NCBI GenBank assembly: GCA_021613535.1 | Contig: CP075496.1 | Coordinates: forward strand, 2,976,001-3,040,000 | Length of the DNA: 64,000 nucleotides | Origin: Adineta vaga | Taxonomy: Eukaryota > Animalia > Rotifera | Reading direction: 5' to 3' | Shown: positions 1-64,000 of the stretch, piece after piece | Layout: each line of letters begins with the position of its first letter | How positions within the stretch are numbered: position 1 is the first letter of the stretch | The notes under the pieces: model-generated | The model's input: only the letters and a program-made list of their open reading frames with translations | Databases searched by the model: none | Told to the model about the DNA's origin: nothing | Made by a program: the position numbers and the translations under genes

Positions 1-1766
1 AACAACGAGCTGATGTGCGACATCAGTATTGTAAAAAAATGAAGGTTTAAATGTTAGGAAGCGCAGTGATAAGGGACAACGGAATGTGCTAAACTAGTGA
101 GAGAGAAAAGAAAAAGAAGAAAAAAAAAGCCCTTACCACAAGTATGCGTACATATTCTTCTCATTTCTTTCTATTGTCCAAACGAGCAATGAAGGTCGAA
201 CATCGGTCACGAAGCTGCGGCATGATTCTATAACTTATTTTTTTCTTCGCAAAACAAATCTAGTTTTTCTCGAGTTACTTCAATTTCCAGTAAGATTAAC
301 AAGTAAGTTTGACATTTTTTGTTTTGAAAAGATGTGTGATATGTAGATAAGAAAATAAAATCATTCACGACGAAAGATGGGACAGCAGATGATGTGATAA
401 TTAAAAAAAAGAAAATGAAGATAAACAGGAAATTATATCAGAATTTAATCGATAGAATAACTTTCAAGTACAACTATGATTGTTATTTTATCGATTCCAT
501 TAGTTGTCACGCAATTACATTTTATTTTACGGCGACATTTTATTTTAAATATCTGTAATAGACATGTAAAATAACAAGTTAACGTCACGGTTAGAACGTA
601 AATATTATTTTCTATAGGAGATCTATCAAGATAAGAATCTCTACATATGCGAAAAGAAAATGATGACATCTCTATATTATTATTATTATTACTATTATAT
701 CTGTAAACATTTCTGTCTTCCATGAAAATGATAGAATAGAAAATCGATTTTCTCGACTTTGTCAATAATGTTGAAAAATATCTATTTCTAGTGATATGAT
801 TCATATTCTTTTCGAATATATTATTGTATTCGAGTAAAATACTAATGATGTTTTTATAAGAGGTCTCTTGTTTCTCTCTGCGTTCCTTTCTATGACTGTA
901 GTTGGATGCTGTTCTCAGAGAATGATATCTATTGTTCGGGAAGAGAATACTGATATGATTATTAACCAATATTGATAGTCTATATAACAGACAACTGTTT
1001 ATTTGAGTTTCTTTTGATCGGTAGAAATTACTATCGTTATTTTCTATTTGCAACTGTTTATTTTTTATCGTTCTTCAGTGGAAGCAATAGTCATTCAGTC
1101 AATCGGTTCTCTCTATTCCGTTCTCTCTCTCTCACTCATACTCATGTTTTTTCTTTCCAATTTTCTATGTACGAAGAAACATGTATGCCCTCGGATAATT
1201 TGTTTCTTACTCAATTGAGTGTCGTTACTATTCAGACATTCATCTCATCTCGTCAATATGCATATGTTCTTTTCTTCGTCAGAAAGAACATCTCTTACGT
1301 AGAAAATGTTGCTAGAGAAGAAAAAAAGCAAAGCTGAGAAAGAAAGAAAAATACTGAGAATAACAGAAGAACGATAAATCTTCGTGTTTCTCCAAGGTAA
1401 TATCCATAACTGTCGTTGTCCTTCGTTTCTTCTCGAATCTCTATCGGAACGACGAAAAAAAAACGCTTACAAACAGACATATATGGTCTTGATTATTTTC
1501 AATTTTGTGTAAACAGATTGGAAGAAATAATCGCAGCGGATATTCTCTAATGAACAAGTACTATGTCAAAAAACAATAATAATACGAATGGTGATATCTG
1601 ATCAAGTTAGACGATTAGAATTGTTCTTTTTCTTCTTTTTCTTCTTCTTCGCCTTCGTTTTGTATTTTGCTTTTCCTTCTTCCAACCCGGTATTTTTCTT
1701 CTCTCGATCTCATCATGTCCATCAGTAAACAGATGGAAATCATTATGTATTAATTGAAAATCAATA

Positions 1767-4700
1767 ATGATTATCGAACCGCGTCGACGAAAGAGTTCTT
1801 CGGTGACATTTTCTGTGCCTGATGATCATCATCATCAACAATATTATGCACAACGAACATCCAGTTTTGCAGAATCAGATTGGGATTATGGTTAGTAGAA
1901 TGCGTATATGTGTTTTGCATGCCTGGATTATTTTATGTTAGAAATGATGATTTATATCAATGCTCTGTTTCTTAAAGTAATAGTTTTAACGATAGTTAAT
2001 ATCAAAATTCAAGGTAAAATGAGAATATCAGACAGAAAAGAGGTAATAAATGTCATTGTGATTATTATTAAAAAAGAAAATCATCTGATTCAATTTGATT
2101 TTTACGACATACAATAAATATTAGAGTAATACATTCAAATAATTCATTTCAATCGAACAAGTTTTGAGTAGTAGTAATTACGATGAAGAAAACTTCGAAG
2201 ACTTCTACAGAAATTGTCACTACTAATTATGATACAAATGCACAGAATAATGCTGGTGTGTTAAAAATAAAATTTGTCTTTTGTTGATTTTTAAATCTAA
2301 ATAAATATTTTTCATCATTTAGAACCAACAATTACAACGATTAGTCCTACAGCATTGGCTATGGCTCGAGCATTACGTAGTGTTAAAACATTCAAAAAAA
2401 GTTGGGATGCAGATAAAGCATTGAAAAATACTTACAAAGGAAAATTTGGTTTATATCAACTTCGTGCTTATATCTTTCTAGTACTAGGTTATGCTATTGT
2501 TGCAGCATGGATCACAGAGATGCCTACATTTGCTTGTAAGAATATCTTGATATTTAATGAATATGGATACATATGTATATATTTAGTAATGAAACCGAAA
2601 TCGTTCAATTGTACACCAACTTATATAAATATGACGAATGAAACGAATTCTACATCAAAACTTTTATATGGAAATGTTCAAAGAATTGTGGTTAATGGAA
2701 AAATACAACGAATTGAACCAACATATGAATACGATCAGGAATATGGACGAACTGTTCTTACTGATGTAATTAGATAGAAGAGAAATTTTTCGTGATGATT
2801 CTTTTTTCGTTTTAGTTCAACGCTTTTTGTGATCCAATACGAATAAAACTACCGAATATTATTTATCTTATCGGTTTAGTCATCGGAGGTTTAGTATTTG
2901 GTTGTATTGCTGATCATAGTGGAAGAAAAATGATTTTAATTGGTAAGAAAATAAATTGATTAACAAGATTTCTTTATAAAAGTTGTACAATTCTTGTAGG
3001 CTCAATGTGGACAGCATGTGCTCTATCAGTATTTCAACTTCTAAGTGATGATTATATATCGTATGTTTTTTTTATCTTTTTCGTTGGAATTGCGATCGGT
3101 GCTGTTCAAGTAATTACTGTACCTTATGTTATTGAAATGGTAAGTATTCGTTCGTTATATTTGAAACATATATTTTCGAATATTTCTTTTAGTTTCCAAT
3201 TGAAACACGAGCGATTTATGGTTTATTATTAACAGCTGCTGTATTCTTATTTGATTTAATTATACCTGGATTAGCATTTTTAATAAAAAATTGGAAAGTT
3301 TTACAAGGAGTTGTTTCCGCACCATTAATTATAACTGCCGTTCTTTATTGGTAAGTTAACAAAATATGTCATAAGATATCTTTTCTTACATATATACAAT
3401 CAAATAGTAGAAATGACTGAGTAATTAAAGTGTTTGATAAGAGAAAAAGATCATAAAAGAAAAACGAATAAATCATTGTGAAATGTAATATCTGTCAGTA
3501 TCATCTTGAGAATGTTGATAATAATATACGAAAGCTATAGAATTTTTAGACGAAGAAGTTTATCTCATTTTCTCGTTCGATTAATTCGAATGTTTTGGAG
3601 AATAATTGAATAATCTTATCATTGATATAGTGTTTTTTTTACTGAATGACTTCTGAAGAAATGGAACGATTTTTCATTGTTTTCTTCCATGAAGTGTTAT
3701 ATTTGCTCAAATATAACGGTAAAAAATCTTCTGAAAAGAAAATCAATCACCTAAAAATGAGTTTAATACTCATATCGCGTGTGAGAAACATCAACTTAAC
3801 GATGTCATTTTCTTTCTATTCCTGGAAAATACAGAGTATACTTCAAATGATCGAATTTTTAATCATATATTTAAGCTAATTTAAGAATTTAGATAATCAA
3901 TTTTATCACATTTATTTTCGAAATGAAGTTTAATTTGAGAAAATGTTTCATTCGTTTGTATTTTTACATTCGAGTTTCTCTACTCGAAGCATTCGGTCTC
4001 ATAACAATTGAAAACGTCTCAAAAGATTGCTATTGAAAATGATATCTACTCGCAAGAATTATATCTGCTATTATCTTCGATCAGCTCTATTCTTCTCCAA
4101 TTATTAACTATAGAATAATAAAGAATGAAAGTTACTTAAGATTATATTGATTAAATTTAATATATAGAAACTTTTTACACTTTGATAACAGTAAAAACAA
4201 GTTGTAAAAGAATAAAAACATGTACCCATCGGTACGCGAGAGATCATATATGACATAATTATAATTCATATGGAAAGAAATATTTATTATTCAGGTTCAC
4301 CGAAGAATCAATGTTTTGGCATACAGCTCAAAAAGATTATGTTACAGCTGTTTTATCATTAACGAATATTGCTCGTTTTAATGGTATCGTTTTTGAAGAT
4401 ATATTTACCGAAGCACGTGATTTTCTTCGTGGAAAACGTTCCAAAGGAATCCAATGTGATTTTCAACCATTACTTCGACTTGGTATGCATTTTTCTTCTT
4501 CATCAAATATGATTTCATATTTATTTTTTTCTGATTTCTTTCAGAGGACATTCAATCATTAGGTTCGAAATATCCCGATTTTGATATGGTAGATCTACAA
4601 GCTACAACCGGTAAGAAAACAACCTTTACACAACGTATCGCACAAGTATTAACTGGTCATAATTACAATCCAACATTATCGACATTTTATCCAACTGATT

Positions 4701-6284
4701 TTCTCCATTCATCGATCTTAACTCTTTATTTACTTGTCATGTGTGGTCTATGGTTTGTATTATTGATCTACTAAACTTTTCTTTCAATGATATCTATTTT
4801 TTTCTTTTCAAGGCTTGTTAGTTCATTAACGGAATATAGTCTTGATTCACCACAATTAACTCAACATTTGACAGATAATTTTTATCTCAATTATTTCTAT
4901 ACACATCTTATTCAAGTTGGTTCATTTATTGTTGCATTTCCCATGGTTTATAAGTATGAATAGAAAATATAATTATAAATTTAATGTTTATGTATATGCA
5001 TATTATTTAGATGGGGTCGTCGTTGGCCAACATTTTGTTTTTTTCTGATTGCTGAAGTTTGTTTACTTGGTTCAGCAACAGTTCGAATAGGTAATTTTTT
5101 CGATCTATTTATACTAATTCAAATCACAATCATTTATAGATACCGAAGATACACGTATTGCTATGTTGATTGTTTATTTTATGGGTAAATTTGCATCACG
5201 TGGAGGTTTTCTCGTTATTTTATTATATACATGTGAAATATTTCCAACTGGTTTAAGGTAAATTCAATTATTAGATAAATATTATTCAATATTTTATTTT
5301 CTTTACATATATAAAGATGTACAACACTTGGTATATGTTATACATTTCGATTAATTGGTATAGCATTGGCATCACCTGATCTTGTAAGGAAAATCTAAAG
5401 CAAAAAATTATTGTGAAATATTATCTTTCCTTTAGGCTGGATTAAATGATTGGATGCCTCGATTAATCTATGGTATTCTATCATTAATACTTGGTGCTAT
5501 GGCACTTCTTTTACCTGAAACAAAGAAATTTGCATTACCTCGAACTATAATTCAAGTTGAAGTTATTCCAACATCGATTAGTAAGAAATTTCGTCGTCAA
5601 CGTTCTGCACCAGCCAAACGAAATGTTCGTCCTGATGGTACACGTCCAGAAGGAGCTCATCCTTTTAATGATGCTGCTTCATCTGTATCGGGTATACGTT
5701 CTGTTCGTTTCGGTCCATATGATAATCAATCAACATTACATAGTGTCTATGAATTACAAGAATATGGACAAGATGATACTTTTCACTCATCAGCAGGTCG
5801 AAATAATCGACGAGCAGATTTACGTAATCCAGCAATCTTTCAACCAGTTGGTGGTGGTAATATCGAAGCATATCGACAGCAAACACCTATTGCTGAAGAT
5901 AATGAATATGATGAAGATGTTGATGATGATCGAACACGTTATGCACAACAACAACGACTCACTCTTCAACAACGTTCTCTTGAGCAACCATTGACAAATT
6001 TACGGTCAGACATCGATCTGAATAGTTTACCAAATGTAACAGTTAATAGACAGTCGTCCAATGATTCACCATCACAATTAGAAATGACAGCACAAATTCA
6101 AGCTGGTGATATAACAGGTGAACGAAGTGGAGTTACTAGAACAGCATCTTCAAATGATGATACAGGAGATAAAAATAAACATGATGAAAATTTATCTCAA
6201 TTACCAGCACGACTTCTTGATGAAACAGGAACATTTCCTCCAAATATAAGTGAAGAAGAAAATTATTTTTCAGAACACTGCTAA
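1767..6284 (+). CDS. SLC22-like (organic cation transporter family) MFS transporter, multi-exon, with long acidic/low-complexity C-terminal tail
   Basis: Spliced exons give MFS/SLC22 motifs: GGLVFGCIADHSGRK (~2885-2930), EMFPIETR, WFTEES, WGRRW, YTCEIFPTGLR, LLPETK (ORF 5454..6284). Start at ATG 1767 (MIIEPRRRKSS) is inferred. Confidence 0.8.
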
Positions 6285-7091
6285 CAAACAGTACAATCAT
6301 AGTCTTCATTCTTACCGAACAGTGTGATATAATTTACAGTTTATAACAGTGAAAGATACGTTTAGGCGCTTTTTTTCGTGTTTTTCTTTCTCTCTCTCTG
6401 TCAATAACGTAGAATTTGATTGTAGTCTGAACAGTTTCTAGAACAAAACTTCAATATATGCTTTATTTTAATAAGCTATTTCTTGTAGCTGATGAAATAA
6501 TAAAATAATCCAGTTTTTTTCCTTATTTTTCATTAACAATTGTTTCCTTCTTTTCTTTTTTTTCAATATTTCATACTCTAATTCATTCGCATATAAACAT
6601 GAACTGTTGTTTTCGTGTCATTTATAGTTATGTGAACAGTATTAAATATATGTTTTATGTTCATGTGTTTGCATTGATAAATAAACAAGAACAGAAGAAA
6701 AAGAATTTTATGAAAATATGAAATAAATCATCAATCCGATTAGAGATCTTTTTTGAGAATGTACAAGTCATTTTATTGTCTAAAATTAAATTTCTTAGTC
6801 AAGTGTAGAATAGATATTGTGAAATATCCATTCTTCCAATCGTTTTATGTAAATGCAACGTACCTACTTGAGAATGGTGGACTTTGCCTGGAAGAAAGAG
6901 AATAAACTCGAATACTCCAATGAGTCATTCGAACAATTATATACAGCGCAATTCTAAAAGATTAACGCAAAAACAACATTTGATCACAAACAATATTTTT
7001 TCCCATATTATCGCTTATCTGATTGCTTCATATTTAATAACTTCACTTCACTGCAGTTCACCTCTTTCGATTAGAAACTATAGAAATAGAT

Positions 7092-7520
7092 ATGTGGTAT
7101 TTTCAATTTTTTGTTCTGTCGATCTTACTTATTGCAACATGCCAAGTCGTGCAAAGTAGTAGTGCTGGATTTACAATCTCAGTCGTAGGTCAGAATTTAA
7201 TTGAAGCCGATGGAAATGGAGAAATTCCTACTTATAATTTACTATTACAAGCAAATCAACCAGTAACTTTCGTTGCTCAAGGTATTGTTATGCCACGAGG
7301 AAAAGACGCTCAAGCAAGTAAACCAGATTCAGGTACATGGTTATTCAATAATAAGGCCTTTCAAGTATTACCGTACGACCAAAGTCAATTTAATGAAACT
7401 CAAATAGTTGTAACATTAAAACCATTGGAAAGTATCAATAGAGCAACACGTGTTCGTTTCGTTGGTAATATCCTTGGGTATGATCGTAAATATGATGTTA
7501 TGGTTAGAGTGAACAATTAA
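7092..7520 (+). CDS. Intronless secreted 142-aa protein of unknown family, beta-strand-rich
   Basis: Clean ORF with signal peptide MWYFQFFVLSILLIATCQVVQS, globular-looking composition, AATAAA at/after the stop. Confidence 0.7.
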   Translation: MWYFQFFVLSILLIATCQVVQSSSAGFTISVVGQNLIEADGNGEIPTYNLLLQANQPVTFVAQGIVMPRGKDAQASKPDSGTWLFNNKAFQVLPYDQSQFNETQIVVTLKPLESINRATRVRFVGNILGYDRKYDVMVRVNN

Positions 7521-8176
7521 ATAAACATATAGTTTGAATTTGCTTCTACATGAAATTTATGAAACAAAAGAGCTGAATAAAATCTTCATTAAACATAGAT
7601 GTGAATGATGGAACGACTGTTTTTTTCTCTACGTAATATGCATTGTGAATTCAAGGCAACATTTTCTCTCATAATGCAGATGTACTACACATGAATCGAA
7701 TGATTTATTATTTTTTGAAAAGTATGACATATCTTTAAATTTGAGAGAACTGACAAATGATCTATTGCTCAAATCTATGACAACGATTTTGTATACGAGT
7801 AAAAATAGACTGTGAAGTTTGTGCTGCTTGAATCTAGCTTTAATGATATTTTATGTGAAATTATTATGATTCCAGAGCAGATGCATTTGTTGTTCTATTA
7901 TTTTCTTTTTTATATCTCAATCTGTTCTACTGGCATATAATTTTTCATAATATTTATCTGAACAATATTGAAACAAACAGATTAATCATGGTTTTTTTTC
8001 ACAATAAATACCAAAGAATTGAAGAAATGTTTTCAAAACAAAAATCAAATATATCAGTTAAATACGTGCTTGTGTTCAATGTAGAAGAAAAACCATATTT
8101 GAACTTGGTTCTAATAAACATACAAGTCAGTTATTCTTATTCATTTTAATGATAAAATCACAACAGTGACATTGCT

Positions 8177-9633
8177 ATGTTAATGCGTCGTTGAAGTCCA
8201 CCATCACCACTTCCAATAACTACATTGGATGACAATAAAATCTCTCAAAACCAACGAATCTGTTTACGTCGATGTAAACTTATTGTAATATCATGTATTG
8301 CAATAATTTTTCTTTGTTTTTTTACCATTTATACAATACAAAAAGAACGATTTTTCAAAGAAGAATATCGATATAAAAAACAAAATCAATATGAACATGA
8401 ACAACAATTATTATTCGATACATATATTCAAGATATATCAAACATATTGATAAAGTTTCCAGATAGAAATCATATTAATGAAAGTTCTCTTTTTCATATA
8501 CGAACAAAAACAATATTACTTTTAAAATATTTGGAAATTCAACGTAAAAAAGATATTCTTTTATTTCTTTACGAAACAAATCTGATTAAAACTAATCAAT
8601 TGAATTTACGAGAAGCTGATTTCAATAATGTTGAAATAATCTGTTCAGATCGATTTCATTATCTTTATTTACCTGGAATCGTTTGGTCCACTGCTGTTTT
8701 TATTAATTGTCATTTAATAAATGCTAATCTTAATCAAGTAAATCTCATGAATGCTCGATTTATTAATTCAACATTACAGAATACTTCATTGATTGAAACA
8801 AATCTCGAACAAAGTCATTTTATTCAAAGTATTATACTTCAGAATGATTTCAATAGTGCGTGTCTTCGTCAAGCTGATTTTCTTCAAGCACAAATTGTTC
8901 AAGGAAATAATTTTACAAATGCTGATCTTTATCAAGCGAAATTAACCAATGAACAATTCGAAGGGAAAAAATTCACTATTTTAAAACATGATTTTCGTCA
9001 TGCACGTTTTCCCAACGGTACATTCAGTTTACCAAATCTGTCAAGAAATTTAATTCAAAATGGAAATGCTGAAATCGATGTAAGATATTTTCTTTCAAAA
9101 CTATATGCATTTCAAATCTCTATTTTATTCATTAGTGTTTATTTAATAATCAAACTGCATGGACAACAAATAATTATAGTATTATCTTATCAACAGATAC
9201 GATTGAAAATGATACTTCTCATTGGGGAAATTGTTCATTTATATTGACAGCTGCTATACGTGTTTATCAAACTATTCAATTACATTCCTACAAACTTTTA
9301 ATTGATACAAATAATGCAAGAATTTCTTTCGCTACTTTTGCTAATTGTGAACAATCTTATTTCGAGATAAATATGTATCGTTCAGATCATATTTTACATC
9401 AATCAAAAATTTATTCAAGTAAAACAAAATGAATTTTCTTGTTCATAAAATGAATTCTTTTTTTTTCTTTAGAACCAATTAAATCAAGTAACAATACAGT
9501 CATGCTTCAGTATGGTAAATATCAATATCCTTTACCAATCTATACACGCTATATAACGATTTATTTCGGTATTGAAACATTTCAAATTGATCGTGCATGT
9601 TATTTTGATAATATAGCATTATTCATTTTTTAA
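8177..9633 (+). pseudogene. Membrane-anchored pentapeptide-repeat protein with C-terminal carbohydrate-binding-like domain; in-frame TGA at codon 6 (possible null allele)
   Basis: A(D/N)Lxx repeats (LREADFNN, LINANLNQVNLMNARF, FTNADLYQAKL), N-terminal TM helix, NLIQNGNAE...YFDNIAL C-terminal domain, two introns (~9080-9135, ~9419-9472). ATG TTA ATG CGT CGT TGA at 8177-8194 is in frame with ORF 8225. Confidence 0.65.
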
Positions 9634-12522
9634 ATATAAAATTAAATAAAGCTTTCTATATAATTAATGACTTAATTCTATATTTCATGAGTACATAGTA
9701 GATATCAACCTTTTTCTTTTCTTCTATGATTTATTATATGAGAACATTTTGTATACGTGTAAAATTGTCTTTAATTATATTTCTATTTTTGTTATTCCGG
9801 GTAAATATGAAATACCAATCATATAAGCAATAAAATCAGAATCTGAAATATATGCAAATATTCAGAATAAAACCCACATGGATGTTTTAAAGTCTTAAAC
9901 ATAGAGATATGCACAAAAAATTTTAAATTCTCACATCTTTTTCGAATCAAAATGCTTTTTTGTCAATAATACTATGTACTCTCTTATCGTTCTCAACCAA
10001 ATTGATTATATCAACGGATATGTTAATATAATATAAAATGTTAAAGCTATTTGATTTTCTGAAATAGAAAACGATGAGTATCTTTTTACTTGATAAGAGA
10101 ATAAACAAAATTAAGGGTGTATTGTCGAATCAATTACTCTTATCGTATTTTTCTGAGAGGTTTATACTTAACGATATGTTATTTGGAAAGATTTGATTTC
10201 TTTTTTTTTGCTTCGTTTGATTCTCCGAGGATGTCAGTATGACAAGCATATCAAGTTTATATGTTGTTTGTCAATGTGTGAAAAAAGCAGAAAAGTGAAT
10301 AATAAATCCGTTTTCTTTTATCATTACCGGAAAAAAAAGAATTCTTTTCCAAGGCCAAATGTGTTCAAAGAAAATACATTTCTTCTTCTTCTTCTTCTCT
10401 TTCAAGATCGTTTACATTTTAAGAAAATTCATTAGAAATCATATTAAATGAAAGAAACTCGAGAACATATCGTTACTTGAAGCTACATATACTATTTTAC
10501 AATCTTTTTTTATCTCCAAGAAAAACAAGTTCAATCAAGATCATTTGATAAACGAGAGATCTTTTTTTCCTTTTCTTTTCTTTTTGATTTTTTATTCAAT
10601 ATAAATATTGAAAAGAACTCTTTCATCAATACGGCTTCTTTAATAATAATAGAAGTGTGAACGATATTGAGAACGTTATTAGATATATAAATTGTATACT
10701 TTTTGTTTTCTTTTGTTCGTTTGATTAATTATTTTCGTATAACAATAAAAACAACGGAAGAAACGATTTTCTTTTCTTCTCTTGTTTGAATTAGTTATTT
10801 CAAGATTAATTTATCTATATTTGTTACTCTTCAATAAGAAGAAGGTCTTTCAAAACATACGTTGTTCATGTAACTATAGAAAAGTTTTCAAAATGATTAC
10901 GAAATATGCATCTTGCTCTTTTCTTTATATTTACTGTTGCTGTTGTTTTGCATGAGACTAAGTGCCTGTCATATTGATAATGCAAGGAAAAGAGAAAAAA
11001 AATCAAAAATGAAAGAAGAAAACTTGTTTCAGGCTACGTGACTGAATTAAGGAGTGACAATGACAGATATTAGGAAAAACGAGTTCGATCGATTTTTATT
11101 CAATTCAATTATCTGATAAATCAATGGCCGGATGGACAAGTCATTTTGTTTCCGAGTACGTCACTTAAGAAAAAACACAGCTCATAGAACAAAGAAAGAT
11201 GGATCATTTCGTTTATATATATGAATGACTTAGTCGTTGTTTAAAATGCAATATTTGGTCGGCACTATCAAAAAAGAACAAAAATGACTCGCAGCACGTC
11301 GAGATGAAGTGGCAGCGAAGGCGCAACAGCGCATTTGGTATGTTATAAGTGACGACGGAAAATTGTCGAGAAAGAAGAAGGGAGAAGCATTTCAGAGTAT
11401 CGCCACTACACAACAGGCGGACAAAAAACGTGAGATAATAAAAACTATTTTTTCTTCCTCTCATTCCATCTTCACACTATGCTACATAAAACATTGTAAA
11501 CTATTCGATAATAACACATAGTCAAAGAAATATCTGTAAATAATTATTGTTTATAATAGAGTATAACATAAATAGTCGTTGAGATTGATATAAGTTTAAT
11601 ATTTCCCAGTTTATCTAACACACTTGAGAAAGTTTATCATGCGCCTTCGATTTTCTCATTAGCTAATGAGATATGCACTCTTACAGTCAGGTGAAAGAAT
11701 TTGAATTGTTATTGACATCACATTTCAAAGAGTAAATCTCAATTAATTGAGACTTTTTTTTTGTATTTTTGTATTTCCCTAGTTTACTCTGCGATAAAAG
11801 CAAGAAAAGAAAAGGATATCTGCGTCATTTTCTAAATCGAATATTTATTCGTGCTTAAGTAATGAAAGAATTTCTCTAATCTATTTCTTTTATTCGAACT
11901 TTAATCACGATTCTATTTCGAAATGAGAAAAAAATCGACTTGTTGCACTCGACGGAATTATAATAATAATAAGAAGAAATGAATCAAAGAAGATTTGATA
12001 CTTAGTAATTGAGAGATTTTTTTGTCTGCTTTTAATAGATAAATCTTAAAGTTTCAAAAGACTTTTTTTTGTCCTAGTTCTTTTCCTCTTGTTGAACTTG
12101 TTATCTTTGTCGCTCCACAACTAATTTATTAAATTGATAAAGCCACTTGTGATTTGTTAGATACATGGAAATGAAGAATTTTCTCATTTATCAAAGTGTC
12201 GATATTGATTACGCTTTGTTCTCCATGTTTCCGTTTGTTTCTCATAAAATAAGCGACAGCTGTAACGAGCACCTGATACCAATATTTCGCTTGCATGCTT
12301 TCATATATCCATCTATCTTAAATGCGATTTTCTTGTTATTTTTCTTGAAAAATATATCTTTCATCGATTTTCTAGAACAATAATGATAATCCTTTTTTTC
12401 TTCAATTCTCTTGTCGAGTCTCTGTCTTGAAAAGAAGACGATGACTATATATAATTGATGTGGCAGCAAGTAGCAACAACAAGAGCAAAAACAACACTAC
12501 TAATAAGATCAAAACTAAGTGG

Positions 12523-14304
12523 ATGATGGCATGGCATCGTCTACATTGGTGTTTTCGAATGATACGATCAAAAACTGGTCGAATGGTAATTATGTTAATA
12601 TTAACTGTTGGTATAGCAATTGCTGAAATAATCTATGGATTACGAGCACGATCACAATTACTTATTGCCGATGGACTTTTTTCATTTGCTGAAGGTATTG
12701 CATTAGTTGGCTCTTTAATTGCATTACGATATGCAAAAGCTGAACGTTTACATTCGAAAAATACATTTGGGTATGAATGCTATTCTTTTCAATCAATTAA
12801 GAATATAATCATTATTTTTCCTTTGTAAATTTCAGTTGGGCACGTTTAGAAATTCTTGCTGGTTTGTTACAAGAAGTTCTTCTCATATCACTTTCACTTT
12901 CAATTATTGTGGATGCTGTTAATAAATTAATCAATCCACATCATATTGAAGATGCATCAGCAATGATTTTTCTCGGATCAGGTGGATGTATTATTGGTTT
13001 ACTTGGTTTAGTTTTATTTCGTGGTTATCATCATGATCATAATATTGGAAATGAAATCGTTGAACAAAAGAAACATGATTTTGTTCGAAGTGTTTATACA
13101 ACTCTGAGAAATCTTGATATGAATACAGAAACGAATGAACATCCTTTAATTGAGCAGACAAATCTTCCACCTCCTTCATCTATTGTTATTCCTGAACTTG
13201 TTGTTACAGAATCTACTACAAATATTACTACAAGTAGTAATAATAATAATAATAATAATGATCAACAAAAGAAACGTCAATTATCACATGACTTAATTTT
13301 ACCATCATTAAATGATACATATAGAAATTCTTTTATCGCTTCAGAAAAAACGGAAACGGTTAAAGAAGAACGCATTAGTGATACGAGTGAACAGCAATTA
13401 CGTGTACCCGATCGGATATCAGTCGAATTTACACGTATGAGAAGTCGAAGTGGCGATTCGGTGATGTCATCAACATTTGCACTTAATCAAGTTGAACCCG
13501 ATCTAGAAGATGATTTTCAAAAATCGCGTGTTTTTGCAACATTACATGCACTTTCATTACATTCATTGGTAAACAGACAAACATAACATTTTTTTTTTAA
13601 ATTTCATCTAGTAAACCTTCTTATCTATTTCTATATGTAGGCTGTTCTTCTGGAATCATTAATAGTATTATTTTCCGGTTTATTAAATAATTTTATTCCA
13701 AATAAAGATAAGAATGGTCTCCCTATTAATGTATGGTTAAAATATATTGATCCCTCCTTAACATTAGTCATGGTCGTTATAATTGCTATTAAAGCTATTC
13801 CTGTTATTTGGTCACTTGGTAACATTCTTGTTGAAGCTGTTCCATCTGGTATCAATACACGGCAATTAATTCAAACGATAATGAAAACAATCCCAGAAAT
13901 ACGTGCTGTACATAGTGTACATGTATGGAGGTAAATAACTGACTTGTTTTATGTTTTCTTTTCTTCACATATTGATATATTTTAGAGCAACAGCTCGGGA
14001 TGTTTTTGCAACTTTACATGTTGTTTGTGACGAAGATTTATCTTTAAGTACATGTACGGATTTATTTGGTCGTCAGTTACAACGAATCTTTGAAACACAT
14101 TGTATACGTCATTTTACATTACAATATGAGTATATTGAACCAGGTGGTGATATAAATCAATGTGCGTATGGTACGCGTCGACGACATCGAGGTCACCAAT
14201 CGACTTCGGAAAATAATGATAATGTAACGATTCAAACACATATTGATTTACATGTCAACTCACTAAAGACAGATGTTACTGATTTATTACGTCGATCTGT
14301 TTAA
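12523..14304 (+). CDS. Cation diffusion facilitator, ZnT1/ZnT10-like (SLC30A), 4 exons
   Basis: KNTFGWARLEILAGL across the first splice, YIDPSLTLVMV, ILVEAVPSGI, VHSVHVW, ATLHV and HFTLQYE motifs of CDF TM and dimerisation domains. Confidence 0.85.
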
Positions 14305-15719
14305 ATCTGAATGGATATGTATGTTTTTTCTTTCTCTCTCTATTTGTTCTTGTTCTTGTGATATCCTTATTTGTTTTCTTACAAATCATTCCAAATCTTG
14401 TTGTTCTTCTGTTTCTTTTTTATGATTTTTTTTCTACATATTCTCTATATTTTTTTTTCTTCGAAATTTATAGATAGTCATTAATTAATGAAAAGAAAAT
14501 ATTCTTATTCAAATATTACCGGTGAGCAAGAGAGAGAGAAAAACTAAAAACGCAGAATATTCGATGTGCTTTTTATATTCTTAATAAATATTTATTCCTT
14601 TCTCTGGAATAGGAAATATTTATTTGTTAAAAAAGAATAACAATAATGTCAATCAATGAAATGAAACAGAACATAACTTATCTTGAATACATAACTGATT
14701 TCCATTCTGAAAAGAAAAATAGTTCCAGATGTGAAGTTTTTCCATTCTATACTCACCAAATGACAGACAATGGATTATTCATCGACAGTTTACTTTAATA
14801 TTCTAATCAATGATGATATTTGTGAAGATCGAAAAGCCCAAGAGATGAAATGAAGATTCTCTAAGGAATATTTTCTTAAATCGAAGAATTTTGAATTGAT
14901 TATTATCAATAGAATAACATTTCCTTTGTGAATTAAGATATCATAAAAATAATTATCCAATATATATTATCTTTATGCATTTCAGCGGAAAAAAGCGGAC
15001 TCGTCAGTTTAGATACTAATCAATCAATGTACCTAGACAGATATACACTTGATTAAAAATGGTAATAATACATTTGATTAGTAACGGTCATGTTGATTTA
15101 CATTAAAATTGTTTCGTAATGAGAGATGAAACACATATGATTATTGTTTTATTTCAAATTTTACATGTTACTATAGTAATGGCATGAAATAAAGTTATCA
15201 CTTAATTATATATCTATGCGTGATGAAATTATATTCTTACATAGTTAAGTTATTATTAGTAGAGAATCAAAGTAACGAATGATAAGTCTCGTAACTAATT
15301 ACTGTTGAAAGATGAATAGATAAGTTGAACGATGTCAGATTTGATAATAACTATAAGAATATATTGCAGTCAAGCAGTTTCATTGTTTATCGATGAATTA
15401 GAATTAGTAGAGTTTGACATATCGATTGTTTTTACTCGGAAAAATTATAAATTGGTCTCAGAGAAAATAGTAATCTTCTCATCTAAATTTATAAATGAAT
15501 AATTTTCATCGAGTATTTGAACAAAACTGAATTGTTTAATTTTATTTGTGTTTTTTTTGTTAAATAAACGTTATTAATCGTTTATGAATATTTCTTTCTT
15601 TTTTCAAATTTCTTCTTTCATATTCGATCGAATCATATGAAATCATAACAACAATAATAATAAATGAAAACAAATTTGGAGGATATTGTTCTCGTTGATA
15701 CTGTTGTTGTTGGTGCTTT

Positions 15720-16448
15720 TTAACGATATCGTCGAAGACTGAGTTGTTGACGACGTTTCCAGCATGTTCGACGTGATCCACCGGTAGCAAGTGAATAACG
15801 ATGACCATGACCAAGTCCACGAGATTTTCTTCCAGCCGATGTTAAACCACGTAATTCACGATGTTTCTTATTTGATCTACAAATCCAGTTAATACGTGCA
15901 TCACGTCGAATACCTAAAATTTTGAAAAAGAATTTATATTTGATGTTCATTTGTTTCTTTCCTACCTTTATGACATGGATCAATAAGGATAACTTCATAG
16001 AATTTGAATGTCGCATCTTGAGCAATCCAGTAAGAATTAAGTACACGTAATGTTGGACAACGACGGCCAACACGTTCTTCAGCAACGGACTGTAATGAAC
16101 GTTGAAATTTCAATTGATTGATACCTTGATGTTTTGGTTTACCATAAACTTGACCTTTTGGTACTGGTTTCTTTCGTGAACCACGTCGGACACGTACACG
16201 ATAGATAACCTAGATTGAAAAAATCCATATGTATAATATCTTAAGTGAAAAGAAAGATTGTGTTTATTTACGTAGCCAGCTTTAGCTTTATAACCAACGC
16301 GTCGAGCCTTTTCTGGTCGTGTTGATTTTGGTGCACGATGAATAGCAGCTAATTGTCGATAATGCCATGTACGTATACGAAAAACAAAGCGCATGACATC
16401 ACTTTGTTTTTTTCTATAAAGTTCTTGAAGATATTTATATGCACCCAT
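15720..16448 (-). CDS. RPL15: 60S ribosomal protein L15 (eL15), 3 coding exons
   Basis: [21 protein letters not shown] start and [19 protein letters not shown]...LSLRRYR end are diagnostic. Confidence 0.98.
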
Positions 16449-16509
16449 TGTGGTAGTTTATCAATCTAGAAGAAATTAATAGAAGATAAATTTATGAAGA
16501 CAAAAATAT

Positions 16510-16830
16510 TCATTCATGAAGAAATTTGGCTAAAGTAAGCCATTGAACACTACGAGCTATACAATCATTTTTTGATGTTGAACAATCCAAATTAAAATAT
16601 GTTAGCTTATCGAATGAAGATACAATATCTGATGATTTTGTTAAAATACCAATATAATCATTAGGAATAGAAAGTTCTTCGCCATTTAATGGACGACCAC
16701 GAAATGATGCGTCTAATTTATTATTATTATTAATTTGAATTGAATCTGTAAAATGTCGTTTAATATCACTTGTAACCGTGGATGAAATATCAATCGAAAA
16801 GGGCATTGAATATACATTTGAAGACATCAT
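16510..16830 (-). CDS. RNASEH2C: Ribonuclease H2 subunit C, intronless
   Basis: ASFRGRPLNGEELSIPNDYIG, FDKLTYFNLD and QWLTLAKFLH match the RNase H2 subunit C signature. Confidence 0.85.
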   Translation of the reverse strand: MMSSNVYSMPFSIDISSTVTSDIKRHFTDSIQINNNNKLDASFRGRPLNGEELSIPNDYIGILTKSSDIVSSFDKLTYFNLDCSTSKNDCIARSVQWLTLAKFLHE

Positions 16831-16904
16831 GATAAAATATTGATTTTCTTTCTTTCGTCTTTTATCTACAATAGAAACAAAAACATTATTAATATTATTA
16901 TTAT

Positions 16905-17288
16905 CTAATCAGAAAATTGAGTTAATTTTTCAAGATATTCTACAAGAAGATTTTCATCACAATATTGTCGTAAAATGTTTGATGGTACAAATTCATAATC
17001 ATCACAGAGATCATATTCTATCAGATATAATAATTCATCAGTTGAATTTAAACGTTTCATTCCATGAATTTGTTTTAATTTATAACCACGTTCAATACCA
17101 TAAGTTATTGATTTTGGTTCAGTTAGAACAAGAATTGGTGCGCGATGTCTAATCGATGTTGAATTGAGACGAGTAGAAGACGATTTATTATTGCTATTGG
17201 TTGATTTGGAACGTTTTGGTGCAATTACAGATTCGATTTTAACATCATCATCCGAAAGAATGATAATATCTTCACACGATTCAGTCAT
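16905..17288 (-). CDS. HP1-like chromoshadow-domain-only protein
   Basis: C-terminal GIERGYKLKQIHGM...ELLYLIEYDLCDDYEFVPSNILRQYCDENLLVEYLEKL aligns by eye to the HP1 chromoshadow domain. First ATG at 17288 (track ORF begins at a TTG). N-terminal IIILSDDD is SIM-like. Confidence 0.7.
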   Translation of the reverse strand: MTESCEDIIILSDDDVKIESVIAPKRSKSTNSNNKSSSTRLNSTSIRHRAPILVLTEPKSITYGIERGYKLKQIHGMKRLNSTDELLYLIEYDLCDDYEFVPSNILRQYCDENLLVEYLEKLTQFSD

Positions 17289-17374
17289 TTCATTTGATTC
17301 GTTTTCTGTCTTCTTCTTGTGCCTTTCTTCTACTTGACAATATCGATACGCAAAGAAATAAACAATCGAGAACT

Positions 17375-17386
17375 TCAATGGACTAT
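17375..17386 (-). promoter_or_regulatory. Shared 12-mer ATAGTCCATTGA (minus strand) upstream of the RPL15-containing cluster
   Basis: Identical 12-mer at 54806-54817 upstream of RPS3 in the same orientation. Confidence 0.35.
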
Positions 17387-18465
17387 TTCCATAAATTAAC
17401 AGTTAGAATTATTTTGAAAATGAATTTTAGAATGAAAAGAAAAGAACTTCATTCTATATCCTAAATAAAATTCATTATTAAAAATCTTGTTTTATTATTA
17501 CTGTTCAAAATAGAATTTTATTTTACATTCAGAAAACAAAATCATGCGTTCGAAAGAGGACGCTAGTATCTGAATGACACTAAACGAGTAATTAAAAAAC
17601 CTTTGCAAAACATGATTTTCTACATAACAATTCATAGATTTACTTTGTCTAATAGGAAAACAAATTGTTTGAATATTTCTTTTTAACTATTCATATGTGC
17701 GATTTTTTCCGAGACATTTTTTATCTGATGCTAATATTTTTCACGAGCCTTATTGTCATATTTCCAGTACCTGCCATACACATTTCCGTTCTCTAATTCT
17801 CTATGGATTGGTATATTGAATTTGTCGCGGAGATCATATAGTTACGAGAAAAAAACAGAAACATAAGGCAAAGAAGAAGAAAAAAGTAAGTCTCATTATA
17901 CGCTCGCTCCTCTAATAAGGCAAACAAATGTCTAACTCAATGTTATTTTTCCAAAACTACAATCAGGCAATCTATTGAAAACCGGTAGTTGTATTCAATT
18001 TATTATTTACTCATACGGTCGTTTTCTTTCTTTCTCCCTTTTTATTCCATGTATCAATGTAATGATTATATTTTCAAAAAGCTTTTTATTTATTGATAAT
18101 GCATGTTATTCACAAGGTAGACAAAAGAGTGATGTGTTCCCATTATTGTATTCTTTCAATGAGCATGTCGTTCAAACATGTAAGATCTTCACGATAGGAG
18201 TAAAAGGGAGAAGAAAAAAAATTTTTCTAGAAAAATTAAATTATCTTCACTATTTTTATTTATTTCCTTTCTGCTTTTTTTCCTTCTCTTTTCTCTTCAC
18301 ATCTTAATTCTTTTAGAATAAATGAATATATATATCTTGAAGACACGAGTCAAGCAATTTTAAAAATAAATATCCAACGTTCTTCTTCCGAGTATTTTTC
18401 CACTTGATTACAAAATTATTTATCTAAACAATATAGCAAAACAAATGGTCGATAGTTAAGATACA

Positions 18466-18819
18466 ATGCTAATAAATATGCGCAATGACAGCTATCATCG
18501 TCTTCAAAACGAGTCGACATTAACAATCTTATGTGCAAATATGTCTAATAATAGTACATATGAAAACTGTACCAATATTATTGCATCTCCAACTTCAACG
18601 AACAATTTACCATTGAATTCAATTGTTATTATACTTGTTTTATCGATTTTATCTTTATGTGGTGTTTGTTTTATGATTTTCGGACCATTACAAAGATCTG
18701 AAGCTTATAAACGTGTAGAAAACTTTACATTTGGTCGTCATCCAATCTTTAATGTTGATCATCGTGAAGCATCCACTCCCACACGTTTCGATGAAACAAT
18801 GGATTTTGCAGATGAATAA
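18466..18819 (+). CDS. Small single-pass membrane protein (N-glycosylation sequons, TM helix, short cytoplasmic tail)
   Basis: NNST/NCT sequons then hydrophobic IVIILVLSILSLCGVCFMIF; true start may be ATG 18541. Confidence 0.6.
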   Translation: MLINMRNDSYHRLQNESTLTILCANMSNNSTYENCTNIIASPTSTNNLPLNSIVIILVLSILSLCGVCFMIFGPLQRSEAYKRVENFTFGRHPIFNVDHREASTPTRFDETMDFADE

Positions 18820-18897
18820 AGATATTTTTCTCGTTAAAATATTCTTTACATCGTTTTAGTTATTTTGTTATGAAATAAAGAAAACAAACAAACGAAT

Positions 18898-19635
18898 TTA
18901 TTTTTGAAAAAATCGATCAGTTAAATATTGACGACAATAATCTGATTCCAATTCACACTTAGCCACAGAAATATCTTTTTGTATTGCCATAGTCAAATCA
19001 TCTAAACAAATATATGAGGAGTACGTTTATATCAAAAGAACTTAGTATCAAATAAATTCTTATTTATTCATCTCTACTTCTTTCATCAACATATTTCAAT
19101 TAACAGAATATCAACTCGGCTATGAAAATATAATCGAATCATTCTAAATGAATAAGTCATCGAAAATAATCTTACTTATATTTTGGAATGTTTTCATTGG
19201 ACGTATTTTTCCCAGAAGAATAATTTTCATTTTTTCACCATAAAAATCATTTGAAAATTGATGCATTATATGTGTTTCCTAAGATCATAGTCAAATATAA
19301 AAAAAATTCATTTATTTTTTAATTCTTTACTATAGTTTTCTTTTCATTATTATAGAATGGATTCGTTCCAATACTTGTAACCATTTTATAAATTTCATGA
19401 TCTGTTTTAGTTAACAATTGTGCCCATCCATAATAAACACCTTCATCAATTGATGACGGTAATTTGTTTACAGTTGCTTCATCTAAATTAGCTGAAAAGA
19501 ATCAAATATAATTCTTTCTTTAACTCGTTCACTTGCCTCTATTTCAATACCTGTTGGACAGCCAAGTTCTTTACTTCCACGTCCAAAACCACGTACAATT
19601 GTTCCAAGAGTACAATAGGGTAAAGAAGATTTCAT
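18898..19635 (-). CDS. RFK: Riboflavin kinase, 4 exons (absent from ORF track)
   Basis: Spliced translation MKSSLPYCTLGTIVRGFGRGSKELGCPTANL...GVYYGWA...MVTSIGTNPFYNN..ETHIMHQF..DFYGE...LGKIRP...AIQKDI. Confidence 0.92.
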
Positions 19636-19749
19636 TTTTATCTAAAATTAGCTTCATATAGATGAGAAATCAAAGAGAATTATACAAATAAACAATCAAA
19701 AAACAGACAAATATGACACAAAATATACGATACAACAAAGATGTTAAAG

Positions 19750-21027
19750 TTAATGACTTTGTAAAGCATCTTCTCGTGCTAAGATTTGATGTACACCTGG
19801 TTTCATCCATGACAAACCACGAATATGATCAAATGCTTCCTGAAAATATACAAATTTCAAATAAATAGATCTTCTTCAATAGAAAGAATAAGAAATCCAA
19901 TCATTCTATGGTTAACTAATCATTGTCAAAAACAAACAAGCGTTATTTGATTGAAAGAAAATTAAGGATCTTTTTGTCATTTTCGTAAACATGCACATGC
20001 AGCATGGACACTTACATGAAGTACTATTCTCTTTTTGATTTGTATCAATGGGAGAAAATGTTTTCTGATCAAAAGGAAGATTTTATTTATTAAATTGAAC
20101 CGAATATGTTTTCTTTTTATATCTTAATTACCTTTTTTCCACTTAAGAGAAGTTGACGAACTGTTTGTAGTTTATCGCTCCATGGAGAAAATCTAAACGA
20201 AATATTCCGACTAATGCAAAGCGTAAGGAAATAAAATTTACAATATTGCATGTGGATCATCACTAATTGATGGATCGGAATTATAAAGTTTGTCTTTTGA
20301 TTCATTAACACATTCAGATACTTTTGATAGAAATGTTTCGGGATCTTGTTCATATCTAAAAAGAATCTGTATATTCATTTGTTTAGTCGGAATCAATCTT
20401 ACAGATGAGCAGCATTGAGATTAATTGCATTTGTTGCTTCAATTTTTTGAAAAATACGTCGAATATAACGTAAAACTTGCCACAGATGATGTCCATTACG
20501 TCTAAGAGAAGAATGTATGATATGAGATAGTTTTTCTATAAAGAAAACTTACTTCCAAACGGGAAAATATCGTTTGATATCTAATTCACCTGTATGTTCA
20601 TCGATTTGAGGATGATATATTGATGAGAGAAAAAGAACTTTCTATATAACAAAAACGATCATTCTATTGTAACATAGTGAAGTAGAAAAAACAATACTAA
20701 CCGGACAATCACTATCAGGGAATGTGTTTGGTATAACAATTGAGAATCGAAAAACACCACCTTCATAAGGACCTTGAGAAACAAAATGAACACCATTCCA
20801 TACTAGAAAATCATTGATAAAGTTCATTATTGAACATTTTTGGGAAGAATAATTTACTTAGATTAGATTTTCCAGATGGAATAACAATAATTCCAGGTAT
20901 AAATTGTTTTCGCAAAAGATTACTAAAACAAAACAATTCAGTTGATGATTAGAAAGAACTGTATTTAGCTTTACTATTCTGCTTGAAGAACATAATCAAG
21001 TGCATATTCATTTTTTTCCATTGTCAT
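19750..21027 (-). CDS. AKTIP: AKT-interacting protein / Fused toes (catalytically inactive UBC-fold), multi-exon
   Basis: YVLQAEY..IPGIIVIPS..WNGVHFVSQGPYEGGVFRFSIVIPNTFPDSDCP..YHPQID..DDPHAI..FSPW..GLSWMKPG. Confidence 0.88.
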
Positions 21028-21130
21028 TGCTAGAAAAGTTTAATTAGTGCCATTCTAACAATATTCGCATAAGTTCTCATTAAAATTGAAATCGATCTAA
21101 GCGAATAGAGCAATTATAGTTCGATTCTAA

Positions 21131-21131
<1 letters not shown>

Positions 21132-21163
<32 letters not shown>
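21132..21163. repeat. Compound (TG)n(AG)n microsatellite
   Basis: tgtgtg...gtgagagagagaga seen directly. Confidence 0.9.
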
Positions 21164-21164
<1 letters not shown>

Positions 21165-21362
21165 ATAAATAAATATAATTTATCTTATTTATCATCACTT
21201 TCATTGGTAATTTATATTCATAAGTTATATATGACATTTACGATAGAGGTCATTATTAGTCGGTTTAACCTTTTCTATGACGATTATAATCGAATAAATT
21301 GTTTCTTTGTAAACTCTAATAGATCATTGGATTTATTTTGGTGGATAAAAAAATGATTCTAT

Positions 21363-22010
21363 TTAATATTTTATTGATTGATGATAAGATGAAGAAAAAA
21401 AAATTCTACTATACATAAGAAAAAAAATCATACAAAGTATCATAACAAATGAACCGACAGAAAGTATGGCAATTAAAATTTTATGTTGTGTTTTATCTGC
21501 TTCAGTTAAATTTGTTAGATAAAGATTATTTTGAACTGTATTTCCACTTAAACCGACAAGAGCAATCATAAACAAGAATGCTAATGTCACAGTAATTAAT
21601 GCAAATGTTGATGCCATACGTTTATTTCGGAGAAATACTAGAAGAATAACCAAAGAAAGATTCAATTTTGAAATTATATTTTATTTACCAATTGCTAGAA
21701 TGAAAATTGATGCAAAAAACGAAACAGATCCACTCCAAATACCAGCTCCAACTTTTCCTGTTCCTAAGCCAAATTTAGTTGTATCATTTTGTTTATTTCC
21801 TTCAATAGCTAAATTCGCGATATCCAGGCTAATGAGCGCTGCACTACAAATTAGCATTGTAATCGATAATAAGATTGTTCGTACACGTGGCCATGCATTG
21901 TACCAATGAATATCTATTGGACTCGGTGGATAAGATACCGTTGCATAAGTAGGAACACCATAGGGCGATGTATTATAGATATAAGGACCTGGTCGTTGAT
22001 GTCCATACAT
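21363..22010 (-). CDS. Four-TM MS4A/CD20-like membrane protein, 2 exons
   Basis: Pro/Tyr-rich N-terminus, VGAGIWSG motif in TM2, four hydrophobic segments across ORFs 21681..22010 and 21363..21665 joined by a short intron. Confidence 0.7.
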
Positions 22011-22620
22011 AGTTTGAATAGAATCAAATTCAATTGCTTGAAATATCGATTGTCACTATTCCATTTACAGAATCAATACCAAATGACAAGCAATTGCTAC
22101 TACTACAGTTACTACTATTAGAGCAAATATTTAACATAGACAATCAATTGAAAGTAAATAAGATCACTATCATGTCTAATAGTATGTCATAGTTTTGAAA
22201 ATTAATACAAGATATCGATCAAATTATAATTGAAAATGATCTTGTTTAAAAATGATTTATGAAAAGATTTGATAGAACTTTACTTATGTGAACAATTTAG
22301 TGAATTCTGAAAGAGATAGATATATTCTTTTTTGTTTTATCCTAATATTTGTTTTAACGAATGTTGCAATGTCTATTGATATATACATGTATCTGTTCTT
22401 TTTATGTATAGTAGTTTCATTCATGATCAATACATCTTATCAATAATCCAAATTTAAAGATTCTACTTGAAAGTAACCATCTGTTTCAAGAATAAATCGA
22501 ACGAAAAAAAATAGAGAGAATTATAATCTGACAAATTTGTTTATATTTTATTTTTATGTTTCTTATGTTTTACTATTGAAAAATATGCTTATTGACAGAT
22601 GTAAACGGAAAAGAAAAGTT

Positions 22621-23963
22621 CTATAAATGATGCATACTAGTTGATAAATTTCGAACATAATAAGGTCTTGGTGTTAATGTTGGTGTATGTTGTTGTTTTT
22701 GTAGCTGATCTGCATTAGTAGTTAATAATTCTTGTTGTTTAATAATACATCGACATGTACAATCTTTTTCTGGACAATATCGATGTTTCGATTCGGATGA
22801 CGAAAACCATTCATGCATATGAATTAAATGACCACCATGTGCACATATAGCACATAGAAAATGTTGACCAAGTACAGGTTGTAAACAAATTGAACAAATA
22901 ATACTTGTCGTTATTTGATTGATTAATGTTGGTGATTGACAATTATGATCAATTCGTTGTAAGATTTGTGTACGTTTATAGAAATGTTTCCAACGATGTA
23001 ATAGACTTGCATATGAATACAAAATCGAATCATAGTAATGTTCATTTCGATTCGTTTTTTTCATAAATGATGTTTGTAATACAGTTAAAAGAAACATACT
23101 AGCTGATTGTATATCACCATGAGTGCATGAATGTAATATAAGATGTTTGATTAAACCTTGTGCAATTGGTGTTTGAAACCAAGAATGATCATCTGATAAT
23201 GTTGATTGTAAAGATAATAAACCAGCAAGTATACGCCAACAATGAGAAAGTTCATATTTAGCCATTCTTTTAGTTAATTTTTGATTCATTTCACACATAT
23301 CAATAAGATTGATTAAATCTAGTTTATAATCATCAGCTAATTTTTTGCTAATAGGTAATAGAATAGATACATCATAGATTGCTACAGTAGAATTTGTTTG
23401 TGATAAATGTTGATTGAAAGAACGACGTAAAGATGTTGAAACACGTGGATGATCATTGACAAGACTTGAACACAACGATGATCGAACAGGAGCTGAAAAC
23501 ATTGATGTTCGTTGACTTGTTGAAACATGTTGTTGAATTTGTACCGTATTGGTTAATGTTGTTGTGGCTGCTGCTGCTGCTACTGATGATCGATAACTTT
23601 ACATGAATGAAAATAAAATTAGCGAAAGAACGAATGTAAAGATCATCTTACCTTGCAGATTGATCATCTGTACCAGAATTTCCTCGACTTTTTGTTACTG
23701 TTAAACTAATTGATCGTATGTGAAATGGTGACGGTCGTGTAAATAATCCATCATTTAAAGTATTTAGAATCGGTGGTGCTGATGTTGGTATTTGTTGAGA
23801 ATGATTTAATGTTCGTCCAAAACATACTAAATGTGTTCCACCTGAAAATCGAGCACCACATGTACGTGGATTTGAACGTATAGATGAAACACTATATATT
23901 TGATTATCATTCGTACGTATTGGTGATGATGATAGGATATCATATATTCGTTGAGCATTTTTA

Positions 23964-24000
<37 letters not shown>

Positions 24001-26178
24001 GAGTGAGATTATTTAGAGAATCTTGATCTAAATGATCATTTAATTGTTCACATTGATTTTTTTTCGTTTTTTTTCTTAATAGATTTGAAGTATGTTTTTC
24101 TTGTTTATTAATGGAAGAAAATAGATGTTGTAATTTTAATGAACATGTATGTAAACATAATTGTCCATAATAAAAACATTGACATGATGTTTCATCTAAA
24201 AGTGTTTGAATACGAGTTTGAAAACTTTTCCATCGTTCATCATTATGAATAACCGATGAAGATTTAAAACGTACAAATAATTGTGATATCACAGGATAAT
24301 GACGTGAAAGAAATAAATAGATATGAAATGATCCGAAATTATTAAATGGATAAATACAACGAAGTATACAAATTCGATGTTCTTCATTTTTTAATTCAAC
24401 GATTATATATGGACCATAAATATCTTGTAATGTATTAAATTCATTTAAAATCGATACTTCTTTATTTAAATAATCAGAACTAAAAGAAAATAATCAAATA
24501 GAATATATAGTAGATATATGAATAGATTCTTACTTGATTGATAGATCATTTTCATCACCAGTTTCTGATGATTCATCTCCGTTCATATATGAAGATGATA
24601 TTTCCGAACAGTTTATTTCATCTTGATCAAATTCACATGAATCAGTAATTTCATCTTCAATTGAATCCATTATTATTTTTGTTGAATTATTTCGATGATA
24701 TTGTTGACGTAAGGAATGTTTTGATGTTGGTGTTATTGTTGAATCGGAAAGTTTTTTTTTATTAGTTCGTGTATAACTTTGCCAGGTTTGTCGAAAAGTT
24801 GAATCCATATCAATTAAACGTAATTGATCATCTCGACACCAAGTTAGTATGGGAAAATGATTTGTTAGATCATCATTTGAACGAGATGAAAATGATAAAT
24901 TAAATAAATCGAAAAATTTTGAATGTGTTACTAAACGAAAATCATTTATATTGGATGGACATGTTGTTGATATCTGATCGGTTAATGGTCTTATATAATG
25001 ATCTTCATCCCACAACCAACTTGTCAAACCATACGTTTCAGAGATCGAATCTTTTGATGAACATATAAATAAATTATCATATGTTGTTGTTTGAATCTAA
25101 AGTATTTCATGATTAAAACCAGAATATTTTCTTTGTAGGAAAATATTACTTTGTTTAATGTAAATGGTAATTGTTCATTGGGTATTGATTCCGCTAATAA
25201 TTGTCCATTTGTTGAAAATATTCTTAACGAATTATCTGTAGAAAGTGTTACTATTGAATGATTTTGTCTTGTCCAATCCATACTAATAATACGTTGAGAA
25301 TGTTCAAATGAACTTAAATATGTATCTGTTCGACGCATGTCATAAATTCGTACACAACGATCACATTGAATAGCTAACTGATTTGAACTTGTTGAGTTAC
25401 TTGGTGACCATTGTATCTGACGAATACTAAATGGTGTTGTTAATGCTGATTTGAAATTTGCTGGTGCTTTCCAAGAACAATGTCGAATATCCCATATTTG
25501 TACTTGACCATCTAAGGCACCTGTTAAGAAACAGTGAGGATCATTTGGCCAATATGATATAGTTGAAATTGGACGCTAAACGAGACAAAAAAAAACAAAC
25601 AAAATAACCATCCGTTGAGATTTGTTATTATGTTCTGTCGAATGTAGGATAGAACAGGAAAGATATAGCTTATTCTCTTGTAGCGTTGGTGGTGTAACGG
25701 TTAGCATGGTTGCCTTCCAAGCAGCCGACCCGGGTTCGACTCCCGGCCAACGCACTTTATATTTTTTTTTGTCTACCTGATGCTGAGTATCCACAATTGA
25801 ATTTGTTTCTTCTATACGTCCATGATCAACATCATAGAAACGAACAAGACGATCGATTGCTAATGCATATTGTCGTGAATTTTGAGGATTCCATCGAACA
25901 ATTGGTCGATAAACATTATGATAGTCAAATAATGGTACCAATGTTATTTCTGATGAACATGGTATTGGAATGGAATTTTCATCTGTTATTGCATTCTCAA
26001 TCGATGTAAGCGATAATTCAAAATTAATAAATTGAAGTTCATGATTACCAACAAATAGAAGATAATCTTCAGTATCATTTAATTCAATTGTATGACATTC
26101 AGAAATTGGAAGAGAATCACCGAAATCGAATGTAAATGAAAGATTTGATGAAAGACCAGTATTGCGTTCGTATAACAT
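22621..26178 (-). CDS. WDR59: GATOR2 subunit WDR59 (Sea3), multi-exon
   Basis: N-terminal WD40 repeats (GALDGQVQIWDIR, VRIYDMRR), PRTCGARFSGGTHLVCFG motif, C-terminal CSICLQPV..CAICAHGGHLIHMHEWF..CP..CTCRC zinc finger. Confidence 0.88.
25683..25754 (+). tRNA. tRNA-Gly(TCC)
   Basis: GCGTTGG/CCAACGC acceptor stem, anticodon arm GTTGC-CT-TCC-AA-GCAGC, GGTTCGACTCC T-loop, T-run terminator at ~25762-25770. Confidence 0.97.
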
Positions 26179-26301
26179 TATCTGTAAACAGGATATTTTA
26201 TTTGAAAAACAAAACCAAAAACAAAACACAAATATCGAAGTAATGAATCGTTTAGATATTTTGATTTTTATTGAAAAGAATATAAAAGCTTTTGTTATTT
26301 T

Positions 26302-28887
26302 TTAAAATTGATATGTTTTTAGATGATCTTCAGGTTTTATGTCGGTATAAGTTACGTTACTTCCTTGATTATTTGCACTAGTTCCCGAATGAAAAAGACC
26401 ACCAATTAAGCTTCGTCCACCTGTTGTTTCGACTTTTTGTAATTTAACGGATCGACTGATTGATTCAGTTTTTGAACCATTAGAAAATGGAGTATAAAAT
26501 AGATTCTCTTGAGCAGTTAGTAAAACTTGATTACCACTTTCAATTAAACCTTGTTCATGAGCAGCAGCTAATTGATTTACAACCGAACGTTCAATCTAGA
26601 CAAAACAGGAATGACAATTTTCTTCTTTAGTTCTTATTTAGTATTACTTCATGTTTAAGCGATCGAGCTCCATAATTTATATCATAACCATCTGCTAAAC
26701 AATCCAGAGCTTTTCGATCCCAAATGATATCGATATTATGTTGGTCTTTGGCCTGAAAAACGGAGTAAAGATTTTTCTTGGATCTATGACGCGAATAATT
26801 TTTACTCGTTTTTTCCAAAATTCTAATTCTTTGAGAAGTAATTTATTAATTTCACTTTTGGAAAATGGTAGAAAATAAACCATTTCATTAATTCGTCCAA
26901 GAAATTCATCCCGACGAAAATGTTTCTAGAAAAGAAACTTTATAAGAAATAAAAAAATTCACTTTCTTATATTTACTTTTAATATTGGTTTAACCACTTT
27001 ATCTTTGAATTGTTTCGATACTGTTATACGATTTTTTCCATCATCTTCTTGGTGCTGTTGATCATTAAAATCTGCAATAAATAAGAGTGAATTTTTGAAA
27101 AAATGAGGCTGAGTGTCATTTATTACAGAAGACTTTTTCATATAGGAAATCATTCTGTACTTCGTTTTATTTACCTGTTGATATAGTTGAATTAAGTAAT
27201 GGTGGTTTCTTTTCTTCTTCTCTTCTTAAATCTTGTGCATAATTAGCAATTTCTTCACTCGCCAAATTCGATGTCATTACAAATATTGCTTGCTTTCCAT
27301 CAATTGTTTTTCCTTTTCCATCAGTTAAACGTCCCTATATCGAAAGAGAATTTCTCATTAATTCCGACTATTCTGTAACGATTGTTTTACTTCATCGAAT
27401 AATTGCAGCATGACCGTTAAAACATCGGGATGTGCTTTATCCACTTCATCGAATAAGACAACAGCTGTTGGACATTTTTGTAATGCATCTGTTAATTGTC
27501 CACCTTCTTGATAACCAATCTAAAAAAATTTTAAAAATCTTCAATAAAATTATTATTTATTCATTTAAGCAAACTTTCATATCCAGGTGGTGCGCCAATT
27601 AATTTCGATACTTCATGTTTTTCTTGATATTCACTCATATCGATACGAATAAAGCAACGATTTTGATTTTTCTCTCCATTTAAATATCTGGCGATTTGTT
27701 TAGCTAACTCAGTTTTTCCCACACCAGATGAACCAAGAAAAAGAAAGACTAACGGAGATTCATCGCTTGTCCATCCAGATTCTTTTCGTCGAATAGCTGA
27801 ACAAGAAATAGAATATATTGATTTATCTTTAGAAGAAAACAAAAGAAAGAAAAAACTGACCAGCACCAACAGTTGAAATAGCATAATTTTGTCCGACAAT
27901 ATATTCTTTTATTCGAATTTCAAGTGGTCGTCGTCGTCTTTCAGTTTTAAGTCTTTCTTCATGTAATTTTTTTGCCTAGACAACAAAACAAAAATCAACT
28001 ATTTAAGATAACATGATATGTCAAACAAACATTTTTTTCAAATTGAGTTAATAGTTCTTTTCGTTGTTGAAGGGCATAAGCTGATGGTAAATGTCCTTGT
28101 TCATTTTCAATTAAAGGATCAGCACCATGATCAATTAATAGATTAACCAATGGTAAATTATCATTTAATACAGCATAATGTAGTGCTGTAAAACCATTGA
28201 ATGTTGCTCGTGCAGAAAGGCGATCACAAAATTCTTCTTCACGTTTTGTATGAACTAAATTTATAGTTGAAATATAAATTTCGAAACAAATTTGAATAAA
28301 AATCATTACCATGAACAGGATGCAAATGTAGCTTTTTTGCCATCAATTGAACGTTAGAAAATTCATCAGATTGATTGGGATCAACACCTTTAGATAGAAG
28401 ATATTTGACACAATCGATTTTATTATTAATTACAGCAACGAGAAGTGGTGTCCAACCAAGTGGATGACGAAGATTAACATCGAGTTTTTCTTCTTCAACT
28501 AATCTATTCAAATGAAATTTCATTGTAATGAAAATTGCATTGTTTTACTGACGTACCGTTGAAGAATTTCTAATTGACCATCATGAACAGCTTGAAAGAG
28601 TTGTTTTTCTATGAATATTAATAACTGTACAAAAAAAAGGATTCGAGAAAAGAGCGATTAGATTTTATACCTGTTGGAGAAAGATCTTTTTCAAAAGTTT
28701 TGGCATGAACAAGAAGTGAATTAGTAAATTGTCTGAATGGTGATATAGGAGAAATAGTTGTACTAAGCACAGTTGCTGTACCCAACGAAGTCCAAAGAAG
28801 AGGATGTTTTCGAAATGAAAATGAGATATTAGAAGTAGAAAGTAGAAACAAACGGCGAAAACTATGAAAGAAATATCTGGAAGCCAT
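26302..28887 (-). CDS. CLPB: Mitochondrial disaggregase CLPB/Skd3 (ankyrin repeats plus AAA+), multi-exon
   Basis: Mitochondrial-type presequence, ANK repeats ([20 protein letters not shown]), Walker [51 protein letters not shown]. Confidence 0.95.
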
Positions 28888-30274
28888 CTGAAAGGATAAC
28901 TATAAATCAATAGTCAAGATATGGATCTAGTTTCATAATCATCAAATCACAGTACAGTACAATACAGACTTTATATGTAGAAGTCAATGAATAGGATCTA
29001 AGAACGAAACAAAACATTTTCTCATAGAGGTCGCTCTCAAGCAATTTAATAGAGTAAAATCCATCACAAACTTCAGTATCGATCTCACAGTTTATATATA
29101 TAAACGATTTATCGTCATAACTATATTACTCAATTGCTAATGACATTCGTTATACTTTTTTTACGAATAAAACCACAGTTATTACTACTTGTAAATCTAA
29201 GTATTCGTGTAATTTCATGGAAAAAACATTCCTGATCGAACGATTTTTACTTTTCTTCTAGTATCTCCCGCATAAATTATCGGAAAATTCCCAAATTTCT
29301 CACTTAGAAATTTATCAGTAAAATCATATGATGGTCGAGTACTTAAATATCGATCTAGAACTATACACAACGATTTTTGACTGTCATGATCAGATTGTTC
29401 TTTTATAAAGGTATATATGCACGATAGAATTTAGAAGAAAAGACCATTTTATATTCATGAGAGTTTTACGATGCTTTGAAACAATTATTTTGGTTTTTTT
29501 TCAGTTTCAAATAAATAAACAAAAGTATCAATCAGTAAAGTAATTAATTGATGTAGTTTGAGTAAACCTTTGCTTGTTAATTCGAATTTATCTTATATGC
29601 TCAACATATTTGTATGAAAGTTGTTGCTTAGTGCTACTCGTATTTGAGAAATTAATTGAATTGCTCGATCGATGAAGAACTTCTCAAAAAACAGTGTAAT
29701 TGAATCTTGCTGTTGTTTTCTCGTCACCAAGTGGTTATTGAATTGATTAAATAAGATTAAATATCCTCTTCGATTGTTCGTGATATTTTTTGAGCTTATG
29801 TAAATGAAAAATCGAGCAGATCAATGACACTCTCATAGCTGAAAATTACATATTTAAATGTCAAAAATTAGAATTCGTACTCTTCCCTTCTTTTCTTTCT
29901 ACAAATCATCAGCAAAAGAGTTTGTACAAATAGACGAAAAATACAAAATGAAAAAAATGCTAACGATAGTCAAGTATCGACATGAGAAGACATAGAAAAG
30001 GTATTCTGTTTCTGAGCTTGTGTTTTAAGAGAATTTAAAAAAATAGAAAAAGAGAAATATATATTTGTGTATGTATGTGTGTCTATGCATCAAGTTGTTA
30101 GGAGGAGGAGAAATATGTCATTCATTCATTCACCACTCAACCGCCATCATCAATAACGATGACGACTCAGTTTTCTCTTTTCTTCTCTTTTTTCAGAGAC
30201 AAAAAAAATTGAAAAAGAAAAGAAACGTTTTGTTCACATAACGTCGTTTGAAATAGAAATTAACTATTAAGAAA

Positions 30275-33200
30275 ATGCTTCAATTACGTGGAGAAAATGA
30301 ACAGTTTAGTTCATTACCAAGTCTTCGTGCAATTGATCATCCACGTCTTAGTATTATTACAACTGATCGGCCAGATTCATCACAAGTATTATTCATCGAT
30401 AGTTTTTGTTTTCTTTCCTTAAAAAAAAGACATTTGTTCATAGATTGTCGATTTACATGTCTATGTTGTTCCGAAAAATGTCTGGAAAGATAGACAACGT
30501 TTAGCTCAAAATGAGGCCATGGATGACGCTATATCAGCTGGTTTTGTTCGGTAACAATAAAACTTCCAAGACTTTTCTTTCTAGTCAATAAAAAAAATAT
30601 TTTTAGTGTCTCTCCCAATATGACTATTCGTGAGTTACGTAAATCAATTGAAAATTCATGTGGAAAAGAAAGTTATTTTCCACGTGATTTCATTTATCTT
30701 CGATCTGTTGGAAGGTGCATGACAAAAGTTAAAGCTAAACAAGAAGATGAACTAAGAGTGAAAAATTATCGTCCACCACAGGTTCGAAGAACTTCTTTTC
30801 TTTTTCTCTTGCTTCTTCTATTTGAATTCTTGATTGATTATGTTATTTGTTATTTTAGACATTTGCACCTGAGGTAAGAAAATATTTTCTTTCCTTTAAC
30901 TAAAAGAGAAAACTGTTCGTTTAACTTTTCTATTAGATCTATTTACTTGATGGTCGTCAAGAGAATAACACACAAGATCTAAGTAGTTCACCGGTGTCAG
31001 CATCATCACCTTGTGACGTATGTGGCAATCATGATGGTCATCGTGCTGATCATGAGAAACATCGTTCTCGGCAAAAAGAACCACGTTCTGATCCTGATGA
31101 AGATCAATCAGATTATGAACGACGTCGATATCCCTCGAATGATTTTGCACGGTCACCATCCAGACTTACACAAAACTATCAACGAAAGCCTATGCGCGGT
31201 GGAAAACAGCATACGCCATTCACAGCTTCTCATGAAATATTTTCTCATAATTCTCCACCAGAAAGACAAACTCGATCAAAATATAGACCGATTGGTTCAG
31301 GTAAATCATATCGAAGAAATTTATTAATACATCATTCCTATATTTATTTTCATAGATCCTGAAGAATCAGCAGCAATGTAAGTAAACATATTATAGTCGC
31401 TGAGTCCACAATGATAGATTTAATTTCATCAATAAAATTATTGACGATAATATTTCCTCTTCTAGTTTCTCGGATGTCATCAGTACTCCATCGAGGTATA
31501 AGCGTGAGATGCAACAGTTGTTTTTCTTTGTATCAATTAGATAACTAATCGTTGTGATTTGATTTTATTTCAAAAACTTTTATTTGTATTGCATTAAACT
31601 TGTTAACTAAAAGGTGTCTTCTTGTATTCAGTAACTTACCCAAATTAAAAGAAGAACAAGAACGTCTTCGTCGGCGTCAAGCAGAACTAGAACGAATGCG
31701 TCGAGCTGCTGAAGAAAAACGTGCACGATCTCAACGTAGCGAAGGTGATCGTTCACGATCCGACGCCGAAGATGAAAATGATGGGAAAAGAATGCAAAGT
31801 TCATTTCGTGGTTTTAAAGATCGTCAAAATGTATCGGAACAAAGACGAAAGTGAGTTATCAAGTCATTTCCGATTGAAAAACGAAATGAAGAGTAGTATT
31901 TTATTCTACCTAATATCAGTTTTATCATATTTCTTACGCTAATACACTTTCAGGGTTAATCGTATCTTATCTAGCACTAGTACGACAACCGATACGGTAG
32001 GAGATAGAACTAGAGAATTTCTATTCATTTTGTTTTCTCTATTTTCATTGGAAATACGAATAGTGAGTGATGAATTTATCAAACATTGTTTTTCATTAAA
32101 AAAACAAACGATGTCAAGTAAAAAAATGCGTGACTAGAAGAACAATCTTTTTTATGCATGATTCTTAAAATCTGTGTGTACGCGTGTATTAGATTGACAT
32201 TGTTTTAGTTTATGATGATCAAAATCCGATCCGACAATAAATTTAAAAGTATAGAAGATACTTGAAATAAGCTCGTAGTATTGTCTATTTCGTTTTGTGT
32301 GTATATCTATTTGTTTGATTGCACGACTGCATTGCATGATATTTCTATGTACACAACATTCTTATCTTTTCACCGATAACCTAGTACGTACAGATTTGAT
32401 CGTGCGAACAAAGATGAAGAAGAAAACAAGGAAGAGAGAAAGACCGCAATGAAAAAACAGCCAACATATCAAAATTCCCGTCGACAAACATTTCCGATGC
32501 CACAATCTATACTAATTAAACAGTAAGACGATTGCACTGGTTGTTCATTCACTCTGTTTTATTCAAACACAATATTTACATAAATATCATTCACATTTAT
32601 TCATTTTAATACATTGTATTTCAGTGATAATTCCAAACCACTTAATACCAAACGATCAAAACCAACTGACAACGGTCATGATTATGAAAATACGCGAAAT
32701 GAAATGTAGGTTTTCTTTTTTTTGAAATGTGCGTTGTTTCAAATATCTAATAGTGATGTATTTTTATGAACGGATTTTAACCATCGTAGTTCAGTGGATT
32801 GAATATTGTGATGAATTAACAAAGCGATCCATTGGAGTTGAGTTTCAATCACTCTAATATTTACGTGTTTTGCTGAGATGTTATTCTAAACAAATTAGTT
32901 AACTAGCAATAGTTTATAAATCGACTGAAAATAGGAACTATCGTAGTCTTTTTTTGGTTCGACTTATGAAACGAGATTAAATCAATAGTTTACTTATCAA
33001 ATAAGTTTGTCTCATTATTATGCACATGTAAATATGTAACATTTATCACTGCTGAAGACGTGTTCATAACGATTTCTAATAAGGATACACATAGATATTC
33101 TAGATACTTGCGTCGAATTATTGATGTTTCCCTTCATAATGATGATATTTATTGTGGTCTGTAAAGACTCCGAATACGCATCTAGAGTTCATTTCGATAT

Positions 33201-34871
33201 ATTTCAACTCTCCCTTCATTTAGCTCACCAATAACGAAAAAAAATAGAGAGAATATTGATTTAAAAATATCACCGATACCATCATCAGATAAATCCGAAT
33301 CAGACCAACAAACAAATCTACAGATTTCATTCAATATCAATGAATTCATTGAGCCAATCTTGCTCACACCTGAACCTCCTGTACAACGAACAATAAACAA
33401 TAGAACACATCATAACAATGTGCAAGAGATTCCAAATGAATCGATCACAAAATCTTCATCTAAACCAACATCTGGAACCAGTGCTGATGAGAAAAAACGT
33501 CACGAAGAGTGAGTAGTTGATGTTCTCTCTCTCTCTCTCTCTGAAACATCAGTGTATATATCGAATTCAACAAGTATATATTGCAAATTCTTTCTCTATG
33601 TATTTTAATCGGTCACGTGTAATTTAACGTCTTAGTGTGTTTATGTTCTCTTTTGCACTTTGAATTTTATGATCACTACTAAATACTATTAAATGAATTA
33701 GGAAACTTTTCATAGAAAACTATGATCTTGTTATTTAATTAAAAGGATTGATACAGAACGACGTAATGCTGAAATGAAACGTCGTCGACAAATAGAAGAA
33801 GACGAAGAAAAGAAAAAAGAAAAACAATTAGCTGATCAACGACGCAAAGATTTATTTAAGGGAACAAATGATGATCGTAAGTACATTTTAAATTCACTTA
33901 TAATTCTTTGTCTTCAGTGATATTGTAATGAAAACCAATTTCGCACCAAACGTCCGTTTTTGGTACATCCATCAATTAAATTACGTTATTTTTCTCTTTA
34001 TTGCTTCATTTCTTGAACAAATATTCTTCGTTTCTTTCTATGGCTTCTATTTGACTACACAGAAATGGAAAAAGAGCACGTGATTTTGTGAATGATTAGA
34101 AATGTTTGTAGAGTATTTTCACGGTAAAACAGACCCTCGATAATCATCTTTATTTTCGCCCAACTGTAAAAATAGAGTTATTCATGATCAAATTTTCTTT
34201 TTATTTAGCTCAAGCCCTTCGTGCTCGTCATGAAGAAATTCATACGCGTCGTCTTGACTTAGAGAAAGTTCGTGAAGAAGTTATTAAACATTTGAAAAAC
34301 GTTCATAATCGAATAACATTACGACGTAAAGAAGGTAAGTCAAATTATTAAGTATAACTAAAAGAATTTCACATGAAAATCGTTTTAGCACGTGATTTAT
34401 GGAAGAAAAAATATTTTAATGAAAAGAAAAAACATCCGCCATTGGACGAACGTATTACTACATTAAGAAATGAATTAGATCAAATGCATAAAAAAACGGT
34501 TCAAACAATGGAAGCCGAAGCAAAATATGCAGCACAAATGGGTTATACAAAAGAGGCTACAGCTGGCGTAAACTAAAAGACATTTTTTTTGTTCAATATC
34601 TATTTATTTCAATTTTTGTAGAATTCTATTGCACAAATAACACGTATTAATTATGAAATTCAAGATATTCGTCATCAAGTTGAACAAGCCAAACTACGAT
34701 TAACAACAGATGTTAAAGTAAAATTCCAAATCAATTTTAATTATGTTTAAATTTTCTTTTATTATCTTTTAGTTACGAAATCAAGCAGAAAATGAATGTC
34801 GAACATTAAAACACGAATTGAATCAAGCAAAAATGAACTTAAATGATATTAAATCTCGTGCTGGACCTTGA
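30275..34871 (+). CDS. SPATA1: Spermatogenesis-associated protein 1-like, many exons
   Basis: N-terminal VDLHVYVVPKNVW..ISAGFVRVSPNMTIRELR..FIYLRSVGR and C-terminal coiled coil RDLWKKKYFNEKKK..LRNELD. Internal exon structure is uncertain. Confidence 0.78.
33524..33542. repeat. (CT)n microsatellite, intronic
   Basis: tctctctctc run seen directly. Confidence 0.8.
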
Positions 34872-35011
34872 TTTGTCTTTTTTTATTGCAATATACAATG
34901 ATGGGGGTGAAAAGGGGTTGCAAATATACATAATGAATATATAATAACTAAACTAAACACAAACAAACGCAAAAATTTCTAATTTCAGTTCAATTAAATT
35001 CTTCATGATCT

Positions 35012-35660
35012 TTAATCGTCTTCTTCACTTTGATCTTTACCATTGGATTTTTTCGAATCTTTTGCGTCTTTCTTTTTCTTATCATCCTTTTTGGCCTTGC
35101 GATCAGCTGTACGATAAGATTCTTTCGATGAGGATGACGATGAACTATCAGATTTTTTAATTGCAGCAATAATATGTTCTTCAGTTTGATCCAATCGTTG
35201 TTTGAACAAATCAAGAATATTGTGAACATCAACAGAAACTGTTGCATCGTGTTTATGGTGAACCTCATGTTCATGATCATGTTTATGCTTATGCTTATGA
35301 TCAGAAGGTTTCTTTTGATCTTTTTCTTCTAAAGGATAGATCGAAATTTATTATATATAAAATTCAGAAAGGAATTCATTTACCTTCACTAGCGTCTTCC
35401 TTTGTAGCAACTGTTGCTAAAAGAATAGAATTTTGAAATAGAGATTATTTTCGAATTTGTAACGAGACTTACTTGTTGTAACATTAACAACTGCTTCAGC
35501 AGGTACAACTACAGGATCGACAACAACTGCCACAGGTGGCGATGGAGGTGCTTGTGCATAACTTGCTGAAAGACAATGATATACATTAGATGAGTTTTAG
35601 TTTTAGAAGTTTCAAACCTGCAATGCACATTGCGACAAAAGCAAAAATGTAGAGATGCAT
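35012..35660 (-). CDS. Secreted hydrophilic His-rich protein, 4 exons
   Basis: Spliced model MHLYIFAFVAMCIAASYA|QAPPSPPVAVV...EEKDQKKPSDHKHKHKHDHEHEVHHKHD...KKDDKKKKD..SEEDD with consistent phase-1 GT-AG introns. Confidence 0.72.
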
Positions 35661-35733
35661 TATGATAGAAATAAGTGTATGTATTAGTGAGTACCGAAAG
35701 TAAGGAAATGTTCATAAGTGATAGCACCATTCC

Positions 35734-35741
35734 TATTTATA
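35734..35741 (-). promoter_or_regulatory. TATA box (TATAAATA) for the His-rich secreted gene
   Basis: Lies about 75 nt upstream of ATG 35660; weak evidence in AT-rich DNA. Confidence 0.35.
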
Positions 35742-37303
35742 TAGATGCAAAATAAGAGAGAATCAGAGAGAGATAGAGAGAGATAGGAGCAGACAGAAAC
35801 ATCAATCATAATTCTTCTCATATGTAGATAAAAACTCATTGACCTGATTGTCCAAAAAAAGTCACGACATCATCATTCAATCACATCGCGTAGAACGGAA
35901 ATTGAAAGGCCAAAAGGGCATCATCAGACGATGCACAGCTGTCATTTATGTTTATATATACATATATATATAGATATTGATTAGATATACAAAATGAATA
36001 GATGCATGATCATAACTTTGATCGATAGTCTACTCATTTGTAGTTCAAGAATATGACTATTTGTTCATTTGCATCCTAGTCTGCAATAAGGTTCATGACC
36101 GGATCATGCAAAATAATATGTTGTTCGGTCAGAGAAATAGAATCTGTTTATCTATGAATCAACTAGATGGAAATGAGAATGCGAAAGTATGCGATTAATG
36201 AACAGATGTTTAGTCTGAAGTGAGAACAACTTCTAAAGAAAACAAATTATCATTTACTTAAAAAAAAAGAACAAGAGATATTAGCATATAAAGTTTCATC
36301 CACCGTAAATAATTACATTGCATAACTTTTAATTAAATAAATTGAAAAAATCGATGTTTTTATGTATTATATACTCTTAAAAACTATCGAATATGAAAAA
36401 GATCGATCTAATGAGAAAATTATTTGGTTGAAACGATTTTTTTCTCTCATCTTTATTTCCGGTTATTTGCAGACAGTATTATTCTTTTCTCATGAGCAAT
36501 ATTTCATCGGTCAACTAGTCGAAAACAATCAGCGGAAAAGTTTGTTTTCCATTGAATTACATCGTTTGTTAAAACTAAATATCTCATCGGAATCATATGA
36601 TTTTTTTGCTAAAAAATACAAAAATATATTGAATCTACATTAAATGGTTCGTTGCACTCGAGTAATAATAGATATGGTTTATTTGAAATATCTATATATA
36701 TTATGAATTGTTCTTTCATAATGACATAGCTAAAGTATGGAATCTTTTTTATGTATTAAAATTAATTACAGAATAATGAATCTATTGTTATGCTAATCTC
36801 AAGCTAATTGACATGATGTTATAAATCGGCTTTTCAAGCACGCATCTCTCTACTTGAAAAATTTAATATAATAAGTTTCATCTCATCTGCTCAAGTATAG
36901 TTATATTATGAACATGGTAAAGAATTTGCAATGTTATAAATTACAAAGTAGTAGAAGAATACTTGAATATTCTTTTTTGATGTTATGTAAGTTAGTAAGA
37001 TTATACATATATATCTGTCGTGCAGTTAGACATGAATAAATCATAGGTATTATCACATTTCATAGATATTCGATTATTTTTTTATATACATATCCTTGAA
37101 CAACTCAATATATATATATATGTATATATAAAAGAAAAAGAAAAGAAACTTTCTTAATAGATTACATAAGTTCTATTCCGAAGCGGAAATATTAACTTAT
37201 ATGTATATATGTATTGAATTAGATTATCTAGACAAATAAGAAAATGTCGAACAAATAACAGATAATAATAATAATAATGAACTAATTTATGATTCCTTGT
37301 ATT

Positions 37304-38578
37304 CTAATGAACCGGATACGATGGTATTCGATGTGTAGGAATGGTGCTATGAGTATTATGATTATTGTGATCAAAACGAGTTGATGATGGATGATAAAAT
37401 TGATGATGCATACGATCAAGTAGTGTCAATGGTTGATGGTTATTGATGAGCTGAAGTCGTGACTGTCTTGATTGTGATTGTTGTGAACCATGAACGAAAT
37501 CACTGGTTAACCGATTCGATGTTAATAGAACGGATAGAGGTGAACAAAGATTTTCCTTAAAACGTGGTGTTATATCGTTCGAATATCTTGTTGAATTCGA
37601 TAGATTTTGTTGTAAAGAAACATCACGTCGACGTATTGGACGTCTTGTGGAATTTTTCTGTGTACTTAATGAGATCGGTTGATTATCATAGATACTTTTT
37701 ATACGTTGTTGACGATGATCTGTACTACATGAACGTTTTGACATCGTTGGTTTCTTTTCATTTAATATTTCTGTTCTTTCATCCGATGACGAACTCGATT
37801 GAACTATAGGAGATATGATTTGATGTCTACGAGTACGACGACGACGATGCTTACGTAGTGTACTAGATGATGACAAATTAAGTGAATCATCTTCACTTGA
37901 ATGACAAACTATGGATGGAACATTTGACGTAGTTAGACATGAAGTTGATAATAAAGGATAAGTACGAGAAGATGTAACAAGAGAAGATGGAGATAATTTA
38001 GATGAAACATTGATAGAAACAATTTTTCGTTGTTCTGGACTCATTACTTCAATACTTGTTTTGAGAAATGAATGTCCATTTGAAGATAATAAATTTGATG
38101 AATGTAAATTTTCATAATCTTCATCGTTAGAATCAATATTTGTTTGTATAATTGGCGAGGGTTGAATATATGAATTCTTATAGATGTCATTCGAACGAGT
38201 AGATGTAGATGAAGAAGTTAAATATTGTTCACATTCAAGTGTTAATGCACGAAATAAATCATCTAATGTTGAAGAATTTAAAAGTGGTTGTGTCTGCTGT
38301 TGTTGGCTTTGCGTATCAGATTGATGTATATGATGACGTTGACGATGATGTTTCAACGATGAAGAATTACGACGTGGTGATAATGGTGCTATTGGTGGAA
38401 CTGCTGTGATTGAAGGTGATATTGATGAAGAATGGTAATCATGTTCGGTAAATGTCATTAATGGACATGTTTGAGTTGTAGATCCTTGAGAAGTTCCAGT
38501 CATTGTTGTTGTTGTTGTTGTTGATTCATTTTGAAGAATATCGGATAAAAGAAGATTAAGACGATTGATTGGATTCAT
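37304..38578 (-). CDS. 424-aa Ser/His/Arg-rich intrinsically disordered protein, single coding exon
   Basis: Long ORF unlikely by chance in this AT content; acceptor TTCTAG about 14 nt before the ATG; short helical motifs RLNLLLSDIL and TLDDLFRAL. Confidence 0.72.
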   Translation of the reverse strand: MNPINRLNLLLSDILQNESTTTTTTMTGTSQGSTTQTCPLMTFTEHDYHSSSISPSITAVPPIAPLSPRRNSSSLKHHRQRHHIHQSDTQSQQQQTQPLLNSSTLDDLFRALTLECEQYLTSSSTSTRSNDIYKNSYIQPSPIIQTNIDSNDEDYENLHSSNLLSSNGHSFLKTSIEVMSPEQRKIVSINVSSKLSPSSLVTSSRTYPLLSTSCLTTSNVPSIVCHSSEDDSLNLSSSSTLRKHRRRRTRRHQIISPIVQSSSSSDERTEILNEKKPTMSKRSCSTDHRQQRIKSIYDNQPISLSTQKNSTRRPIRRRDVSLQQNLSNSTRYSNDITPRFKENLCSPLSVLLTSNRLTSDFVHGSQQSQSRQSRLQLINNHQPLTLLDRMHHQFYHPSSTRFDHNNHNTHSTIPTHRIPSYPVH

Positions 38579-41500
38579 TTGAATATTTTAATCTAGAATA
38601 GTAAAAAAGTGATCGCTCATTTATCTTCCATGTCTAGACGCAAGGTCAATTGACCGTATCATATAGACATCTTTCAAAACCTAGCTTATATGATTGACAT
38701 AGTTTTATTTCGCAAACAAACTCTTTTCGTATGATAATTCATATAATAAGTGAAAACAAGAGTATCTTTTCTAAGAACTAATTATCTCTTTATCAGTTAT
38801 ACTAACAATTCGTCAATCATTTCTTTGACATCAAAAGACAAAAACAAACTAGAGGCTTTATCAATAATGACGATGTTATTCTTACCATTATTGATTATTT
38901 ATGCGACTATATAAACAATAATATTGATCACTATACAACAAAGCATGCACTAGTCACTCGTTCTACTTCAGTTGAAAAAAAACCAACAAGAATGATACGA
39001 ATATTGGATCGACATCGTGAAAAGAGAAGAAAGAGAAGAAGAAGAAGAAGAGAAAGAAAAGATCGGCATCTTCTTTTCTTTTCTAACGGCGAAAAGACGA
39101 GAAAAAGCAAAAGAAATAAAAAAAGAAACAGGCCTACCCAATCTTATTTAGCTGACAGAATAATCAAGGATGATGAGTTGTATTTTCTTTTTTTTCTTCT
39201 TCGATCTACAATTTACAGAACACGAACTCTAGTAATCGAGACACACATCCGTATATATATATATATATAAAGGAAGAGGAAAAAGAGATGAATGATTATT
39301 GCCGTTTATGTCTGTCAACTATTTTTCTATTCTTTCTACGAATGACGACATCAAAAATGAACAATGACCATTCACTTTTCTTGAGACACGCAAAAGGCTT
39401 CCGACAATTCCTCAACTTTACATTATATAAAGAAAAAGAAATTGGCTTCATTATCGTATTCATTTCTCGTCATTCCTGTGCACACATATGGCAAATATGA
39501 AGTGTAGATTCAAAACCGCAACAAAGCATAAATCTATCATCACTCTCTATTCATTCACTCTTCTAATTTCCCAAAAGAATTACATTGACACTGTCAACAT
39601 TCGATGCAACAGAGTAATATGCTTCATACAATGTGTGATTGTATTCTAACTGCCTGCTCATTCTTTCCTTTTATTTTTTTTCTCATATTATACTCAATGT
39701 CAATAGAGCTGTTTAACACAGAATGACTCCTTCTTTACTCGTGATGACATGAGGCCAGAATTGAGAATATTCACGTTCATAAGCACAGTATGAAGACTAA
39801 GATGGTACCTAGCTATAATTATAGAACGAAACTTAATGTACGTATAGTTAATAAGTGATCATAGATATGAATGAAAGAAAAAGAAATGATGAATAGTTTT
39901 GGTATTTTATCGGATACTAATGTATAAGAAGTACACTATACTTTGAACCATCTGTCTGTCTATCTAGAAGATTAATAGATTTTAAATGACATTAGCATTT
40001 ATATTTCATCTTATCATGTCAATAAGAAATTCAAATATCACCAATAAACAAAAAACGAAATGAAGCTTCATGAAAAATCATTTATAAAACTGAAATATTT
40101 CAGTTTCATTCATAATGTCTATACATATAGTCTGATCCAATAATACTGATTTGTGTTCTTAAGATAATAAAGCAATCATTGTATATATATATATATACTT
40201 GTATCATGTTGGTCATACTACACCAACTTGATGATACAATAGAGTAATATCTCATTTATTTATCTTGTATGATAAACGTTTAGTTGAATGTATGCTTAAC
40301 ATATAAGAAAGATTGTTCTCGATTTTCATAAGAAATATAATCTGTTATAGAGGAATCAATCTAACACATATGTAAGGTGTGTGCATGACTTTTTTTACTT
40401 GAGTAATACGTTATGAATTTTTTACTTACACACCAAATCAGAATGAATAAGATTCCATTATTATTGTTTGATGATGGTATATCACGCGATCTTAATTTGA
40501 ATAAACTTGAAAATCAAAGCTAGATGGAAAAGTTTTTCTTATGAATATTTATGAAGTTTAAAAGGATATTTATTCTACAGTTTGTCTTAATTATCAAGTC
40601 GAAGTGTTAGTCTTTTTTGGAGCATACGATCGGTCAAAGCACATTTGATAGAAATTGCTTTGTCGATGTTATTAAATACAAATGATTCATGTCTTCAGTT
40701 GAATCTCATAATATACAGATAATTTCCTGATGGATTTCACATAAACAACATTTCTTGAATGACACTTGTGTCACATGTAAAATATTTAGCAAATTCGATT
40801 ACCGATGACAAAAAAAACTAACATTTGACAGTAAGAATATTGCATGCATTCGAGAAACTCAATCCTTTTCGCCTGTAAAATGAATAGAAAATATTGACAT
40901 GATGTTTTTTTTCCTTTCGCTTTACTTAAGATCTATTCTGATCTTTTGGTTATTCGTCTCGAGTATATTTACGTGTTAAATGACTATTTACCGATCAGAG
41001 TTTTATACATCGAATAAAATTACGATTACCTTTTAGTCGATGAATGAATGATACACGTGTATACCTTATTGAAAATATTCCTCTATGAAATGAAATGTCT
41101 GGATTTGATTTTTAGAGAAAAGATTATATACACCTCTCAAAACCTATTAATTGATTTATTAAAGACAAAAAGACAGTCGACATGAGGGTTCGTATTAATA
41201 TTCTTAAGTGTATAAGTCATAAGAACTTCTTCGATGTTTTTGTTACTTAGAAAATGAATTATCGCGATTGTCGTTTTTATTGATAAGATAGTTTTTACAT
41301 TTAATGACCAATAAATCAGTTGTTTTTGTCACAAGATTGAGTTGATTACTGTATTCTCTTAGACAGTCTTTTACATAAGACAAGCGTTTGTATTTTTCCT
41401 AATCGATTTATGATGTTTCCTTTTTTTTCAAAGTATCAACGAGGAATGATAACACATTTGCAAGTAATTTCCAGCTTGACTCTACCTACGATTCTTAGAT

Positions 41501-42252
41501 CCTGTAGACAAAATAGGATTAGGACTAAAGAATGTGTTGATGATAGTATCCGAAATCTACTTTGATTATTATCACATTGACTCGTTCTCTTTTGTTAATC
41601 ATATGTTCGAACAGACAAAAATCAATACACAATATCCTTCTTCCATCTGTTAATTTATCTTCCGATTACAAACAGAAGAAGAAAAAAAAAGTCAACTATC
41701 TATAAAATGTCATCGCTTGTCAGTCAAACGTGTGCAAGAAAAGACTGAGATCTCTCTATCTATATCTGTTAGTTTTTTTTTTTGATAATAATTGTATTTG
41801 TTTTAGAAAAGAATTTTTTAATATTTGACGTTTACCTTTACCGAACAAAGTCTTCCCTTTCTTTCTCTCAATTTTTTTTGTGTCTGTTCGTTCTGTATGA
41901 CAACATAAAAAGGTACTGCTACCGTCGTCATCGATTGATTTCTTGCTTTATAGCTGTATATACACACGTCGAATACAATACAATCGAAAGAGAAACGACG
42001 ACGAAAGTCATCAGCAGCATTTTGACACCATCATTCATCAAACACTCATCATTGATTCTTGACAAGGTAATACAACATACAACATACACAAGTAAGTGAA
42101 CGATATGATATTTTTATTGTATACAATTATTATCACAAATTAGGAGAGATTGTAACAATTCAAACAAGATATATTTTCTTATTAAATTGATTTTTGCAAA
42201 AGAATCATCAACAAATCTATGTAATCATTGTTTCTTACGATATGTTTCTGTC

Positions 42253-44648
42253 ATGGTCACAGTTCTTTTACTATTCTGTTTGTTGGACCTTCACATTCAG
42301 ATAATCAACGGTGAGTATTGGTTAGAAAGAAAGAATAACAAATTATCGAATAATTTTTCTTTCTCATCTTTGACATAACTAGTGTTAATTGTCAAATCTT
42401 TCTTTCCTTTTCGACTTTTATTTAAATATTCTGACATATTAATGATAAATTACAAGTTTAAAATTCACAGTGAAATTCAATTCATCAATGCAACGTGAAT
42501 GAAGTCATTTGATGTGACATTGTATACTTGAAAAACGAGAAAGAAAACTAATTACTAGTAGAACTATTAAGACAAGTGTTTGAAAAGAAATCGAATGAAA
42601 GAAATGTAATAAGAAGAGACATATCAAGGATAACAGAAATATGGAATCAATAACAAAGCAAAGAAAACTAAAAACGTTTCTATTTGTGAACATTTTATTT
42701 TAATCTTTCTTCTTTTAGCTTCCTGTAGTGTTCCACTTGGTTTAAGTACAGGTGAAATAAAAGATTGGCAAATAACAGCAAGTAGTATTGATGAGCAACG
42801 TAAAGAACAATGTCAAGCAAGTTTTCTTCGTCTTTATTCGAATGCTAATAATCGTGCATGGTGTCCAAGAATCAATCAGCCACATCAATGGATTCAAATT
42901 GATCTTGGCACCCCAACAAAAGTAATTACCTTATTGAAGAAAAATTTCTTCTTTTCTTTTCTTTCTTTTTAAATTTAATTTATTCATATAAATAGTTTCA
43001 TGGCTTCATGACACAAGGTCGGCCAGGTTCAGGAGAGTGGATTACTGCACTTCTCATATCCCATAGTCTTGATTACTATCAATGGAATTATATAACTGAT
43101 AGTGATGGAAATCAAAAGATCTTTACAGGCAATCAAGATGCTGTTTCTATTCGATATCAATATTTTCAAATACCATTCTATGCACGTTTTATTCGTTTTC
43201 ATATTGTTTCATGGCATTTACGACCGAGTCTTCGATTGGAACTTGTTGGATGTCAAGGTTAAGAAATGCTGCTTTTTCATAATTGAATATTGAAGTATTC
43301 TTTTATTTCTATAGAATGTAATAAACCATTGGTCTACCTTCCCTATACTCGTTTTTCAGCATCATCATCTGTTCCAACTCGTTATCGTGCAACATGTCAA
43401 CCACGTGATGCGTTTCTATTAAGTAATAAAGGATGGTGTGCACGATACAAACAAGGTTTGATATATTTCTCTTGAGGCAATAAAATAAAATTTACTTTTC
43501 TTTTTTTCTTAAAGTGAAAGATAATTGGTTACAAATTGATGTTGGTCATCCAACACGTATTACAGCATTGATAACCAAAGGTCGAGGTGATCATGGTGAG
43601 CAATGGGTAACAAAATATACTGTCGCATTTTCAAATGATACACGTTTATGGATTTATTATAATGATGCACAACGAACAGATCCCAAAGTAAAATATAGAT
43701 CAATAGGAAAAAGAACAGGTAGTCTTTCATTTCGATCTATTTCTAATAGGTATTTAGTGGTAATTATGATAAATTACTTGAACGTGTTCATTATTTAAAC
43801 CAACCATTTACGGCAAGATTTGTACGACTTTTTCCTAAAGAATGGAATGGAAGATTATCGATGCGTGCTGGCCTACTTGGATGTCCACATAATGGTATCT
43901 ATTTTCTTTGCATAGAAAACAAAAGACAACGAAGAATTTGATTTTATCATTTAGGTCCTTGTTGTCTTGGATACTTTCGTGTTCGACCGGAAACACCATG
44001 TGGTAAGAAAAGAAATCGTTTTTTTTTTCTTTGTGAATGTTATGTTCTATAATTTGATTCGGCAGTGGAAAATCTTGCACATCGAAAACGAGTATCACTC
44101 AATGATCTTGGTCCTTCATCAATTTATTCTTCTCAACAAACATTTCTTTCTTATTTAATCGATGGTTATGATGCTCCAAGTCGTTGTGCAACAATTGATT
44201 CAACACGTTGTCGAAATAATGAACCACATCTCCTTATCGACCTTCATCGAAATTATCATATTCATGGTATCGTTATTCATCAACTTGATTCATGTATGCA
44301 TTCTTTTTGTTTCTTTCTTAAAATTATATATTTTTTTCTTTTTATTTAGTTTCACACTTATCTCAGGATGATTATATATCTCGATTTCAACTTGATCAAA
44401 TTGTTATTTATATAACACGTGATGTACATCTTGATTCTAATCAGTTTAATACGTCTCAATGTTCTTTGGTAACACGTACAAATTATAGTATTCTTTCTCA
44501 ATGTCTACATCTTCAATGTGAAAGTCCAATTATGGGCCGATATATTCATATTCAACTTTCTGGAATAAGAACAATTACTAATCGAACTCAAACACGATTT
44601 TCATTACCATTTAAAGCCCATTTTTGTGAAATTTATGCGTATAACTAG
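42253..44648 (+). CDS. Secreted protein with two discoidin (F5/8 type C) domains and a C-terminal fucolectin/galactose-binding-like domain
   Basis: Signal-peptide exon, CSVPLGLSTGEIKDWQITASS, AWCP..QWIQIDLG, TQGR, SLRLELVGC; second WLQIDVG..ITKGRG..SMRAGLLGC; ENLAHRK..IDG..LLIDL..GRYIHIQ..FCEIYAY. Confidence 0.88.
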
Positions 44649-45718
44649 AAGATATTCTCATTCTTACTCTTTTTCTTTTTAACTGTCCGGTAAAGAAAAG
44701 AAGACACATCGAATCTCAAATAAATACAGTAGAACATCTTATTCATGTAAACAATATCATTATTTTCTTTTTGTACATAATAAAACAACAAGTAAAATCT
44801 AATCAGTAATCATCTTTTCAATTTGTCCAATGATAAAATATAGAAACGAAACTCAACAGGTATGCAACGTATATTGTTACTTTGTTGTTCATAGAACGAT
44901 TTAAGTAATTTCTTGATAGTCATTTCTCCTATGAAATGCTTTCTTTCTTTTATTGAGAATAAATATATTGACTTATAAACAGAATTTTACACTATAGTTT
45001 GATTAGAACTAATGCTAATCGTTTTTCTTCATATTCTCCTGAGATTTAAATTGGCCACAGATGTCTTTTCAAGAAAGTAGTTTACTTAAGATACATAGGT
45101 AATGGTTACAGTCATTATGTATATTTATTTGTATTCTTCTCGTATTTTTATCAAACTATATGACTGATCATGAAAAACTATTGAGAAGTATCTTAGCATT
45201 ATAATATGATGAAAATTTGGTATATTCTTTGACAAAAACTTGTACTGATAATTTTAAACAGTGATGTAAATGAGTACATTTTTCATTGTAATCTTGACTT
45301 TTGACATCGATGAACGTAGTTTGAATGAAGTTAACATTGAACTAACAACTTGTCATATGGCATCGTGAATTTTTTTTTCGATTCATTACTACTTCGAGGG
45401 CAACTTCTTTCAATATATGCATAGAAAAGGGCACATACATTTCATTGGAGTCTTCATATAAATAAATGCATGTGTAATACAGAACATAGATGTTTGAGGG
45501 AGAAAGAGAAAAAAAACCGAAGAGACGAGAAATGTATATTTTTTTAGGAACAGAATAATGTAACCAGGAAAGAAAAAGAAAATGGAGAAAGTCGTACAAT
45601 GATGTAAGAAAAAAGACCGAGAAAGGACCAAACTATCAAGGTTGTAAAGAAAGAAGAAGAAAAAAGATCTTGCGTTTTTTTTCTCTTTTTCTTGCTTCGT
45701 ATGTACGTGTGATTCACC

Positions 45719-46330
45719 ATGAGATGGTTATGTTGTTCGCAAATTTTTAATATAATTTTAGTAATCATACTTCTTTGTTCTTTTACCGAAGGTTTGTTAG
45801 TTGAATTTCACATATTTTTGCACAAGTTTTCTTTATATTAGTTGATAGCAAAATTCGTCGTCGTCGACAATATCTTGATAAGAATTATGGTGCTTATGCA
45901 CTTGATCCAGCAGTAATATCTTATTATGGAACTGGTGGTGGTGGAAGTTATACAGGAAATTCTCAAAACAACAATCGTTTCATTGTTGGTGGAGTCGCTT
46001 ATCAATATCCAACGCCTGTCAATGTCATGAGCGGTGGTTCATACAATCCTCAACAATACAATGCTTATCCGAGTGGATCCGATGGTTATTATTATCGTAA
46101 GAATAATTCGAAATAATTTCGAAAGAGAAAAAAGAAAACGATATTTCGTTTTAGCTAATATGAATAACATGCGATTACCAGCACCGGATCGATGGTATTC
46201 GGGTTATTACTTTTTCGGATATCCATTTTTACCACTTCTCAATCATGCTCAACGTCATACAGAAGTTTCATTTATAATAAAACTGTTTCCTATTCTTTTT
46301 TTATTTCTTACTTATATTCGTATTTTGTAA
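45719..46330 (+). CDS. Tyr/Gly-rich secreted, probably GPI-anchored protein, 3 exons
   Basis: Spliced model: signal peptide MRWLCCSQIFNIILVIILLCSFTEVDS, KIRRRR|Q convertase site, YYGTGGGGSY / YNPQQYNAY / DGYYY core, hydrophobic C-terminal tail. Confidence 0.7.
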
Positions 46331-46656
46331 AAACATTTTTATACAATATAGAAATATATATGGTTACATAAGACATAAAATTGAACAAGAAAGGAATAAA
46401 ATGTATATTAAGAACGGTCCAATGAGTTATTTAGGTACATTATTGGCCAATATGTGATCATATTTCGTGTTTTTTATATTTGTGTTGTCACAACAACTAC
46501 TATTGTGATTCATTTTCATTCTACTTTCTTTTTCTACTTTGACGTCAACCATGGTCTTAAAAACAAGAAAATTTTTCTTTCAGTTCCTCAATAAAGTATT
46601 GCAATCGTGAAATACATTATTGAAGTTCTGTTTACATTTGTCAACATTGATCAATC

Positions 46657-46992
46657 ATGAAAGAAAGTCTAGCAGATATGGACATTGATATCGAGAAACA
46701 ACCAAACAATGATACCATTCCTCCTGCATATTCAACAAAATCATCGACAAATACACCAACGAAACAGGAACAAGTATCGAACTCTATGATGGAAAAAACA
46801 ACAACACAGTCTTCTCGAAGTCACTGCTGCAATAATTGTGAACACTGTTTGTGTTGCTGTTGTTACACATCACATACGTGTAATTCATGTTCATCTTCCG
46901 ATTGTCAGTGTTGCTCGATTCTTAGTTGTTTATTGAATTTCTGTGGTATTTTTTGTGACTGTTTAACTGCTATATGCAGAATATGTCCGTAA
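46657..46992 (+). CDS. Small protein with Cys-rich C-terminal half (CYSTM-like)
   Basis: PPAY motif, S/T/Q-rich linker, HCCNNCEHCLCCCC...CGIFCDCLTAICRICP. Confidence 0.7.
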   Translation: MKESLADMDIDIEKQPNNDTIPPAYSTKSSTNTPTKQEQVSNSMMEKTTTQSSRSHCCNNCEHCLCCCCYTSHTCNSCSSSDCQCCSILSCLLNFCGIFCDCLTAICRICP

Positions 46993-47909
46993 CTACCATA
47001 GATTGCATTACGATTAAATGTCGAGTGTAACTAATATTATATCTCTTTAAATTTTATAAACTACATTCAAAATAATAAAAGATATGAAATTGAGAATACC
47101 ATGACATTACTCGCAAAAATGTCAAATATACAATATGTTTAGAAAAATAAAATAACAACTAACGTTCATCGAAAGTCGATTTACTCGGTCCTATACTGTT
47201 ACGATCTACATGTAAATATAATTGTATTTAGATATAAATAAGATTTGATCTATACTGTACTTACAAAATATAACATATTCCATTGCGATTTCTGTCTTTA
47301 ATGGAACTTTGTCTGTAAGGGTGGATGAAGGCGGAGTACGTAAAGATCTCTTGACTTGAAACTTACCCTTACTTTTCTTCAAAAAACATATGTGAGTTTC
47401 ACAATAGAAGCGATCACTCTGTACCATGTTACCGATAAATCCGATGCACTGAACTGAATTTTCATTCCAGAGAACAAACAAAACCTCAAATCGGTATGTA
47501 CTATTATGATTCATGAATGTTTACTAAGCATAATAAAAAATACATGAACATGTGTAGTAATGTATATCTATTATAGTTCTTTATCATGTAGAAGAAAGAT
47601 TATTCATAGTAGTTACAGATTCTGAATATACCTATAGAAAAGAAAGACGTTGGTGTAATCCGCACAAACACTTGCGTATGATATCAATGCTTGTTGTCGT
47701 TCAATATGACATTAGTAATATGTTGATATTTTACTTCCGATCAAATTTGAGGAGAGAACAAGTTAATATGTATATAAAAAGACTTTGAAAAGTTTATTTT
47801 CAACTAACTATTTCATATTCTTCGTCATTATCGTCAAGAGATTGAATTAGTATTCAAAATTAAATTGATTCAAAGTGTACGGATAATAGACAAATTCTCG
47901 AATTCAATA

Positions 47910-48150
47910 ATGAGTGGAAAATCAACAAGTTCATCTGAAGTAACACGACAACCTGAAACATTTGTTAATATCGTTGAACAAAGTTCGAATCCAATTTTAA
48001 CTCAAAGTGATTCATGGAATTTTGAAAATTATTTTGCTCTATCGAGATGTTGCTCATTTTTATTTGAATGTTGTAATACATTTCGACATTTGTAATTCTT
48101 CATTCTGTGGATCAAGTGAATGTAGTACGTGTCTGCAATTTCATTATTAG
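47910..48150 (+). pseudogene. Probable frameshifted paralogue of the Cys-rich gene
   Basis: MSGKSTSSSEVTRQP...CCSFLFECCNTFRH stops at 48095, but the +1 frame from 48091 continues CNSSFCGSSECSTCLQ. Confidence 0.45.
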
Positions 48151-48735
48151 TTTTTTTGTTTTTCGCTAAAGAAAGAATGATTTTATAAAATAACTTCGTT
48201 TTCATTAGTGAAAAAATAGTTTAAAGGAAGTTTAAACAACAAAAACTACATCGAACTCTAGCTAATTTTAGTAAAAATGTATGTTTCATATGTATATAGA
48301 AGAAAATCTATATCTATCAATAACATAAATATGGTTGTTTTGGGAACGTTTTTTCTGAAAATACGCAAGAATATACTGGGATAAAATCTTATTTTGTTCA
48401 TAGTCATTGAACTACGTTTAGTGTCGCCATCTGTTGAAAGTTCCTCGCATATGAGACAAATGAATAATATAGTTAAATAGCTATCATTGTTTTGTGCGTT
48501 TTCCCTTCTCCGTATTCTCGTCCTTAGATCCTATTTGCTATTCAGTTTTTTTGTGTTATTCTTCCCATTCTTCTATAGAAAAAAGATCATATAGACAACT
48601 ACTGTTTTTCACCTTGATAATTTTATGACAAAATTACGTTTGTTTTTTTCTCTTTTTACTTGCTTTTGCTCTTTTCGTTTTACACAAGTCGTTTACCATT
48701 AACTTGGTTTTTCTTTCTTTGTCATCACGCGATTT

Positions 48736-49182
48736 ATGCTCGTTAAACATCTTTCTGAACCGTGGTTTTCTCTAACTTATTGTGGAAAAAAAACCATTGA
48801 AATTCGTCTTGATAAAGGACATTTTCACGAATTGAAACCTTCCGATATAAGTAAGTGAAAGACCTTTTTTTTACACATTAATTGACTTCTTTCTTTTTCT
48901 CATATTTACATAGTTGAATTCTATAACGACGATTTGGGTTTCAATATTCGACGAAAATATTGTGTCCGAGTTGTATCAATTGAAACATTCAATACATTCG
49001 AAGAATTATTAGAAAAACATTTATCTCACGCATTACCAACAGTTAAATCCGCTGAATTCGGTTGTCAAATTTTAAAACAAATCTATTCAAAAGATAACGA
49101 ATTTGAAAGATATCAAAAGTTAGCCATACAAATCGAACGTATTAGTGCTGTTCTTAATGAACCAACTCAATCATGTCAATAG
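48736..49182 (+). CDS. ASCH (PUA-like) domain protein of prokaryotic/viral type, one intron
   Basis: Spliced MLVKHLSEPWFSLTYCGKKTIEIRLDKGHFHELKPSDI.EFYN..VRVVSIETFNTFEELLE..LPTVKS..IYSKDNE..LAIQIE contains the ASCH GxKxxExR motif; intron ~48852-48914. Confidence 0.85.
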
Positions 49183-50313
49183 AATCCAATGAAATCTATC
49201 CTTTCATTCAATTTAATGGTCAAACAGCGCGTGAACTAGGTTTTGAACATGGAACTAAGTTATCCGAACGTATAGATAAATCATTAATAATCTATCGAAA
49301 ACAATTTGCAACACAAAAAACTTTCAATGAAAAATCTATTTTAAATTTATGTGAACAATATCGTCGAGGAATATCTTCATATTCAAATGAATATCTCGAA
49401 GAACTTGACGCTATAGCGATAGCATCTAAACAAGATCCTCTATGGATTATTGCTTTAAATTGTCGTCTAGAATTATTAAATCATTTAGCTTTTGGAATAC
49501 AAAATGAATGTACTGTTTTATATGATAAACAAACATGTCAATTAGCAGAAAATTGGGATTGGATTGAAGATTTTGAATATTTAGCATTTGTTAATTATAT
49601 TAAATCAAAAGATATTCTACAAATGATTGAACCAGGTGTTTTAGGAAAAGTTGGATTTAATTCCCATGGAATTGGAGTTACAATAAATTTTGTTGATCCA
49701 TCAATTCAATCAAAACAACCATCAAATATTCCTTTACATATTTCATTACGAGCCGTACTTGATGAAGCAACGAATTTTGAAGAAGCATTGAATATATTCG
49801 AACAAAATGGGCCTGGTTTTGGTGGACATGTTCTTCTTGGTAAATTTGTCAACTAATTTTATGTAGAAAACAAAGAATGTTTTTCTTCTATTAGGTGACG
49901 ATAAGGGTCAATGTTGTTGTGTGGAATTTCCCGGTGATCAAGTTCGCTTTATTCGAAACCATCCATATCATACAAATCATTTTTTATATACGAGTAATAA
50001 TGATCATATTAAAGATAAACCACGATATCAAAATTCATTGGATCGTTATAAACGAATTACGCAATTATGGGATAATAGAGAATCATTACAATCAATTTTA
50101 CTTGACTTTGATGGTGATAAACAAATGTATCCAATTTGTAGATCATATCAACCAACATCATTAGGTTCTGTAGGAACTGTTTGTTCGTTAATTATGAATT
50201 TAAAGGAAAGAACAATGAATATAACAAAAGGAAATCCAAGAAATCATCCGAAATTTTATGAATTTAAACTCAATCAAAAAGATTCCGTAACAACAGATCA
50301 TAGCAATGATTAG
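49173..50313 (+). CDS. Peptidase C45 / acyl-CoA:6-APA acyltransferase-family Ntn hydrolase, one intron
   Basis: G..RELGFEHG, YLEELDAIA, ALNCRLEL, NE-CT autocleavage Cys, AENWDW, PGVLGKVGFNSHGIGVTIN, HTNHFL, SLDRYKRI, TVCSLIMNLKERTMNITKGNP; intron ~49841-49894. Confidence 0.92.
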
Positions 50314-50605
50314 ATATGTCTATGTAATCGAACTACTCCTTTTTTTCTCTTGTTTAATATGAAAAACGACAATATTTTTCTCATACTTTACCGTTGATCT
50401 ATTTTCATTTAGTTGATTCAATAAAACAGAAACAAAAAAATCTTTTATCTATTTATTGATCATATCCGCTGCCTATCAAGGACACTGGGAACTGTAGAAA
50501 TACTCATCGTATAACTGCTTTGCTATTTTCTATTTGTATTTTAAAAAAGTATGGCATTGTATCATACGTCATCTCGAACTTCAATGAGCATAGAACAATC
50601 TCATT

Positions 50606-52817
50606 CTAGTTTTTCTTTGAGAATTGTAATTGTTTGAATCGTTTTGTATTTTCTACCAGTGCGATTTCTGCTGGTAATCGTTCCATACTTGATGCTCCAA
50701 AAAAACCTTTGATGCCATGTGTTCGTGCAAGAATATATTGTACGTCATCAGGTTCAGCTAATGGACCACCATGACAAAGAACAATGACCTGAGGATTAAT
50801 CTTTATTGAAACATCATGAATAGCTTGAATACGTTGAACACATTCATCCAGTGTTATGGAAGATTTAGCACCGATAGCACCTTTTGTTGTAACACCCATA
50901 TGAGCAACAATTATGTCTGCGCCAGCTTCTGTCATTTGACGAGCTTCATCTTCATTGAAGACATATGGTGCTGTAACTAGACCAATAGCATGAGCTTGTC
51001 GAATCATTTCTACTTCTTGTTCATAAGCCATGCCTGTTTCCTCAAGATTTTGTCGAAACATACCATCAATAATACCAACGGTTGGAAAATTTTGTACTCC
51101 AATAAAACCAGCGTCTTTGATTTGTTTTAATAACTGAGGCATTAATCGAAATGGATCTGTACCACATACACCAGCAAGTACTGGCGTGTGTTTTACAACA
51201 GGTAGAACTTCACCAGCCATTTCGAGAACAACAGCATTAGCATCACTATATGAAAGAAGACCAGCTAATGATCCTCGTCCAGCCATACGATATCGTCCTG
51301 AATTGTAAATAATTAGTAGATCAGCACCACCTTCTTCAATACATTTAGCTGATAACCCAATTCCTGCCCCAGAACCAACGATAATTTGACCTTCATCAAT
51401 CACACATCGAAGTTGGTCTAGACATTCACGACGATTTCGTGGTTTTATTTTCTTTTTCTCAATTGTTTTTGTACAATTTTTTGACGTCGATTTATATTGT
51501 ATTTGAGCATGCAATGCTTGAACCATGGCATGTGCAAATGTTAGATCATTGATTGATTCATCTCGTTCAATAATTTCAACTTTTTTTGTATCTCCATGTT
51601 TACGTAATGCTTCAATAAGACATTTATCCGCTTGTTTATCACAAAATGGACCTCCTTCTCCTTAAAAAAACATCCGCACCACACAGATTATATATTGAAT
51701 ATGAATAATAAATACCTGATATCAATGAAAAGCCAGCACGAGGAACAAAGACAGGTATTAGATTAGATCCAGAATGTTGATTGAGTTTTTTAGCAATAAT
51801 CTCACCTAATTGTGTACATTCATCACTTGTTGTTCTCATCAATGTAACTTGACTGTTATGTTCATGTAGCAAACGATTTTTTCTCGTAAATTCTTCTGGT
51901 ACTGTATGACGAGGTCCAAAATTAACCATATCAAGTGCTCCAAGTGAAACGACTTGAGGAAGATTTTTTCGTCCAGCAATTTCTAACCTTTCTGGGCCGG
52001 CTGAAAGTATTCCACCAACAAGTTCATCAGCTAATTCTGTTGTTGTAATATCCAGGACACCATTGATTGAACCAGATTCAATTAAACGTTCCATTGCTCG
52101 ACCACCAATCCCAGTTGCATGAAAAATTACTGTCTTATAACCAAGTTCTTCTAATTGTTTCTTGGCTTCCATTATACAAGGTGTTGTAACACCGAACATT
52201 GTCAGAGCAATCAAAGGTGGCTCATCCATTGCTTCTTTTTCCTTTGTTGTTGATTCATAATATCGAGATGCCATTGCAGCCATAGCAACAGCAGCGTTAG
52301 CTAGAATTGGTTCATTAATACGATTAATCCCACCGCCAATATCAGTTACTGAATGCATTATAGTAACATCACTTAAACCAACTGCTGTATGAGCACTACT
52401 GGACGCAGCAATGGTTGATACAATTAATTTTGGTAAACCAATCGGTAAAATTTTTGATTGTTGTATAGCTTCCGACACAATTGATGTACCACATGAACCA
52501 CCCAATCCAAGAATACCATGTAAACGATTTGATTTATAAAGTTCACTTAATTTTAATGTAAGTCCTTTTGTCATAAAATTAAATCCATCAGTTTTTGTCA
52601 GTTTATGTTCCTCCAACGCTTTATAATTACCTCCACCTGCTTGAAATATCACTTTTGATGAAATATCTGGTTCTGGTGATGTTTTATCATTGGACTGAAG
52701 TCCAATATCAATTAATATTACTGAACACATACCAACATCATCAATCTGTTGACGAATAAAATCATATTCAGCACCTTTTGTATCAAGCGTACCAACAAGG
52801 GCAATTGTTGCCGTCAT
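50606..52817 (-). CDS. Tm-1-like fusion: UPF0261 ATP-binding domain plus TIM-barrel (PEP-hydrolase-like) domain, about 718 aa, one intron
   Basis: GTLDTKGAE, GLGGSCGT, LPIGLPKLIVST, TMFGVTTPC, FHATGIGG, GALDMVNFG. Removing intron 51661-51715 joins in frame to GAGIGLSAK, IYNSGRYRMAGRGSLAGLL, GVQNFPTVG, CHGGP, GFFGASSMERLP. Confidence 0.93.
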
Positions 52818-53508
52818 TTTGATATCTACTTCACTGAATTATATTTTGCATATGTTTTGTCACGCTTCACTGAAATATCTCATATGTAGGCGAAAGGTTT
52901 ACTTTTCTATGTGGAGTATAGACCTGTATAGTATCATATACAGAGTTAAATTCATTGTTCATCTTATCGTTCCGTCAACTTATTATTGACATGTAGTTGA
53001 GATGAGAATATTGCCACGTAGATGAATGCATTTCCTTCATATAAATACAATTGATTTGAAAAATACTGTATGAATATTTAAATTACACAAGCCTTTCATT
53101 TTGTACTCTTAATATTCACTAAAACAGTAGTATAAAGACGTTGAACTAGATTAATCTATGAAGTACATATGAACTCAAAAATACAACAACGAGACTATGA
53201 ATCAGAGATATTATCATCAATTGCAGAAACTGCTCAAGGTATTACTGAATTGGACCAGAACATAGTTTAACATATAATTCTAAGTTTTATGATTGATGAA
53301 AGATGATCTCTCAAAAAATTTTAAATCTTTTCTATTTAACAAATGAAAAGATTTTTGGCATTGGTTTTTATCATTTTTTATCGTTTTCTTTATTTGTTGC
53401 TTAAAACGGCACTAAAGCCTAAAAGCAAAAACAAACAACCAAAATAATGATGTTATTCAATATATCTTCTTTTTTTTAAATGTGACCATTGAATGTGGTT
53501 TTTCTATC

Positions 53509-54497
53509 TTATTGATAAACAAGATTGCTTGGTGCTCCTGGTTGTAATTGTCCTTGTTGTTGAGGTGGTACTTGTTGTTGTTGCATTTGTTGAGGATGAC
53601 CTCCCATTTGAGTTGGTAACTAGAAAGAAAAACATTTATTTGTCAAAAAATGTATTCTCTAATAAAATAGAACTATTTACTGGTTCAACTTTTCTTTCTT
53701 TTGGTTCAGAATATGGTTGTGAAATAGGTGTTTCATCTTTTGGTTGAACAATTTGAATATGATCTGGTAATGGTTTTTTAACACCTTTGCCTTCTTTTGG
53801 ATCATGTGGTAACATGATTTTAACTTTGATACCAAGTACACCCTGACGTAATAGAACATGTCGTACGGCATATTGTACATAATCATTGACGGGATCACCC
53901 GAATGAATCATTAAACCATCGATGAATTTCATAGCTTTAGCACGTTGTCCACGTAATTTACCCGAAACAATGATCTCACAACCTTGGGCACCTGATTCCA
54001 TAATAAAACGTAAAACACCGTAACATGCTCTAAAACATAAATGTAAATCTTGAATTATAAGAAGTTGATTTGAAAAATGCTTACCGTCGTACTGGAAGAC
54101 CACCCATAAGTTTGTAACGTAATGATTCAGCTTGAGCTATAGCACATAAACCACGAGTAACAACTTTTTGGGCAAATAATTCAATTGAATTTTCAGGATA
54201 ACCAAAACGTTTTTGAATAACTGATGTTAATTCTCGAATACGACGACCTTTTTCACCAAGAACAGCTTGAGTTTTAGTTGCCATAATAATGATTTCTGTT
54301 CGTTGTGGTGTGACACGAATTTCAAGACCTGAATAACCATCTTCGGCTAATTCACGTGTGAAAAATTCGTTTAATTCAGCGTGAAAAACACCTTCACGAA
54401 TAAACTAAAATAATCAATAGTTTCATAATCAAATCTACATTCTTTAGTAAACAATATTTACTTTGCGTTTTTTCGAGATATTAGCTGTGGTTGCCAT
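53509..54497 (-). CDS. RPS3: 40S ribosomal protein S3 (uS3), 4 coding exons
   Basis: [69 protein letters not shown]. Confidence 0.98.
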
Positions 54498-54805
54498 GTT
54501 TTTATGGTCTTGAGAATAATCTAAAATATAGGAAAAGACATTAAATTAAAATGGCAACTCTAAGATATAAAAATAACGATGTAAGAAGTACATAAACAAA
54601 AAAAATAACTTGAATGTAATGATAGAAATAAAAGTGAGACACCCGTAATATTCAATAACTTTGATTGGTTTATAATTAGAACTAATGTAGGAAATATGAA
54701 TTGAAATATTCACTTTATTTTAAAATGAATTTTAATAGTTTTTGTACATTTTTTGACTTGTAAAATTTTTTAATGAAGTTAATTTCCTTGGATTTTTCAT
54801 GGAGG

Positions 54806-54817
54806 TCAATGGACTAT
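54806..54817 (-). promoter_or_regulatory. Shared 12-mer ATAGTCCATTGA (minus strand) upstream of RPS3
   Basis: Identical to 17375-17386. Confidence 0.35.
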
Positions 54818-55386
54818 GTCAAGCTAATCAGTTGATCATATGACAGTGACATCTGTTGTTGGAATTGCTGTCCATTATAATGGATAGAAACAAACACGTA
54901 TTTTACCATGAATACTAATCGATTTAATAAAAAAAAAGTCTCAAAGAAGTTCTTATAGATTACTAAAAGATCATATGGAAACTAGTTGAATTTGAAAAAA
55001 TAAACCCATATCCTATCAATGATTTAAGAAATCATAAATTACATGGATTATTAGAGAATATAAATGAAACTTAAAAGAATGTTTTCGGCTGTTTTATTTG
55101 ATTAATTTACTTCGTTGAAATTTAATTCTCAATTTGTCAACGTGTATGTTTTGATTTTGAGTTATTGTAGAATAAAATGAATTATTGAGTTCATGGAATG
55201 TAAAGTATATTTTTATTACTGACAAACTCTTTCATGAAAAAAAGTGACTTTATTGTACTAATGAAATTTCAGATCATCAAAATCGAAATAATGCATGTGC
55301 ACGTAAATGAGAAACCAATTGAATAATATTTTAATCAAAAGTAATTTTCATTTTAAAATAAAAATAAAAAACGAAAAAGAGAACAG

Positions 55387-55458
55387 TGCGTTGGCCGGGA
55401 GTCGAACCCGGGTCGGCTGCTTGGAAGGCAACCATGCTAACCGTTACACCACCAACGC
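55387..55458 (-). tRNA. tRNA-Gly(TCC)
   Basis: Exact reverse complement of 25683-25754, followed by T-runs on the minus strand. Confidence 0.97.
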
Positions 55459-56485
55459 TTGCTTCCACTTCTGCTAAATCAACAAGTCTTTTCAATAGAT
55501 CATCACTTCTATTCGGTTCTTCTGAAAAAATTCACATCAACGACAAAACATAGATTATAGTTCTTTCTAACATTACTTCTCAATAATCAGTTGGAACATT
55601 TTATATGTGTATTAAATTTCAATGCTTTTTAATTTAACATTGGAAGAAATCTCGAGAATGTCATTTTATTCTCTGTATTGTACTTTCGTTCGCTGTGTAC
55701 ATATGAAGCGATTTTTTCTTTTCAGTTTGAGCAGTTGATAAAATCATGTGTAAGATCTAATATCTATATAAAACACTTCTTCATAATGTAATAATTAGTC
55801 CGAATATGGTTATTATATACAGCAACATTGATTTTTTTCATTGTATAAAATAATTGAAAATGTGGAATAATTCCTTGTTTGACTTCTTCTCTTAATCTCC
55901 TAACAATTCGAGCATAATTTACTTTGATCATATCAAAACAACTAATAGAACAATAGAAAATATGATTGAAATGTATCACTACGAAATCGAATAAGAAAAA
56001 GAAACAAATCGTTTTCTTTTGTTATTCATTCTATATCACTTTTCGGGTTTTATCTTACCAAGAACTTGTCACTTTAACACAACAATTCACATATCTTCAT
56101 CATAATCTCTGCCTGCTTTGAACGACATTCTGATTATATAAGCATATAACTGAACGTCTTACAAATTTCGACTACTTCTGACATCTACAATTGTCTTTTT
56201 TAAACCATATTTCTCCAAATAACTCAATTTGAAATTTTGATCAAAAATCCATTAACATACTTTTATAGTATATATTTAATATAACTCTATTAGGACCGAT
56301 GATTCATTTCTTCAACATAACCAAGGTGATGAAACTTCATTATGAACGAGTAATGAATGACCAGTTTTTCATACACATGTTTGTACACATTCTATGCTGC
56401 TTAGAAAATGCACGTGTTTTATTTCACCTAAAACATTCTTGAAAATCAATCAATAGAAGATATTATATTCACTCCTAATCCCCAA

Positions 56486-59400
56486 ATGTTAAAACAAATC
56501 AATCGGTCCGAACCAGCATTACATATCAATGAAATTGATGTTAATGATAAATATAAATTTTTGAAATTAATTGGTAAAGGTAGTTATGGTGAGGTATGGT
56601 TAGTCTTGCCATTACGACAATCAGCATCATCATCATCAAATAAATCCAATACTAAGCAACATGTTCTGAAAAGATTAGATCTTCGCCAACAATCCAGTGA
56701 TACGACACAAAATGATATCGAAGGTGCAGAACGTGAAGCAAAATTATTATCAACATTAAAACATCCAAATATTGTTGCATATATTGAATCATTTCGTTCA
56801 AATGATGGCTTTCTTAATATAGTCATGGCTTATTGTGAAGGAGGAGATTTATATACAAAATTAAAAGAAAGAAAAGCTAATAGAGATCCATTACCTGAAA
56901 ATCAAATTATTGAATGGTTTGTACAAATATGTATGGCCTTACAAGTAAGAATGATTCATTGTTTTAAAAACTTTCAAGAGAAGTATTCTTTCCGATATTT
57001 AGTATATGCATGATAAAAGTATTCTTCATCGTGATTTAAAAACTCAAAATATTTTTTTAACAAAAAATGAAATTGTTAAAGTTGGAGATCTAGGTATTGC
57101 AAGAGTATTAGATTCAGGAAATGATTTAGCAACGACTATTATTGGAACACCATATTATATGAGTCCAGAAATATTTTCACATCAACCTTATGGACAAAAG
57201 GTTTGATTATTCTTCTGTTTGTTTAAAAAGAAAATTATAATTTTGAAAAATAATTCTTTTAGTCGGATATTTGGGCACTTGGTTGTTGTGTTTATGAAAT
57301 GACAACACTTGAACATGCCTTTAATGCTAAAGATATGAATGCATTAGTTTTGAAAATCATTCGTGGACAAGTTTGTTTTGTTATATAAAATTTCTTTTAA
57401 ATTACAAAAAAACTTTTTCTGTTCGAATTTAGATGCCACAAACATCAGAAATATATAGTGATTCGTTAACGGCTATTATTAAATCAATGCTTAGTAAAAA
57501 GCCAATGGATCGTCCAACTGCAAAAAAGATCTTACAAAATCCTTTTATCAAAAGACATATTATACAACTTTTAGAAAAGACAAAAGTCAAGTAAGAATTC
57601 AAATAATTAGGATAACAGCTTGTATTCGATTATAACATAGAACATTTCGTGATTATTTCATAGTTATATAGAGATTGAACTCTTGAATAGTTTTCATTGA
57701 AAATCTTTCATTCTAGTGCGTGTTTGTATATCTTCTATCTTGCTCATTATGACTATAATGTTCTTTAAGATGATGTATTCTATCAAACTTGTGATCTTTC
57801 TCTCTCTGTATCTCTCTGCTGTAGTAATCCAAAAGAGAGGAGATAATCGAAATATTAGCAAGAATTCTTGTGAAGATGAATATTTTTAATGAGACAATAG
57901 TTCTCCGTACTCGTACATCAATGTGATTGTTTTGATCATAATTGTTAAAGGGCAATAGAAAAGATTTCTTTTGTTTTCATTTCTCTTCATATTAGATGTC
58001 AAAATCAAGTTAATTCAAATTCTCAAATAACAGTTGTGGCTTTACCAGTGCCACCTTCACCTCCGCCACCTCCATCATCTCCGCCACGTCTCTCTTCTTC
58101 AAATGACGCGAAAAAACCTCATTCATCAGCTAATTCTCCATCATCAAAAAATTCGCAACCAAATCGTTTATCAAATAATAATACTCCTGTTCTTCCTTCT
58201 TATCCACCATTACCTCCATCACATAATCGTCCATCGAACAACATAACGTCATCATCATCCGGTTCATCGTCATCTGCTGATGCTAGTCGATCATTACCAT
58301 CTGTAGATGTTAATCAATCAAATAATGCACGTGCTCGTCGTCGTCTTCGTGTACGTCAAAGTAATCCATTACCAATAAATGATCACAAAATGGATTTGAA
58401 CTATTTATCCAGACTCAGTGAAAATGATACATTACAACGCCGAAAACGTGATCAACAAATTAATAATCATTTAAAACAACATCAACAAATTTCATCTGAT
58501 GATGAACATGAGATATCATCCAGTCCAAAACCTTCTCAACAAGTTGTAATTAAATGATTATTCTTACTTTTATAGTTTTCTTTGGAATTTATTTTTCAAT
58601 TTAGGTGGTTGTTCCACAAAAACAATTAGTTCGACCAAGTTCTGCAGCATCATCAGTTGAATCCAATCATAGTAAATTTTCATTTGATGATGATGTTTAT
58701 TCTTATGATCGTCATTCCAACTTACCTTATCATCATCATCATCATCAAGCACAACAGCAACAGCAATCTGAATCGAAAATTGTTAAATCATATGATTCAA
58801 ATAACAATTCAAACGCACGTCAACGTCGACGAGATAGTCGAATACAATCATCCATCGAATCATCATATTCAATAATGACAAATAATGATAATCAAGATGC
58901 ATCTCGTTCGACATCACAAGATATGATATCAGCGGAAATTGAAAAGAAAAAAGAAGGGTAATGAATCTATAATATTTTACAAATTTCAAATTTAGCTCTA
59001 TTGATTATTTTTCTTCAGAGAAAAAGACATGAATGATTTACTTTTCATGTTAACTGCTACATTAAAATTAGCACCTGTCACAGTCACTGATGTTCAAGAT
59101 TCTGATATGGATTCGAGTCAATTAACAAATAGCAGTAATGATAGTGATAAAACACTTGTTGATAATGGTTATGATGATTCGCCTTCACAAGAACAAAGTA
59201 TTATATATATATATATTTTTTTAATTAATGAATAAACGTTTTTGTTTCGAATGATTAGTATCTCAACCGTGGTCGCCAGGTGATCGAACAATAGAAGTAC
59301 CATTGCATCAAACAAATCGACTCCAAAAACGTTGTGAAGCATTAAAAGCGTAAGAGATAAATATGATCTTTATATAGAACATTATTTAAAAAGCGACAAT

Positions 59401-59748
59401 CGTTATTGTAGCTTGTCTGCAAACTTAAAATGGGTTTAGCAAAATTTTTTCGAATATAAACAGAATTGTTTCTTCAAATTGAAATATGTTTAATCGGTTT
59501 TTTTTCAGAGATTGTCTTCGTGATATAAGTGAAGAAAAACTACGACGTGTCCTTAATATTCTTGAAAATGTTAGTGAGGCACAAATGACAGTAAGTACTT
59601 ATTCAAATGTTTCTGTTGCTTCTCATATTTGATTTTCTTTTTAAAGCAAGAAATAATACTTGAACTTGGCTACTCTTTATATACAAAATATGCTTCACAA
59701 ATCTTTCTATTGAAGTTTTATGAGGACAGTTTACGTACACATACATAA
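56486..59748 (+). CDS. NIMA-related kinase, NEK4-like, multi-exon
   Basis: [92 protein letters not shown]; Pro/Ser-rich tail. Confidence 0.9.
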
Positions 59749-60294
59749 AACGCGATCTGGTCATTGGTATTCTTCTTTCTCTACCTCTATTTATCAAACA
59801 CCGAGTGAGAATAAAAAAAAACGTGTAAATATCATCTCTTCAAAATTTTCTTTGAAGAATTTTTTTTGTCTCTGGATTTGTATATTTAATATTGCTTTTT
59901 TATAATATTATTGTCTTGTGTTTGTACTTGTTTTTTATCGTTTTTTTTGCTGTCTTGCAATGTATTCATGTTATATTTCCATTTTAATTCACGTTAGTAG
60001 TATATACAATTCAAACACTCTCTTTCTTTTGAAAATATTATCTCATGGAATATAGTATTGATTCTGTAAAGTACTACTTAATCACTCATTTTCAAATCAG
60101 GAAAGTTCATTAGATATCAATCGATTGAGGATTAATAATTTACATAAAGATAATGGGAAAGATCTTCAATTGAAAGAATATGAAAAAAAAATATTCAGTT
60201 CTTCTAACTCTTATTTATTTTTGCGGAATTAAGGAATGTTTTACAACATATATAATGAAAAAAAAGGTTTGTCTTTTCGTTTGTGTATGCATAA

Positions 60295-60618
60295 TTATGA
60301 ATTAACATGTTTAGCAGTTGGTGAAACTGTATCGCCTTCATTTTGAACAGTTTCACCTTTGCGATCATCTGCTCTTGTTCCTGATCCACCATGTTCACCT
60401 CCTAATTGTCCATGATGGATACTAATTGACGGTCCAATATGCGTTTGTGATATTGGTTGAGTTGTTGTTATAGAAACCGACGATGATGATTCTGTTGCTG
60501 AATTATTCGCTGTGGGAACAATACCAACATGTGTTTGATCAAAATTTGTTGGTTTGCCAGCTGCACTTGGATAGTTAAATCCCGATGTATCAGCGTTTGG
60601 ATTTGGATTATGCGACAT
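60295..60618 (-). CDS. 107-aa intronless hydrophilic, disordered protein
   Basis: ATG-initiated ORF, GC-richer than flanks, S/T/G/N-rich, no Cys or Trp. Confidence 0.6.
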   Translation of the reverse strand: MSHNPNPNADTSGFNYPSAAGKPTNFDQTHVGIVPTANNSATESSSSVSITTTQPISQTHIGPSISIHHGQLGGEHGGSGTRADDRKGETVQNEGDTVSPTAKHVNS

Positions 60619-60776
60619 AGCAACGGTCTATATATGAATGAGTTCTCTTTTTTTATTTTATAATAATTTGTAGACGAAGAAAGGTAATCGAGTGAAAAAA
60701 GAATTCTTCTTCTCGAAGAAGAAGAAGGAAAGGTAGAAAGGAAGAAAGGAAGAAAAGAAAAGAAAAGAATAGTTTA

Positions 60777-60989
60777 TTAGCTTTTAGTTTGGTGTCGTAG
60801 TTTGTCAGCGTAGAATTTGGACTGGAAATTTATATCTGATGATGTATTCTTAATAATTTGATGATATTTTTTAATTGAATTCAATCCATTAATAATATAT
60901 TGTCGTTTACGAACAACTTCGTTAGTTTCATACACAGATTTTGTGATATCATAATTAATAGGAATAAGAAATTCACGAGTATTCGACAT
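60777..60989 (-). CDS. Possible 70-aa small protein
   Basis: ATG-initiated ORF with protein-like composition; no recognisable domain. Confidence 0.3.
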   Translation of the reverse strand: MSNTREFLIPINYDITKSVYETNEVVRKRQYIINGLNSIKKYHQIIKNTSSDINFQSKFYADKLRHQTKS

Positions 60990-61557
60990 GAAAAATTGAT
61001 ATTGTTACTGTTTGTGATCGAATTGACAATTAAATAAAATAGTTCTTATAGAATCTTAACTAACTGATAGGAGAAAAAAAGAGAAATTGATTGGAAACAG
61101 AATATAGGAAAGAAAAACACAACAACATTGGTAGAAGCAACCGTGGAAATGAATATTATTTGAGAATCATGAAAATGTCAATGTAATTATATAGAATTGA
61201 AATTTTTTGCTCTTATATGCGAGAACAAATGTTTTTAAGGATTTTTTAGAAAAAATATTCGATAGTGACACATAGGTATTGCGCACTATGAAAATTCTTA
61301 AATAAAGTAATTTATTAAATACTACGTATGGTTTTTTCAAAAATAAATATTGTTGTTATTGATTCAAAAGTTATTCGATGATTACTGATAAAACAGACTT
61401 TATTATTAGAAATAAATCTCTTTTTTTTAATCATTATGGATTGTAAAAACACATCATTCATAAAACAAACATCTACTCGATCAGATTAAATTAAAAATTA
61501 CTTTTTATAATTTTTCTCTATCCGAAATATTCTTTACTATATTATCTAGAATAAATT

Positions 61558-62278
61558 TCACGTAAAACTATAATAGAACATAATTGCATCTACAAATTCT
61601 TCTTCAATTTCATTATTTGTTTGTTGATTTTTGATAAGTAGACCAGCATTTGGTACTCGCCCAATTTCTTGAAATCCTAATGATCTCCATAGACGAATAC
61701 TTGGAATATTATTTGCGAATACTAAATTAAACATTGATGCTTTATAACCTAACAGTGGAGCAATTTGAAGAAAAGCTAAAGCCATTATTTTGCCAATTCC
61801 TTGATGACGATGAGGTGTTGCTGTAATAAATCCTCCATTACAAATCTAAATAAGAAGCAATCAGATTAAGATAAATCGATAAGTCAATTACATGAGAACA
61901 TCGACCAGGAAAATTTGGTTTAATATAAAATGTTCCTAATATATTTTCTACGAGATTGCTTTCAAAATTGTTTGGTAAAACTTTCCCACTATTCACAGCT
62001 ATGAAAACATCACCAGATAGAAAATAATTTTCGAATTGTATTGCATCCAAGGGAAATTTTTGTGGATATGTATTTCCAGCTACAATTTCTACATTTAATA
62101 AAGATTGAAGATAAAATATTAGTTTTGATGTATTTGTTAATTGTGATAGAACAGTTGATAATGAATGAATTGACACGAGTTTATTTGAGCTCGTTGAAAA
62201 TTCAATGGGAAGTAAAGATTCCAATTTTGATGGATCATATTCTTTTGGTCGATCAATCTTTCCATAAGCCGACGACAT
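61558..62278 (-). CDS. Fungal-type GNAT acetyltransferase (Mpr1 / Spt10 N-terminal family), one intron
   Basis: GNTYPQ, LGTFYIKPNFPGRCSH|ICNGGF..HRHQGIG..APLLGYKASMFNLVFANNIPSIRLWRSLGFQEIGRVPNAG; intron 61846-61891. Confidence 0.88.
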
Positions 62279-62871
62279 TGATTAGATTTTCTAATTATCT
62301 AAAAATCATAAACTTTCGTAAATACGATTCAAGTCTCTTTCGATGTATCATTGAGAATAAAATGTAATCTTTGCAGTCAATGAAAACAAAATATGATTTT
62401 GTTTGAGATAGATAAGATATGTTCTATTATCTTTCTACTTTATTGATACTAATAGATAAAAGGAAGGAAAAACAAAGAACAAGTAAAGTTATTTTGCGTT
62501 GCGTAGTGCGAACGAAATTACTTGATCTTTTTAAAAGACGTTGTGTTTTATTTATCATTTTATGTAGTTAATTTGCAAAACTTCAAATGTTACTCCTCAT
62601 TCATACACAGAATTTCACTAATTAGAATGAGAATTTAATCATTTATTTAAAGGTTTCTGTATAGTTCACTGAATGCGATTATCGATTAGATTACTTTCAA
62701 ACGTGAATTTTTGTATTTTTGTTTTAATTGAAATTTATTAACAATCAATTCACAAGTCTATCAGTTATTGTATTGTTTCTACATGAAAACAAACATCTAT
62801 TCTATCGTATTTAATCGTCGACATCATATAAATAATAGTAATAATAATAACAATAACAATAATAAATCTAT

Positions 62872-64000
62872 CTAATATTGTCGTCGATAGGCTCCTAATG
62901 GTTCGACATTAGTTACAAAAAAACTTTCATCGAAACGTTGTTCAGATCGACGTCCCATATCATAACGGCATACTTGTGTTGTATTTCTCATTCCGCCATA
63001 AATTGATTCACCACTAGTGCCAAAACCATTGAGCGATGTTGAGCCATAATTTCGTTGAGTATATTCGATATAACATGTTCGATAGACAACAAATAAAGAA
63101 ATTGATATTCCAATAATAAATATGATCGAAATCGTAGCAATCACTGTTGAACGTTCGATAGCACCTTGAGTTATTAAAGATGTTCGACCATATAGGGCAT
63201 CTATTCAAAAAAAGAATATTTAAAAAGAGTCTTATTTATGATAGATTTGGTTACCGTAAACTCCTTTATGTTTTTGTATTGGTTCAGATAAAGGTGTTTC
63301 AATGCTAAATTGTTGTTGTATTTGACGAATTTCATAATGTGTAGGATTAGTTTCTTCGACAGGATCACTTGATGATGATGGTGATGGTGGTTGATCTAAT
63401 GACAAAGATAAATCTGATAATAGCTGTGCTAATTTCTTTTTTGTTTGCTCCTCTTTAAAATCAGATCGTTTTCGTCGTCGTAATGCAATAATACTTCCAC
63501 CATCTTCATCAATATAGTCAAATGGTGCAGAATCAGTTGTTAATATTGAAGATGAATTTTTTGTATTCGATTCTGTACGATGCAATGTTGATGATCGTCG
63601 TGTTTCTGGACATAAACGCTACGAAAAAGAAGATATTCTAAATAAAATCAAAATTATTTATTTTTTACTTCTTGACAATATTCTGTTCGCCCAGAGCATA
63701 TAGCTATTGAACAACGTAAATAAACAATTGATGTTGTCTCGAATTTTTGTATTTGAAAAACAGTACTTTTCAGATGTATTGGATCCATGCGTTGGAATCG
63801 TACTGTGACATGTGAATCTAATGATGGACAACGATTTGTTGTTAAAGAAAGTTTTTCTAATTTAACTTCATTATCAGATACACTAGATGCAATTGAACAA
63901 TTTTCTGCAATGATTTGATGATAATCAGAATCATGTTCGACTTTAAAAATAGAAGAAAAGAAAAAATGTTTTTGTAAAAAATTCTTTCGAAAATCAAACC
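62872..64000 (-). CDS. ZP-domain (cuticlin-like) membrane protein, 3' part only
   Basis: Exon ~63670-63940 encodes CSIA..CPSLD..FQIQKFETTSIVYLRCSIAICSG..YC (ZP-C pattern), then RRRKRS furin site and a TM helix ATISIIFIIGISISLFVVY. Confidence 0.75.

Follow-up and report, generated by a model that had tools for sequence, protein, structure and literature searches.

The stretch of Adineta vaga DNA analyzed here, referred to as the window, is 64,000 nt in length and corresponds to positions 2976001-3040000 of contig C4; the genome searched consists of six contigs with a total of 100.8 Mb. Three genes lie close together on its minus strand, namely, ORF1, RNASEH2C (here referred to as RNH2C), and RPL15 (eL15), and their positions are listed in Table 1. 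An earlier note on this DNA had described three unrelated same-strand genes separated by just 74 and 61 nt, and its coordinates were reproduced exactly. Each spacer was said to end in a pyrimidine-AG acceptor (16866-7 and 16466-7), and both are indeed present after pyrimidine tracts, with the sequence contexts ttctattgtAG^ataaaag, 37 nt past the ORF1 stop codon, and tttcttctAG^attgata, 42 nt past the RNH2C stop codon (the caret marks the acceptor boundary); these measured distances agree with the previous estimate of about 40 nt from each stop codon to the next acceptor. The canonical AATAAA hexamer, previously reported as missing, is absent from both window spacers. A fusion protein of RNH2C and RPL15, which an in-frame stop codon had been said to bar, is impossible because a TAA is located in frame 12-10 nt ahead of the RPL15 ATG and because the two genes are in different frames. 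An Rfam scan of positions 14000-19500 returned zero matches.

Table 1. Features of the ORF1-RNH2C-RPL15 locus (positions within the window)
Feature	Position	Strand	Remarks
Conserved promoter block (predicted), ~70 nt	17333-17400	-	upstream of ORF1
ORF1 (cistron 1, putative 127-aa chromoshadow-only protein)	ATG 17288, stop 16907-16905 (16905-17288)	-	
Spacer 1, 74 nt	16831-16904	-	AT-rich part, pyrimidine tract, AG 16867-16866, then A-rich 35-nt leader
RNASEH2C (RNH2C, cistron 2, 106 aa)	ATG 16830, second ATG 16827, stop 16512-16510	-	PF08615
Spacer 2, 61 nt	16449-16509	-	pyrimidine tract, AG 16467-16466, then 17-nt leader with in-frame TAA
RPL15 exon 1	16272-16448	-	PF00827, E 1e-20; donor GT 16271-16270
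RPL15 exon 2	15966-16209	-	PF00827, E 1.7e-37; acceptor AG 16211-16210; donor GT 15965-15964
RPL15 exon 3, including stop codon	15720-15913	-	PF00827, E 2.5e-15; acceptor AG 15915-15914

The identities proposed previously for the RNASEH2C and RPL15 products hold. The RNH2C protein matches PF08615 at 48.6 bits (cutoff, 20.8 bits; E, 1.3e-12), a whole-genome search showed that the gene is present as a single copy, and its orthologues begin at the second ATG (16827). RPL15 comprises 204 codons over three exons, and when the exons were matched one by one to PF00827 as separate queries, all three were recognized, covering positions 1-58, 59-139, and 141-190 of the 191 positions of this family. The ORF1 protein of the window alone has no Pfam match; 9 of its 13 orthologues match PF01393 (Chromo_shadow; best E, 1.2e-4), and a profile of the 13 orthologues retrieved only HP1 chromoshadow chains from the PDB, the best being 3p7j (E, 0.011). 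The predicted AlphaFold structure, with a pLDDT of ~80 across residues ~60-125, can be assigned to the chromoshadow fold (three strands and C-terminal helices), as the top Foldseek matches with this model are all chromoshadow domains (HP1), with TM scores of 0.84-0.87 and rmsd values of 1.2-1.8 Å over ~62 residues. These comparisons and the structural model support the view that ORF1 encodes a chromoshadow-only protein with a C-terminal domain, in line with the label "chromoshadow protein" in the earlier note. ORF1 is a single-copy gene without a close second copy in the genome, and its nearest paralogue is an HP1-like gene on contig C2 in which both a chromodomain and a chromoshadow domain are present. 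At its N terminus, ORF1 reads IIILSDDD, and the orthologues have an invariant I-I-x-L-S-D followed by acidic residues, a stretch that may represent a SUMO-interaction motif.

For the window RNH2C protein, an exact look-up gave no entry. When RNH2C was used as the query in a word-index protein search, 35 relatives were obtained, of which the named ones all belong to Adineta or Rotaria, and ~20 bdelloid loci were collected through RNH2C by contig look-ups and one metagenome scan. The gene order, which the earlier note had singled out for comparison, was unchanged: ORF1, RNH2C, and RPL15 follow each other in this order, on the same strand and directly adjoining, at every bdelloid-type locus with RNH2C, including that of Rotaria socialis (GCA_905331015, locus L022) and those of the diverged lineages L023 and L049, with 60-62% RNH2C identity. 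Since the arrangement is kept in all ~20 of these loci, it is more than chance. The spacers remain short throughout, at 33 to ~95 nt for spacer 1 and 52-96 nt for spacer 2, and in one species spacer 1 is just 33 nt long, with a distance of 20 nt from the stop codon to the acceptor. Both spacers in all loci contain a pyrimidine tract followed by (C/T)AG^AT(A/T)AA; the spacer 1 acceptor consists of a Y-tract with CAG^ATAAA or TAG^ATAAA in all loci, and the spacer 2 acceptor is conserved as TAG^ATT(G/A)A. An AATAAA is located 19-28 nt before the RPL15 acceptor in most other species; neither the window nor L020, the locus most closely related to it, has this hexamer there, and among the compared loci, no species has it close to the ORF1 terminus. 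Two short contigs, L024 (455 nt) and L025 (483 nt), were considered as cDNAs and rejected, as both proved to be pieces of genomic DNA in which the two spacers are present.

At the distant RNH2C loci L043-L048, no match to RPL15 or ORF1 was obtained, and around one RPL15 locus of Didymodactylos carnosus, ORF1 and RNH2C are missing over 4 kb, as is the promoter block (described below). Because this D. carnosus locus is without the upstream genes and the block, the unit is perhaps not universal in bdelloids; from the loci compared, it is established for Adineta, Rotaria, and several further bdelloids and not for all bdelloids. The D. carnosus RPL15 locus keeps the same cation-efflux neighbor.

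When the loci were compared, the sole conserved noncoding block of the unit was found upstream of ORF1. In the window, this predicted promoter block contains a first box, GTTAATTTATGGAAATAGTCCATT, with a palindromic core and followed by GAAGTT; a second, TATA-like box, TTGTTTATTTC; and a third, initiator-like box, ATCGATATTGTCAAG. Across loci it reads GTTAAnTnATGGAAATAATCCATT, AAGTT, TTGTTTATTT, and ATCRATATTGTCAA, and it is present in all 16 loci that reach far enough. Transcription is predicted to start at ~17330-17350. A second RPL15 gene is located on contig C1, where both flanks are collinear with the window over a region that is ~1 kb shorter and lacks ORF1 and RNH2C. When the block sequences of 8 other species were combined into a PWM (shuffle control: maximum, 11.5 bits; mean, -2.2 bits; SD, 3.6 bits), the window scored 52 bits, and a site 170 nt upstream of the ATG of the stand-alone C1 RPL15 gene scored 27 bits. 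As the block is shared with this duplicate, the promoter upstream of ORF1 is probably the RPL15 promoter, the one in use where both upstream genes are missing. Among arguments from DNA alone, the shared block is the strongest for transcription of the window RPL15 gene from upstream of ORF1.

The palindrome ATGGAAATAATCCAT was also considered as a general ribosomal-protein promoter motif. It has 301 matches genome-wide versus 103 in the control, an enrichment of ~3-fold; this candidate was rejected, as several of the best matches inspected fall in apparent coding sequence. The coding-sequence matches include NGNNPL, which resembles ankyrin repeats.

Trans-splicing to a spliced leader (SL) has been known in bdelloids since 2005. 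According to the passage of PMC1925144 that cites Pouchkina-Stantcheva and Tunnacliffe 2005, >50% of bdelloid mRNAs bear the SL. A single 23-nt SL is reported for bdelloids (PMC3795323), and the genome was searched with that published sequence alone. The SL exon ..CTTATTACAACTTACCAAGAG was found in 42 copies, and 10 of the 10 loci inspected run on into a GTAAAT donor. Together with an SL-headed RPL15 mRNA in a relative (see below), this agrees with the statement in the earlier note that bdelloids carry out SL trans-splicing. A GTCAAG upstream of ORF1 was considered as an SL acceptor and rejected, since several species have GTCAAT or GTCAAA at this site and RNA contigs start upstream of GTCAAG.

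RNA evidence comes from a related bdelloid, here referred to as species X (RNH2C protein P0034), represented in JGI samples 3300002344 and 3300002345. Its RPL15 protein was read from a natural intron-less contig, L050, and exactly the same protein is also encoded by two further contigs, L054 and L055. The latter two start with CAACTTACCAAGAG^ATAAACG and CTTACCAAGAG^ATAAACG, respectively, where the letters ahead of the caret are the 3' portion of the SL; after it come a leader of 21 nt and RPL15 without introns. As these contigs are SL headed and intron-less, the two samples are RNA derived. Past RPL15, the contigs are similar by eye to the sequence that follows the C1 copy, and they are therefore probably mRNAs that were made from the stand-alone RPL15 duplicate by SL trans-splicing.

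All three cistrons were found together on the 1,634-nt contig L050 (also recovered as L042) from the same JGI RNA sample (3300002344/5). In comparison with the near-identical genomic contig L049, one 60-nt RPL15 intron (GTAAGT...TTTAG) is missing from L050, and the two otherwise differ at 10 bases. The Logan contig L052 opens with a reverse-complement Illumina adapter that is fused to a point ~45 nt ahead of the ORF1 start codon, and such a fixed junction points to a genuine RNA 5' end located between promoter boxes 2 and 3; L053 begins ~20 nt downstream of the L052 start, L050 begins 7 nt upstream of it, and both L052 and L053 read through both spacers into RPL15. Transcription in species X thus begins shortly ahead of ORF1 and runs without a break over the two spacers, with the caveat that the contigs may join overlapping RNAs.

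In three RNA-type datasets, contigs pass straight through both acceptors, and none of the contigs recovered is SL headed at the RNH2C acceptor or at the acceptor of the operon RPL15 gene. Graph assemblers may trim short SL tips. The absence of the SL from contigs is hence weak evidence. At the RPL15 acceptor, L050 reads AGAG^ATCAG, and L049, L051, L052, and L053 read CTAG^ATCAG. The SL ends in these same four bases, AGAG, and the L050 reading may thus stem from a mixture with SL-joined reads; such a consensus hybrid would be much likelier than a double substitution at just this site, and we regard it as a hint only. It is of note that the SL of the paralogue is joined at AG^ATAAAC, a context also seen at the conserved acceptors of the operon.

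Taken together, we consider it probable that this locus is a bdelloid-wide three-cistron operon that has one promoter and is resolved by the SL in the tunicate style. RNA polymerase II would start at a single promoter, the block at 17333-17400, near 17330-17350, and would transcribe ORF1, RNASEH2C, and RPL15 as one precursor, from which the RPL15 introns would be removed in cis. The RNH2C and RPL15 mRNAs would gain capped 5' ends when the 23-nt SL is trans-spliced onto 16866/7 and 16466/7, giving resolved mRNAs in which the SL tip ...ACTTACCAAGAG is joined at 16865 (RNH2C) and 16465 (RPL15), and the upstream mRNAs would be cut and polyadenylated within the ~40 nt between the stop codon and the next acceptor. 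That a single promoter ahead of ORF1 drives polycistronic transcription appears well supported, indirectly for A. vaga. Co-transcription was shown in the relative; we infer SL addition at both acceptors, the place where the upstream mRNAs would end, and the extension of this scheme to A. vaga. With respect to the earlier note, which had proposed a polycistronic transcript, the gene order, the block found only upstream of ORF1, and the tricistronic contig in the relative speak in its favor; the SL was seen at neither acceptor.

Three independent, closely packed genes would be an alternative that we regard as unlikely. In this case, the promoters of RNH2C and RPL15 would be located inside the upstream coding sequences, the multigene contigs would be read-through products or assembly joins, and the acceptors would serve in outron removal by the SL. 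Read-through transcripts do occur in compact genomes, and the contigs may come from several overlapping RNAs instead of a single molecule. However, the spacer 1 of 33 nt with just 20 nt from stop to acceptor in one species is difficult to reconcile with this scenario, order and spacing have been stable over deep bdelloid divergence, and the sole conserved noncoding block is upstream of ORF1 and is the same as that of the stand-alone RPL15 duplicate.

It is considerably less probable that the transcript functions as a mature polycistronic mRNA whose downstream ORFs are translated by reinitiation or internal entry, with no SL resolution. Such an mRNA would account for the recovery of RNH2C solely in unresolved contigs in three RNA datasets, but ribosomes would encounter many internal AUGs in ORF1 and RNH2C, RPL15 is needed in large amounts, the conserved acceptors would be left purposeless, and the paralogous RPL15 mRNA is SL trans-spliced. 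Least probable of all, and in our opinion barely tenable, are nested genes, in which a tiny noncoding 5' exon of RPL15 would be cis-spliced to 16466/7, with ORF1 and RNH2C intronic or produced via alternative 3' splice-site or poly(A) choice: in the window, L020, Rotaria, and the C1 duplicate, the pyrimidine-rich box is followed by a GTATCGA or GTATCAA that is readable as a donor, but the GT is missing in several species (GATCGAA in species X; AACAA or TTCAT in others), the RNA contigs L050, L052, and L053 follow the genomic sequence across this candidate donor, and the stand-alone RPL15 mRNA bears the SL and no cis exon, so that the cis-spliced 5' exon named in the earlier note as the refuting case was looked for and has neither a conserved donor nor RNA-contig support.

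Returning to the SL-resolved operon, four wider propositions follow, and whether all of them hold together seems to us evenly balanced: that bdelloids possess genuine operons that are ancient, tunicate-like, and served by one SL; that upstream 3' ends are formed ~20-40 nt from the next trans-splice acceptor; that the locus is a natural experiment in which, following genome duplication in bdelloids, the operon was retained in one copy while the other lost the upstream cistrons and kept the promoter, outron, and SL acceptor; and that the sole RNase H2C gene is expressed only as a passenger of a ribosomal-protein promoter.

In a table published in 2008, operons in rotifers were listed as "not determined" (PMC2481426), and a 2025 paper loosely places rotifers among the lineages with trans-splicing and operonic transcription, citing older work only (PMC12460157). 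No description of a rotifer operon was found in the literature searched, which had many subscription papers outside its scope. A well-anchored rotifer example would extend the small set of operon-bearing animals by one phylum, and it bears on the question of whether operons arise wherever SL trans-splicing exists. The locus offers a conserved gene order, a mapped promoter block, cistron-spanning RNA in a relative, and a duplicate without the upstream genes, and it is a small, defined locus in which the coupling of polyadenylation and trans-splicing across ~40 nt could be studied. According to one proposal, operons allow a faster recovery from growth arrest (Zaslaver 2011, as it is cited in PMC12460157), which is an interesting idea for desiccation-tolerant animals. 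For genome annotation, small downstream cistrons like RNH2C may be missed or merged.

Among known systems, the closest parallel is provided by the tunicates Ciona intestinalis and Oikopleura dioica, in which one SL serves monocistronic and operon genes, unrelated genes are placed together, and intercistronic DNA is very short, being absent in Ciona and 23-30 nt long in Oikopleura (PMC1488885). Ribosomal protein genes of Oikopleura also tend to be trans-spliced or located in operons preferentially. The evidence follows the same scheme as that of Satou et al., who relied on unresolved multicistron cDNA, the SL on the downstream gene, and genomic structure; here we infer the downstream SL. In contrast to the bdelloids, tunicates belong to another phylum and use an unrelated SL, and the bdelloid gap from stop codon to acceptor is 20-75 nt. 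Caenorhabditis elegans operons likewise have a polycistronic precursor made from one promoter, with upstream 3' end formation coupled to downstream trans-splicing, as would hold for the bdelloid unit; they also contain a mix of housekeeping genes, have been conserved for long periods, and include a minor SL1 type without intercistronic sequence. They differ in their dedicated SL2 and in their ~100-nt spacers with a U-rich element, the bdelloid spacers being shorter, and by this comparison the bdelloid spacing appears to resemble that of tunicate operons more than that of the C. elegans SL2 type. The chaetognath Paraspadella gotoi, a gnathiferan relative of rotifers, has 18% of its genes in SL-resolved operons, among which ribosomal, ubiquitin, and proteasome genes are overrepresented (PMC12460157). 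Unlike bdelloids, chaetognaths use several SLs; they have no gene order in common with rotifers, and the origins of the operons are treated as independent (PMC12460157).

The RNA-derived contig of species X, a related bdelloid, carries all three ORFs (L050, identical to L042), and comparison of its RPL15 acceptor (positions 790-800) with that of the genomic contig of the same species (L049, 3745-3750) showed that positions -4 to -1 read AGAG in L050 versus CTAG in four other contigs of this species. Since the spliced leader ends in AGAG, L050 may be an assembly hybrid that includes reads joined to the leader. The public Logan contig of species X (L052) opens with an Illumina adapter in reverse complement (TCAGACGTGTGCTCTTCCGATCT, positions 1-23), which is joined to rotifer sequence. 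The adapter is a contaminant of the contig, yet it is useful here for marking where an RNA has a fixed 5' end.

The C1 region with the stand-alone RPL15 duplicate is collinear with the window and approximately 1 kb shorter, with ORF1 and RNH2C both being absent from it (L013, L018). The duplicate has the same two introns as the window RPL15 gene, a TGTAG/TCTAG acceptor approximately 20 to 30 nt ahead of its ATG, and the same promoter block as the window unit, located 170 nt upstream of the ATG. At the Didymodactylos carnosus RPL15 locus (L056/L057, 3900-4000), the same cation efflux gene is the downstream neighbor, and an acceptor-like site, gttttAG|atttataaaa, is present 56 nt ahead of the RPL15 ATG; ORF1, RNH2C, and the promoter block were not found upstream of this gene. 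RPL15 genes of bdelloids do not all have the same introns: two are present in the window, in Rotaria, and at most loci, whereas species X (L049/L050) and L039 to L041 are missing intron 2, and D. carnosus (L056) is without intron 1 but has retained intron 2.

Genome-wide, 17-mers related to the core of the promoter block are enriched approximately 3 times. Among the best other genome matches inspected, several lie within apparently coding sequence, and these coding-like matches are NGNNPL-like, resembling ankyrin repeats.

The start codon of ORF1 is overlapped by a two-codon upstream ORF (ATG AAA TGA; window 17286-17293, minus strand), which is also present in the closest relative (L020, 135-142) and is not present in Rotaria. 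Residues 7 to 16 of ORF1 (window 16908-17288, minus strand) comprise IIxLSD, which is invariant in 13 of 13 orthologues, followed by acidic residues; judged by eye, this N-terminal stretch resembles a SUMO interaction motif with a putatively phosphorylatable serine. The nearest ORF1 paralogue is the HP1-like gene on C2, which shares 32% identity across the chromoshadow part and combines a chromodomain, an acidic hinge, and a chromoshadow domain.

Positions of the RPL15 duplicate, the HP1-like gene, and the promoter core
Feature	Position	Strand	Remark
Stand-alone RPL15 duplicate	G000:C1:9386577-9387600		L013, L018
HP1-like gene	L015 1465-2070 = G000:C2 about 5292552-5293157	- (in L015)	
Promoter core ATGGAAATAGTCCAT	Window 17381-17392	-	Near-perfect palindrome

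Follow-up and report, generated by a model that had tools for sequence, protein, structure and literature searches.

Two genes of the bdelloid rotifer Adineta vaga, one encoding an ASCH-domain protein of 127 amino acids and the other a C45-family hydrolase of 361 amino acids, overlap by 10 nt in different reading frames. The sequence pattern at and around this overlap leads us to propose, with a probability of about 0.58, that they are two separate functional genes of one transcription unit, carried on a bicistronic mRNA from which the C45 protein would be made by leaky scanning. If this proposal is correct, the locus would provide the first description of a translationally bicistronic mRNA in Rotifera, that is, a known kind of message in a new phylum.

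The locus lies in a 64,000-nt stretch of A. vaga contig CP075496.1, which is referred to as the window; its features are collected in Table 1. A first-pass annotation of this DNA had described the 10-nt overlap, the –1 frame of C45 relative to ASCH, a C45 frame that is open upstream only to 49161, and a TATTAG hexamer that might serve as a trans-splice acceptor. All of these were found again when the sequence was re-read: the ASCH frame ends with TCA TGT CAA TAG, C45 starts with ATG TCA ATA GAA, and a TGA at 49158–49160 closes the C45 frame on its upstream side. Each of the two genes contains one GT-AG intron. Their description as resident, intron-bearing eukaryotic genes likewise held, the intron positions being conserved and the introns missing from transcript-like contigs. 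The C45 gene model corresponds to the public A. vaga protein P0001 (361 aa). For ASCH, no A. vaga match was obtained in a protein search, and no gene is called at this place in two A. ricciae assemblies. The overlapping ORF seems to be missed by gene callers, apparently leaving a gap in the annotation.

Table 1. Features of the ASCH–C45 locus, with positions counted from the first letter of the window
Feature	Position	Strand	Remarks
ASCH exon 1	48736..48850	+	start ATG 48736, cgatttATGC (T at –3, C at +4), weak context
ASCH intron	48851..48913	+	63 nt, phase 1, GTAAGT...ACATAG
ASCH exon 2	48914..49182	+	ends with TAG 49180–49182; single ATG (49157) ahead of the C45 start
TATTAG, candidate trans-splice acceptor of the first-pass annotation	49140..49145	+	
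Sole residual ATG within ASCH	49157..49159	+	out of frame, T at –3, 11-codon ORF
Dual-coding overlap ATGTCAATAG	49173..49182	+	10 nt, C45 start and ASCH stop
C45 exon 1	49173..49839	+	start ATG with A at –3; predicted nucleophile Cys113 = TGT 49509–49511
C45 intron	49840..49894	+	55 nt, phase 1, GTAAAT...ATTAG
C45 exon 2	49895..50313	+	ends with TAG 50311–50313
AATAAA, candidate poly(A) signal of the shared transcript	50420..50425	+	~107 nt past the C45 stop, from sequence reading only

Profile searches firmly place the predicted product of the downstream gene in the C45 family (Ntn acyltransferase-hydrolases). Exons 1 and 2 scored 116 and 46.9 bits, respectively, with the NCBIfam profile C45_proenzyme (NF040521, cut-off 85 bits) and 30.8 and 35.7 bits with the Pfam profile AAT (PF03417, cut-off 23.2 bits). 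By sequence, the closest solved structure is the acyl-CoA:isopenicillin N acyltransferase of P. chrysogenum (2x1d), which matches the rotifer protein over residues 18–353 with an E-value of 1e-25 at low identity. Cys113 (NEC|TVLY) is invariant across seven rotifer C45 proteins, and its aligned counterpart in 2x1d is the Cys of DGC|TTAY. When the ASCH exons were scanned one by one with PF04266, they reached 16.8 and 15 bits, each under the cut-off of 21.2 bits; full-length relatives scored 29.5 bits (P0033, the type-A orthologue) and 34.2 bits (P0035, a type-B paralogue). The closest solved structures to ASCH are Pyrococcus PH0355 and PF0455 (PDB 2z0t and 1s04; E-values of 8e-10 and 5e-9, low identity), which we take to be ASCH-like, their PDB entries saying "uncharacterized/hypothetical" only. 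The atlas neighbours of ASCH are ASCH clusters without exception.

Homologous rotifer loci were checked for the same adjacency, and the two-frame layout with its overlap was found in nine further assemblies or contigs (A. ricciae, L007, L014, L017–L020, L024 and L025; L007 is a second A. ricciae assembly that was counted separately). The junction ATGTCAATAG is identical in seven sequences, namely those of A. vaga, A. ricciae, L014 and L017–L020, and L024 and L025 share the synonymous variant ATGTCCATAG. Four of the contigs with the overlap are metagenome contigs and three are other public contigs. Since the same overlap recurs in A. ricciae and in other contigs, it is neither an assembly error nor a broken fusion. 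The Ile codon within it is ATA in nine out of nine overlapping sequences despite available synonyms, and it is ATA that keeps the TAG of ASCH. More generally, the ASCH stop and the C45 AUG are at most a few bases apart in all 11 sequences with a readable ASCH end (the nine overlapping loci, L021 and protein P0028): L021 has a TAA 2 nt ahead of the C45 AUG, and P0028 likewise ends early. The 10-nt overlap is neither chance nor artefact.

Both reading frames are also maintained as proteins. The ASCH protein shares 92–95% identity with its counterparts in A. ricciae and in the metagenome loci, and its intron position is common to all seven type-A genomic loci checked. In comparisons with synonymous divergence of up to near saturation, dN/dS amounted to 0.02–0.11 for ASCH exon 1, mostly 0.07–0.33 for ASCH exon 2 (0.6 in one close pair that has hardly diverged) and 0.10–0.36 for C45 exon 1. 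Purifying selection acts on both ORFs. We also considered that the C45 start had been created by the ASCH C-terminus and rejected this idea, because L015, which lacks an upstream ASCH, has the same MSID N-terminus.

The two ORFs were found together on a transcript-like sequence from a related species, the 1121-nt Logan contig L021, in which a 195-nt leader, a complete intron-less ASCH ORF and the C45 ORF are contiguous. A further contig, L014, contains the 3′ part of ASCH, the overlap and an intron-less C45. The source runs are SRR22100203 and SRR22100210, and "transcript" here means that introns are missing that are present in every genomic locus checked. L021, like L014, is a short-read contig; two overlapping transcripts could be merged in it, and it does not prove a single molecule. 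The gene pair acts like a bicistron, one of the options that the first-pass annotation had listed. From these sequences, we infer that A. vaga itself would make a spliced bicistronic ASCH–C45 mRNA. A second contig similar to L021 was also reported.

How the second cistron might be reached is indicated by the distribution of start codons. In eight sequences in which ASCH precedes C45, the ~374 nt between the two start codons contain only zero to two ATGs. When synonymous codons were shuffled in the seven genomic sequences, 4.2–6.4 ATGs were expected (P ≤ 0.004 each, calculated per sequence for sequences that are related and hence not independent). In L021, zero ATGs occur over 569 nt ahead of the C45 AUG, the ASCH start excepted. 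C45 exon 1 of the same loci has 5.6–10.5 ATGs per 374 nt. ASCH paralogues without C45 behind them carry eight ATGs in R. sordida (L022) and eight on A. vaga chromosome 1 (L002), and a partial paralogue (L023) carries at least eight; for L022, 8.4 ATGs are expected from shuffles, indicating that its number is at chance level (P = 0.53). The contexts of the start codons show the same division: position –3 is T or C in eight of eight ASCH starts upstream of C45 and A in both ASCH paralogue starts as well as in every C45 start checked, start strength being graded by the general –3 purine rule and the paralogue contrast, which may differ from the Kozak preference of A. vaga. The residual ATGs in the ASCH copies upstream of C45 have a T at –3, open ORFs of 2–11 codons and are harmless. 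Only the ASCH copy ahead of C45 combines a shortage of AUGs with a weak start, a pattern that is the hallmark of leaky scanning on a bicistronic mRNA. With one gene family occurring both with and without a downstream cistron, the locus provides a built-in control, which makes the hypothesis easily testable.

Based on these observations, we infer leaky scanning as the likely route to the C45 protein. One shared transcription unit would yield a spliced bicistronic mRNA carrying ASCH and C45. A fraction of the scanning 40S subunits would initiate at the ASCH AUG with its weak context and a pyrimidine at –3, and the remaining subunits would bypass this codon, meet almost no other AUG over ~370 nt and start translating at the C45 AUG, a codon with A at –3 located 10 nt ahead of the ASCH stop. 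In the 10-nt overlap, the two ORFs would be packed as tightly as possible, an arrangement maintained by the dual-coding constraint. Prokaryote-style coupling of stop and restart had been one of the earlier suggestions for this junction; its bicistronic part is supported, and the AUG-purged upstream cistron and the weak start point to leaky scanning rather than to coupling. One observation speaks against the model: the ASCH stop is always near the C45 AUG, and leaky scanning alone does not demand that.

A different situation was encountered in Rotaria, where the ASCH gene upstream of C45 has decayed and C45 is intact, indicating that translation of C45 needs no ASCH. In R. sordida, the ASCH ORF is destroyed, and the 440 nt ahead of the C45 AUG hold two ATGs versus 9.4 expected, which fits an ASCH relic that may still be serving as the C45 leader. 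An intact, unlinked ASCH copy is present elsewhere in this species. The region ahead of C45 in R. socialis is not ATG-poor, with eight ATGs versus 7.7 expected, and as far as can be predicted from this count, C45 must use a nearer 5′ end there. These loci lend no support to a functional connection of ASCH with C45, on which the first-pass annotation had speculated: we rejected a functional enzyme pair because Rotaria C45 stands beside a dead ASCH and the intact ASCH of R. sordida is unlinked.

The nearer 5′ end in R. socialis would also suit an alternative that we consider less likely than leaky scanning for the Adineta locus, in which the C45 protein comes mainly from a monocistronic mRNA of its own and the bicistronic RNA is a precursor only. 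Either an acceptor within ASCH, for example the AG at 49144–49145, would take the 23-nt rotifer leader, or transcription would start inside ASCH. Trans-splicing of the leader GGCTTATTACAACTTACCAAGAG does exist in rotifers (PMC3795323). An AG ~28 nt ahead of the C45 AUG is conserved in seven of the seven intact loci compared, and L024 and L025 have an AG a few bases further upstream plus a second one immediately before the C45 AUG. However, the AG at 49144–49145 lies in a conserved Ser codon with no polypyrimidine tract ahead of it, and L021 continues straight through the site equivalent to TATTAG. In addition, the exact sequence of the rotifer leader was not found in any of the 27 loci fetched, transcript-like contigs included. 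A separate C45 mRNA would moreover leave unexplained the AUG purge and the weak start of the upstream ASCH, neither of which is seen in the paralogue.

Termination–reinitiation, by which ribosomes would end ASCH at 49180–49182 and, in the manner known from some viral mRNAs, resume at the AUG 7 nt upstream, could draw on the constant proximity of stop and start (11 of 11 sequences, with the 10-nt overlap in nine) and on the invariant ATA codon that preserves the TAG in the nine overlapping sequences. We regard it as improbable nonetheless. Eukaryotic ribosomes generally reinitiate with low efficiency after an ORF of 127 codons unless a dedicated RNA element assists them, and no unusual structure was detected around the junction (z = –0.46 for the fold of 49140–49280). 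The C45 gene of R. sordida keeps its start without a translatable upstream ASCH ORF. Furthermore, the AUG depletion spans the whole ASCH ORF to more than 300 nt from the stop, which reinitiation does not predict (an argument used likewise in PMC11892635).

An ASCH–C45 fusion protein, produced by a programmed –1 frameshift or encoded by a true fusion that a 1-nt indel or assembly error has broken, is hardly credible and was dropped in both versions proposed by the first-pass annotation, although C45 does lie in the –1 frame with respect to ASCH, open from 49161: a frameshift is unlikely because 49161–49179 contains no X XXY YYZ slippery heptamer, the same region is variable between species and the junction has no stimulatory RNA structure (same fold and z value), and a fusion is contradicted by the two-frame layout in nine further sequences, the invariant C45 ATG, the N-terminus shared with C45 relatives, the ASCH paralogue that ends at the same residue, the lack of ASCH–C45 fusions among the 150 best C45 relatives and the retention of C45 in Rotaria with a dead ASCH.

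Bicistronic nuclear mRNAs translated by leaky scanning are on record for flies, green algae and a small number of mammalian genes. In human MOCS2, the overlapping MOCS2A and MOCS2B frames give two separate proteins, which are subunits of one enzyme. This animal gene resembles the rotifer locus in having two overlapping ORFs in different frames that specify two separate proteins, but the MOCS2 products share one enzyme, whereas a functional tie of ASCH to C45 finds no support. In the spliced-leader operons of nematodes and tunicates, genes of a trans-splicing organism are likewise arranged head to tail; their shared primary transcripts are resolved to monocistronic mRNAs at an acceptor just ahead of the downstream AUG. 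The rotifer locus differs from them by the absence of intergenic space, of a good acceptor and of a leader on the contigs, and by the leaky-scanning signature of its upstream cistron.

Further close parallels are the Drosophila genes stoned and Snapin, which PMC11892635, citing Wall, Phillips & Kelly (2005, J Biol Chem 280:27670), describes as dicistronic, with an AUG-deficient ORF 1, an off-consensus start and translation of ORF 2 by leaky scanning. On that description, they resemble the rotifer locus in being animal nuclear genes with an AUG-poor upstream ORF and a weak start, and their two ORFs share one mRNA, as is proposed for ASCH and C45. The rotifer locus is unlike them in its 10-nt ORF overlap, its 127-codon upstream ORF and the paralogue as a natural control. 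For green-algal bicistrons, a weak ORF 1 context and an under-representation of start codons ahead of ORF 2 were reported and tested (PMC11892635), and leaky scanning at such loci was demonstrated by mutation (PMC7896298; PMC11892635). These loci are non-animal and mostly have a short inter-ORF stretch, whereas the rotifer frames overlap. According to a 2021 survey, operons and polycistronic mRNAs were unreported in rotifers (PMC7986045), and we found no report of a rotifer bicistronic mRNA translated by leaky scanning in the searchable literature.

The origin of C45 was approached by searches for its relatives. An exhaustive HMMER search returned 1382 of them, and a pattern search based on the rotifer C45 alignment found none in 185,579 prokaryotic genomes. 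The best non-rotifer relatives are stand-alone proteins of 335–360 aa with ~40% identity from Asgard archaea and candidate-phyla bacteria, which suggests that the C45 gene is probably of foreign origin. Bdelloids are known for horizontal gene transfer. The first-pass annotation had proposed a search for the same adjacency in prokaryotes. Seven longer C45 matches that were scanned contain no ASCH domain, and the 131-aa gene immediately upstream of C45 on the one Lokiarchaeota contig inspected is not ASCH, a sample of one contig that does not prove absence.

As a tentative scenario, which we think possible without favouring it, the foreign C45 gene may have gained expression in bdelloids on the resident ASCH mRNA, and selection may then have stripped AUGs from ASCH and weakened its start. 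If true, this would be a worked example of the domestication of a promoter-less transferred gene and would point to a possible route by which such genes gain expression in bdelloids. The ASCH–C45 arrangement has persisted in two bdelloid genera at least, Adineta and Rotaria, and probably dates from before their divergence. In R. sordida, the host ASCH ORF was lost later and apparently survives only as an AUG-poor 5′ leader.

The sequence agrees base for base with the overlap described in the first-pass annotation: the ASCH frame ends TCA TGT CAA TAG, with its stop at 49180-49182, and the C45 ORF starts at 49173 with ATG TCA ATA GAA in the –1 frame, so that the two share 10 nt. The C45 frame, noted as open upstream only to 49161, is closed by a TGA at 49158-49160, and the TATTAG proposed as a trans-splice acceptor is present at 49140-49145. 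The assembly containing the window comprises 100.8 Mb in six contigs. C45 as modelled matches, at 100% identity, the 361-aa NCBI entry P0001 ("hypothetical protein I4U23_018062 [Adineta vaga]"), which identifies the source as the bdelloid rotifer A. vaga. A protein search with the ASCH gene (48736-49182) gave no A. vaga match, and no gene is called at the ASCH position in either of two A. ricciae assemblies (L006 4565-5010). ASCH seems to have been overlooked by annotation, probably because of its overlap with C45.

Gene models of the ASCH-C45 locus and the neighboring gene (window coordinates)
Feature	Position	Description
ASCH exon 1	48736-48850	read from sequence
ASCH intron		63 nt, phase 1; GTAAGT...ACATAG, between exons 1 and 2
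ASCH exon 2	48914-49182	read from sequence
C45 exon 1	49173-49839	read from sequence
C45 intron		55 nt, phase 1; between C45 exons 1 and 2
C45 exon 2	49895-50313	read from sequence
Tm-1-like gene	50606-52817 (–)	UPF0261 + UPF0261_C + PEP_hydrolase, about 720 aa; convergent after C45

Membership of the second gene in the C45 family is firm: its exons score 116 and 46.9 bits with NCBIfam C45_proenzyme and 30.8 and 35.7 bits with Pfam AAT. All the rotifer proteins compared share Cys113, the predicted nucleophile, which aligns with the processing-site Cys of the P. chrysogenum acyltransferase (2x1d). Scanned separately, the ASCH exons reach 16.8 and 15 bits, each under the Pfam cut-off of 21.2; full-length relatives exceed it (29.5 bits for P0033, an orthologue of the C45-linked type A, and 34.2 bits for P0035, a paralogue of the type B described below). 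Among solved structures, the small Pyrococcus proteins PH0355 and PF0455 come closest.

The adjacency, which had been suggested as something to seek in homologous rotifer loci, recurs with the same 10-nt overlap in two A. ricciae assemblies (L006, L007), four JGI metagenome contigs (L017-L020), and the public contigs L014, L024, and L025. Seven sequences have ATGTCAATAG as their junction; L024 and L025 have ATGTCCATAG, a synonymous form. In comparisons with synonymous divergence of up to about 1 or more, dN/dS is 0.02-0.11 for ASCH exon 1, mostly 0.07-0.33 for ASCH exon 2, and 0.10-0.36 for C45 exon 1. Both ORFs are under purifying selection, and the overlap is genuine, with conservation across two or more genera of bdelloids.

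A second ASCH copy without C45 behind it (type B, as opposed to the C45-linked type A) lies on A. vaga chromosome 1 (L002) with 71% DNA identity. The ribosomal protein S3 gene follows about 430 nt downstream, with a (GAAT)n microsatellite between the two (L002 2040-2076). In the window, 4.4 kb containing C45 and the convergent Tm-1-like gene separate ASCH from S3; the paralogous chromosome 1 region lacks this entire segment. A. ricciae retains the block C45 > < Tm-1-like < RPS3 (Tm-1-like at L006 6378-8607), and metagenome contig L023 repeats the type-B order of ASCH then S3. Type-B proteins end in TSC, type-A proteins mostly in SCQ, with variants including ICQ, TCQ, and ACP. The A. vaga type-B copy (L002 1501-1937; G000:C1:9429742-9430178) carries a 1-nt deletion that frameshifts exon 2 in the assembly and is probably a pseudogene. 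R. sordida presents the reverse, with type B intact (L022) and the C45-linked ASCH dead. Before C45, type-A ASCH persists in R. sordida and R. socialis only as a decayed relic with in-frame stops and no start codon; C45 is intact, 77-80% identical, and starts at the same place. It follows that the ASCH duplication is older than the Adineta-Rotaria split. It also follows that C45 can be expressed without an ASCH that is itself translatable, and this speaks against both a fusion and an obligatory frameshift.

We counted ATG triplets in all frames from the ASCH start to the C45 start, exon by exon, and derived expected numbers from synonymous-codon shuffles preserving each protein and the codon usage of each locus. 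The eight type-A sequences (about 374 nt each) contain 1, 0, 2, 1, 1, 0, 0, and 0 ATGs; for the seven genomic ones, 4.2-6.4 were expected (P ≤ 0.004 each). Type-B ASCH shows no such dearth, with 8 observed versus 8.4 expected in L022 (P = 0.53), 8 in L002, and at least 8 in the partial L023. C45 exon 1 of the same loci has 5.6-10.5 ATGs per 374 nt. Each of the few residual ATGs follows a T at –3 and begins an ORF of 2-11 codons. The contexts of the start codons point the same way: position –3 is T or C in all type-A ASCH starts, but A in both type-B starts and in all C45 starts checked. The R. sordida relic is still ATG-poor (2 versus 9.4 expected in 440 nt), the R. socialis relic is not (8 versus 7.7).

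Two short-read contigs, in which overlapping RNAs can be merged into one, join the genes directly. Logan contig L021 (SRR22100210; 1121 nt) contains, contiguously, a 195-nt leader, the entire ASCH ORF with exon 1 joined straight to exon 2, and the C45 ORF up to the contig end. The 569 nt that precede the C45 AUG hold a single ATG, the ASCH start, and ASCH stops at a TAA lying 2 nt short of the C45 start, without overlap. L014 (SRR22100203) comprises the 3′ part of ASCH, the 10-nt overlap, and a complete intron-less C45 ORF of 357 aa, and terminates in Illumina adapter sequence. Because all seven genomic type-A loci checked contain the ASCH intron, and the C45 match in genomic loci is broken at the matching point, consistent with the C45 intron, we read both contigs as putative spliced RNA from relatives of A. 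vaga.

The best-supported reading, with a probability of just under 0.6 on this comparative evidence, is a bicistronic mRNA carrying ASCH then C45, in which ribosomes would leak past the weak ASCH start and reach the C45 AUG through the AUG-poor ASCH. A weak ORF 1 context and few AUGs before ORF 2 form the signature of leaky scanning reported for green-algal bicistrons and tested there by mutation (PMC11892635; PMC7896298). Type-A ASCH-C45 shares both features with them, and shares the pattern with Drosophila stoned and Snapin as these are cited in PMC11892635. It would add to this known type of bicistron in a phylum for which polycistronic mRNAs are not reported in the literature searched (PMC7986045).

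The main rival is a separate C45 mRNA produced by spliced-leader trans-splicing, which rotifers do perform (PMC3795323), or by an internal start site. Such an mRNA would leave the remodelled upstream ASCH unexplained; no pyrimidine tract accompanies the candidate acceptor, L021 runs through that site, and leader sequence was found in 0 of 27 loci. Leaky scanning and this route could both operate. Termination-reinitiation, with ribosomes that end ASCH restarting at the C45 AUG, would account for an ASCH stop always within a few bases of that AUG, but nothing in it predicts a loss of AUGs hundreds of bases upstream, and it fails for R. sordida. A programmed –1 frameshift joining ASCH to C45, another early proposal, loses ground in the absence of a slippery heptamer in 49161-49179, where the sequence also differs between species, and with an unremarkable fold of 49140-49280 (z = –0.46). 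A fusion broken by an indel or an assembly artefact is contradicted by the same two-ORF layout in the other loci and by selection on both ORFs. Non-rotifer C45 relatives are stand-alone with the same N-terminal start, and seven longer relatives scanned against Pfam lack an ASCH domain.

The best non-rotifer C45 relatives are about 40% identical, the named ones among them (P0040-P0050) belonging to Lokiarchaeota or Promethearchaeota, Hodarchaeales, and one Nomurabacteria genome. This is compatible with, but no proof of, horizontal acquisition of C45. The single Lokiarchaeota contig examined has a 131-aa gene upstream of C45 that is not ASCH, and no prokaryotic ASCH-C45 pair was found in a small sample. 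A further lineage has C45 and the Tm-1-like gene with no ASCH upstream, its C45 having the same N-terminal MSID. This GC-richer lineage is represented by two Logan contigs (L015 2236-5501, L016 74-3339), in which the ORFs of C45 (351 aa) and the Tm-1-like gene (737 aa) have no introns, reflecting either merged transcripts or an intron-poor genome. The two ORFs lie on opposite strands and share 4 nt at their 3′ ends.
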